Assembly: GCA_025558095.1 (NCBI GenBank)
Contig: JAIVFI010000023.1
Span: forward strand, 186,001-250,000
Source: Hyaloraphidium curvatum SAG 235-1
Lineage: Eukaryota; Fungi; Monoblepharomycota
DNA: 64,000 bases
Direction of reading: 5' to 3'
Positions 1-64,000 of this stretch are shown in pieces. Position 1 is the stretch's first letter, and the number at the start of each line of letters is the position of its first letter. The notes beneath the pieces are model-generated. The model was not told the DNA's origin, made no database searches, and saw nothing but the letters and a program-made list of their open reading frames with translations. The translations under genes and the position numbers were made by a program.

Positions 1-869
1 CTGGCCCATGTCCGTGAGCACGAGCCTGCCGTCTTTGGTGATGAGGAAGTTGCTGGGCGGTCGATGGATGTCAGTGATTCCCACGCTCGCGTCCAGCCAG
101 AACAGCTCACCAGCTCTTGATGTCGCGGTGCACGATGCCGTGCCGCTTGAGGTGCAGCAGCGCGGCGAGCGCCTGGTGCGAGTACGAGACGACGGTGTCG
201 ATGGGCATCCTGGCCGTCGCCCTGTCGATCTCCTGGGACAGGCTCTTGGCGGCCTTGTCCATGACGATGAGCGAGTCGGTGCCGGGGATGCGGTCCATGC
301 CCGCGAGCTCCCTGTCCATCGAGGCGATGAGGGTTGAGAGGCCGACCATGTTGACGTTTCTGGTGTCGGGAACGAGCACGTCTCGGACTTTGACTATTCC
401 GGGGAGACCGCCGAGCTGCTTTGCGAGCACTGCCTCCCGGAGCTGCCAAGCGTCGAGCGCCGTGGACGACCCGACGTCGGCGCTCGACACGTCGACCTTC
501 TTGACGGCGAGCACGGTGCCGGAGCCCTTCTTCTTTGCCTCCTCGACGCGGCCCTGCCCTCCCTCGCCGATGAGCTGTCCGGAGAAGATGTAGCGCATTG
601 CGACGGAGGAGAGCAGCTTCCCCGGCGGGGTCCCTGGGGCCCGGGCCGCCGAGCGTTCTAGCGAAGGAGCCTTGCTGACCGAGAAGATGGTGGTGTTCCC
701 GGACGTAATTGCGGTCTTGTTCGGCGGGCTTGCGGGCTTCGGTGCGTGAAGGGGGACGGGTCAGCGAGAGCAGGTTGGGACCGATGCGGGGCCCCACATC
801 GCCGGGGGGCACCTCTCCGTCGATGTTCTTTCCGTTTCCGCGTCCCGCTGCCGACCTGCGGAGGAGCAT
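1..869 (-). CDS. Ser/Thr protein kinase (CDK/CMGC-like), 5' part; gene runs off the left edge
   Basis: Gly loop GEGGQGRV, LAVKK, alphaC QLRE and HRDIKSCN across a GT-AG intron, then FLITKDGRLVLTDMG. The start at 869 is inferred by splicing GAG|GTGCCC...CCGAAG|CCC into the 107..598 frame. Confidence 0.8.
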   Translation of the reverse strand, partial: MLLRRSAAGRGNGKNIDGEVPPGDVGPRIGPNLLSLTRPPSRTEARKPAEQDRNYVREHHHLLGQQGSFARTLGGPGPRDPAGEAALLRRNALHLLRTAHRRGRAGPRRGGKEEGLRHRARRQEGRRVERRRRVVHGARRLAAPGGSARKAARRSPRNSQSPRRARSRHQKRQHGRPLNPHRLDGQGARGHGPHPRHRLAHRHGQGRQEPVPGDRQGDGQDAHRHRRLVLAPGARRAAAPQAARHRAPRHQELVSCSGWTRAWESLTSIDRPATSSSPKTAGSCSRTWA

Positions 870-950
870 CGTGGGGTTCTGTTGTGTGCTTCGAGGGGTG
901 TATTTGGGTGTGGGCGACAGCGTCCTCTCGCCCATCTGCCCAAGGAAACC

Positions 951-3571
951 ATGGCAGCGCGGGCGGCCGACTGGTCGCAGCTGTTCACGGGGCGGCACCC
1001 GCCGTCGGCGGTCGCCGCCGCGCTCGCGCCGCAGCTCGGCCCGAACCCGCCGGCGCCCGCCGCGCTGTACCAGAACGTGCCGGCGATCTGCTCGTGGCTG
1101 CTCGGCTCGCAGGGCCGCGGGGGCGCCGTCCACGCGCCGCAGCCCGCAGCCGAGGAGGCCGCGCTGGCCGGCATGCTCGCGCCGCCGAGCGGGTCGCTGT
1201 TCCGCGCCGCGCTCGCAATGGCCGGGGACGCGATGCTGTACGAGGTGCCGCTGAGCGCCCTGCCGCGGCCCACGCAGGCGCTCCTGGACACGGCGGAGCG
1301 TTCGCAGCTGCCGGCCCTGCTGCGCTCCCGCATCCACGCCGCGCCGGGCGCGGGGGACGGCAGCCACGTGCTCGCGCCCGGCAAGAGCGACCAGCAGATC
1401 CTGATTCGGATGACCGTGTGCGAGGTGAATTGCATTCGCGTCCGACGCCTCCGCACGCGTTCTCACGCCCCGGGCAGTACTTTCTCTTTGTCTTTCTGCT
1501 CGCAGGGACGGCATTCACGGCCGCAGCACCTGCTCTGCAGCCCCGGCCGGCCGTTTCCGGCGCACCCGCAACGGTCAACTCTCCCCCAGCCTTTTACCTG
1601 ACGCTGCTCTCGTCCTACGCGCGCTTCTTCCTCCCTCCGGAGCCTGGAGCACGTACCGACACCCGCACCGAGCCCTCCTCCCCCACCGCCGCGCGCCGCG
1701 CCTCCATCGCACCCGTCCTCGCCCGCGGCGCCTCCTTCTTCGCCGCCCGCACAGCAACGCAGCCCGCTCCGACCGGCGGCGCAGAGCAGCGCCCCGACGA
1801 GCCCAACGTCTTCACCCTCGTACCATCCGCGGACCTCGCCAGCGCCCTCTCCGAATTCTTCTGCGACGCGCTGGCGGAGCTGTTCCTGGGCCAGAACGCG
1901 CTGCCGACTCCCGGCGTCGCCCCGCGCGACCCTTACGTCAGGCCGCCGCTGGTGGTAATCAGGGGCACCGCGGACATCGTGCGGATGCTGCAGGGCGCGG
2001 AGCTGGGCGCCGTCGAGATCGGCGTGGGGCGCATGCCGGGGAGGGACACGCTGCAGGGGGCGGCCAGGAGGCGCGCGTGCATGGCGTTCAAGTGGAAGCT
2101 GTATGCGTTTCTCAGGCTGGCCTTTGTTTACTGCCACGAGGAAGAGCTCTTTGACGAGGTGGGGACGCGACGCGCGCATCGCCGATCCGCCCCGCTCAGC
2201 CCCCGTTTTCCGCAGCTCTCGAGGCTGTACGTCGACTACATCGCCCCGTGGCAGCAGCACTTCGACCCTTCCTACCACAACCTCCTAGCCGACCGCCTCT
2301 TCTTCTACACCTCCCTTTTCCGCCTCTGGCTCGAGCGCGCCTCCAAGGCAGACGGGGCCGCCATGGCCGCGCAGCTCCGCGCCGCCGCGGCGGTTCCCGA
2401 CGGCCGGCGGCCCCTCGCCGAGGTCATCATTTCCGTGCTCTCGGTCTTTTGCAACCCCCTCGAGGTCCTGGACTTTCTCCGGCTGCTCGAATCCGCCTTC
2501 GTCTCGGCGCCGCCCTCGTACAACCATCCCCTCGGGGGTGCCGAGAACGAGGCCCGGATCCTGGTGCAGGCCATGCTCGGCGCGTGCCCGGCGCAGGTCA
2601 GGATGCTCGAGGCCGCGTCGTACGCGCCCGTGTTCGCGCCGGTCGCGCCGATGGGGAGGGAGGACACGCGGGACGTGGCGGCGAGGCTGGCGGCGGCGGT
2701 CAGGGCCGGGATCAAGGCGCTGGAGGCGGTTCCGGCCGCGGCATCGCCGGTGACGGTGCCGGGGGCGGTTCCGGCGCCCGCGCCGCCCCCGAATCCGGCC
2801 GAGAAGCTGAAGGGCATCCTGGAGATGCTCCAGACCGCGTTCGGGATCGTGGCCGCGCCGGACGCCGGGAACCTGCAGGCCGTGGAAATGGCCGAGATGC
2901 GGGCGTTGGAGCGCGCGGCGCCGAGCGAGGAGGAGGGCGCGTTGCTCTCGCCGGCGGCCAAGAGGTTCAACCTCCCGCACGCGCCCATGGTGCGGGCCAA
3001 CGGGACCCTGACGGACCGGAGCAGGTACATGATCCGGCACGGCCTGCAAAAGGCGAGCAACCTGGACGTGCCGATCGTCGAGGAAAAGTACCAGGATCCG
3101 TGGCTGCGCATGCGCCGCGAGAGGCTCGTGGGGGACAGCGAGAACGCGTTCCTCGTCGCCCTCACGGGGGCGCTGGGGAACGCACTGCAGGCGCTATCCG
3201 TCTCGGTGCTGGCGGCTCTGGCGGAGCGGTACCCGGACCTGAAGCTGCCCGTCGTGCGGAGGGTGCCCGCGCGGCCGTACGTCGCGTTCGAGATGGTGCC
3301 GGCCGGCGAGTGCGCGCGCCGCGTCTCGTTCCGGTGGCTCCGCTGGTTCGCGTCATACCCCAACCTTGTCGGCATCCTAGTTGTCTGGCTCGCGGCGTGG
3401 TTCGCGTGGAGGCTGCTGCTGATCGCCGGCAAAGTGCTGTGGTACGCATTTGCGGCACCGAGGGCGGTACCGACGCCCCGTGCGGTCCCGCAGCGCGGGC
3501 CCCAGCAGGGCTATCAGCGCCAGCATCAAGGTCCCGGGGGTCGGGGTGCGTACAAGGCGCCCATGTACTGA
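951..3571 (+). CDS. SMPD4: Sphingomyelin phosphodiesterase 4 (nSMase3/SMPD4, mit_SMPDase)-like protein
   Basis: ATG 951, introns at 1425-1477 and ~2159-2215. EYFLFVF, YVDYIAPW, LTDRSRYMIRHGL...DPW...SENAFLV and LRWFASY plus a C-terminal TM helix match SMPD4 family blocks as I recall them. Confidence 0.75.
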
Positions 3572-3663
3572 GAATTGAGGGCGGAACGCGAACCGCGAAC
3601 CTAGCTTCATGTTTCTGAGAGGCGTCATCCCGTAGTCGCCACTAGCACGCGTGACCGCCGGCA

Positions 3664-4938
3664 ATGGCGGCCAACGAGCGAGCGCCGCTGCTGGACGGGA
3701 ATCGACCGCTGCGGTCCTTTCTGTCGTCCCTGCGGTCCGTCTTTGCCGGGGATGCCGAAACCGGGGCCTCGGAGGCCCGGCCCTTCCTAGCCGACACCGG
3801 GCCGCAGGTTTCGTCCCCGGTGGTCGATGCCGGGGCCGGGTACCCGGAGTACCCCTCGGCGGAGCCCGTGCCGTCCAAGGAGCGGCCGCCGCGGACCTGG
3901 CCCTGGTGCCTGCTCGCGCTCGTTGTCGTGGGGTCGGCTGTGCTGGCCGTCTGGTTCCTGGCGATCCCGAGGTTCATCGAGTCGCTGATCGCGGGGAACA
4001 CGGGCGGCGCAGACATCGGCCGCGTCGAGCTGGTCGCCTTTGACGACGCGGGGGTGACGGTCGCCGTGCAGGACCTGTCCCTGAAGACCGGCCGCGCCCT
4101 GCCGTTTGCTGCGTTCATGGACGAGGCGCGGTTCGAGGTGCTTTCTTGCGGCCTGCCCAACGCGTCGTCGGGAGCCGCTGACGATGGCGCGCCGGCGTGC
4201 TCGGACCGCGCGGACTTGACCCATCTCTACAAGCTGGACACCCCGAGATTCGTGGTGCCCGGAAGTACCGAGGACCTCTTGCTGTCTTTCCCCGTGCGCG
4301 TGGAGGACCTCAACACCAATCTGGGGGGGCAGATACAGAGGATTCTGGCGCTGAAGGACGCGGCACCCCCCATGTCGTCGCTCGCCAGGGGACGGCCCTC
4401 GGTGGGCATCCAGCTGCTGGGCATCCCTTTCCGGTGGCGCGTGGCGATCGAGCAGGCCATGTCGTTCGACGTGGCCGAGCTGTTCCGCAATGTCTCCAAG
4501 TACGAGCTCTCTTACCAGCTCCTCGCCCACAACGGGTCGTCCGGAGCGCTGCCTTTCCCCTCCGAAGAGTCGCTGGAGTTCAATGCCAGCATGGAGTTCC
4601 GAAATCCGTACCCATTCTCGCTTCGCGACCAACCTTTTGCGGTCGAGCTGCAAGTGTTCACCAACGACTCCAAGAAGGACACCTTCCCCGGGCACCGGCT
4701 GGCGTCGGTGACGATGTACCACCTCGGGCTCGACAGAGGACAGAACCAGCGCAACATCTCGATCTTGACGAATCCCGAGGAGCATGACCGCCTGCTCAGC
4801 CTCGTCGCAAAGGCAGTCCTCCACATTCCGGTGTCGGTTGCCCTTCGACAGGTGCGCCTGGTGGGCGAGAACGTCGTGCCCTGGTGGATGCAGCGCATTG
4901 CGGGGACTATTGATATGGTCATCGATCTTCACAACTAA
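3664..4938 (+). CDS. Single-pass membrane protein, DUF3712/Tag1/LEA-2-like
   Basis: Intronless 424 aa ORF with an N-terminal dileucine-like ERAPLL, one TM helix (WCLLALVVVGSAVLAVWFLAIP) and a beta-rich luminal part with FRNPYPFSL and N-glycosylation sequons. Confidence 0.55.
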   Translation: MAANERAPLLDGNRPLRSFLSSLRSVFAGDAETGASEARPFLADTGPQVSSPVVDAGAGYPEYPSAEPVPSKERPPRTWPWCLLALVVVGSAVLAVWFLAIPRFIESLIAGNTGGADIGRVELVAFDDAGVTVAVQDLSLKTGRALPFAAFMDEARFEVLSCGLPNASSGAADDGAPACSDRADLTHLYKLDTPRFVVPGSTEDLLLSFPVRVEDLNTNLGGQIQRILALKDAAPPMSSLARGRPSVGIQLLGIPFRWRVAIEQAMSFDVAELFRNVSKYELSYQLLAHNGSSGALPFPSEESLEFNASMEFRNPYPFSLRDQPFAVELQVFTNDSKKDTFPGHRLASVTMYHLGLDRGQNQRNISILTNPEEHDRLLSLVAKAVLHIPVSVALRQVRLVGENVVPWWMQRIAGTIDMVIDLHN

Positions 4939-5016
4939 GAAGAGAATGTACGGGGAATCTCACTAACATGTGGGTATCGCATCACTTCCTTGCACGAGAG
5001 CTCCCGCCCCTTTCCA

Positions 5017-8000
5017 TCATCTTCTCTTCGAGCGCCGCGCCTTCCCGCCTTCCGGTTCCTCCACGCGCTCCTTTTCCGAGGTCTCTTCCACCTTCCTCCC
5101 TCGCTTCCGTGGAAGTGCCGCCGACGGTTCCGCAGATTCAGTGTCCATTTCTGGAGCAGGTTCCGCAGGTTCCGCCTCGGCATCCACGGCCACGTCCGAC
5201 ATCGGAGCGTCCTCCTCATCCTCGCTTGATCCCTCCGCCAGCGTTTTCCCGCGTGCTCTTCGACCCGCATTGCTGATAGACGTCATCCACGGCCAAACAC
5301 TGGGCTCCAACAAGACTCACCGCCTGATAGGTGGGGAGGGTTCTGCAACAGCCTCGTCGTCGTCATCATCGCTCTCTCGGCCAGCACTGCGACGCCGCGA
5401 CGCTTTCGCATTCTTCTTCGCCGGCGTGAAGTCGACCTCGTCTCCAGCTAAGCCTGCCCCCGAAGCCCGCTTCTTAAGCCGGGAAGGGTCTGGTTTCGGC
5501 TCTCGGAGCGACTTCATCCACTCCTCGAATTCGGGCCGCAGATACGTCTTGCGCACGTTCTGCAGAGTAGGGGCGATGGAATGAATCACCGACCGGCAAG
5601 CGGCATGTGCGTAGCCACCAACGTCCGCGGCTGCTTTGGAAGAGAGCTGCTTGAAGAGGCTCTTCGGCATGCGGAGACTGAGCTCGTGCGACTCCAGAGA
5701 CCAGCCGAGCTGATGGCTCTTGTCCCTTATCAGGTACTGCGACAGCTCGGAAAGAACGTAAAGATTCTATGCAAGGAGGCAGTTTGAGGGGGGGGATGCA
5801 GCAGGACAGCCAGCCGTCTCACCTCCGATGACTCGGACAAGTTGTCCCTGACGACCTTCAACTGCCCAGACACGATGTAGAGGTAGGAGATGTTCTCCGC
5901 CGTCGCCACCGTCTCCAGGAAGAACTCGATGTACCTGGCCCGTCTTGTCAGGGACTGGTGTTGCGAAATCGTCAGCAAGCATACTTACTTCGAGAAAAGC
6001 TGGAGGGACTCGAGGTCGGTCCCGAAGTCCGGATGATGCGCCAGCAGATGGAGTACACGGACGTAGGAGAGCTCGAACAGATCGGCACTTGAGTCCTTTT
6101 CGTGTTCTGAGGTGCACGATTACGGTCCCGGCCTCAAAAGCAAGCTCTTATAGCTTACCGATCCTCATTGCCTTGGCTCTGCGCAGCAGGTGCAACTTGA
6201 TCTGAAGGTCCGAGTCAGCTAGCGCGAGGGTACGAGAGCATTGACGTTACCCGATGCTTGAGCTCAGCTTCAGGTTCGTGCGCCGATAGCATGAGGATGA
6301 CGGAGTAGCGCATCGGCAAGCCGCCAACTTGGATGTACTTGATCAACCGATTTCCAAAGGCTTCGCGCACCTGATAGCACGAGTCCTGCAGCGAGATTGT
6401 AATCAGAGGAACGCGAAGGCGATTACAGAACCCACCTGTATCACGAGAGCCAGCTTGAGGAAATCATGCTGCGTGATCATCTCGTCCAGCGGATTGCTGG
6501 CCTTGGCCAGCTTCAGCAATCCCCGAGCGGCAGTCAGCCGCAGATGCGCCCGGCATACCGCACTGCAAACCTGTTGTGAGCGCCAAGCGACGACGAAGCG
6601 GCGGAGAGACGAACCTGGATGAGCCTTGCGACAAAAGCTCTCCATCCAAGTCCAAGATCTTCCACAGCAGTTTGAACACGGACTTGGCGCCATCCCTGAA
6701 CGATTCATCGCCATCTCGGGCGAGAGGAATGATGCGACTGATGAGGAGTTTGACGGCGAGGATCTTGGAGCGAATGAAGGGTGACAGGTCAGAGTAGTCG
6801 ACCCAATCTTGACCGCTCTCCTGGCTGTCGGCGGAGTCCTGGAACCGCGGACATGAGCACGACGAATCAATACGACGGACGAAGCGCGCTCACCTCGGGA
6901 CCAGAGGGCGAAAGCAGGACCTCCTTGACGATGAAGCTCAGGATCGCCTCTCGCTGCATCTCAAAAACGTAAGGAAGCTGCAGTGCAAGCTGGTTCAATG
7001 CAGAAAGCCTGGAGGGAAGGGCCTCGTCTTCGCGATCCAGCTTTCCGACCAGCGTCTAGACCAGGACAGCAATCAATCCCCGAAAAGTGCAAGGTTGGCG
7101 GGCCGTTCACCTCCAACAAATCTCCGCAGACTTTGTCCTTGTCATTCATGCGGCTGAGAACAATGACCGCATGCTTGGCCTGAGCCTCGTTGCCTTCAAG
7201 AGCGTACTTGACCAGCCGATTCTGCGATTTTCTGTGCGAACGTTTGATGACGACGAGCTAGACGAGCCAGAACGACGAGGCTTACTTGTCTTGTGGCACG
7301 TTTTCTTGGTCAGTCTTTGCCGTTTGAGCCAGGGCCTCCAGGGTGTCCGTGGCTATGGCCAAATGTTGTGAGCATGTGAAGCGATCCCGCAGAGAGTCAG
7401 CGGGCCTACCAAGAATCGCATCGCTACTCTGCAGAAAGTCAAGAAACTGCTTTGCATTGCCCTTGTAAAGCATCGGGAGGTAGTCCGAGATGCTCTGCAC
7501 AGGAAGTAAGAACTGGAGCTCGCGTAACGACAGACGCACAACCTTCAACAGCTTCTGCGCGGCGTCCCCGAGTGCTCTTTGCGCCTTCGCCTTGCTGTCA
7601 GCCCCTGCTTTGATGCGCTCCATGATGATCGGAATTGAGGACCGGTGCAGGATCGTCAACGACGTTTTGCGAAGCAGATTGGCGAACGTGTCCCAGAGAG
7701 TGCTTGATACCCCTTCCATTCGCTTTTGCAGCTCCCTCTGCAGAACCCAGCATGAAAAATTGCTCGCGAGACAACCGCAACAGCCTCACGAGATCCTTCA
7801 GCAGAATCTTGTACTCCGTCTTCACGTCCAGTACGCTCAACAAAAGCTTGTAGAGCCTGGAATCGTTAAGGGAAGAAAACTTCTCAAGGCTGGCGAGCGT
7901 TCTCTTGGGATCGGTCGTCCGATCTGGTAGTTGCGGCGGTTGAGGAGACGTGGTAACGCCAGCTCGGGGGTGCATACCGGCGATGTACGAATGAATCGCA

Positions 8001-10228
8001 CTGAGGTTCTTTGTGATCTCCTCCTCGTCGCCGTCAATCACACCGCCCTGCGCCCAGAGATGATCAGCGCAATATCCGATTCGATTGCCAGGCCGCTCAC
8101 GTTGTACGACGTCGAAAGGTCAATCAAAGCTTTCACATTATCTGTCCACCTATACCAGGATCAGATCGACTTCGCCCAACCGTAAAGCTGTTACCTACGT
8201 GCTCCTCCGTGCAATGAGGGATATGAAGGCCTTGAAGGCTTTGTCGTCGAAAGTGGAGACGATCGACAATAGACGTTCCGTCCTTGATTGATCGTTCGCG
8301 TCCGGGGGGAAGATGTCCTCATGAAGGGTCCTCTCGATCGCAGCCCTTAGTGGTCCGGTTAGCACGGCACACCCGGAGAACCCTGTGAGTCAGCCTACAA
8401 TGCCTCCGGATCGTTCAAGTACACCGCATGCATGAGGTGCGTGGGGATGAAGTCAAACTTCTCCGCTGCTGATGCGATCGCGGTCGCTCTGCGCGACAAG
8501 TGCGAGGATCAATAACTAGAAAACTAAGTGCCCACAAACCTTACCCCTCTCCGTTGGCATTTGCGTACAGCTTGGCCAGAGCTTTGATGGCTTCCTGACG
8601 CACGGAACCCTAGAAACTCTCGTGAGCGGACGAACGACACCGCACGGGGGGGCCCGCACCTTCTTGTCCTTGCATCGTTCACTCAGCTCCGTCAGAACCT
8701 CGGTACCGACAAACGAGACAACAGACGGATGCAGCGATGCAATAGTCCTGATAACGGCCGTCCGTACTTTGTCGTCTGGGTCCCGGATCTTGTGGGCCAG
8801 CACCTCTGGTGCGTACAGTCAAACTCTTATCGGCTTAATGCTCAGAAGCACCCACCGTCCAGCTCGGCAGCGAACTCGGGGTGCGACTTGTAAATCGGCG
8901 CACAACCTTCGATCAGCTTCACCCGGATCGCAACCTCCTTGTCCTTCTCCCTGCAATTCACGTCATGAACGTGCGTTCGTTGCCAGACAAGATCTGCGCC
9001 GCACCTGTTGAGCCACTTCTTCCAGGCTCCGGGGAACGACTTGACGAGCTGCGAGCCTTTCTCGGCAAAGAGGGCAGAAAAGGTGGTGGTGGCAATCTCG
9101 CGTATCTTTGTGTCCTGGAACTGGAGCCCACCAAAGCGTGAGAGCGACGCTGCGTGCCGGGGTACAATTCAATTACCATCAGCTCGTTCTCAAGCACAGG
9201 GATGACGCGATCAAGGGCTGTGGGTGCGTGCTTGTTGATCTCCACGATCAAGTCGTGCTGGGCCTGGACCTCCTCGTAGTTGTCGTCCTCCTTGGCCGAC
9301 AGGATCGTATCAGAGAAGTGCTGAAGAGGCGTTAACAAAGGGGGTTGAGTAGGTTTGTCCAACGCCTCCTACGGTGCAGAAGTAGCGCTGAAGCTGATCC
9401 GAGGTCCCCTTGCACAGATCGACCGCCATCCGGAAAGCCGCGGCATTCTCCTTCTAAAGACCGGCAGGAACGTGAGCAACTGCTCGGTCACCTCCCGCAG
9501 CAGCAAACGTCGCACCTGCCGCTTGGGAGAGAACTGATTGGCAAGCACGTCGATCGCTTCGACGGGGAGGCTGGCGCACTCCTCCACGATCTGCTGCAGC
9601 AAATCCGTCATGCACACTGCGCAGTTCTTTGAGTGCTCCGGCTTGATCGTCTCGAAGAAGTCCTTGAAGAAATCCGCGACCAGGTCGTCCTGTCCTCGCT
9701 GAATGTCGGCGACGAGGACTATGCTCTTGACCGTAGACAGATTCTCAACGAGGTAAAAGTACTTCTGGAAGTACGGCCCCTCGATGTCGGCGATGTTGAG
9801 GAGCTGCCGGCGGAAGAACTCAAAGATCTCCTGCGTCGGCGGGTCAGCCCAAGCACTGCCAGCAGCTGCGTAGGCGGCTCCCACCCTCAACTCCGAGTTG
9901 CTGTACGGCGCGTCCGGAGCGTAGAGGCGGAGAATGTCTGCAATGCAGCAGGCCGTCAGGGCCTTGACGCCCTTGTCCTTGTGCGTCACGAGGGACGGCG
10001 ACACGAGGTCGCGCGTGACGGATGCCAGCGATTCGACGTCGACATCCTCCTGTTCGAACTTTGCCAATTCCTCGTGCAGTTCCTAGTGTAGGCCCGCCGC
10101 GTCAGGAGGGCCGGACCTTCAAGAACCACGGCATGCCCCACTGTGAGCCGTCGGTTCAAATCCGCCGCCGATATGGGCTTCCCAGGCGCCGGGAGCAGCT
10201 TCGCCTTGAACTTCAGCTTCTTCGACAT
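5017..10228 (-). CDS. PDS5: Sister chromatid cohesion protein Pds5 (multi-exon)
   Basis: HKDKGVKALTACCIADILRLYAPDAPYS, FYLVENLSTVKS, DPDDKVRTAV, ERCKDKK and ATAENISYLY are Pds5 HEAT-repeat motifs; acidic/basic low-complexity tail. Confidence 0.95.
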
Positions 10229-10530
10229 CGCGCCGCTGCTGGCCTAGCGGCCTCCAACAGGGGTACGGGCAGAGAAGCGGTGTTGGGACTTACGCCCCCG
10301 CGATGAACCAGGGAACGTTTCCGGCCAATCCGTGCACGTTCCCCCGAGGCTGCGCCCGTGGTGATGCAAATGAATATCAGCACATCGCTCCTCTGAGGTT
10401 TGTAGAGGCGTTCCTGGACTGAAACGGTAGCGAGGGGCTCGTCCAAAACGGCGCTCGCGGCGGGCAAAGGGAGTCAACCTCAACCCGAACTCGAAAGGGA
10501 CCCGAGACCCGTCCCCCTGCCTCGACTGCG

Positions 10531-11826
10531 ATGGCCGGCTCGAAGAGGAAGAAGAGCGCCGCCGCCGAGGCCAAGACCGATTCGTCGAAACGGCGGCGCG
10601 GGGATCCGGAGCCGGTCGCCAAGAGCTCGCCGAGGTCCAAGGGACGGTGGGCCAAGGCAGCCTGCGCCCTCTCCGCGCGTTGCTCATCCCTTTCCAGCGC
10701 CGGTGGAAGCAAGGTGTCCGACGATGACGAGGTTTGGGGAATCCTGCCTCCCTTGTGTTCAGGGGTGACCGACCCCGTTCGCACCGTTTCCGACTGGGCA
10801 TCCCCAGGCTCCCGGGTTCGCGTTGGACAAGGCGCTCCACATGTTTAAAGGCTACGCTGATCCCGATGAACCGGAGTGCGTTTCTCGGCTGGCGGCGTCT
10901 TTCGAACGGATCCTCACGGGGGATGCTCCCCCGTCCTAGGCAAATCGGACCGGAGGGCATCGAGCGGCTCAGCGAAGACATTGGCGTTCCCGCAGATTCG
11001 GTCGACATGCTGATTTACGCATACAAGCTTGGCGCGACTAGGATGGGCTTCTTTACGCAGCAGGAATTCCTCGGAGGGATGGAGAGACTGGGGTAGGGTC
11101 GCTGTGGTGTCGGCGACACCAGGGTTGCTCACAGTGATTCCGGGCTTGCGCAGAGTGGACACGCCCAAGAAGCTTCGGCGACTGTTGCCCGTTTTGCGCG
11201 AGGTTCTGGCGGATATCCGTTCGACGGATTTCAAGGAGGTTGGCTCGTCCGTGCTCTGAACCCCGAAAGATCTCTTGACCACCTTCAATAGCTGTACAAG
11301 TTCACATTCCAGTTTGCGCGCGGGGAGCAGCGGGTGGTTGACGTCGAGGTACTTCCAGACGGGTTCGTCGGTTGAATCCGCTAATGACCGCGCAAGATGG
11401 CCAAGATCTTCTGGAGGATGTTGTTGGAGCACGAGCCGTCGCACGCAGAGCTTTTCGCCCAGTACCTGGAGGAGAAGAAGCCGGCCAAGAGCATTACCAG
11501 AGATCAGTGGACAAGGTTGGTGGAATCTGAGGGTCGGCGCCGCACCCTATGACGTAACGGGACCGTCCCGCTGAATCCGCCCCTGCGCTGCATAGCTTCA
11601 GGGGTGAGTTCAAGTGCCTTCCTTTCTTCGTCGCTGACTGGTCGATAGACTTCTGCACCGTCGTGAAACCGGACCTCAGCAACTGGGACGACAATGGCGC
11701 CTGTTTGTGGCATGCGCCGGGCGCGAAGTGCTCGCACTGACGTCGGCGTTTTCAGGGCCTTTGCTTTTCGATGACTACGTGGAGTGGCGAAGGGAGAAAG
11801 CGGGTGGCCCTTTGCACGACCAATGA
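10531..11826 (+). CDS. DCN1: DCN1-like NEDD8 E3 (PONY domain, DCUN1D4/5-type basic N-terminus without UBA)
   Basis: IGPEGIERLSEDIGV, MGFFTQQEFLGGM, LYKFTFQFAR, ITRDQWTSFRDF and WDDNGAWPLLFDDYVEW after splicing; includes an 8-nt micro-exon at 11596-11603. Confidence 0.9.
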
Positions 11827-11952
11827 CGTCCCGCGGCACTTGCGATACCCGATACCCAACATGCCGGACTACGAAGACTGTTTCATGGTACTGATGCGGA
11901 GTCATGGATGCCCGATGAGAACGAGTGTACTTCAGACAGATCGATTAGCTTC

Positions 11953-14197
11953 TCAGGCCTCTTCATCTTCATCCGCTGCGTCCTCTTCCCCGTCCTCTGA
12001 GCCCATCTCGGCATCAAACTCCTCGTCGAACGCGTCCGCCGGCACCTGGTACAAGCGCAGGACCGGCTTGTTCGGATCGCGCACGAGGGCATACTTGCCG
12101 TCTTCGCACTTCCAGATCAGGTCGGTGATCGCCTTGACGGTGCCCCAAATGTTGGACAGATTGAGGTTCATCTGGGACGCGAACTCCTTGGGCTTGAATG
12201 CCGCCACACCGAGGATCTGGTGGTTCTGCGCTGACCGCGAGCTTGTCCGCGACACGAAGCTGACGCCGGCACGTAAGCGCCAAGTCCCGTTTCCGCCCAC
12301 GGTTCACCCACCCAAGTCGGATCTGATCGACGCCGGCAAGAATCGCCTCGACAGTCCAACGGGCGAGGCGATTGCCGTTGTTCTTGATCTCCGTCGCCAC
12401 CACGGCGCCTCGCTGCGAATCCAGCTTCTTCCGCCACTCCGGCGCACCCGAGGCCTTTGAGTCGTACTCATTCAGGGCCTTCACGGAGGCAAACAACGTC
12501 TCCTTTTGCGGGTGTGCCGAATCCGAAGGCGTCAACTCGGGCGAACCCGACACGACCGTCGAGCCCGGCGCGAAAATGGCAGCATCGATGACCGTGCGCA
12601 CGACCAAGTCCACGTCGCCAAGGCGGTATCTGCGATATCTGTATGCTACCGATGCGGGCGGAGGGGTGGTGTTTTGGGAGTTCAGGAAAGGATTGGGGTC
12701 CTCGAACTGGTACTTTTCGGACTAGACCATCCCGAAGGGTTTAGCCACATCGACGGGTACGGGCGTTCAACAATGCCTACCTGCTTGGTCGTGTTGGACT
12801 CGAAAAGCCGGTTCACGATGGTCGCCTCGGTCGCGAGCGAGCTGGCCGAGTTCAGGTTGTCCTTCTCGCCCGCTGCTTCCGACGGCGGCTCCCCGGCATT
12901 CTCGTAGACGGTGATGATATCTAGAAAGCGGGGCAGATGAGAACACGGCAACGGTGCCAGATCGGAAACACGTGCCCAGTGCGGCCCCGGGTCGCTTGTC
13001 CAGCCAGATACTGTCGCCTTCCTTCGTGACAACGATGTCCCACGGGTAAACGCTCCTGGTCGCGCACATTATGGCGGACAGGATGGTGTCGGTGACGTAG
13101 ATTGTTTTGTTCTCGGCATCCTTGGCGAGCTGTCAGGAGCATCAAATAAGCGTCCAGGGTTCGGTAGGTACTCCGACAAAACTCGCCTCCTGCAGAACTG
13201 GGTCATGAGAAGTCGTCACATTCAAGCCCGTAAAGTTGCGAGGCACGTCGCTCAGGGTCTTTGGAGTCTTGGCGGTCACGCGGTCGAACGCCCTGTCGTA
13301 GTAGTACAGGGTCCCGTGCACCGCACTGTCGCGGGCATTCAGCGACCGACAGACGTAGCAGCTCGAGCGTCCCTCACAGATCTTCCGGCTCCGCTGCCTC
13401 GTAGGAGAGCTTTCCGAGACGAACAAAGTCGACCTCCTCGCGAATCTTCCACTCCCCGCCAATCTTGACAGAGGAGTCGCGCAGACGCTGCGGCTGAAGC
13501 GAACCGGTCACCACGAGTGCCAGAGAGAAGGACCAGCGCCCACCACCTTCTGGTCGTAGTAGCCGTACCGGCGCCTGTTCTGCATGGCGCCACCGCCACG
13601 GGCGTCCCGGCCACCTTGCCCACCACGATCCCCGTAGCGCTGGTTCTGCCCACCGCGACCGCCGCCCCTTTGAGCCCCAAAGCGTCCCTAAAATCGGGAA
13701 TAGACGTTGAGCCCTCAGATACGGAGTGACGCCAGGCGGGACGAACCCTGAAGCCCCGCGAAAAACCTCCGCCCCTCTTCGTCGCTGTCGCACCCGTCAC
13801 GAGCGAAAAAGAAGCCTCGTCCTCCGCCGCGTGATGATACGCAAATGCGGATGCAAGACCGGCCCCGTAAACCTCTGGAGGACCCGCAGCGGTCAGCCAA
13901 GGCGCGAAGCTCGGCCGACGCGACGACGTACCGGTGCCCCGCTGGTACCGGCCCCTATTGCCGTAATCATCCCTTCCTCCATCGGGCTCCGTCCAGTTGG
14001 CAACCTTCCCCAGCTTGTCCGCCTTGGAGAACGGCAGGTACGGGATCTCGGCAAGGTCCGCGGGCACGTCTGTCGGGCCCCATCCCTTTGGGTTGTCTGG
14101 TACGCCCAGAAGAGTCAGGCCCGCCTAGCAGGCATCGAAATCAGGACGCCGTCGGTCGCGACTAACCCTTGATGGCAGGCAGCGAGAAGTGAGCCAT
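11953..14197 (-). CDS. EIF3D: Translation initiation factor eIF3 subunit D
   Basis: DNPKGWGP, PYLPFSKADKLGKVANW, RSVYPWDIVV, WRKKLDSQRGAVVATEIKNN and DGKYALVRDPNKPVLRLYQVP. Confidence 0.96.
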
Positions 14198-14299
14198 GCT
14201 GCCGTTTTCTGTTTCTCGGTCTCGATCAGTTGGTGGAGCGATCGAAGGCCCGACGGACCAAGCGAAGCGCACCCCGGGCCCACACCGCCATAGATCACG

Positions 14300-17200
14300 A
14301 TGGCGAAGGCCGTCGATGAGGAGCCGCAGGCCAACGGGGAGGCTGCAAAGGAGAAGGATGCCAAGAAGAAAGATGGAGAGAAGAAGGAGGAGGAGCTGTC
14401 GGAGGAAGATCTCGCCCTGCGCCAGGAGCTCGAGATGCTGGTCGAGCGCTTGCAGGTCCGTTCCTCGCGTCACGGGCCTGTGCGGACGCGTCCGGCGCTC
14501 ATTCATTCGGCCTGCGCGTCGCCGTGGATCTGCGTAGGAGGGAAACGCGTCGCTCTACCGGCCCTCCCTTGAAGCTCTGCGGAACCTGATCCGGACATCG
14601 ACGAGCTCCATGACTTCGGTCCCCAAACCGCTCAAGTTTCTCCGGCCGCTCTACTCGACGATGATGTCTACCTACGAGTCCTGGCCTGATGGAGACGACA
14701 AGGTGCCCTCCGCGCGAGTTTGGAGCGGGTGGTCGGTGCGCTTGACGCGATCTACCGTGGCAGCGGTTCCTGGCCGACATCCTTTCGGTGCTTGCAATGA
14801 CATACTACGACGGAAGCAAGAGGGACTCCCTGAAGTATCGTTTGGTTGGGTCCGAGGAACCGATAGGCTCGTGGGGCCACGAATACGTGCGGTGGGTATG
14901 CCTGCCGCGGGTCATCGCCTATTTCTCATGGTGTAGGGACAGCCACTTGGCTTTGGAAAGCATTGCCGAATACCCCGCTCTGACCGAGAAGGAGGAATCG
15001 ACGGAGCACTTGCTCAAGCTTGCAATGGACATCGTTCCCTTCTTCCTGTCCCACAACGCCGAGGCAGATGCGTGCGACCTGCTTTTGGAGCTCGAGGCCT
15101 TGGATAAGCTGCCGCAGTTCGTGGATAAGAACACGTACGAACGAGTGTGCCTCTACATTGTCAGGTGGGCTTTCGTGGCCGATGGGCGACTCCACCGCTT
15201 CAACTCGTCGATCGCCAGCTGTGTCAACTACGTCGCTCCTCCCGATGACGTTTTGATCCTCAAAACCGCGCATGCCATCTACCGAAAAATGGAACAGTAT
15301 CCTCAGGCACTGCAGATCGCCATTCGCCTGAATGACCAGGACCTCATTCGGGACGACTTCGACACGTGCGAGGACGAGTAGGGCATAGCTGTGGCTGCGC
15401 TGCTCATTGTGCTAACAGCATTTCCCAAGGACGCTCAAGAAGCAGCTCGCTTTCCTGCTCGCTCGGCAGCAGATCCGAATGGAAGTCGAAGACGAGGTCG
15501 TCCAGGGCATCATCAACAACAGCCGCCTGTCGGAGTACTTCCTCACCCTTGCCCGCGATCTGGATATCATGGAACCCAAAGTGCCGGAAGACATTTACAA
15601 GAGCCACCTGGAGAATATCAGTGAGTTCCGTAGCGGCGCGTCGATACTCGACTCACCGTGGTTCAGGACCTGGCCTTGGCGGCGGCAACGTGGACTCTGC
15701 GCGTCAGAACTTGGCCGCAACATTCGTCAATGCATTCGTCAACGTTGGCTTCGGCACCGACAAGCTGCTCACGGGGAGCGAAGGCGGCAACTCTTGGATG
15801 TACAAGAACAAAGACCACGGTTCGGTCGATCCCGAGTACGGCTGATGGTCGCGCTGATCGGCGGTCGGCAGGTATGATGAGCGCTGCGGCTTCTTTGGGT
15901 GCTCTGTTTCTGTGGGACGTCGAGGTCGGCCTGACGCAGATCGACAAGTATCTTTACTCCAACGACGAGTACATCAAGGTTCGCTTACAGTGCTTGGCCC
16001 GGGTTTTGGTCTGCGGCTTATTGTCACCTCGACAGTCGGGCGCAATCCTGGCCATCGGAATCGTGAATGCTGGAGTTCGGAACGATTCTGACCCTGCGCT
16101 GGCTTTGGTCGCGGAGTATGTGGAGCACAAAACGGTGTCACACCGCATTGCGGCGCTCATGGCGTGAGTCTTGTTCCTGACATCTCTGGTTTCTTGACTC
16201 ACTTTTGCCGAGTCTTGGTATTGCATATGCGGGCACTGCGCGGGAGGATCTGTCGGAGCTTTTGCTTGGCTCTGTCAGCGACTCGACTATGTCTATGGAG
16301 ATCTCCGCTACTGCGGCTCTTTCTCTTGGCTTCATCTTCGTCGGATCCAGCAACGGCGATATCGCGAGTACGATCCTGCAGACGATGATGGAGCGCGACG
16401 AACCTCATTTGAAGGATCCGTATGCCAAGTACATGGCCGTCGGGCTTGCGCTCCTTTTTCTTGGTTTGTTCGCAGTGCGGATGAAGTGGTGGGGCCTCTG
16501 TTGAACAGGATGCTGTAACAGGGAAGCAGGATGCGGCTGACGCGACTCTGGAGACTTTGAAAGCCATTGAGCACCCGTTGGCCAAGCAAGCCGGGGTACT
16601 GGTCCAAATTTGCGCTTACGCCGGTAGGTACAACCGGATGGATAATGCTGTCGCTCAGACCAGTGTTAGGCACGGGTAACGTGCTCAAGATCCAGGAGAT
16701 GCTGCACATCTGCAATGATCACTTGGATCCCGAGAAAGAGGACGACAAGCATCAAGGATATGCTGCTCTAGGAGTCGCCTTGATAGCCATGGGAGAGGAG
16801 GTCGGAACGGACATGTGCATGCGGACCTTCAATCACTTGGTGTGTCGGCACCACCCGAGATTCTTGCTGTCTGACTAACCCACCAGCTACAGATGCACTA
16901 CGGCGAACCCGTCATCAGGAAGGCCGTGCCGCTCGCGCTTGGCTTGCTTTGCGCCTCCAACCCCGTCGTCAATGTCCTGGATGTCCTCAGCAAGTACTCT
17001 CATGACAATGATCAGGATGTTGCAATCAATGCGATTCTGGCCATGGGCTTGGTTGGGGCCGGGACGAACAACGCCCGCCTCGCACAAATGCTGAGGCAGC
17101 TTGCTGCCTACTACCACAAGGAGCCGAGCTGCCTCTTCACCGTACGCCTGGCTCAGGTAGGCGAAGTTGCGTCTTATGCTGGCATCATCCTCACTTTGCT

Positions 17201-17749
17201 TCAGGGCCTCGTCCACATGGGCAAGGGCACCATGACCATCAATCCTTACCACACAAACCGCATGCTCATGTCGCCGAATGCCGTCGCTGGCCTCCTCACG
17301 GTCCTCATGTCGATGATGGATGCCAAGAACAGTACGTCATCTCTTTTCCTGCATTCCTTGCCTTTGGGTGGCTTACCCTCCTGGCAGCAATCCTTGGCAA
17401 GGCCCACTACATGATGTACTACCTCGTGACCGCCATTTACCCCCGATTCCTCATCACTCTTGACGAGGAGCTCAAATCTATACCCCTGACGGTCCGAGTT
17501 GGCCAGGTATGTCATAGCTTGGGCTGTGGTGGGTACAAATGCTTACCAACTTGGCAGGCTGTGGATGTGGTTGGCCAGGCGGGCCGACCAAAGACCATCA
17601 CGGGTTTCCAAACGCATTCCACTCCTGTGCTGATGGCCTACACGGAGAGGGCCGAAACGGCAAGTGATGAGTTCATTCCTCTCACTCCTGTGCTGGAGGG
17701 GTTGGTGATTGTGAAGAAGAACCCCGAGTTTGTAGCCAGTGAAACCTAG
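14300..17749 (+). CDS. RPN1: 26S proteasome regulatory subunit Rpn1/PSMD2
   Basis: [63 protein letters not shown] and [25 protein letters not shown]; many short introns. Confidence 0.98.
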
Positions 17750-18032
17750 CTGCAGTAGAATTCTGCTGGCTTTGATTGCTTGTTCACAGTCCTGAGCTTA
17801 GCCAACGCATGAGGAGCCTGACCCTGTAGGGTGTACGTATGCTATCCATTCCATCTGAAACTAAGCAACGTGTCTCAACTCCGGCTTCCCCGCAAAAGCT
17901 ACTCGTAACAAATGTACTTCGCGGCAATGCAGTGAATACTGTTGCGGGGCTCCAGTCTGAGTAGCAATCAATGTGAGGCTGCAGACAAGGAAGAAAGGAA
18001 GCTACTTGGAACTCACGATTCCAAGCTTCAAA

Positions 18033-18837
18033 TTAGAATAGAATAGAATAGAATAGAATAGTATTGGTAACGAAGACCTGCCTCTGGCTTGGCCACTGTT
18101 ACACCATCCTTTGCTGCTAATTTCAGAGCTTGTTGTTGTCGTGCATCTTTTTCATTTTCCCCGTTTTCTGTCCTTCATGGACTTTGAGATGAAGCTGGCA
18201 CTGGAGTTGAGGGCCTTCTCCTTTTGCCGCCTCACTTTGATCGTGGGTTCGAACTCCTTGATGCTAAGGGCCCAGAGAGCCAGGTCTCCATGTTCCACTC
18301 GTGGCCCAGTGCTTCCAGTCTGGTCTGCAGCTTCCGGTGCCGCTCTGCATTTGCTGAACAGTGGAACAGAAAATGTTGCTCGTCTCAATGTGCTCAGGGT
18401 CATGTTTGCACATCCTCTGCTGCACCTCAAGTCCTTGGTGCCTGCCTGTCTCCACCTCCAGCCAGGTCGTGGGTAGAGCAGAGCAGCTTCTGGACGTCCC
18501 TCCGGTGCTTCTCCACCCGGATCAGTGACGGTGCAATGTGACCATGTTAACAGACCAAAGGTCATGTCACACATCCTCCAGAAGTGCAGCTGACGTTGTC
18601 CTTGAGCTTCTGGGCATTGATCTCCCTGAACTTGCCCTACCTTCACAAGATTCTCCACAGTCTCCTTGGCCCATGAAGAAGTGTCCTTCTCCCACATCTC
18701 CTTCCCATCTTCGCCGCCATAGTATACAAGAAGCTCCCTCAGGAAAGCAGCCCAGTTCCAGCACCCCTTCAGTACCTCGATCTTGAGCTCCTTGTAGAGC
18801 AGGTACAATGCAGGGTCAGCTGTTTTGATGCGCATGA
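18033..18837 (-). mobile_element. LINE copy A: 5'-truncated, degenerate 3' fragment (divergent subfamily)
   Basis: Homologous to the 3' ~800 bp of copy C with frameshifts; ends in an (ATTCT)n tail, seen as AGAATAGAATAGAATAG at 18035-18061 on the + strand. Confidence 0.9.
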
Positions 18838-18877
18838 AAAACTTAACCTATGCTTGTACAATACCCAACGCACTACA

Positions 18878-19265
18878 CTACAAAGCCATCAACTCCTCGA
18901 AGAACTCTCGGTGCCGTGCCTCGGTGTGGGTCCAGATCTCCTTCAATCGAGCCGTTTTGTCCACCACGTACTCCGGTAAGGGGCTACGTAGCGCCTTGAT
19001 GGTGGCGGCATCCATGGGTGCAGTCAAGACAAAGTCATCAAACGTGGTGAATCGCGAAAGCACGGTGTACATGCGCTGGATCTGCGATCCGTCCCCTTGC
19101 TTCCGGATCAATCTTCAAGTCCAGCACTGCACCGGTCAGGGTTTGTCCCTGGGAAAAGTGCACAGTCATGGCATCGCATTCAGCTTGATCTGCGTCCTGG
19201 TCACTCCAATGTCTTTCTTCCTGTTCCCTGGCATCTTCACCTGCACCATTTTTGATGCAGTTTCT
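18878..19265 (-). pseudogene. Helitron-type PIF1 helicase, C-terminal segment
   Basis: VTRTQIKL, AMTVHFSQGQTLTGAVLDL (motif V) and MYTVLSRFTTFDDF (motif VI), with frameshifts. Confidence 0.8.
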
Positions 19266-19426
19266 CAAAGACCCCTGGTCGCAGGCACCCAGAGACAGGT
19301 GCGGATGGGGCAGGTGGCCTTCCTGGTGTTTGTTGTGTTATTCGCCTCTAAGACACCGCTTCCCTAGGTAATTGCTAGCCAGAGGCCTTCCGCCCATCCA
19401 AGTGTCAGGATCGGGGGCAGATCGAT

Positions 19427-19660
19427 TGGCTCTGGGCTCTTAGCATCAAGGAGTTCGAGCCCACGATCAAAGCGAGGCGGCAGAAGGAGAAGGCCCTCAA
19501 CTCCATTGCCAGCTTCATCTCAAAGTCCATGAAGGACAGGAAAACTGGGAAAATGAAAAAGACACACGACGATGATGAACTTTGCAATTAGCAGCAAACT
19601 CATGGTGTAACAGCGGCCAAGCCAGGGGCAGGTCCGGGTCACCAATACTATTCTATTCTA
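19427..19660 (+). mobile_element. LINE copy B: ~235 bp 5'-truncated insertion
   Basis: Near-identical to 21911-22137; tail ACCAATACTATTCTATTCT; flanked by AGATC at 19419-19423 and 19660-19664. Confidence 0.9.
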
Positions 19661-19676
19661 GATCCTGGCCTAGGGC

Positions 19677-19863
19677 TGTCAGGATCGGGGGCAGATCCTG
19701 GCCTAGGGCGCTGCTAGAGGGCGTAGCAGGACCGAGCAAGGCTCAAGGCGGCGATGGGTAATTGTAGTGAGAATCGGTGAGGTACAAGGGTTTGTGCGCA
19801 TGGCCTCTAGGCTGCACGCTAGCGCTCCCATACCCTAAGTCACAGATAGGGCTAGTCCTCACA
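19677..19863. mobile_element. Solo-LTR-like element (187 bp)
   Basis: TG...CA ends with short inverted termini TGTCAGGA / TCCTCACA. Its first 33 bp are duplicated at 19403-19676 (split by LINE B) and its last ~33 bp recur at 25834-25866. No clean TSD seen. Confidence 0.5.
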
Positions 19864-19942
19864 CTACCAAGTCCAGCTCCAATGCCAAGATCAACTCCAA
19901 CTCCATCCTGAGGCTCCAAACACATCCATCCATCCCCAACAA

Positions 19943-20145
19943 CAGTTTCTGCTTATAGAGGGATATGGTTCGGTGGCAGCCCTGTCAAAGTGAATGGTCT
20001 CAATGGGTCCACAACCTCCACAACGACATAGTCGGGAACAGGCACGTTCCGAACGTCTTGCCCAGGGTACCGAGAGTCAAACGACCACTGATCTGGAGTC
20101 ACGGGTGTCTTCCAGATGATGCGTCGAAGGATCACCACCGAACCA
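19943..20145 (-). pseudogene. Helitron-type PIF1 helicase, middle segment
   Basis: GSVVILRRIIWK...PDYVVVEVVDPLRPFTLTGLPPNHIPL; joins in frame to both neighbouring helicase segments when the insertions are removed. Confidence 0.75.
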
Positions 20146-22150
20146 CAGCTGTTGTCAACCTCCTCAACGACGTGCTCAATGGCGTCAAGATGGATGACTG
20201 GGGCCAGACACTGCTGGTGATGCTGCACAAGAAGGGGCCCAAGAACGTGGCTGACAACAACCGAGGCATCAGCATAGAGAGGACGCTGGAGAAGGTCTTC
20301 TCCCTGGTCTGGAACGCTCGGCTAGCTCCCTGGGCTGAGTGCAATGCAACAAGCTGCTGGAAGGCTCGCAGTTTGGATTCCGTGCACGGAGATCGACCCT
20401 TCATGCACTGTTCCTTGCCGAGGCACTCTTCTCCTTGGCCAAGGCACGCAAGGAGAAGCTGATCATGGTGTTTGTAGATTTCACAAAGGCGGCTTTTGAC
20501 ACGGTGGAGCGCCCCAGGTTATGGCAGAAGCTGGAGGAGATGGGTGTACCCAAACAGGTTGTTGACATGTTCGAGATGGCGTTCGGGCGCGTGTGGGGAC
20601 GGCTCCGGGATGAAGACGGGACCAAGTCAGACTTCATCAAGTTCCTGACCGGAGTGAAGCAGGGGGACCCTCTCTCGTCGCTGTTCTTCATCTTGTTCAT
20701 CAACAACATCACTGCTTTCATGGAGGCCAATGGTGCAAAAGGGATGGATCTGGGCATGGTGTCTGAGGAGGAAGAGGATCAGGAGAGGATGGTCAGCTTG
20801 CTGGCTCTGTTCTTTGCAGACGACACCACTTTGATCTCGAAAACGGTGAAGGATGCCAGGATGCAGCTGGATCTTTTGTCTGCATATGCCAGTGCCAATG
20901 GGCTGGAGATCAACGTCAGCAAGACAGAGTGGATGGCCAGGAGGATACCTCACCGTGTAAAGGTCATGTACAGGGACCAGGAGCTGAAGAGGGTTGACAG
21001 CTTCAAGCTTCTGGGGTATCAGCTGACCTCAACCGGCCGGAGCAAGGACCATGTGCATGGCAGAGAGGCCAAGATGAACGCTGCTTATGGGCTCTGGCTC
21101 CGTGACATCAGGGAGCAGCCTGGGATGAGTCCTGACCTCCAGCTCAAGCTCTACAACACAAAGGTCAAGGCAGTGGGCCAATATGGGAACCCGTTCATTG
21201 TTGAGATGCCGAAGGAGGAGTACCTTGCCGGGGAAAGCACTAGGGACAAAGTGACATGCATGGCTCTTCGTGCCGTCACTCATCTGCCCAAGTCTACCTC
21301 CCTGGCCTGTCTGTATGCGATCACTGGCCAGTACCCCCTTGCAGTTCATGACCACGAGTCGGCACTCAAGTTCCTCATGCACATCAAAACAGCGGATCCT
21401 GCGCTGTACCTACTTTACAAAGAGCTCAAGATCGAGGCACTGAAGGGGTCCTGGAACTGGGCTGCCTTCCTGAGGGAACTACTTGTATACTATGGCGGCG
21501 AAGATGGGAAGGAGATGTGGGAGAAGGACACTTTCTCATGGCCCAAGGAGACTGTGGAGAATCTTGTGAAGGGCAAGTTCAGGGAGGTCAATGCCCAGAG
21601 GCTCAAGGACAACGACAAACTGCACTTTTGGAGGATGTGTGACATGACCTTTGGACACATCGGACCATCCCTGATCCGGGTGGAGAAGCACCGGAGGGAT
21701 GTCCAAAAGTTGCTGTGCTCTACCCACGACCTGGAGGTGGAGACAGGCAGGCACCAAGGACTTGAGGTGCAGCAGAGAACGTGCAAGCATGACCCTGAGC
21801 ACATTGGAGACGAACAACACTTTCTGTTTCACTGTTCAGCAAATGCGGAGCGTCGCCAGAAGCTGCAGACTAGATTGGAAGCACTAGGCCGCGAGTGGAA
21901 CATGGAGACCTGGCTCTGGGCTCTTAGCATCAAGGAGTTCGAGCCCACGATCAAAGCGAGGCGGCAGAAGGAGAAGGCCCTCAACTCCATTGCCAGCTTC
22001 ATCTCAAAGTCCATGAAGGACAGGAAAACTGGGAAAATGAAAAAGACACACGACGATGATGAACTTTGCAATTAGCTGCAAACTCATGGTGTAACAGCGG
22101 CCAAGCCAGGGGCAGGTCCGGGTCACCAATACTATTCTTCTACTATTCTT
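20146..22150 (+). mobile_element. LINE copy C: non-LTR retrotransposon RT plus C-terminal Cys/His region (RTEX/CR1-group-like), 5'-truncated
   Basis: NNRGISI, QFGFR, FVDFTKAAFDTV, GVKQGDPLSSLFF, FFADD, NVSKTEWM, FKLLGY and LEVETGRH...C...DEQHFLFHC; frameshift near 20340; short 3' UTR and CTATTCTT tail. Confidence 0.95.
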
Positions 22151-23020
22151 CATTGGTGGCCCCCACAGAGGTGGCCAAATTGGCACGCAGGAAATACCGA
22201 TGCCCAATCACCAAAGGCAACCCAAAGGCAAAAAAACCAAGTGGTAGCCAAGATCACCATCCGACAATCCGACACTGCAAGAAGGCGGAGCTCTTCCACG
22301 GGAGTGAACGCCGGGTGGTCTTCGTAGGGCTTGTCCATAGCTTTGACCAGGAACACCGTCAAGCAATGCCACAAATGCAAACACTCCGTCCATGGCAAAC
22401 GCCTCCTTGGCAAGGTTGGTGTACGTGAGCACGCTGAAGTCACGGTAATAACGTTCGTCTGACACGCGTATCAGTCTTCCTTCTCGCGGATGCGGGGCAG
22501 GGTATCTTGCGAGCCCAAGTGCTTGGCCATTGACAAGGTCAACTTGGTGGTCAGTCACGTTGTTTCTCGTGGCTCCCGGTTTTGGGACAGTGGGCATGGC
22601 TTCCAGAAGGCCCGTGAGTCTGGGATCCTGTGGTGGGGGAAGCGGCTCTGAACCAGATTTGCCTTCCCAGCCGGTCCGCCATGTGATAGACCGTTTTGTT
22701 TGTGAAGGTTTTGCCCAACCCTCCTTGGCCCAAGAGGATCATGCATCAGACCACTCCCTCTAGGTGGCTTCTGTCGTGTGGCCACAGCAATGTGCCTTTG
22801 GTACAGCTTCCTTCCCCAGATGGCCACTGCATACCGTTGCTCCCTGTTGAGGTCATAGTGATCCATCACTTCCTCAGCAGCAAACGGGATTTGTGTTCCA
22901 TCTCCTCCGGGTCACCTACCAGCAGCACGTGGATCTCGTTGTTGGAGTGACTATGGGGCGTGGGGAAGACGTATAGCCCCAGTGGTCTGAACCGGGTCTG
23001 AACTCAGATGGACGGGATGG
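22151..23020 (-). pseudogene. Helitron-type PIF1 helicase, N-terminal segment with internal deletion
   Basis: LNREQRYAVAI, Walker A ILLGQGGLGKT, AASPT, then LPLVIGHRYFLRANLATSVGATN; Walker B region not seen; frameshifts. Confidence 0.75.
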
Positions 23021-23021
23021 G

Positions 23022-25650
23022 GAAGAAGAAGAATGGTATTGGTGGTGACCCGGACCTGCCCCTGGCTTGGCCGCTGTTACACCATGAGTTTGCAGCTAAT
23101 TGCAAAGTTTATCATCGTCGTGTGTCTTTTTCATTTTCCCAGTTTTCCTGTCCTTCATGGACTTTGAGATGAAGCTGGCAATGGAGTTGAGGGCCTTCTC
23201 CTTCTGCCGCCTCGCTTTGATCGTGGGCTCGAACTCCTTGATGCTAAGAGCCCAGAGCCAGGTCTCCATGTTCCACTCGCGGCCTAGTGCTTCCAATCTA
23301 GTCTGCAGCTTCTGGCGACGCTCCGCATTTGCTGAACAGTGAAACAGAAAGTGTTGTTCGTCTCCAATGTGCTCAGGGTCATGCTTGCACGTTCTCTGCT
23401 GCACCTCAAGTCCTTGGTGCCTGCCTGTCTCCACCTCCAGGTCGTGGGTAGAGCACAGCAACTTTTGGACATCCCTCCGGTGCTTCTCCACCCGGATCAG
23501 GGATGGTCCGATGTGTCCAAAGGTCATGTCACACATCCTCCAAAAGTGCAGTTTGTCGTTGTCCTTGAGCCTCTGGGCATTGACCTCCCTGAACTTGCCC
23601 TTCACAAGATTCTCCACAGTCTCCTTGGGCCATGAGAAAGTGTCCTTCTCCCACATCTCCTTCCCATCTTCGCCGCCATAGTATACAAGTAGTTCCCTCA
23701 GGAAGGCAGCCCAGTTCCAGGACCCCTTCAGTGCCTCGATCTTGAGCTCTTTGTAAAGTAGGTACAGCGCAGGATCCGCTGTTTTGATGTGCATGAGGAA
23801 CTTGAGTGCCGACTCGTGGTCATGAACTGCAAGGGGGTACTGGCCAGTGATCGCATACAGACAGGCCAGGGAGGTAGACTTGGGCAGATGAGTGACGGCA
23901 CGAAGAGCCATGCATGTCACTTTGTCCCTAGTGCTTTCCCCGGCAAGGTACTCCTCCTTCGGCATCTCAACAATGAACGGGTTCCCATATTGGCCCACTG
24001 CCTTGACCTTTGTGTTGTAGAGCTTGAGCTGGAGGTCAGGACTCATCCCAGGCTGCTCCCTGATGTCACGGAGCCAGAGCCCATAAGCAGCGTTCATCTT
24101 GGCCTCTCTGCCATGCACATGGTCCTTGCTCCGGCCGGTTGAGGTCAGCTGATACCCCAGAAGCTTGAAGCTGTCAACCCTCTTCAGCTCCTGGTCCCTG
24201 TACATGACCTTTACACGGTGAGGTATCCTCCTGGCCATCCACTCTGTCTTGCTGACGTTGATCTCCAGCCCATTGGCACTGGCATATGCAGACAAAAGAT
24301 CCAGCTGCATCCTGGCATCCTTCACCGTTTTCGAGATCAAAGTGGTGTCGTCTGCAAAGAACAGAGCCAGCAAGCTGACCATCCTCTCCTGATCCTCTTC
24401 CTCCTCAGACACCATGCCCAGATCCATCCCTTTTGCACCATTGGCCTCCATGAAAGCAGTGATGTCGTTGATGAACAAGATGAAGAACAGCGACGAGAGA
24501 GGGTCCCCCTGCTTCACTCCGGTCAGGAACTTGATGAAGTCTGACTTGGTCCCGTCTTCATCCCGGAGCCGTCCCCACACGCGCCCGAACACCATCTCGA
24601 ACATGTCAACAACCTGTTTGGGTACACCCATCTCCTCCAGCTTCTTCCTCGATCTTGGTTACGTATTCGGCGCTGGCCACCATCTCCATGTGGCGTACCA
24701 GCTCTGCAAAGGGCACGGGGTTGCCCTTCCGCCTCGCATAGGTCTTCCCAAGCAGTTGGTAGTATCCCTTAGGCTCTCGCCTGAAGAGTCGTTCCAGCAG
24801 CTCAGAGTTCTTGTGCTCCGCGATCTTCCGCATCTTCTTCTCCAGCTTCTTCCTCTCCTTCTCCAGCTCTCGCACCTTCCCTTGGTACTCCTTCTTCCAC
24901 TCCTCCTTCTCCATCAGGGATCGCAGCTCAAGAAGGCGTGACAGCTTGCGGTCGATCTCGGTCCTCGCCGCCGAATCCGCAAAGCCGTTCAGGAACTTAT
25001 CAGCCTCCTCATGCACGCTGACCTTGTCGTATTTCTTCTTTGCCACCTTGCTCACCGCCGCCATGATCTATCAGCTGATTGCACTTGTCCGAGCCAGCCT
25101 CCATCTGCTCGCCGTACTCCTGCATAGACTATTTTACCGACGCCTCGTCCCAGAGATTTCGCATGATCGCGAGGAAGTGGAAGTCGCAGGGCACGTGCTT
25201 GCCACGTGACTTGTTCTCCTTACGGTTGGTCGCTTGCTGTTGGCCTCGATGGTCATGCTCAGTGCCATATGATCTGAGGTGACGACCCAACCCTCCTTCA
25301 CAAAGGCAAGCTCGGTGACCGTCCCATAGTGGCTCTGCGGAACGATTGCGTAATCCAGGGTGCTGTTGCGCTCGCCGTCTTTCCCTGCGCGGGTTGTTGC
25401 CCCTGGTTCGAGGTGGCCATTCAGGATCACGAGCTCCTCCTCCTGGCACAATGCAAGCAGCTGTTTCCCCCTCCGATCCGTGCGCTGCTCCGACCGAATT
25501 ACACGTTTTCCGAAGCTCGTGCCACGCACGCCGCTGTTCGCGTCGCTTATCCCCCGTGAGCGTTCAGGTCCCCGATCACGATCGGTTTGTCGCATCCGGT
25601 TACCATCCCCGCGAACCTCGTCCAAATCTCGTCCTCATCTCGTAGCACGG
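23022..25650 (-). mobile_element. LINE copy D: APE endonuclease C-half, linker and RT C-part, internally deleted
   Basis: RGKQLLALC..ELVILNG, STLDYAIV and SDHMAL (APE-EN) at 25134-25625; deletion junction near 24645 removes the N-terminal RT subdomains; 23040-24645 is a near-identical inverted copy of copy C. Confidence 0.93.
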
Positions 25651-25651
25651 T

Positions 25652-25745
25652 GACAACGAACTCTGAAATTAGCAGCAAAGTGATGGTGTGACACTGGCCA
25701 ATCCAGCTGTGGGCAGGTCCGGGTCACCAATGCTATTCTATTCTC
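25652..25745 (+). mobile_element. LINE copy E: ~90 bp 3'-end fragment (copy A-like subfamily)
   Basis: GAAATTAGCAGCAAAG..GATGGTGT..GGGCAGGTCCGGGTCACCAATGCTATTCTATTCT. Confidence 0.85.
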
Positions 25746-25757
25746 AACTAACCTAAC

Positions 25758-25831
25758 CTTTGCAATTAGCAGCAAACTCATGGTGTAACAGCGGCCAAGC
25801 CAGGGGCAGGTCCGGGTACTATTCTATTCTA
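25758..25831 (+). mobile_element. LINE copy F: ~75 bp 3'-end fragment, abutting an LTR-like end at 25834-25866
   Basis: CTTTGCAATTAGCAGCAAACTCATGGTGTAACAGCGGCCAAGCCAGGGGCAGGTCCGGGT followed by ACTATTCTATTCTA. Confidence 0.88.
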
Positions 25832-27493
25832 ACTACCCTAAGTCACAGTTAGGGTTAGTCCTTACAGGTGCGGGTCAATACTGCTGCATTATAAACACGC
25901 CACATGCAAAAGCTAATGCAGAAAGCTATCATGCTTCATGCACACCAGCACAGGTAGCATTGCTCTACCAATTGTGATAACCCTTTGCTCGGAGCTGCTG
26001 GAGATGCGTGAGCTTAGGGATGGGTGGCACCCCACAATGGGACCTTTGGAGGCCCTAGGCCACGGCACCCAACCCCTGTGCCATCCTGGTGTTTGACACC
26101 TGGAACAAACGTAGGTGCCATGCAGGATGGTTTGAGCAGCATCAGGAACGCCGGCATGCTTTGGAACGTGCGGCATCAGAGGGAGATTGTCCTGGCTACG
26201 GGTTGGTCACAACGCCTGGCCTGCCCATCACCAGCAAGACCGTTCGTGATCACTGCACAATCATGTCGCTTTCCTGAGGATCTTGCCAAAGAACCTTGCT
26301 TTGATTCCAGTCGAGACACGCATGCAGCACCGGGCGTTTGCTGTTGCTCTGGCCAGCCTCATGGACCAGCTGACGGAGGCCGTTGATCCGATAGTGGCCC
26401 AGGACGATCTTCCGGACGGCAACCCCTCGCAGACTTTTGCCAATCCTGAGAAGTAAGGGTCTCCACGTCACTCTGTACCGTGCTCTTGCTCCGTGTTCCG
26501 CCTCTGGTTCCACACGTACCTGACTGCGTGCACCGCTTTCCTGATTGTCTGCGCCGCAGGCTCCGCTGAGACTCTACATTGGTGAGCAAACGGACACTGA
26601 TTCTAACTGCATTGCCGAACGCCGCAAGTAGTTCCAAATCGAAATGGGCAAACGAGCGAGGGGACGGACGCCCCAACAAGATGTACGGATACTCAGCTTC
26701 GGGCAATAGACGGATGTAAAGGGCAGAGGCGATGGCGACGACACAGCTGCTGCTGGCGGGCACCGAAAAGGTCCAGGAGACTTGCTCGAGCTCCTCCCCA
26801 TCCCTTTCGGCCCCGTCCAGCTCGCAGTCCTCCAACACGGGCATACCCCAGCTCGCATCTGCGCAATTCGACCGGTCCTCGCCGTCATCCAATCCCCGTC
26901 CTCGCGGCTCCTCGGCGTCCCTGCTCGCGCGTTGCGTGCGACGGGGTGAGAAGGCGACCGCCATCCCGCCACCGCGCAGCCGCCCGCCCACCCCCGCTCA
27001 GCCGTGCCCGCGCCGTCCAACTTGCCGTCCTCCATCGTGCCTATGCCGCGGCCAATGTTTTGGCCCTGCCGCAGATGGCAGGGAAGGGCAATGCACGTTA
27101 CCGCCGAGGGGGGCATAACGCCGACCGCGCCTCTCACCCCTCCCTGCACGCTCCCACGCCCACGCAGCCCACGCAGCACGCCGCAATACGTCCATCAAGC
27201 AACGCTGCGGGGTCTGCGGGCGTCATACGCGGTCGCTGGGGCGGTTCCGCGCGTCGGGGTTTTGCACGCGTGCCCCACTGCCGGCCCCGCCCCCCATCCC
27301 GGATCCCCCAACCCCCATCTCGCCACTCGTGCAAGCAGGGCAGCGTCCATTTATCACTTCAAAGGACGGATCCGGTCCCATGATGCTACATTGGGGTCCC
27401 CGGGCCGCTCCGGCCGCTCCCGGCGCTGCCAGCAAGAACGATGCTCCCCAACGTAAAGTGTTGCAGCCGAGAGTGAGGATCCTGGCAGTCATA

Positions 27494-27642
27494 AGGGCCC
27501 ACCCGACTGAAAACGGCGACCGCTTATCCTTCGATATCCGTCAATATCCTTCGAATATCCTTGGTATCCTTTGTATCCTAGGATTTATCCTTCAAGTATC
27601 CCTGGTATCCTTCTATCCGTCGTTTTCAGTCGGGCGGGCCCT
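27494..27642. mobile_element. MITE (149 bp) with ~25 bp TIRs and an internal TATCC array
   Basis: Left AGGGCCCACCCGACTGAAAACGGCG; reverse complement of right AGGGCCCGCCCGACTGAAAACGACG; flanking direct repeat GTCATA at 27488-27493 and 27643-27648. Confidence 0.85.
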
Positions 27643-27998
27643 GTCATAAGGCTTGTTCATCTGCAGGGCTCATGAGATATTTGACAGCTCAAGAAAGAGT
27701 TCACCAAAATACTAAGATCTTGGGTCACGCAAAGTGGGACCCACAAAGAGGATGCATGAAGAGAGAGAGAAAACACCACCTGGGTGTATTGGGAGTGGTG
27801 TGTGTTCAATGAAGGTGTAGCAGGGAAGGTCCCCAACCGATATGGGAGAGCAGCCTGGGTAGGGCACGGTCCCTGGCCCCGACCCAGAAACCCGATGGAG
27901 ACAGCTGCCTGTGAACGCTCCTTTCCGCAGTGCTAGGGGCCGTCACCGCCCAAACAAGGGCTTGCCACCGAGGGGACTGCTCGAACGAACCCCGGCAA

Positions 27999-28938
27999 AT
28001 GTTCCGTACAACCTTCCAGGTGCGACCTGTGCAGGGGCAGCCACGCATTTCCATCTCATGCCTCCGTTCCGGGGCCGTCGCCTCCCGGCAGTCGGGTTTT
28101 CTGTCCATTCTCTACTCCATCGGGTCAGCGAACTCGCACTGCACAATTCTGCCCCCGCGCTAACAAGGGTCCCCTGCAGGAGCAAACCCCTGCAGATATG
28201 GGATAGTCAGTCCAGCAACGGCCACATAAAGCGGGTGACGGACGAGGATATCCAGAGCTCTGTCCTCGAGATCGTCGGGACCAACGTCGCGACCAACTCG
28301 ATTAGCTGCCCGTCGTCACCGTCCCAAAGCCTTGGGGTCAATCTTCCCTATCTCGTGCTCGTAGTAAAGAATCTCGACGTGGGTTTTCGGCCCGGGAGGG
28401 GGCGCACGATGGTTGGGAGGGCGACGGCTGACCGTCCCGTGAGCAGAAGTTCTTCACCTTCGAGGTCACGGTGGGCTTCATGGCCTCGCTCTCTATGCTG
28501 GAGGGCGGCTCACGTGTCGAGTCCGCTAGATCCTGGACGACAAGAATGTCCGTAGACGCTTTAGGGCCTCTAACTACCAGGTGCCGCGCGCGCCAGCACG
28601 GCCCGGGGCCGAGCTAACGAGGGCCTACGCAGTCGACGACGCGGGTCAAACCTTTCATCTGCACAATGCCAATGCGATTGGACGACGGCTGGAACCAGAT
28701 CCAGTTTAACTTGTCCGAGTTTACTCGGAAGGCCTACGGAACAAACTATGTAGAAACGTTGCGCGTGCAGATTCACGCCAACTGCCGACTTCGTAGGGTG
28801 TACTTTGCCGATCGCCTGTACTCGGAGGAGGAGCTGCCTCCGGATTTCAGGCTCTTCTTGGTGGGATTCACATCTGCCGATGGGTGCCTGGTCTGACTCC
28901 ACCGTCGGCAGCCCATTCACAAGTCACGACAGCAGTAG
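27999..28938 (+). CDS. CFAP20: Cilia- and flagella-associated protein 20 (Bug22/FAP20)
   Basis: [26 protein letters not shown]...[36 protein letters not shown] after removing GT-AG introns. Confidence 0.97.
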
Positions 28939-29019
28939 GGTCCCGATTTATGTATGTAGATGACCATGAACAAGCTCCACCCCACATCCACCCATCCACC
29001 ATGGCGCAGACCTTGCACT

Positions 29020-32000
29020 TCACTCGTGCCGTGCCCGATCTGCCAGCGCTGCGACCGCCTCCACCAGCCGCACGCGCAGGTCATCGAGAGTTGCCTTTTC
29101 GGCAGTGGAATGCCCCCCTTCGAGGCCGTCGTTAATGGCCGCAAAAACCTGGTCGACGACATTGTAGGGGAACCAACGGCCGCCGGACTCGAGTTGTGCA
29201 GAGCGCCGGGTACCTTCCATGCGCTATTTTGCAAACAGAAGTTAGCGCCAATGGCACAGGGCGTTGGGAGAAGCCACAAACCTCCTGCAGTCCATCGAGG
29301 ACGGCTCGTGTGGCGTCAATTGTCATCCCTTGCTTCAGGTAGTGCCGAACCAAGTCCTGGTAACAGGTGGACTTCGTGCGCGCGAGAGCACAATCAGGCC
29401 GCCAGTTGACCTAAGCATGAAACATCCCCACCTTCAACGGGGCAAGAAGCCAGGGGGGCGGCACGAGCCCTTGTTCGGACTGCAAGATTATGCTGATTGC
29501 ATGCTGGCGGTCATCCGATGGTCCGCTGCGGCCGCCTTGTTGTTCGAACTTCTCCACGTAAACTTGCAGAATCTTCCAAGTTCGTTCAAGCGCAGTGCCT
29601 TCGGAGGGAATGCGACAATCCGACGCGGCCAAGAGTAATCCTGCGTTGCGGTCCCTGCCAGATGGTGCGGTAAGGAAACAAGGGAATATTGCACGGCTGT
29701 GTCGACTCTCACGAAGATCTCCTGTCGCTCGAAGCAAGCAACATGCCCTGGTCGACAAGCGACTCGACAAGCGACCGCGGCGACAAACCGTATGCCTCAA
29801 TCAGCGACGCTGCGGCGTCCACGTAGCCCCATTGCATGAGGAGGGCCAAAGTGCCGGGCGCGTCCTGCTGCATGCCTGCAAGAGCGGGGACAGCGATCAG
29901 CTGGCGAGCATCAGTTGCGCGCGGATGGAGCTTACTTTCGGTGGCCTTGTGGGGCTCCTTTGTTTCGATCAGCAGCTTGGCGGATGCGAGCGCGTAGGAG
30001 CGGCGCACGTCGTCGATGCGTATGACGGCGTTGTCAGAGCGGGCGGACTCGGCCCCATTCACGAGAACGCGGGCTCCAACACGCTGATTGAAACAAAAGG
30101 TGCATTAGTGGGCAAATACCAATATAGCACGCAAAGGGCGCACCTTGGACACACCCGCGTCCAAAAGCGGTGCGACGAACCAAGCATCCTCCTGCCTCAC
30201 CAAGGAGAGCGCATGCATCGAGAGCGACAAACTGTGGCAGACTTCTGTCGCCTGCGATGGTCGTTTGCCGGCAGCCTTGCCCTTTTCTCCGCCACGAACC
30301 TTGGCAGCATGGCGATACATCGTTGCCGCCGCTTTTGCAAGGTCAGCCTCGTTGGGGAGAAGCACAACGGCAGCACGTACCTAGTTGGTACTCGTCTTTG
30401 CTGATGTAGTAGGAGTAGAGGATTTCCGAAAAGTTCGGAGCATCAAAGGGTCCGGCGTTGCCTGCCTTGAATCTCAAGACCGCCTCCAGTTCGTCGTGGA
30501 GATCGAGAAACTCGTAATCGAGGAGCTTCTGCACTTGCTGGTTCTCGCTCAAGACAGTGACAAAGCGCTCAAGGCAGGTCTTGCGGCTGCAGCGGAGCAT
30601 TGTGAGCTCATTTCCATCGAGGCGTCTCGCGTGACCGCCTACATTTCGGGGTCCATGCCAGCAAAGAGCGCGTCATAAGCGTCGTCGTACCGCAACAGAT
30701 CCATCGAAGTGACGAAGACATTGTGCCACAGGGAGCTTGCCAGCGCGGCACGATCGCCATCCTTCGAAGCCGCACTTCAGTAAGGTAGTCCGACGTAGCC
30801 GCCTACAACTTACCCCAAGATCGCCCAAGTGGCCCAGCGCCAGTCTTGCGAAAGCCAGGCTCATCTCCGCATGTCCACGACTCGCAAACAATGCAGACAC
30901 GTGCGCGTTGTAAAAGAGCGGGCCGCCTCTTACGGTCTCGCCGGGTAGAATCAACGGCAACAGCGTGCTCTCTGCCCGGTCCATGTGCCTGTTGTCGACT
31001 TGGAACAAAAGTCAGTGTGACCGAAACATGCAAACGCTGGACACGTCCTACCGAATGCGCTGGCGGTTTTGCGGAAGTAGTCTGCAGCCTTCTCGGGTCT
31101 GTTTTGCTCAAGCAAGAGCCATCCCCGAAGGAACGCAGTGCTGACGTCGTTTGGCATCAGCGCAACAAACTGTTCCAAGGAATCGAGGAGTTTGCACTCT
31201 TGCAGCTTCAATGCACACCGGAAAATGGCCGTGCGTGTCGTCCACGAAAAGTCCGAGTCCTCGTCCGATGCAGCCCGGCAAAACCTGCCGCGAACGAAGA
31301 AGTCCCAAGCCCCGGCCAATAAACTCAGGGCAAATGGTACCTCCGGAGTGGTCTGCTCTGCATGAACGGGTCCGCTACCGCGCATGATGACGGAAATGAG
31401 AGCTTCCTCCTCCGATGAACCGACGGCACTCGGTGCCTCGGAGTCCAGGTCCCACAGGAGGCCAGGGGCTGCTCCGGCATCGGCAGCAGTATCGTGCCGG
31501 CCAGTCCGCTTCCCGACCGATGCTGTCTCCCTGCACAACCACCGAAGGACAATCCAGAGGCGAAGCACTTCCAGGGCATCCCTAAGGAAACCCAGTACTC
31601 TGGACCTCGGCAGCACAAGTTCGCGCGCGTCCAAGTCCAGAAGCACCAGCAGTACAATCACGAGGTTCCATGAGGTGCGGTGCCTGCTCTCCGAGATCTG
31701 CTGCACCGCTAGGACGGTGTACTGGAAAGCCAACATAGAAGTGCCCGCTGGCTCGCTACCTTCCGATGAAAACTGGGAGGCGCGTGGAATCTCCAGGTCT
31801 TGGGACGTGCTCCTCAACAGGCTGAGCAAACGATCGAGGAAGCTCCCCAAGTCCACGCAGGCTGCGAGTCGACCCACGAACGCTTCCGCTGCGTGCTCCA
31901 TGGCATGTCCGGAACGGGCACCCAGGCCATGACGCAAAACCAGCTCTGATGCAAAAGGCCCTAGTTGGAGCGTCTCGGCATCTCTCACTGCAGAGATGAC

Positions 32001-34136
32001 GTCCTCTTCGACCGCAGAGAAGGCCGTCGGCGGAAACGAATCGTACAGGATTTCGATGGCATCCAAGTACAACGCAAAGTCCTTCCATATCTCCGGCGTC
32101 AGGACGCTGTTGTACGAAGACCAGGGAAACTGAGCCACGGTCAGAGACAGATCCGTCTCCCTCGGAGGCTCGATGTCCCCGGTGTACACCTGATCCAGCA
32201 CGTCGAGCTCTTCGCATCCGCGCAATGTGGACAGAGAACCCGGCTTCACCACGAAGACAGCGTGATAGTAATCGGGGTCCACCAGGATCGCAGCAGGGAT
32301 GTTCAACCGGATTTGGCTCTCGATGCAGAGGTTGAGCAGCTTGGTCCACCTGAGCTTGAGCAGCTCGGCGTTGCGTGCCAAATCCTGCATGCTAGGGAAG
32401 CCCTGTCCCGTTCCGTCCGCAGCAGACATCGCATCCGCCTCGACGAGTCTGCACAGCTCCGCGCGAAGGGCGACGACGTCGTGCTGCCCATCGAAACCGT
32501 TGGCGACGGCCGAATGACCCAGCGACCGAGCGTAATGCCGCAGTGCATCGACCACAGCACCTAACGCAAACCGATTCGGATAAAAGATGTGCTGCAGGAA
32601 AACGTCCGAGACACTGCGCGGCCCAATTTGCGTGCAATCAAAGTCCGGCAGCTCCAACCACGTTGAGCTTGCCCTCAGAACGCTCATCCACTTGTTTGCG
32701 CCTCCCATCGGCTCGATGTCGGATCCATCATCCCACGACGCAACCACTTCGGCGTCGTCGATGGCAATGTAAGCCAACTCCATGTCCTGTTCCTTGATGC
32801 ACAGCGCCCACAAAGTCCAGGCAGCGTTCCCCGAGGTCTTTCCGGCTTCGCCTGCGCCCCGTACCGTTTTCTCCGGGAAGGAAAACGAATCCGGCGTGAT
32901 CTCAAAGTCCACCAGATATCTCTCTGCGACGTTGAGCATGCCACCCGAGTCAGGCTCCCCCAGCGCCGGCGGTGGCTCAATCGAGGATAGCCTATCCAAG
33001 CTGCGCCAACGGAGATCCGGGTCGATCTGACCCTCATAGATGGCAAAGCCATGACCCGGCTGATCCGGCACATGGATCGCTGCTTTGAACGTGAAGCCGC
33101 GACGCGCACCTTCCTGGTCGAATCCATCGGCAGTTTCGAAAAGGTTGCGGTCAAACGTGCGAATAAGCCGCCGTGTCTGTGGTTCCAGTAGCCCGGACGC
33201 GTCTTCCGCACGGCTGGGAGCGTCATCCAAAGCAACTGTCTGCACGAGGCGCTTCTCCAGCAAGCTCCAAATGCGCAGCTTCCGGTCGCGGCAAATTGTG
33301 ACCAAAAACGACGGTCCATAGTCGCCGCACGCAACGCAAGCCATGTCCACGACCTGCAGGGCGGACGACTCAAGCAGGGCCTCCCCTCGGTCCGAAGACT
33401 GATCGGCTCCCTTCCCCAAGCCCAGCCACTGCAAGGGCAGGGACGAGAGACTCGCACCGAGCGTTCGGCGGAGAGCGCTTGTGTCTGGGTTCATGATGTG
33501 TTCTGGGAGCCTGGTCACGGACAGGAGCGAGGCAGGCTCAAACGACCCACCTTGGACAACATCGGCGTTGCTTTCGTCTGCAGAGCTCTCCTGCAGGATC
33601 AAGGTGCCATCGTTGCACGCTATCACGGATGTCGAAAGGTCGGCCGCATGGAAAAGCACGGGGTGGGCCGTCTTCGACCTGTTTCTCAGAGCAGAGATGA
33701 CGTGCTCCGAGCGTTCCGCGCCCCTATCCGGTCTGTCCGAATACAAAAGCAACGGCTGAGGGAACCGGAAACGATGCACGACGCCGTCATTGGTACAAAG
33801 AATGACGGTTGCCGCATCGTCGTGCTCAAAGAAGTGCACCGTCGGTACCACCGGCGAATCAAAGACCAGCCGGACGGGCTGCTGGCGACCAACGCGCTCC
33901 CGCAAGTCCTCTCCACCGTCTGAAGCGTCCATGTAATCCTCTGCGGGCGTCATACGGCTCAATGCCACTATGCGCAGCTCGAGCGTGTTGTCGCCGGCGA
34001 GGAGCCTCCAAACCAGCAGGAACCCGGGATTTCGGTGCAAGACCGCCGCGCCGGCACTGGGTCTGGTATCCAAGCCCCAAGCTCCATCCTCCAAGGGGCC
34101 CTTGTCCAGGAACAGCGATGCTTCCTTGAAGAACAT
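29020..34136 (-). CDS. NUP160: Nucleoporin Nup160/Nup120
   Basis: MFFKE start, LVTICRDRKLRIWSL, FLQHIFYPNRF, LWHNVF..YDDAYDAL, ILYSYYI and C-terminal WFPY. Confidence 0.88.
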
Positions 34137-34390
34137 TGTCCGCGCTTTCGAGGTCGCACCGCAACTCCGCAAGACACGCGCCTTCACGGTCGCCGCTCCA
34201 GCTATAGCATGAACCTATCAAAAAGCGCGAAATGCACGCCTTCCAGAAGCGTCTGAGTGCCAGTCGGCCTAAACCGCACACGGTTTTCGGCGGGTCGGTT
34301 ACGTCGCGCGTCCGCTCGCGATCATCGCAGCACACAGACCGAGTACGTTCGCACCCCCTGCCCGCCCGGTGCCATCGGGCGTACGCGGCC

Positions 34391-35976
34391 ATGAGGAACA
34401 TCTGCGTTTTCGCCGGGTCGTCGCACCCGAAGCTGACGGAGGCGATCTGCGACACTCTCGGTATCCAGCCGGGCAAATGCTCGCTTTCAAAGTTCTCGAA
34501 CCGGGAAACCAACGTGCAAATCGGCGTGTCGGTCCGGCAGAACGACGTCTACATCGTCCAATCTGGCTGCGGAAACGTGAACGACAACTTCATGGAGATG
34601 CTGATCATGGTGTCGGGCTGCAAGATCGCGAGCGCTCGGTGGGACCCTGGAAACCGCAGGCAACGTCCCTGCGGGTCCGGCTGACGCCATCGGCCGTCCG
34701 CAGCAAGGTGGTGGCCGTGATACCGTGCTTTCCTTATGCACGGCAGCCGGAAACTCCGTACAAGAGGGGCACACTGCCGTTGAACCGGGTGCCCGTGGAG
34801 GAAATGGACAAGTTCGCAAGCATGTTCGGCGGTGAGCAAGCAGGAAGTCGCAAAACTCGGTACCGTAACACGGCGTGGTCATTCAGCCAAGGACTACAGC
34901 AACGTCGTGTCCCCGACGCGGGAATCGCAAGGGTCTGCGGCTTCGAACGGGACGGCGGAGCTCGGGGAGGAGGCGCGCGGAAGCCACCGGCCGCCGAACA
35001 GCAACGTCGTGCCTTCGCCGAGCCGTTCCCGACACGCATCCAATTCCGACGGGCTCCCGCTCGGAGACAGAGTTGCCGACGACGCCATCGTCACGAAGCT
35101 CTCCGCGGTACCTCCGACGACTCCGAGCATGGAGCAGGGCACCAGTGGCGGTGTTTTCGTCCCGGGAATCAACCCCAATCCCACGACGGGCTACAAGCAT
35201 TGGGCAGCGCGCTCCGGGACGCTGATAGCGAACCTGCTCATGTGTGCAGGTGCGAGAGCTCATCGTTCCCCTCTCTGTGGTTGAAGGTGACCGACAGGTT
35301 GCAGGCGCTGATCACATCATCACCATGGATCTGCACGACCCGCAGTTCCAAGGCTTTTTCGATATTCCGGTGGACAACCTGTTTTCGCAGCCCCTCATCA
35401 TTCGCTTCATAAAGGACGAGTTTCCGGACTACAAGAACGCAATCATCGTTTCGCCGGACGCGGGGGGTGCGAAGAGGCAAGACTATCGGGCCACTTCTCT
35501 CGCGCATGTCTGACTTGGCTGGTTGTTCACGACAACACAGGGCAACGGCAATAGCGGACCGGCTAGGATGCGACTTTGCGCTGATCCACAAGGACCGGCG
35601 GAGAACAAACAACGGCGGGACCGATTCGCTGATCCTCGTCGGCGACGTGCGAGGCAAAGTTTGCATAATGGTGGACGACATCGCGGACACGTGCCTGACG
35701 CTGACGAAGGCCGCGCGCGTGCTCGTAGACAACGGCGCGACGCGGATTGCCGCGATTGTCACGCACGGCATCATGTCGGGAGACGCCGTAGAGCGCATCC
35801 GCTCCTCTGCCATCGACGAACTAATTGTGAGCAACACCGTGCCGCAGGAGGCTCATCTGGAGAAGCTTGGGCCGAGCCGGCTGCGCGTGTTTGATGTGGC
35901 GCCTCTGCTGGCGGAAGCGATTCGGCGGGTTCACAACGGAGAATCGCTGTCGCTACTTTTCGAGAATATGAATTAG
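34391..35976 (+). CDS. PRS5: Ribose-phosphate pyrophosphokinase, fungal Prs5-type with a long insertion
   Basis: [21 protein letters not shown] followed by a long Ser/Pro-rich insert, [36 protein letters not shown] and [11 protein letters not shown]. Confidence 0.9.
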
Positions 35977-36012
35977 CATGTTGACGTTCGCACACATTCC
36001 TGCTGGGACTGC

Positions 36013-37130
36013 CTAGGACCACCCAGTCCACTCCGTCGAGTAGTATTTCGGCGGCCCTTCTTCGGAGGCAATGGCGACAAGGCGGTTCTTCTTGACCACC
36101 GTCCCCAACCTGCCGAGCGTCACGATGTCCACAAGGGGTATCTTGGTGCACGGACCGACGACCGTCACGGTGAAATGGCTATGGTAGCGAAGCGGATCCC
36201 CTGATGTCATGGTCAGCAATGTGCAGCCTTCGTCCATTCTGGCCGCACACACCAGGGTAAGCCAGGTAATTAGCGCCAAACTTGGATCCGGATGAAAGGA
36301 ACAGACCGCGCTTCCAGAGATCGTAAAACACGGCCGCCCGGTTGCATTCTTGCTCCCTTTTCGGCCAGGGAAACGCCGACTTTGCTGCCGGAGCTGGGCG
36401 ATACCACGGCAAGTCGGCCGAACTCGTCTTGACCCGCGAGAGCAGCGAATCCGAAGCCGTGGTCCGCTTCTGTCCCACCGTGTCCGCTGCAGGATCCTCC
36501 GAAACCTCCGAGAAAAGAACTGAATCAACCTCGGTCGCGGACGGTCCCGAGGCGACATCAGCGGCTTCGGCCAGAGCCCTGACTTCGGGCCTAAACCGCT
36601 TCGAACGCTCGGCCGCGGCTGCTTCGAGCCGTTTGTTGCGCACATCCATCGCCCAGGCCCGCTCGGCGGCGTCGAACTCGGCAATCTCTTTCGATGTCGG
36701 CGGACTGTGCGCCTCGTCGTCGCGATACAGATTGCACAAACCTTGGGCGCAAAAAGCGTCTGAGCCCAGGATGCAAACCGTTGGAACCTTACGCACCTTC
36801 CTGCACAAGAACGTAGACTTCCTCCGGCAGGAGAGAGAGCGGCATGGAGAAGAAGATGTTCTGCTGCGGGTTCCGGGGGAGGCTGCCTATGAGGGAGCCA
36901 ACGATCCGATGCTTCGTCCGCAAGGTGAGCACATCTGAGCGGTCTTTCAAGTTAAAGGAGGAACGGGGACGCATCCGGGTGGGGAGCGTGGACGCACCGT
37001 CGGGTGCCCACACGAACGCATTGGAACCGTTCGTGCTGACCGCGATCCTCCGATCCTGCCGGGGTTCGACGGCAACAATCTCCCCAGGAGGAGATGCACT
37101 GCTGGTCGAGCCCTCGGCCGTAGCATCCAT
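36013..37130 (-). CDS. SEN34: tRNA-splicing endonuclease catalytic subunit Sen34
   Basis: [65 protein letters not shown] and GRLGTVVKK (Tyr/His/Lys triad). Confidence 0.95.
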
Positions 37131-38074
37131 GTTGCCCACCCCCGACACGGGGCACCTGAGGAGGTCCGAGTTCCGCGACGTCTACGAGCCCGCAGGTCCT
37201 GGGGGCCGAGAATCGGCCAATCGCGGGCGCCTGAATGTACCTCTGCACAGAGGATACCTTTCTGCTCCTCGATGCGCTCGACGGAGACGCCGATGAGCTA
37301 CTTGCCAGGGGGCCGACTGTTTGCGTCGAACTCGGGTGAGCCTTCACGGTCCCGGAGTGCCGTGCCCCAAACCAACTCTGCTCCCCAGATGCGGATCCGG
37401 TTGCGTTTCTGCCTTTCTGGCGCGCCTATTGGGTCCCACGACTGCTGGTAAGGAGCGCGATTCGCACGCACGGAGCAACCTTCCAACTGGGACCGCGGGC
37501 ACCCCCAGTCACGTACTGCGTGGACATAAACGGGGCCGCCCTGAGGGCGACGCGCGAAACAGCATTGAGGAACTCGGTACGGCAGCATGTGGGCCCGGGC
37601 AAAGGCGGACCCGGTGACGGGATCGGAGCAGGTGCAGCTCGACATTGTCCGGGCCGATCTCGCGGCTCCCTTTCTCAAGCGGCTGAGCGGATCGGTTGAC
37701 GTCCTGCTGTTCAATCCGCCGTACGTGCCAACGGACTCGTCCGAGATTGCTGGAGACGGCATTGCGGCCAGCTGGGCCGGTGGGACGGAAGGGATGGAGG
37801 TCACCAACCGGCTGCTTCCCCATGTCCAGGTGGGGCTCACGGATCCCGCAGAAGGCTACCCGGTTATGACCTCGGCTCCCAAACCCAGGCGCTCCTTTCT
37901 CCAGGGGGGGTGTTCTACCTAATCGCGGTCGCGGAGAACAAGCCCGATCGGATCCTCGAAACGATGCGCCGCGACCATGGCTTGCCCGGGAAAGTGGTCA
38001 TCGAGCGGTCGGCCGGTCGCGAGCGGCTTTCTGTGCTGAGATTCGACAAAGCTCGGTCGCGGGCACCGCTGTGA
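37129..38074 (+). CDS. MTQ2: eRF1 Gln methyltransferase Mtq2/HEMK2/N6AMT1
   Basis: MLPTP...DVYEPAEDTFLLLDAL, VELGCGSGCV, VDVLLFNPPYVPT, WAGGTEGMEVT and ERLSVLRF. Confidence 0.96.
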
Positions 38075-38457
38075 CTCTACATTGGTGCGCGAACTGGCTC
38101 TGACTCTACATTGTGGGGCGAAAGGGTGATGCGTTCCCGTCGCTGCGACTGCAACTGCGTCCCCGCCGCTGCTTCCCTTGCTAGCCTTGCCGCGGAGCGG
38201 CCCCGCGAGCGCCAGCGAGCCCCGCGTCAGCGGGCACGTTGCCCGCCGCAGGCCCGCTCCCCCGCCGCTGCCTCCCTTGCTAGCTTTGCCGCGGAGCGGC
38301 CCCCGAGCGGCAGCGAGGCAAACCGGATGGGCGCGGCAAGTGCGGGAGGCGGGCCGGAGATGTCGCGGAGGCCGGGAAACGGCGGGGCGGGGCCGGGACG
38401 GGAGTCGATTTCAGGGTACAGGGGTATCGGCAGCCTTGGGCGACCGCTGCTGGGTAT
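38056..38457. repeat. Non-coding insert with internal direct repeats; possible non-autonomous element
   Basis: TGACTCTACATTG twice (38072, 38101); ~60 bp unit CCCCGCCGCTGCYTCCCTTGCTAGCYTTGCCGCGGAGCGGCCCC twice (~38161, ~38260); 32/37 nt match to 26555-26591 in the TE island. Confidence 0.55.
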
Positions 38458-38492
38458 AAGCTCGTGCGCCTCCGTGGCAACGCCGCGTCGTG

Positions 38493-39141
38493 CTATCGAA
38501 ACAGCTTCAGATAGAACCATAGGAATGTCAACGTCGACACCGCAAAGGCCATCAGAATGCACATCCTGTGGCGGCCAGAGGTGAGGCCCGGGCTGCAATG
38601 CGACCAAGCGAGGTCTCTGACCAGCATCCTGCCTGCGTTTTCATGATGTGCGTCAGCCGGCCCATAGTTGTGCCCAGAATGCCCCCTGTCCGGTACATGT
38701 CGTCTTGCTGGACGTGTTTACGAGACGTCAAAGACTGCGTGACCGCTCCGGCCTGCCCGGCACACCGACCATCTGCTTGAACCACTCGCTCTGGCTCCGG
38801 ACCTCCTCTCCAATTTGTAGAGAAACCTCCTTGAGCACTCCAAGCTTCTGCTGGAGCGACTCCACGTGCTCCTCATTCTCCTGTTCCAATAGGTACGCGT
38901 CGCCGGCCGAGTGCAGCGGCTGTCCGTTGTTCACCGGATGCCGGTGATGCATGCGAGGAGTCCCGCCAGCAAGAGCCGGAGACGGTCCCGGCTGTGGGGA
39001 CGGATACCGCCTGGCAAGTCCGAGGCGACAACGTGCACGACGAGGCGGGGGCCGGCCAGGGCAACCCGATAGAAGCGTCATTAGGAAGTACGGTCTTGCG
39101 AAAGTGGAAGAGACGTACGCTAGGCCCCGTGGCCGACTCAT
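38493..39141 (-). CDS. BET1: Qc-SNARE Bet1-like
   Basis: LEQENEEHVESLQQKLGVLKEVSLQIGEEVRSQ SNARE heptads, GGILGTTMGRL and a spliced C-terminal TM (WMCILMAFAVSTLTFLWFYL). Confidence 0.88.
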
Positions 39142-39261
39142 TGTGCGACGTCGTGGTTCGCACCTGGGGCGGTCGTCGCGCGATCAGACCATACCTGCGA
39201 ACGTCGCCCCGCTGAGGCAATGCAGCTTGCCTAGAACACCTGCTTGTCGGATTCGATAGGC

Positions 39262-39671
39262 ATGAAAAGGATGGCGGACGACGGTTGGTCGCCCGGCCGC
39301 CGCTGGGAGGCCACGACCATTGACATCTTCCCGACGCGTTGTCGCACCGAACGCGTCCACTGGACGTCCAGACGACATGGATGCAGAAGATTTCATGGAC
39401 TATGACTCGGGCGAAGCACCCTCAGCCGCGCAGGTGCTGTACGGACGGGACCGGGATCGCGGGGGGCCGCCCATGCTGTTCGAGGACGGGCCCCAGTTCG
39501 GGCTTCGGGGACGGCAGAACAGGGGACCGCAGCAGCCCGACGAGAAGATCGTGGACACCGACTTTTTCAACAGTGCGTTGCGTTGCGGTGTGGTCGAGGG
39601 AGGTCGGTTGTACTGAGCTCTCCAGCGCAGATTTCGGCGCCGACGATTTCGATGACAGCGACATGAAATAG
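39262..39671 (+). CDS. COPS9: COP9 signalosome subunit 9 (CSNAP/Myeov2)-like small acidic protein
   Basis: C-terminal [22 protein letters not shown] matches the CSNAP F/D-rich motif; two GT-AG introns. Confidence 0.8.
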
Positions 39672-39751
39672 GGGAAGGGCTGCTGCCGGCGACACCCTCG
39701 CGTTCCTCTGTCATCCGTTGTATACCCATCTGCCCATCTGTACAATGCCAT

Positions 39752-40940
39752 TTACACTCCGATGCCGCGCTCCGCCCGACGCTTCCACGCCGACAGAGGG
39801 CCCTTGTGCGGCAAGTACTTGGCTGTCGGCGAACCCACAGTGAGCTGGATCCCGGCAGAGAGTCGCGTATGCACCCACCGTAGCACCCGTCGGGGACAAG
39901 CGTGCCGTTCTGGCGCATCTCGCCGTACTCCTCCTTCGAGTAGGGCGTGAAGCCCCACTTGTTCGAGACGACGATGTACTGGCGGCCGGGGAACTTGTAC
40001 TTGGCGCGGCGGAGGGCCTCGACGATGGTCGCCTTGGTGGCCTCCTTTGCGCGGACCGAGATGAGGATCTGGCCGATGTCGACGCGGGCGACGGTGCCGG
40101 TCGGCTTGCCGAAGGCGCCGCGCATGCCGGTTTGGAGCCTGCGCGGCGCAGGGCGTCAGCGACATCCGCGCGACGGCAGGCGGGACGCAACCGACCTGTC
40201 GGCTCCGGCGCACGAAAGCATCTTGTTGATGCGGATGACGTGGAAGGGGTGCACGCGGACCCTCATGTGGAACGAGTCCTTGCCGGCAACCTTGGCGATG
40301 TACTTGTTGGCGCAGATGCGGCCCGCCTCCAGGGCCTCCGAGGAGATCTGCTGGTACTCATCCGAGAGCAGGTGCACGCAGAGCGGGAACTCGTCCACCG
40401 GAGCCTTCTTGCGCCCTGTAGGTCCGTCCGTCAGCTGCCGCCCAACAAAAGCCAGAGGTCGCCGGCCCATAAACCCCGCCCCAGGCCTCCGTGCGGGAGG
40501 TGACCCCATGCTCCCCGTGCCGAGGCTCACCAAGGTCAAAGATCCTGGAGGGGAAAGGTCAGACACAAACGCAGGCCACCAGGCCGGGCCTGCAGTTCAC
40601 GTACCTGATCTTCGGGTCCGGCACACCGCGGCAGAACCGCGATTTCGGGTAGGGCTTGTTCTAGTGGTCCAACGAGGTAGTTCCGTCGCGGGCACACAAG
40701 GCACACCGAGGGCCAATTCCAGCGCGAGAGCGCGATGGGGATAATAGCACATCCAGAGACAATGGAAACAGTCGGAACAAGCCAAACGCGTCCCAGGTAA
40801 CAGAGCGTGGGGTTCGCAGAGGCACAGGTGCGGCGCCAGAGGCGATAGAGGAGTCGCTCCAGTCAGCAGCCGGTCGTCTGGTGGCACCGCAGACGCCCCA
40901 CTTTGCAGTAGCGGTAGCACCGCGCCGGACGACGACCCAT
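39752..40940 (-). CDS. RPL10: 60S ribosomal protein L10 (uL16)
   Basis: [65 protein letters not shown]; 14-nt micro-exon at 40531-40544. Confidence 0.99.
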
Positions 40941-41055
40941 CTTGGTCCGGGGCGAGTGGAGTCGGCGAGGGCGGGGCACGGGTGGTCGGACGCGATGAGT
41001 TTGATAACCTTGCATGCCCTAGTGCGAGAGGAAAGGGAAGAGCATCAACACAAAC

Positions 41056-42248
41056 ATGTCGACACCCCTCACGAAGCTCAAGCTGTCCGCGAAGCAGCGG
41101 AGCCAGCTAGCCAAGGCACGTGCGACCGCGTAGCGATGCGCCGTGGCGGCCGTCTCATGGGCCTCGCAGAGCCTCGGCAGGCCGAAGACCGGCCCCGGCC
41201 GCGCTCCGGAGCCATCGCGCAACGCCGCGAGCTTCAAAGCGGGACACGGACACGCGGCCACGACGTCGCTGAAACGGAAGCGGAGAGATGCAGACTCCGA
41301 TGGCGAGCGCGGGCCGGTCGCGGAGCAAAAGGCGGCGAGAGCTGCCAACGATAGCGCAAAGGACACGGGGGCGGATCTCCCCGGGCGGTTGCGTGCGGCG
41401 CAGTTCCGCTTCATCAACGAGATGCTCTACACATCGTCGAGCTCGGAAGCCTGGGCCAAGACCTCGCAAGACCCGGAGCTGTTGGTCGCCGTGAGCAATC
41501 TCGTCCTGCGAGGCTGCTGCACATTGCCAATCTCTTCGCGCTCCACGCCGTCCCTCTTCCCAGTACCACGAAGGATTCCGCCACCAAGTCGAGCAGTGGC
41601 CGACCAACCCGGTGGACGTCTTCGTTGACCACCTGCGGGACCTCGTCGGTCGGCGCGGGCCGAAGACGCCAGACGGCGCGAAAGCGCGCGAACGGCTTGT
41701 CGTTGCGGACCTGGGTTGCGGCGAGGCAAAGATTGCCCGGACCTTCGATGGGGATAGGCGCGTCAGGATCCACTCGTTCGATCTTGCCGCGGTCAACCGC
41801 TTCGTGACGGCCTGCGACATTGCCCGGACACCGCTCGAGGATCGCTCCGTGGACGTCGCCATCTTTTGCCTCTCACTCATGGGGACAAACTACCTTGACT
41901 TTGTCCGCGAGGCGGTGCGGATCCTCAAAGCAGGGTGAGGAGGACGCTGCGACGTGCTGCGATCGGACCTCGAATGTTCCGCAGGGGCCGGCTCAAGGTC
42001 GCCGAGGTCAAGAGCCGGATAGGTAGCGCGAAAGAGTTTGTCAAGGCAATCGAGTCGTGCGGCGTGCGGCTCGAATCCATGGTAAGGCTGGGTTGGCACC
42101 GCGTCCACAGAAGCTGACTGTGGTCCGCGTTCAGGCCTCGGACAACAAGATGTTTGAGCTCTTCAGCTTTGTCAAGGACGCGCCGAACAAGGCTGCATCC
42201 AGACCGATCTCGTACCCGTTGAAGCCGTGCCTGTACAAGAAGAGATGA
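41056..42248 (+). CDS. RRP8: 25S rRNA m1A methyltransferase Rrp8
   Basis: RLRAAQFRFINEMLYT, YHEGFRHQVEQWPTNPVD, VADLGCGEA, FCLSLMGTNY and LKPCLYKKR. Confidence 0.96.
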
Positions 42249-42339
42249 TGCCGAAAGTGATCATGAATCTTGTCCCTGGCCGCCCACAGCCACATCCCAT
42301 CCTGGACTCCGGACCGTGCTCCGGCGCGCATTCGCGGCC

Positions 42340-45300
42340 ATGTCGGGCGGTGCACCGGCGCATGCTGTCATTAACGGCGCCGGGCCCATGGTGGTCGTGA
42401 CCCCGGCGGATCCCGGGGCGGACGGGGGGGCGGATGGAGCCAACTTGAGGCGGTCCATCACCGTCTCCGGATACCGGAGCCATGTCTTTCCGTCCAAGGG
42501 AGAGCAAATGAAAAAAGTCGCGCAGAGCCTCAAGGACAAGGGCTTCATTCCCCCGGAGCTCGTCGACGCGGAAACGAAGTGGTTCTACTCGTCAGTTCCG
42601 CGCGTTCGCCCAGGGGCCTCGAGAGCTCATTCGCGGTCGCTGCGTACCGGACCAAAAGGAATCTGGGCATCGACGACATGTACTTTGAGCTGGAATCGGT
42701 CCAGACCATCAGTGACCACATCCTCGCTCTCTGTGAGACTGGCATGGCTCCGGCACGACCTTGGGACCCTTCTAACGCGACCGGTCCGGAACGCAGACGG
42801 GGCAAAGATCTTCGCCTTCATCCGCTCCGAGCACTCCCTCGAGATCAATCTCGAGAGGGAGACGGAGGAGAACGCGGTCTACATAAACAGCACCAAGCCT
42901 GGGATCAGTAACCCTGCAGGACCGCAGCACGAGCACCGGATCGATGCCAAGTACTTGGACCCCTCCACCCCGGCGCTCGCATATAGGCTGGAGTCGTACC
43001 GCTCTCTCGGGAGCGTCTCCACGACGATAAGCTCCACGCTGCGCTGCTATTTCGTCAAGCGCTGCGACTTTGTCAAGGCCGACCCCACCCCCGAGGAGGC
43101 CGAGCGGATAGAGCTCGTGTCCGATAAGCTGTTTCTGTCCAAGGCGACCGAGAACACCATCGAGATTTACCAGAAGATCATGAAGGAGGTCCTGAGGCGA
43201 GCCGGACCCGTGATCGAAGTGTTTGAGATTCCGGGCTCGCGGGAGAAGCGACTGGTCATTGGATTCAAGTGAGCGGTAGCACCTCCGCCTGCCCGCCTGC
43301 TCGGCTCACGTCAACGAATGCCAGGCAAAAGAGCACGCAGGGCTTCTTCTCCGCCCTTTCCGATCTTTACCACTTCTACGACCTCTACAGCACAAGGAAG
43401 TACGTCGGTTGGTGTCCAGTCGGGTCCGTCCATGTGGTCTTCGCCTAACCTCAGCCCTCAGAGAACTTTAGCAATGGAGTTACCATCATCTGCCTATACC
43501 TCGCGCCGGTTCCGAACTCGAGGGCACCGCCGATCGAAAGCTCCATCTTCCAGGTCATGAAGGAAGCTTCCCTCATCTATTGCGTTCCCACGACGCCTTT
43601 CCAGGGGCTCTTCCAGACGGGCTTGCTCAGCGTGCAGGAGGCGATCTACGCAAACGTTGGATGGATCTTCTGCCAGCACTTTATCAACCGGTTGCTATCC
43701 TTGGGACGGCGCAGCGCATTGTGCTTGCTGACAGACCTGCAGCCTAGGAAACGACTACGCGTCCCTGTCGTCCATCCTCGACGCCAACAACGCCAGCCAC
43801 GCAGAAGTCTTGACAAAGATCAAAAAGAAGCTGCGGTCGGACACCTTCACCCGCGAATACATCCTCGACATCATCAAGCAGTACCCGGAGCTGATCCGCA
43901 TGTTGTATGTTAACTTTGCCGTCACCCACTACATCCAACCGCCGGAGGGCATTATGAGGTAATCTCGTTCTCTTTGCATCGATCGGCGTCTAACCTAACG
44001 TTGGATCCTCCAAAAGGCCGTCTCTATCTTATCAGCGCATCCAGACTGGCACGTCCGACATAAGTTCTTCCCGTCCGAGCTCTGACGTCGTGACTTCCCG
44101 CAGAGCAAGTCCTCACCGACGAGGAGATCCTGGACAAGATCAAGCACGTTGTCTCGAACTCGCACGAGCAGATTGTTCGTGCCGCTCTTCGAGTCGTCGG
44201 GGATTTGCATACGATTGACTCGCTCTTTGCCCCTTGCCAGGTCTTCGAAACGTTCCTTACCTTCAACCGTCACGTGCTGAAAACCAACTTTTACCAGCCC
44301 ACCAAGGTTGCCATCTCCTTCCGTCTCGACCCCTCGTTCCTTCCCTCGACCGAGTACTCCACGCCGCTCTTCGGCATGTTCCTCGTCGTCGGCTCCGAGT
44401 TCCGCGGTTTCCACCTCCGTTTCCGGGACATTGCCCGCGGCGGCATCCGCATCATCAGATCGCGGAATCGGGAAGCGTACTCCATCAACCTGAGGACGCT
44501 TTTCGACGAGAACTACAACCTGGCATTGACCCAGCAGCGGAAGAACAAGGACATCCCCGAAGGAGGGTCCAAAGGCACGATCCTCCTCGACTTTGATGCG
44601 CTGGACCAACCCAAGGTTGCCTTTGAGAAGTACGTCGATGCCGTCCTGGATCTCTTGATCGTCGGAAAATCACCGGGAATCAAGGAGGTGAGAGGGCATC
44701 GCGATGCTGTGCAGCTCAGATACTCAACGCTGTGAAAGAAAATCGTCGATCTGTACGAGAAGCCCGAGATCCTCTTCTTCGGCCCCGACGAAGGCACGGC
44801 CGACTACATGGATTGGGCTGCGCTGCACGCAAAGAAACGGGGTTACAAGACCTGGAAAGCCTTCACGACCGGCAAGAGCCAGCATCTGGGAGGCATCCCT
44901 CACGACACGTACGGCATGACGACCAGATCGGTACATCAGTACGTCCTGGGGATCCTCAGGAAACTCGGCCTCAAGGAAGAGGATGTCACAAAGGCGCAGG
45001 TCAGTTTTTGATCGTCCGGGCGTTGTCCCGGGAATTGACTCGATATGCAGACCGGAGGGCCTGATGGAGATTTGGGGAGCAATGAAATCAAGATCAGCAA
45101 GGACCGCACCATAGGTTGGCTTCGGGAGGCGGGCAAGTTTCCACGAAGCTAGCTGAACATGAGTTCGCAGCCATCGTGGATGGATCGGGCGTCATTTGTG
45201 ATCCTGCGGGGTTGGACAGGGCGGAGCTGCTAAGGCTTGCGGAGAATCGGCAAATGATCAACAACTTCGACGCCAGCAAGCTCGGCCCTCAAGGGTTTCG

Positions 45301-46316
45301 GGTCCTCGTTGACGAGTACATGGTCGAGCTGCCGGATGGAACCGTCGTGGACAACGGCTTGAAGTTCCGGAACGAGGTTGGCAGGAGAGCGCGTTCTGCG
45401 ATGGCCAGTTATTGAGCACCGCGCAGTTCCACCTCAACCCCCTCTGCGCTGCCGATCTCTTTGTCCCGTGCGGCGGTCGGCCCGAGGCGGTCGACCTCAC
45501 AAACTTCCGTCGGCTATTGAATGTTTCCGGGGAGCCGCGATTCAAGTACATCGTCGAAGGCGCGAACCTCTTCTTTACCCAGGTTCGGCAACCGTCGCAG
45601 GAAAGGAGGCGAACGCTCATCGTTTTCGCGTGCGCAACAGGAGGCTCGCCTCCGATTAGAAGCGGCGGGGGTCGTCGTATTCAAGGATGCTTCGGCAAAC
45701 AAGGGGGGAGTGACCTCGAGCAGCCTGGAGGTCCTGGCCGCACTTGCATTCACCGACGAGGACTTCGAGGCCAACATGCAAGTGCACGGCGACAAGGTAC
45801 CGCAATTCTACAAGGATTACGTTGTCGAAGTGCAGAACATCATCGAGCACAATGCCGGTGGGTTCTACCTTTGCGGCGAAGCTCGCGGTTTCCGATTCGT
45901 GGACCGTTACAGCTCTCGAATTCGAGGCCATTTGGCGCGAAGCTGAAAAGACCAAGAAACCGAAATCGGTTCTCTCCGACGAGCTGTCGTACGCAATCGT
46001 CAAGCTGAACGAGGAGTTGCGGAGCACCTCGCTTTGGGGCAACGTTCCCCTTCGGAATGCGGTGCTCAAGGCAGCTCTGCCCAAGCTCTTGCTGAACCAC
46101 CTCGGGCTGGACACGCTGCTCAAGCGAGTACCGGAAGCGTACATGCAGGCGATCTTTGGGGCCTACCTGGCCAGCCGCTTTGGTGAGTCTTGCCTCGACG
46201 AGGTTCACTACCTGGCACTGATCGAAGGCACAGTGTACGAGTTTGGCGTTTCGCCGTCGCAGTTCGCTTTCTTCTCGTACATGACGGCGCTCAAGGACGC
46301 TGCGGAGAGGAACTAG
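42340..46316 (+). CDS. GDH2: NAD-specific glutamate dehydrogenase (large fungal type)
   Basis: GFHLRFRDIARGGIR, QQRKNKDIPEGGSKG, FFGPDEGTAD, QTGGPDGDLGSNEI, FVPCGGRPEA and KDASANKGGVTSSS. Confidence 0.97.
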
Positions 46317-46496
46317 AGGGCCAGGGACGGAAGGGAGGGGCAGGGACGCCAGAGATAGACTCCGCCGCTTTGTTCATAAGGTTACAGATGCAATTGTACA
46401 ACTCGACGCTTCGAATCCCAAACCCTCCCGAAGTCCGATCTCGTGCATGTGTCCAAGGGTATCGTGAATGGCGCAAGGGGCGTCTACGAGAACCCT

Positions 46497-47821
46497 CTAG
46501 AGGCCGAAGACGAAGAACGAGGCAACGGCCAGGAGCACGGCAAGAGCGAAAGCCGGAGCCGCGCGCACGTTGGCGCTCGAGGGGGCAGCGGGCTTGCTCG
46601 TCGTGGTGGTCGTGGTGGTCGGAGCAGGGGCCGCCGTCGAGGAGCGGGAAGCGGCCGCGGTCGAGGTGGCGGCGGGAGCGGCGCTGGTGGCCGGCGCCGG
46701 GGGAAGAACGGGGCCGGAGCCACCCGAGCAGCCTGGCAAGGAGCCATTGTCAGCGCCCATGCTCTTCGCTCGTTCTTGCCCCGGCTAGACTCACTGTCAC
46801 GGTAGGGCTTGGGGTCGTCGAAGCACTTGCCCATGTCCACGGCCTCGTACTTGCGCTCGGCGATCATGCCGAAGATGTCGGGGATGGTGAGGGCGGTGCA
46901 CTGGTAGAGGTCGTGGGCGAGGATGATCCACTTGCCCCAGCCGGCGGGCAGCGACCAGAGAGCGCGGCGGACGATGTTGCTGATCTGGCTGCACGACTGG
47001 ATGTTGCCGTTGTAGGTCGCGTTCCAGTCGAGGGTGTCGACGTTCCAGCGGATGGGGACGTAACCCATGCCCTTGACGACGGCGTCCACGCGGGCGTCAA
47101 CCTGGCCATCGGGGAGCATGATGTCTGCGAGGCCAAGACAACAGTCAGCATGCGGCATGCACCGAAGCAACGGGTGGTAACGTACACTTGGGCACGCGGT
47201 TCGTGAGCTGCTGGATCCTCTGGCACTCGTTGGTGAGCTGGGCAGTGAGCTCGGAGTCGCTGAGGTCCATGGGGTTGACGTTGGTGGCGAGCCCTGTGAA
47301 TCGGTCAGCAGATGCCGCGCCATGCGGGGAAACGATCCGTGAACTCACTCTGGCCGATGAAGTAGCCCTTTTGGGCGGCGACTTGCAGCGGAACGGAGTT
47401 GGCGATGTCGTTCAGGAAGGTGGCGATCGGGAAGAAGTTGACGCTGACGTTCAGGCCGTCAAGCTGCTGCAGAATCGTGGTGGTGTACGGCCTATGCACG
47501 GGCAAGATGCAATCAGCGCTGTATGCGAAATCGGTGCATGTTGCACCCACGAGGGACCCTCCGCGAAGGCGACGGCGACCTGCCCCTGGCTGTTGCACCA
47601 CTGGGGGTAGTCGTTCTGCGGGCTGTTGGGCAGGGGCGCCCGCAGCTTGCGGACCTGCAGCTTCTCGGCGCCGCCAAAGAACATGAAGGCAAACACGCCT
47701 GCGATGCGAAGTCGGCGTGAGTGGCACAGTTGCTTGGACACCCCCGCGGGGTCGGAGTGCCCGGGCCGAACCCACCAACGAAGGCGAAGAAGATGACCGT
47801 GCCGCGGAAAGTGTTGATCAT
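46497..47821 (-). CDS. Secreted, probably GPI-anchored NodB/CE4 polysaccharide-deacetylase homologue, catalytically degenerate
   Basis: Hydrophobic N-terminus, C..QGQVAVAFAEGP, WNVDTLDW, IILAHD, DMGKCFDDPKPYR, Ser/Thr/Ala stalk and hydrophobic C-terminus. Confidence 0.8.
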
Positions 47822-48224
47822 CTTTGGTATCGGCAGGCGGAGACGGGGCTGCGCGGCGCAACAGCGGTGTTTGACGGGTGCGATGCGTGCGGGAAGGGGA
47901 TCAGCAACAAACAGTGCGAAGTGCGCGGCGCGGCGCGGCGCCTCCGCGGCGCGGGCACTGCGGCGCAGCGTTGCGCGCGGCGCCGGTCCCCGCGGCGCGG
48001 CCGGCGGGGCGCGGGGGCCGCGGCGGCCGCCCGTCGGGTGGTCCAAACAACGGGTGTCCGAGCGCGCGCCGCGCCGCCGGCCCGCGCCGTGCGGGCGGAC
48101 ACTCACGTATTCGATGTCGACGCCGGTGAGAGTGCGCTGATGGCGGCCGCTGGAGCTGGCGGGTCCGCGGGTCGGCGTGTGATGTGTTGTGATTCGAGGA
48201 TGCGGTGTTGTTTGATCGTGTGAA

Positions 48225-48234
48225 CTTCTTATAG
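48225..48234 (-). promoter_or_regulatory. TATA-like box upstream of the NodB-like gene
   Basis: CTATAAGAAG on the minus strand, followed by a probable 5'-UTR intron (GTGAGT near 48105 to GCGCAG near 47850). Confidence 0.4.
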
Positions 48235-48335
48235 CGGCCCGAGCGCCAGCCAGCCAGCCCCCGGGCGTAAGGGACCTACCAACTCCGCCGCCCACAAACA
48301 GGAAACAACGCCTCAGCTCACGCGGCTCTACTCTA

Positions 48336-51353
<3,018 letters not shown>

Positions 51354-51371
51354 TCATCACACCAACACGGA

Positions 51372-52614
51372 ATGCCGTTCGGACAGGTAGGACGGCCGTT
51401 CTACAGGCATGCATGCGCTCGACCGTGCTTTCCAGGTCATCATAGGTCCTCCGGGATCGGGGAAGACGACCTACTGTCATGGAATGTCGCAGTTCCTTCA
51501 GCTGACAGGACGGTGCGTCTCTGGCACCGGTTTCAGCCTCTGTCGCAGTTGACTGGTCCGACAGCCAGGTTGCTATCGTGAATCTGGATCCTGCCAACGA
51601 TAACGTGCCGTTGGTTCGAGCTCTGGCGCGCTGGACGTTCGCCGCAGGCTGATGTGGCCACTCGAAGCTACACTGCGGACGTCGACGTCTCTGAGCTCGT
51701 GACGGTGGAGGCAGTGATGGAGGAGTTCGATTTAGGACCCAACGGTGCCATGATTTACTGCATGGAGTATCTGGAGCAGAACCTGGACTGGCTGGGCGAG
51801 AAGCTGGCTCCGTTGCAAGGCTCGTCGCGCCCCGCTGGCGCCCTGGCAATCGGCCTCACGTCTAAGCGGCTGCCAGAAAAGTATCTTTTGTTCGACTGCC
51901 CGGGTCAAGTCGAGCTCTATACCCACCACAACTCGTTGCGGACTGTGATTGAGACGCTCTTGAAGCGTGACTTTCGGGTACGACTTGTCAGTTTCTGGGA
52001 CCTTCCGTCCGCCCTTCTTACCACGACCAAGTTATGCGCAGTGTCATTGGTCGACGCACATCACTGCACGGATCCGGCAAAGTACATCTCCGTTCTCCTT
52101 CTCTCGCTGCAGTCTATGATCCACCTCGAGATGCCGCACGTGAACGTGCTGTCCAAGGTGGACCTCATGGAGTCGTATGGGAAGCTTGGTCCGTGCCGGT
52201 CATTCGCTGAGTGGATTGGCGAGCTCAATGTCACGTCCAGCGTTCAACCTGGAGTACTACACCGAAGTGCAGGACCTCCAACACCTCCTTCCGCTCCTCA
52301 ACGAGGCCTCCTTCACGGGCAGATTCCACAAGCTGAACGAGGCCCTGGTTGAAATGATCGAATCGTTCAACCTCGTCGCCTTCTATACCCTGCAGATCGA
52401 GGACCGATTGTCTGTGTTGAATCTGGCCCGGGCGATAGACAAGGCCAACGGCTACATTTTCGGGGGTCTGGACGAGGCCAACGAGAGCATTTTCGCCACA
52501 GGCATTCGGCCGGGCGCCTTAGATGACGTCTCGAGGGTCCAGGACGTTTACCTTTCCCGGCAAGATGACGACGACGACGCAATATCCACAAACGGATCCG
52601 ATGTGGTCCCATGA
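51372..52614 (+). CDS. GPN2: GPN-loop GTPase 2
   Basis: [44 protein letters not shown] and [10 protein letters not shown]. Confidence 0.95.
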
Positions 52615-52682
52615 CCCAGGAAGTGAGTACATTCCATACCTCCCCAACCATGTACATAAGAGGGAAACACGACGGAGATTCG

Positions 52683-53530
52683 TCAAATCGAGGTCGGTAA
52701 AACAGTCCGACCGCCGCCAAACATCCACGAGCACATGCTGATGAAACGTTGAGTCCCGCCAGGGAAATAGCTGAAATTGTACTGCAGCCGCGCGTCAGCC
52801 TTGAAGCGGAAGCACGGACGCAGGCACCGACCCAGAGAAGCGCTCCAATCTGTACCACGATAAAGACGATGGAGAAGATGTAGCTGTGCGCGAAGATGCT
52901 AAAGTACAGGGTCCCGATCAGGCTCCCGAAGTACAGGAGAGAGAAAGGCAAGCGTTCGTAGGAGAAGATGTGCTTCAGGTGCGTCATGGGACCCCGCAGC
53001 ATGGCATAGCTGCTCATTAGCAGGAAGGAGCCCAGAGTGAAGGTGGCCGCGAAGCGCTGAGGCGACAGCACGACGAGAGGGAGCGTAAACAGAGCCTGGA
53101 AGGACGGTGAGCTGACTCCGAGCTGCGAGTGAAACCACTCACGATCATGAGGCAGAAGACGCCTGCGACCGTGCAGAGCCCGAAAGCAACGAAGCGCTGG
53201 AATCGTGAGAGGCCCCACGCGTCTGATAGCCCAATCCAATGAATGCGGCCGAGACAATGTAGAGAGCCAGGGATTAGACTTGAGAACGGAGAACCGGGGC
53301 CTTCAGCTGTGCCTCCCACCAGCGTCGTTATCCTCCCGCCGCGTCGTGAGCCCCGCGCTCTGGAGCGTGCTCTGTGCCCCACTGAGGAGGCCCTGCAGGC
53401 TGTCCTGCGTCGTCTCCCCGGCGCCGCGGAAGAAGTCCCCGATCTTTGCCAAGCCCCCCGTCACGCCGCCGCCCGACTGCGCGGACGAGAAGCCGCGCAG
53501 CGATTCGCGGAACGACGCCTCGCCCTCCAT
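52683..53530 (-). CDS. SFT2: Golgi tetraspan protein Sft2
   Basis: GLSRFQRFVAFGLC, PQRFAATFTLGS, GPMTHLKHIFSYERLPF and YNFSYFPGG. Confidence 0.9.
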
Positions 53531-53631
53531 TGGTGCTAAATGGTCCCGGCGCGCGGGCAAGCGTTGCGTGGCCCCTGGGCGCTCATCACGCGCGCACATC
53601 CGCGCCAACGTCGACACCAGAGCAGTCGAAA

Positions 53632-54041
53632 ATGGTGCGACGGCCGTGCAGCCGACGTGCGCCGCGTGCTCAGTGATGCTTTCTCTGCAGGCGGACAACG
53701 CGCGGCCAGCGTCGCCGCCGGCGGGTTCCAGGGCAGTGAGGCGAGTAGACAGCGCTTGCACGTCGCGCACGCGGCAGGAGCTCATGCGGACCGGACTGCA
53801 GGCGGAGACCGGCACCGAAAGCCGCGGGACCTATGCTGGCCGGACGCGGTGGGCAGGGAGCGGGCATCTTCCGCGACGACTCCCCGGGGATCAAAGTGTG
53901 AGGGTCGCCTCGCGCCCAGTCACAGGAGGGCAACGCTGACGGTTGTTCGACACCAGAGACCCCATCGTGGTTCTCGTCTTCAGTCTCGTCTTCATCGCTT
54001 CCGTCTTTGTCCTGCACATAGTCGGCAGAATGTTGAAGTAG
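53632..54041 (+). CDS. SEC61B: Sec61 translocon beta subunit (not in the ORF track)
   Basis: Spliced product M-ADNARPASPPAGSRAVRRRPAPKAAG...[35 protein letters not shown]; ATG-only first exon and one GC-AG intron. Confidence 0.88.
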
Positions 54042-54193
54042 AGGAGACGATTCGCCGCCACCGTTGAAGGGCCATGGTGTTCGGTCGAGGAGCGTGACAA
54101 AGGGTTAATTCACATTCAGACATGTCCAGCAGATCGGGTATCTAGGGTTGTGTGCTCTAGGGACGGTCCACGGTCGCCGGTCGAAGGCCGACT

Positions 54194-56315
54194 TCACAGC
54201 TCCTCCACGAGCGACTTGCTCTTGATGCCGTCTAAGACAAAGGTATTGTTGAGGGGCACATACTGGTGCGTAATGATCTTGATGATTTCCTGGCTCACGA
54301 CCCCACCCATGAACGCTGCGATGTTGTGGAGTTCGGAGGCGCCGGCACGAACGCTGCGGTACAGTCAGCCTTGCCCCACACGATGACGATCCTCACACAC
54401 CATTCGTGAATGTAGTCGTCCGAGATGGCGGCCGCCGAAATCCCCATCTGCTGGGCTGCCGCGACAACCTCCTTTTTGAGCAGCGAGATGTCCGCATCCA
54501 CGTCCTCGTTGTAAATACCTGCCAGAAACGGTTCAGATGACACACCAGCGACAGACGCAGCCGCGGCACGCACCGGGATACCGTTTGTGCGTCTGGTAGA
54601 ACAAGTCGACGGCCCGAAGCAGAGCGTACCAAATCAGGGGGCTTTCGGGATCGCTCAGCTGCGACTCGATCGTCGAGCTCCGAGGGTCGGTCCCGTACTC
54701 GCTCGCCAGCGAACGGTAGCGGATGACCTTGAGGAACGCGCTGTTCTTGCAGAAACGCTCGATCTCGTCCACAGGAACAGCGTCCACGGGCCGTCCGATC
54801 TCCTGGAGCAGCTGCTGCACGCGGCTGACCACACGCTCCGTATCCTCGCGCGCCTTCTGACGGTAGCTGCGGCACGTGAGACCCAGGTTCGAAAGCGAGC
54901 TACCGTGCACCTACATGGTCTGCATCGCGACGTACTTGGCAGTGTCCGCCTTCATGTCCGGCACGACGCCCGGTAGCGGCAGCAGCCCAGCCCCTTCATT
55001 CGCGACGAAGTCCCGCACGGCACGCGCGATGATCCAGAAGTTCGGAGTCTTGGCCATGACCATCAGCGCGCGACGAACGGGAAGCAATCTCGCTGTGGAC
55101 TGACCTGCGGTCCGATCTGGTCACAGGCGGGATCCTTCAGGATCTGCAGCACCGATCCCGGGATGGTGGTTTCCTTGCACGCCCTGAACGATGCCGCGAG
55201 CGCCTCCTCGAAGTTTTCCTCGTCCGGCTCGAGCATGTAGCTCCGAATCAGTTCCTTGAACTGGTTGCGCTCGGCAGACGAGGCAGGAAGCTTTCCTTCG
55301 TGCTGCGAACACCGTAAGCGCTCGGGAGCCGTTGACGGCCGTGGTGGTGCCCACCGCGCTTCGCCACTCCTGCAAGCACTTGATCAGGATCACGGGGAAC
55401 GGAGTATGGGTGTGATCCTTGCTGTCCATGCTCTTGAAGTCGAACTGGTCCACGAAGGCCGCCAGAGCCAGGAACGGACAATCCAAGCGCAGATCCACAA
55501 CGCTATCCGGATGCGGTTCAGGAACTGTGGAAGCGAGCGGTGAGTGCCCAGGGAGTAGGCGTCAGGCACGGTGTGTCACCCACCAACGTGCTCTGGAATA
55601 GCGATCCTGCAGTAACCGACGAAACCGTACGATCGCGCGACAACCAGGGGTATGTGAGCGTCCCAGAGCGTCGCGGCGAGCTTCAGGAGAGGTTGCTGGG
55701 GCAGATCGGTCGCGATGACCAGCGTGAACTGAAGAAAGTAGTCGGGCTTCTGCTCAATCAGGTCCACCGGGTCCTGCAATCGGCTTGTCAGGGGGTGACG
55801 CGCGAGGCCTGCCTGTCCTGACACGTGCCTCTTCGCAGAAAAAGCCCTCCACTTCGCTGTTCATCTCGCACAGGAGCTCCGTCACGCACTTCGAACGCGA
55901 CTTTCCCACGCATTCCGGCGTCAGGAAAAAGTTGTTGCCGACGTCCGCGGGAGTCACGCGAGCGCCATCAAGCACCGTGAAGGCGCCGATTCCTATAGCA
56001 TGGGTGCGGCTGTCAGGCCCGCGCGCCGGTGGGCTCCCCAGGATGTCTGACCCGGCAAAACGAGATTCTTCAGCGTTTCCGTCCCAGTCGCGGTCCCATG
56101 AATAAGGCAGACTTTGGCAGCTTCGAGATTGGCCTGGCCGTGGGCCTGCCACAGCCTGGGGACACGGGGATGGACGCCAGCAGTGAGCGGGACGAAGGAA
56201 CCCGAGCAGGGACACCCACCGAAGTTGCCGGTCGTACCGCTGCGTCTGCACGCGTCGATGCCTTCAGACACGGTCGTGAATGGCGCATCGTGTGTCTAGT
56301 CACCTTCTTGTCCAT
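54194..56315 (-). CDS. ULA1: NEDD8-activating enzyme regulatory subunit (Ula1/NAE1/APPBP1)
   Basis: [52 protein letters not shown] and [27 protein letters not shown]. Confidence 0.96.
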
Positions 56316-56447
56316 CTGGACGCGCTTCGTCAGATCGAGGGTGTGGACTGGAAAAGGTGCGCACAGAAGACGCCGCCTCAAATGCCCCGGCGGGGCCCGC
56401 CATCAACATTAAGGGTATTGCAAGAAACGTAGAGTAACAGATGTAGT

Positions 56448-57688
56448 CTAGAGATGGAAAATCTCACGCAGGCCTGCCATGGTCTCGTCTGGGTTCTTGA
56501 TCGGGTGGCCAGTCACCCTTGGGTCGAAGCAGATCTCGTAGTCGTTGCCACCCTGGAAGCGGCACCGATCGGCAACCGTCAGCCACTACGGGCTTGGGCA
56601 GCCACGCGCAACATTACCGGGAAAGCCTTGTCGCCAAAGAAGTGGATCGTCTTAAAACCCTCCTTCTCCACGTGGCGGAGGCAGAACGTCTTGTCCCAGC
56701 CGGTGGGAAAGACGTCAAACGAGATCTGACCGCCTGGAAAAAGGTGACGAAGTAAGCTCAAGCCCGTCAGTTGTCTGGCGGCGTCACGTGCCGATCGAGT
56801 ATGTGAGGCCGTAGTCGGGGAACTTGTTCTTCAGCGCGTCGACAAAGGTATGCCGGATCTTGTGCTGCAGATCAAACTTTTCGTACTCGTTGCGCTCCTC
56901 GATGCTGCCCAGAACGCCTCGCCTTTAGCCTTGAAGCCAAAAACATCACAGATGCCACCCACGAAGCGTTGCGTCCAATGGGTGACACGTTGATCATGCC
57001 GTTCCGAAACTCGACGAACGTGCCCCTATAGGTGCGAAGACGTCCATCAGCGTGACCAAAAGGCTGTTCATCGCCTGCCGGACCTCTTTTTGGGGAGGTC
57101 GAGATCCGCGATGTAGTGGAGACAGAAATTGACCAGTGTCTTGTACTTTTCCTCCCCCATCCAGTTGATGAAGCTCTGCAGACGTGTGAATCGTTGCGGA
57201 TATAGTCCATTTGGAACGAGCGATCGAATGAATGGTGCGGTCGGGCCTTGTTTGGCAGGTCCCACCTCCGAGGGCAGCTTCACGCCCTTCCGATAGGCCG
57301 TAAGTCCGTTCTCCGCGAAGCAGAAATCAAAGTCTTCCTTGACTGCGAGACGTGCGGGTGCTGAGCGGCGCGAATACTGAGGAAACCACGGGTCGGGACG
57401 CACTGGTGGGACCAAGCTGCTCCTCCTGCTTGACGAGGTCCGATCCCCCAACGAATCCAATGACTGCCCTTTTCCGCACCTCCTTCAGCAGCGCCAGCAT
57501 CTCCGGCGACGCAGTCTGTCACGGACGGGTCGCACACGGGGTCGCCTGAGTCCGGCGTCCACGCGCCGCGCTGACGGACCTACTTGGCGTGCAGGGCTCA
57601 AGGTACCGTCCACGTCGAAAAGAACGAGAACATCGGGATGTTCTCTGTCGGCCCAATCGGGATTCGGGGGCGCAACGCCGTCAACCAT
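56448..57688 (-). CDS. SEC53: Phosphomannomutase (HAD-IIB)
   Basis: [53 protein letters not shown] and HFFGDK. Confidence 0.97.
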
Positions 57689-57801
57689 GTTGTGCTTGGG
57701 AAGTTCTACTCCGGTCGAGGGCGGGCGGGCAAACAAACCATCAACGGACGTGACCCCTTGTAGTTCCCCGCTTTGCCCGGCGAAGGAGGCGGAACGCAGC
57801 G

Positions 57802-58500
57802 ATGGTGCGCATCGTGGCTGTTTCGGGAGATTTGCCTCGACAGTCTCCTGACTTCCACCCCCCCCCCGCGATTCCTCCTTCCCTCTGGGCGGCGCTTGCG
57901 CCTCGCTCCGTTCTGTTCTGCCCGCGTGCTTCGGGACCATCCTACTGCGCTGGTTCGATTTGCTGAACAACAGTCGGCACCAAAGATCATCGCACAGCTG
58001 ATCATCATTGGGAGCCAGGTACCTCGCCTCGCTCCGTTGGAGATCCTAGCTCGACGTCTCTAACGTCGTCGCTGCTGCCAAGATTTTCGGGCGCGCTATG
58101 ATGGAGGCTATCAAGGAAGCGCGGGCGGCGTCGGGAAAGGCTGCTGCTGGTCGGGTGGCGGGCGGCGCGGCCGCGGCCAGCTCGTCAGCGGTGACGCGCA
58201 AGCTGAACATGACTGTGGAGGAGGCGGAGAACATTCTCAACGTGCGAAAAGACGCCCCGTTGGAGGAGATCGTGAAGGTGCGGCCCTTTTGGTTCCGTCT
58301 CTGTGAGATCCCCAGCCTGAGCTGTGCTGCACTCCCTGTTGCCTTCGCAGAAGTACCAGGCATTGTTTGAGGCTAACGATCCGAAATCCGGAGGCTCTTT
58401 CTACCTTCAATCGAAGGTGTACCGCGCGAAGGAGCGCCTCGAACTTGAGCTCCAGGAACGGGCGCAGCAGTTGGCGGACGAGGAAAGGAGACAACGATGA
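57802..58500 (+). CDS. PAM16: Mitochondrial import motor J-like protein Pam16/Tim16
   Basis: [29 protein letters not shown] and [26 protein letters not shown]. Confidence 0.95.
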
Positions 58501-58631
58501 TGGGTACCACGCCTTGGAAGGCGGAAACCTGTTTCGAGTGTTGTGCAGCTCGAAAACGCGGCGACAAACGGAGTTTTGTATTGCGCCCGTTCGGCGGGCC
58601 CACCCCGCCCAATAGTTTGGGTATAGAGATC

Positions 58632-59305
58632 TCATTTGAATTGGAGCAAACCCCGTTCCATTTGGACATGCACGTCGACATTGTCGGGGGCCAAATCGGA
58701 GTCTGTCGAAGCGATAAGCAGCGGGCCGCAGAGCCCGAGTTCGCGCGACTCACCGCCGAGAAAGTCCTCAAACTCGATTGTGTCGTCCGACCCGTTCAGA
58801 ATGTCCCTTGACAAATTCGACGACGCCACGAAAGGGTTGAATGCTTTCCCCTGGAGATGACGGCGCTCCATAAGTGGCCTGCAGTTGCGTAGAGCGGGCC
58901 CCGAGCTACCTGCGACACAAGATGCCGCTCCATCTGGATCCGGATCGGAGCATGGATGCCATAGACATCTCTCGCCATCTGCAGCTTCAGCTTATCCTGC
59001 GTTTCCGTCCACTACGCCTCGCGGTGAGCACAGCATACGAGATCCATAGCAGGGGGACCCCACGTGCTTCAGCCTGTTCTCCAGCGGGTGCGCAGGCAAG
59101 ATCTCGCTCCTGACGGTCCTCAGTCCGAAACGTAGCGCATCGTGAACTCCGAGATCGGTGGTTTGCGCTTGCGACTCGCGCGTCTGGGACGACGACGGTG
59201 TCGACAAGGCTGGGGGCACGATGCGGTACGAGGAGGCCTGTCCAGTCCAGGCACGGCATTGGTAAAGACAGTTTCTTTCCGGCGCAAAGGAGTGGCGCGC
59301 ACCAT
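58632..59305 (-). CDS. UMP1: Proteasome maturation factor Ump1/POMP
   Basis: GVHDALRFGL, HPLENRL, YGIHAPIRIQME, SNLSRDILNGSDDTIEFEDFL and DVHVQME. Confidence 0.93.
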
Positions 59306-59597
59306 GGTCAACGGCCGAGCACCGCTGGAGTTCGGGCGGAGACGCGTTGCACGCGCAGCGGGCAGGGTCACGCAACGATCACGCACCAACCGAAGCTCCT
59401 GCGCCGGACGCGTCGGACTGGCGCCGGAAAGCCAGAAAGCAGCTTTTCTTTGATTTTTCTTTTCTCATCATGCCAACGAGGATCGTTCTGCCGCCTTAGG
59501 GGGGGCAGCCAACACTTTCTGAACAGACCCGCGTGCCTCGGCGCCTTGCCCGCCGTGGGCTGGATAGGAGAACCTACTGGGGACAAGTCGCGTGCCG

Positions 59598-62500
59598 ATG
59601 GCGCTGTACGATGCCCCTAGGAGCATGCTTTTTGATTTCCAGCCCATTGACGCTGTGGATGAATCGGAGAGGGTGGGAATCGCACACGCCAGCTCTCTAG
59701 CCCGGTTTCCAACGATCTCCCGTCAGTCCGCCCAAGGATGCTGGCAACAGTTACGGCCCCGTGTATTGGGCAAGCCCGACGGCCTCGTCTCTGGGTCCTT
59801 GGCTCAAATAGTAAGTGGCCTCCGTCTGCCGGGTGGAAAGCCTCTTGACGGGTCATTGGGGAGGAAGGTCGCAGACGTGGGAGGTGCAGAGGCGGGGACA
59901 TGCGGCTTGGTCTATGGAGCCCTGGTGGACAACGATTTGGACGTCCATGTCGTGAGTCTCGCTCGGACGGCAGTGGGAAGCAAATTTGACAGGGACTACA
60001 GGCTCTCAATTGGGCCTCTTTGGTCGTTCGCGACAACTATCGCTCAATTGTGGACTTTCTGCGCTATCTTCTGTCATCGCGTAGGTTTGACAAGGTTCAT
60101 GTTGATGTCCGGCTCAAGGTGAGCGAAGGGAGGTGAACTGCCGGACCCTGATTGACGTCCCGCGGACTTAGACGCTAGCGGTGTTGAGGTCCATCGTTGG
60201 GCAAGGCATTGCTGGCGCCGATGCTTTGGTAGTCCTGGCGATCCGGCAGGTGCCTGGTCAGATCGTGTTTCTCAATTCTGTGGCGCCGTCCAACGGGTCA
60301 TCCCTCGAACAGCCGGCGATCCCACCGAGTCAAGCGAGATATACGCAGCTGCAACGATCGATTTCCTCCGGGACGTCTTGTAAGAGCGACGTCCGCAGCT
60401 GCGTCTTTCCGTGGGTAACACGGCGTTTCCAGCGCTTTGGCCGACGTAACACCGTACCACGTCACAGTTGTGCCCGTGGCATTCTACGCCGTCGCGAGCA
60501 TGGCCAAGGATCACGTGAAGAAGGAGGGTCTCTTGAGGCGGGAAGTTGATTTGCTCAATTTCTTTCTTCAGCGCCACGTAAGTGTTTAGGCCACTTCCTA
60601 CTAGCGTTCGAGAGCCTCACCGTCGCGCGCCAGTTCCAGTTTGTGCGACGCCTGGGACGAGAGCTTCCGCGTCTAGTCCGGGATCTCCAAGGGGTTTCGA
60701 TACCCGAAGCGGCGGATATGTGGCGACGGCTGGCAAGCCCCGAGGATCCGAGTTCCCCTTCGACGGGCCTCGCCGAACTGTTGCGATTGCGGACGTACCG
60801 CGAAGTATACCTTTCCCGGATCAGCCCCGATCTGGAGAGCAAGATCCGCTTCCTGCTCACGCAGGTAGGCCTTTCCCCGCCAGGAATGTTGCGCCTCTGA
60901 CGCGTTCAAGGCCAACATTCGCCTTGCTGAGCCCAAAAGATACAACATTCTATGGTTGCAGCGAAAGTTCTTTCCCTCAGCAGAGCATCGGAATGTCGTC
61001 GTCGATATCGTCAGATACGTTGTCGCAATGTTCCATCCCTCCAACGAGATCCTTCGAGCCGAGGTCGTGCAGCGCTGGCAGCTCATCACGTTTATCGCTC
61101 TGTGCACGGACGACGCCCGCCTCGTTGCGAGCATTCGCAGCGCTCTTCTATGGGACTGGATTGCTTACAACAGGGCTACCGACACCGTCATGCACATAGG
61201 TCAGTTCCGCGACCGAATTAACTGCTGCTGCCTCAGATGGACGCCGTCGCAGAACCCGCGATTCTGATGATGTTCCACAACGCGGCCCAGTACACAAACC
61301 TCCTCGTGCGAGAGGTTGTGTCGCATCTCATTGGGATCGCTTCGCTGGTTCAAGGCAGCAGCACTGAAAGTATTCATCGAGCTTTGCGAGATGTCGTCAG
61401 ATCGGGCGTGCTCAGGTCAGCGGATGTCCCGCACTGTTCGCTGCAACGCTGACAGGTGCCATTGGATGTCGGGCTTGCAGCTTCGACGAGCTTGAATCTC
61501 TCCAAAAGTGTCTATCTGCAAATGAAGCCGACACTTGGGCCGGATGGCTCTCGGCGATGCAGGCTCTGCCAGATGGTGACGGAGTTCCGGACCACGTACT
61601 CAATGGCGATGCGGATATGGATTTGGACGGCCCAATGCAACCGTCCGAGCCGCCAACCAATGCCGAAGAGGCCGACCGAGTTTGGGACGACGCGCTAGTG
61701 AATCTCGCGGAAGCTATGGGCAGTCGCGATGCAGAAGGGAGTCGTCATTTGCTGGAAACCATACTCGGAAACGACCTTTTGGTAAGGGCGTGTGCACATG
61801 CCGGTTGAGACGACCCTCGACAGCTACTTTCCGTAGGGGAACTCGGAAGCTGCACTCAATCAACTGGCCGATCTTATCCATTCGCTCGTGGACGATCAGT
61901 TGGACGATTATGTCACGTCGATGGATACCAGGACGGCTCTGGAGCTCACTTCGTCACCCGCCGGGCTAGTTGTTTCTGCGCTACTCGGGGCAGAGACGCC
62001 AACCCAGAAAGGCAACGCTGCGAGACTATTCCCTGTTTTACGCCAGGAATCTGCGCTAGTTGGTGCAGCAGTTCTGTTGCACTTGACTTTGTAGGTCTTT
62101 GCGATTCTTTGACCGAGTTGGGCTCTCATCCTCGGCCCGAGCCTGCAACCATCTGCGACGGATCTCTGGCGGATGTTTCTGACGTCCATGGCACCGACGG
62201 TCGGCCCCAAAGCCATTTTGGGGGAGCTCGAGGTTGGTGCGTTCGAAACGGATGCACGAATGCGTGCGATCAGCTGTGCTATGTCAGGAGGTACACGAGA
62301 GAAATCTGCAAGCCTTCTACTTGTGCGTCGTGGCTTTGCTGGCGCATGCAAAAGAGCCCGATGTCGCGATGGAGCTTCGAGGAGAGGCATTGGTGCACCG
62401 CCTGGTTTCCCTCATCGATCCGAAGACAGTAGGTTCTTTCTGATGGGTGCGACACCTCGCGCTTACCGCCGCCGGACCTCCAAGTTGCATTACTTGTTCT

Positions 62501-63343
62501 CGAAGCTGTCCATGGGAGAGGTTCAGCTCTTCGACGATGGCCGCAGCATCGCCTCCATGACGAGCGAGTACCATCTGCCTTTCCTTGTGAATCCCTGACC
62601 TGACGGGTTTGTGCAGGAACGAGCCTTTCCTGGGACTCGTACGAGCAGCGCTGCTTCTGGGAACTCGTCCGGTGCGACCTCCTCGATCGTCAGAAAGAGA
62701 TTGAACAGCTCGTCGAGCAGCTCACGGACATGGACTGGGGAGGTAAGAACAGCGATCATTTTCACGTGTGTAAGCGTCTGACGCCACGATGGGCTAGCAA
62801 ACATTGAAGTCAGCGAGGGCGTCCTGCTCCTCCTGCAGAACAGCAAGCCGTCGACGGCTGTCGTCCGGGCGGTTTTGGGGAGCCCCTGCCCGGAAGCCGC
62901 GCTCGACGGCGTGTCCCCGGACGCGGCCGTGCCGTTCCAGATCCTGGCGGTGAAGCAGTGGTGCCGCAACTTCCCGAAATCGTTCGTCGAGGTGCTCACG
63001 GGGCTGCTGCAAGAGGGCGTAAAGGCCGCGGAAGCGGAGCGGGCGGAGGCGGCAGCGATACCAGAGCTCGGATCGGGGGCGAGGAGACAATCCAAGGAAA
63101 TGGCTTTGCTGGAGAACGTGCTTGCGAACCTTGTACTTTGGAGGTCGATGGCGCAGCGGCTCGGTTTCCGAGGTACGTCACCGGCCCGAAACCCTTTGCT
63201 GCACTCACCAGCGCCCTCTGATTGCAGATCCCGTGCTGAGCAACGAGGGCGTTCGCACGGCCTTGCAACCGCTTCTGAGCGAGGAATCCTTCTACACGAA
63301 ATACCAACGGCTCGTAGTGGCGCTGGCTCCCCGGGCAGAGTAG
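59598..63343 (+). CDS. INTS3: Integrator complex subunit 3 / SOSS-A
   Basis: LSRISPDLESKIRFLL, DIVRYVVAMFHPSNEILRAEVVQRWQLI and ALLWDWIAY..DTVMHIEPAILMM; 3' end uncertain. Confidence 0.88.
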
Positions 63344-63632
63344 TTCGGCGAGCGTGGGACCTTAGCCACGGTGGAAAGACGGTGTGCTCGCACAGGGTTG
63401 ATGAACGAATACAGGATTGTCCAACGGCCCGACGTACAACGAATAAGTACTAACTAGATTACACGCCTCGCAGCAGAAGGAGATTGGCATCGACAGATGC
63501 TGTTGTGCGCACGTCGCCGTGCACGAGCGTCAGGAATTTGCCGGGCGTGGCCGCGGCGTGTCCGGAAGGGGGAAGGATGCGGGACCGTTGGAGCGGCTTC
63601 GGCCAGCAAGAGCTCTCCGAGGTCCTGCGGCC

Positions 63633-64000
63633 TCAGTCGGAAGACGGCTCCTCGGACGAGTCGGAGTCCGCCTCGTACGCGCCCTTCTTGGCCTGCCGCT
63701 TCTTCTCCTGCTTCTCGATCCAGTCCTTGACGAAGATGCTGGCCTTCATGAACTTTTTGCTGGCGTACTTCTTGAAAAGCGCCTCGTGCTTGTTGGGCTT
63801 GCCGAGGTAGTCGAGCATGAGGTCCACGCACGGCTTCATCTGCTCCTCGGTGTAGCCGGAGTAGTGCCTCAGGTTGGCATCCTGTGCATGCATCGCGCAC
63901 GTGAGCATTGCCATCGGACACGGCGCATGCGAGTTACGCACCCATTCCGGCCTGTCGAGCATCGTCCGCGCGAGGTAGAGGCTCGAGGCGGCGACGTTGG
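63633..64000 (-). CDS. B-type cyclin, C-terminal part (5' end outside window)
   Basis: VAASSLYLARTML, W|DANLRHYSGYTEEQM and ALFKKYASKKFMKAS: Cyclin_C domain of the Cdc13/Clb type. Confidence 0.9.
   Translation of the reverse strand, partial: NVAASSLYLARTMLDRPEWVRNSHAPCPMAMLTCAMHAQDANLRHYSGYTEEQMKPCVDLMLDYLGKPNKHEALFKKYASKKFMKASIFVKDWIEKQEKKRQAKKGAYEADSDSSEEPSSD

Follow-up and report, generated by a model that had tools for sequence, protein, structure and literature searches.

In microsporidia, nucleomorphs and Giardia, the spacers between genes are zero or minimal, a transcript may begin within the adjacent gene, and leaders overlap or are very short. In mammals, head-to-head genes overlap in their 5' UTRs or through long alternative 5' isoforms, and the overlap is not known to include the two initiation codons. 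Protein-coding genes that overlap head-to-head are well known, as are bidirectional promoters (PMC11890862, PMC2648788, PMC10887517). Our analysis of a 64-kb window (the whole stretch of DNA analysed, 64,000 nucleotides of contig C23) from the fungus Hyaloraphidium curvatum reveals a divergent gene pair, SEN34 and MTQ2, whose start codons share a single tetramer. This pair is most likely an extreme yet not unprecedented case of a two-way promoter.

Positions 37128-37131 of the window read CATG, as a first-pass annotation of this DNA had recorded, and according to both the sequence and an RNA contig the tetramer holds a start codon on each strand: SEN34 starts on the minus strand at the ATG 37130..37128, and MTQ2 starts on the plus strand at the ATG 37129-37131. 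The two coding sequences, which are divergent and lie on opposite strands, overlap by 2 nt, and the distance of -2 nt proposed in the annotation holds for the ATG at 37130 (minus) and the ATG at 37129 (plus). Since the RNA contig through 37128-37131 shows no mismatch and no gap across 36998-37171, and the stretch around the CATG is single copy in the 31.9-Mb, 55-contig genome, an assembly collapse at this point, which the annotation had named among the findings that would overturn it, is excluded. CATG is a common tetramer (283 occurrences in the window), and the weight of the finding lies in the reading frames of two real genes rather than in the tetramer. Being divergent, on opposite strands and separated by less than 1 kb at their 5' ends, SEN34 and MTQ2 form a head-to-head pair. 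They are a real, expressed divergent pair in which the intergenic DNA has collapsed to nothing, and in our judgement they probably share one compact, embedded bidirectional promoter.

The transcript evidence comes from the one public run that contains the stretch (labelled 'RNA?'), in the form of unstranded assembled contigs with 31-letter words, 3,401 letters being compared. The run is RNA-derived, since all eight introns of SEN34 and MTQ2, each bounded by GT..AG on the strand of its gene, are missing from its contigs. Such contigs do not give transcript ends, strand or local depth. Protein identities were sought with individual exon open reading frames and exon profiles, and with the public protein P0001.

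The MTQ2 start at 37129-37131 opens MLPTPDTGHLRRSEFRDVYEPA. It is fixed by an N-terminus of the form M(L/F/I)PTP...VYEPAEDTF, which reads MLPTPD in the window and in one relative (L001), MFPTPD in a second relative (L002) and MIPTPD at a more distant, fungus-like locus (L008), in agreement with the start at MLPTP first proposed for this gene. Exon 1 (37129..37195, plus strand, 67 nt), placed by the conserved N-terminus and by an RNA joint, encodes MLPTPD...VYEPA. It is followed by intron 1 (37196..37250, 55 nt), which has a weak donor, GTCCTG, and is represented both by a spliced RNA joint and by an unspliced contig. Exons 2-6 (37251-37335, 37389-37447, 37509-37576, 37632-37829 and 37889-38074) are found on one 609-nt spliced contig, the introns between them are thus RNA-supported, and the model as a whole encodes 220 amino acids. 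The open reading frame 37587-37919 matches human N6AMT1/HEMK2 structures (6khs, 6h1d, 8cnc; E = 2e-13) and the microsporidian Mtq2 (3q87; E = 9e-4), and the NPPY motif of the class I methyltransferase core is present in this exon as LLFNPPYVP.

On the minus strand, the frame opened by the ATG 37130..37128 runs into the Sen34 N-domain block, and the tRNA-intron endonuclease domain lies further downstream. Exon 1 (36998..37130, 133 nt), defined by the RNA joint 36934>36998 and by alignment with the two relatives, contains a sole methionine, at position 1; residues 1-27 are a variable, low-complexity N-terminal extension, and residues 28-44 (RIAVSTNGSNAFVWAPD) are the conserved beginning of the N-domain. 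Intron 1 (36935..36997), also defined by an RNA joint, is 63 nt long, reads GTGCGT..CAG, is in phase 1 and can be read through in frame without a stop. Exon 2 (36797..36934, 138 nt) carries the conserved N-domain block, as seen from the relatives and a TSEN34 profile match; the exon 1/exon 2 junction reads ...NAFVWAPD|DVLTLRTKH.... The remaining parts of the gene are: intron 2 (36742..36796, 55 nt, GT..AG, RNA joint); exon 3 (36253..36741, 489 nt, RNA contig), in which the Pfam tRNA_int_endo match begins; intron 3 (36201..36252, 52 nt, GT..AG, RNA joint); and exon 4 (36013..36200, RNA contig), which encodes the remainder of the catalytic C-terminal domain and ends at the stop codon TAG 36015..36013.

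The identity of SEN34 is supported at both ends of the protein. PF01974 matches residues 194-271 of P0001 with E = 3.2e-16 and 59.6 bits (cut-off 27), and scores 25.5 bits on the exon open reading frame of the window by itself. The Sen34-type N-domain (LR..x..G..G.LPR.PQQN ... LPEE) is present, PF26577 (TSEN34_N) is a precomputed annotation on P0001, and the exon 2 profile matches residues 22-58 of human TSEN34 (chains 7zrz, 8iss, 8hmy and 7uxa; E ~2e-5). A single-exon search with a Pfam set that lacks PF26577 returned nothing for the Sen34 N-terminus, and the exon 1 profile gave only a chance match among solved structures. Because exon 2 aligns to TSEN34 from residue 22, about 20 conserved residues must precede it, and to judge from the sequence these are the ones encoded upstream of intron 1. 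The motif VVKKNRL is also seen in the Sen34 translation, as a candidate for part of the Tyr/His/Lys catalytic triad.

Two diverged relatives, each represented by a genomic contig (L001 and L002), keep SEN34 and MTQ2 head-to-head, as the synteny comparison suggested in the first-pass annotation now reveals. In L001, where MTQ2 starts at the ATG 9862..9860 and SEN34 has a single possible ATG, at 9843, the coding sequences overlap by 20 nt (-20); in L002, the MTQ2 ATG lies at 4514..4512 and the SEN34 ATG at 4520, giving a 5-nt spacer (+5). The flanks are the same in all three, with PRS and Nup120 on one side and Ribosomal_L16 on the other. The relatives are 65-73% identical to the window in MTQ2 exon 5 and SEN34 exon 4, just 38-45% identical in SEN34 exon 3 and, in both cases, 82% identical in SEN34 exon 2. 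The low identity of relatives that keep the same order indicates that the head-to-head arrangement is old. What the lineages share is the tightness of the pair and not the CATG as such, for the MTQ2 start is fixed and that of SEN34 shifts around it. The 16-17 residues before the SEN34 intron 1 junction are conserved in the three lineages and residues 1-27 are not, and in both relatives the same codon position, after AFVWxx(D/E), is interrupted by an intron, of 89 nt in L001 and 73 nt in L002. A word search with an MTQ2 exon returned short or distant contigs only, and no further relatives emerged when metagenomes were scanned twice, with profiles of Sen34 exons 2 and 3. At two more distant MTQ2 loci (L007 and L008) the neighbours are different and SEN34 is not nearby, and to our knowledge the two genes are also unlinked in budding and fission yeast.

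A spacing of -2 nt places the leader and the core promoter of each gene within the other gene, and this geometry bears out the structural part of the first-pass annotation, which had put leaders and promoters inside the partner. The annotation had further supposed that the mRNAs either overlap in antisense across both starts or are nearly leaderless. The unstranded RNA contig is continuous over the CATG, and this continuity, combined with the 31-letter words, means that the two leaders sum to at least 28 nt and that the mRNAs overlap in antisense by at least 30 nt, unless DNA or read-through RNA bridged the gap. The first half of the supposition is thus consistent with the data, and the second half falls away in the form in which both mRNAs are leaderless, since leaders of this combined length rule it out. 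One RNA contig of 7.6 kb spans several genes, so contig continuity is not proof of a single transcript.

An overlap of this kind could be a regulatory device, by which the expression of SEN34 and MTQ2 is coupled or set in opposition through transcriptional interference or dsRNA. The antisense overlap required by the RNA contig and the tight spacing kept in three lineages would be in keeping with such a device, and a dependence on sense/antisense interplay is reported (PMC11890862) for the human head-to-head overlapping pair INO80E/HIRIP3. However, the one RNA run contains both mRNAs in fully spliced form, the geometry of the overlap drifts from -20 through -2 to +5 nt, no functional link between Sen34 and Mtq2 is known beyond translation-related housekeeping, and the genes are unlinked at the distant loci. 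We consider a coupling device improbable, and the link between tRNA splicing and eRF1 methylation advanced in the first-pass annotation finds no support in the coexisting mRNAs, the drifting geometry or the unlinked distant loci.

The RNA contigs also bear on where SEN34 transcription begins. For the SEN34 introns and MTQ2 introns 2-5 there is no retaining contig, and the depth of bin 36882-36995 is fully accounted for by a spliced contig. MTQ2 intron 1, the MTQ2 intron closest to the SEN34 start, is the sole intron of either gene that is seen unspliced as well as spliced, in a 112-nt contig covering 37166-37277. The depth of this contig is 2349, against 668 for the spliced path and 721 for MTQ2 exons 2-6, contig depth being unreliable for ranking parts of a gene. 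On the stated depths it is unlikely that the unspliced RNA is MTQ2 pre-mRNA, and the evidence suggests that it is best explained by a SEN34 leader that extends in antisense to ~37277 or further. Genuine retention of MTQ2 intron 1 at its weak donor GTCCTG is another way in which unspliced RNA could arise here.

A different origin for the extra RNA over ~37142-37290 would be a separate short transcript, either promoter-proximal or a small RNA, that is no SEN34 leader. Pointing this way are a depth step together with an implied fork of the contig graph at 37141/37142, which entails a further contig, absent from the list, that would bridge ~54 nt at high depth, and 174,251 depth*nt in bin 37110-37223 that remain unexplained when the depth bins are recomputed from the contig pieces listed. 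The contig depths behind the step are unreliable, however, and the stretch 37142-37295 matches no Rfam family, shows no folding signal on either strand (z = -0.25 and +0.49), overlaps a conserved coding exon and is unique in the genome. A separate transcript is accordingly quite improbable in our estimation.

The arrangement that we consider most likely is the following. A single compact bidirectional promoter, embedded in transcribed and coding DNA, would drive both SEN34 and MTQ2. SEN34 transcription would begin in MTQ2 exon 1, intron 1 or the start of exon 2 and run antisense through the MTQ2 start, and the antisense strand of MTQ2 exon 1 would be the likely SEN34 leader. In the other direction, the absence of unspliced RNA over 36935-36997 places the start of MTQ2 transcription within 36998-37128. 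MTQ2 transcription would thus begin in the first ~130 nt of SEN34 exon 1, with a distance to the MTQ2 ATG that is probably below 35 nt, and SEN34 exon 1 would also carry the MTQ2 leader and core promoter. The closest upstream ATG on the MTQ2 sense strand opens a 9-codon, out-of-frame open reading frame (37094..37123, plus strand) that stops 5 nt before the MTQ2 ATG, which suggests either a leader of less than 35 nt or a leader with a small uORF. No conserved promoter motif appears in the alignment of the window with L001 and L002. MTQ2 intron 1 holds a CCAAT box that, in the alignment, is absent as a conserved element from L001 and L002, and its candidacy as a SEN34 promoter element was rejected for this reason.

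On the SEN34 sense strand, a stretch of 397 nt (37131..37527, minus strand) is free of ATG and could accommodate, within MTQ2, the SEN34 leader and promoter. Among the 845 ATG-free runs of the window it ranks 9th in length, eight being longer, and it is in part a product of GC-rich codon usage; it is suggestive, not decisive. The ATG-free stretches upstream of the SEN34 start measure 397, 183 and 100 nt in the window, L001 and L002, respectively, and the first AUG is in frame in all three. Scanning ribosomes would take the first AUG of the SEN34 leader, which coincides with the MTQ2 AUG or adjoins it and is in frame by chance. Former intergenic DNA would then be translated as a variable, low-complexity Sen34 N-terminal tail of 20-35 residues (27 in H. 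curvatum); the free variation of these residues in length and sequence fits an origin in intergenic or leader DNA. The exact sharing of the CATG would be a by-product of this geometry and no selected device, the tight linkage being the conserved trait.

The same variable tail can be read in another way, namely that SEN34 transcription begins downstream of 37130 and translation starts at a non-AUG codon near residue 28, so that the genes are up to ~80 nt apart and share no start. Residues 1-27 are indeed conserved neither in sequence nor in length, and human TSEN34 starts at about the beginning of the conserved block. Against this, each of the three lineages retains an open frame with a single in-frame ATG upstream of the block and an ATG-free stretch before it, the ATG in the CATG has a strong context (A at -3, G at +4), and the RNA is unbroken to 37171 and further. 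Non-AUG initiation as the only start of a gene is moreover rare, and we give this reading very little probability.

The preferred start of SEN34, at the CATG, differs from that of the public annotation. In the unspliced SEN34 frame the HRIVG..PQQN block is preceded by a second in-frame ATG (36974..36972, residue 53), at which the public Sen34 model of 284 aa (P0001, NCBI) begins. This ATG is removed by the splicing of 36935-36997. The first-pass annotation had called the ATG of the CATG the only one in frame ahead of the conserved block; this is true of the spliced message, where, read exon by exon, it is the sole in-frame methionine before the block, and not of the unspliced frame, where the ATG at 36974..36972 had been overlooked. 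It is extremely unlikely that the public annotation is right, with Sen34 translated from this ATG on an intron-retaining mRNA and the coding sequences 154 nt apart: P0001 does begin there, and the in-frame, stop-free intron would make a retained form translatable, but the RNA contigs hold the spliced form only, the introns of both relatives at that position contain stops or frameshifts that prevent read-through, and the public start swaps the conserved RIAVSTNGSNAFVW strand for intron-coded residues.

The public 284-aa model is therefore wrong, and the gene caller was probably misled by a 63-nt intron that is in frame and stop-free. Missing from the model are 44 genuine residues of the N-terminus, a conserved strand among them, and in their place it bears 17 residues that are coded by the intron. 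The peptides MDATAEG... and ...FVWAPDDVLTLR would distinguish a Sen34 started at the CATG from one started as in P0001. The same error is probably typical wherever overlaps between coding sequences are avoided by annotation.

The surroundings of the pair indicate how far its compactness extends. The adjoining head-to-head pair, Nup120-PRS, has ~254 nt between its ATGs, which makes SEN34-MTQ2 a local extreme, and transposon islands occur in the same 64-kb window. PRS and SEN34 are convergent with 36 nt between their stop codons; together with the 7.6-kb contig that spans several genes, this gap suggests that overlapping transcript ends are not unusual locally. An eIF3i/ERMARD-like pair on contig C10 may also share a CATG. 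There the sequence CCATGG is present and the ERMARD-like frame begins on it, and on the eIF3i side a one-codon first exon and a 61-nt intron are needed for the N-terminus MRPILLHGHER; eIF3i could start just as simply at an in-frame ATG located 43 nt downstream, and the case is ambiguous.

It is conceivable, and we put it forward as a doubtful generalisation, that shared CATGs or near-zero head-to-head spacings recur as an architecture in the Hyaloraphidium lineage, so that in a considerable share of its divergent pairs promoters are absorbed into coding sequence, distances pile up at the -2 limit, and short mRNAs overlap in antisense at their 5' ends. If other pairs hold, head-to-head distances would reveal a limit to genome compaction that is set by the start codon. 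A genome-wide count of CATG pairs made without annotation would be unreliable, as false positives would swamp the few true pairs: open frames of at least 150 codons number 142 in the window alone, CATG sites occur at ~4,400 per Mb, the GC3 bias is only moderate, and the antisense frame with common wobble positions mimics coding sequence. Our search of the literature on Hyaloraphidium found nothing on nuclear genome compaction.

By itself, SEN34-MTQ2 reveals no new mechanism. Its value is that of a natural test case, in three lineages, for promoters and leaders that work inside coding DNA, and of an example of how the first-AUG rule could turn intergenic DNA into a disordered protein tail.

Among known systems, the mammalian head-to-head overlapping pairs, such as INO80E/HIRIP3 (PMC11890862), resemble SEN34-MTQ2 in being divergent on opposite strands; they also overlap in antisense at their 5' ends and have a promoter region within the partner's transcription unit, as is probable for SEN34-MTQ2. 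SEN34-MTQ2 differs from them in that its coding sequences are separated by no noncoding DNA whatever and that its introns are 52-63 nt long. The bidirectional promoters of human, plants and fungi (for example PMC2648788, PMC10887517 and PMC6900853) likewise serve housekeeping pairs in which both genes are expressed and the linkage is conserved. Classical bidirectional promoters, however, are intergenic, with tens to hundreds of base pairs between the start sites, whereas the putative promoter of SEN34-MTQ2 would lie in coding exons and a 55-nt intron. The genomes of microsporidia, nucleomorphs and Giardia are globally reduced, in contrast to that of H. curvatum, which is a free-living fungus with a genome of 31.9 Mb, transposon islands and an ordinary spacer between Nup120 and PRS. 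The start/stop overlaps of prokaryotic operons (ATGA, TGATG) are alike in that 1-4 nt overlap at a short fixed motif, but those genes are co-directional, lie on one mRNA and are translationally coupled; such coupling is impossible for SEN34 and MTQ2, which lie on opposite strands and are expressed from separate mRNAs. SEN34-MTQ2 is thus set apart from these systems by an overlap at the initiation codons themselves, in a free-living fungus with a genome of ordinary size, and by its occurrence in three lineages.

The SEN34 coding sequence, as defined by RNA, consists of four exons that encode a protein of 315 amino acids, versus 284 amino acids in P0001, the Sen34 publicly deposited for H. curvatum. 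The start of the public protein corresponds to the ATG at 36974..36972, which lies inside an intron (36935-36997) that is RNA-supported and evolutionarily conserved.

On the MTQ2 side, the graph of assembled RNA contigs, which are unstranded and come from one public run, implies a fork at 37141/37142. From MTQ2 exon 1 through intron 1 into the first part of exon 2, the graph also implies RNA far deeper than either mRNA body, as judged from contig depths, which are unreliable for ranking gene parts. The segment following the fork (37142-37295) occurs once in the genome, and neither a match to an Rfam family nor a fold signal was found in it. Immediately 3' of the MTQ2 stop (38022-38800), RNA depth reaches the thousands. 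Loose ends are numerous there, and the RNA contigs agree with one another at just 90-99%. Short indels occur at positions 38186 and 38201, and unrelated sequence is inserted at the joint 38108>38252. The region therefore resembles either one derived from a repeat or one with very high expression.

At the other end of SEN34 (-), its stop codon and that of the convergent PRS (+) are 36 nt apart (35976-36013). A single RNA contig of 7,577 nt spans SEN34, PRS and further genes; therefore, the 3' ends must also overlap. PRS is in turn head-to-head with Nup120 (-), with approximately 254 nt separating the inferred ATGs (34134-34393); this is an ordinary spacer, neighbouring the collapsed one of SEN34-MTQ2.

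Elsewhere in the genome, an ERMARD-like (DUF4209) gene has eIF3i as its neighbour, and a CCATGG occurs between the two (locus L005, 2169-2174; G000:C10, about 246,601-246,606). For eIF3i to share a start there, its predicted gene model would need a one-codon exon 1 (ATG) and a 61-nt intron (GTGGGC..ACAG), giving MRPILLHGHER; otherwise, the start would lie 43 nt downstream, reading MRRCRRQRPILL.

In a diverged relative with the same SEN34-MTQ2 arrangement (genomic contig L001), the two genes have a true dual-coding overlap of 20 nt (9843-9862), in which SEN34 codons 1-6 (MSGVGS) are antisense to MTQ2 codons 1-7 (MLPTPDI). The window has GTG at the position of the relative's SEN34 ATG.
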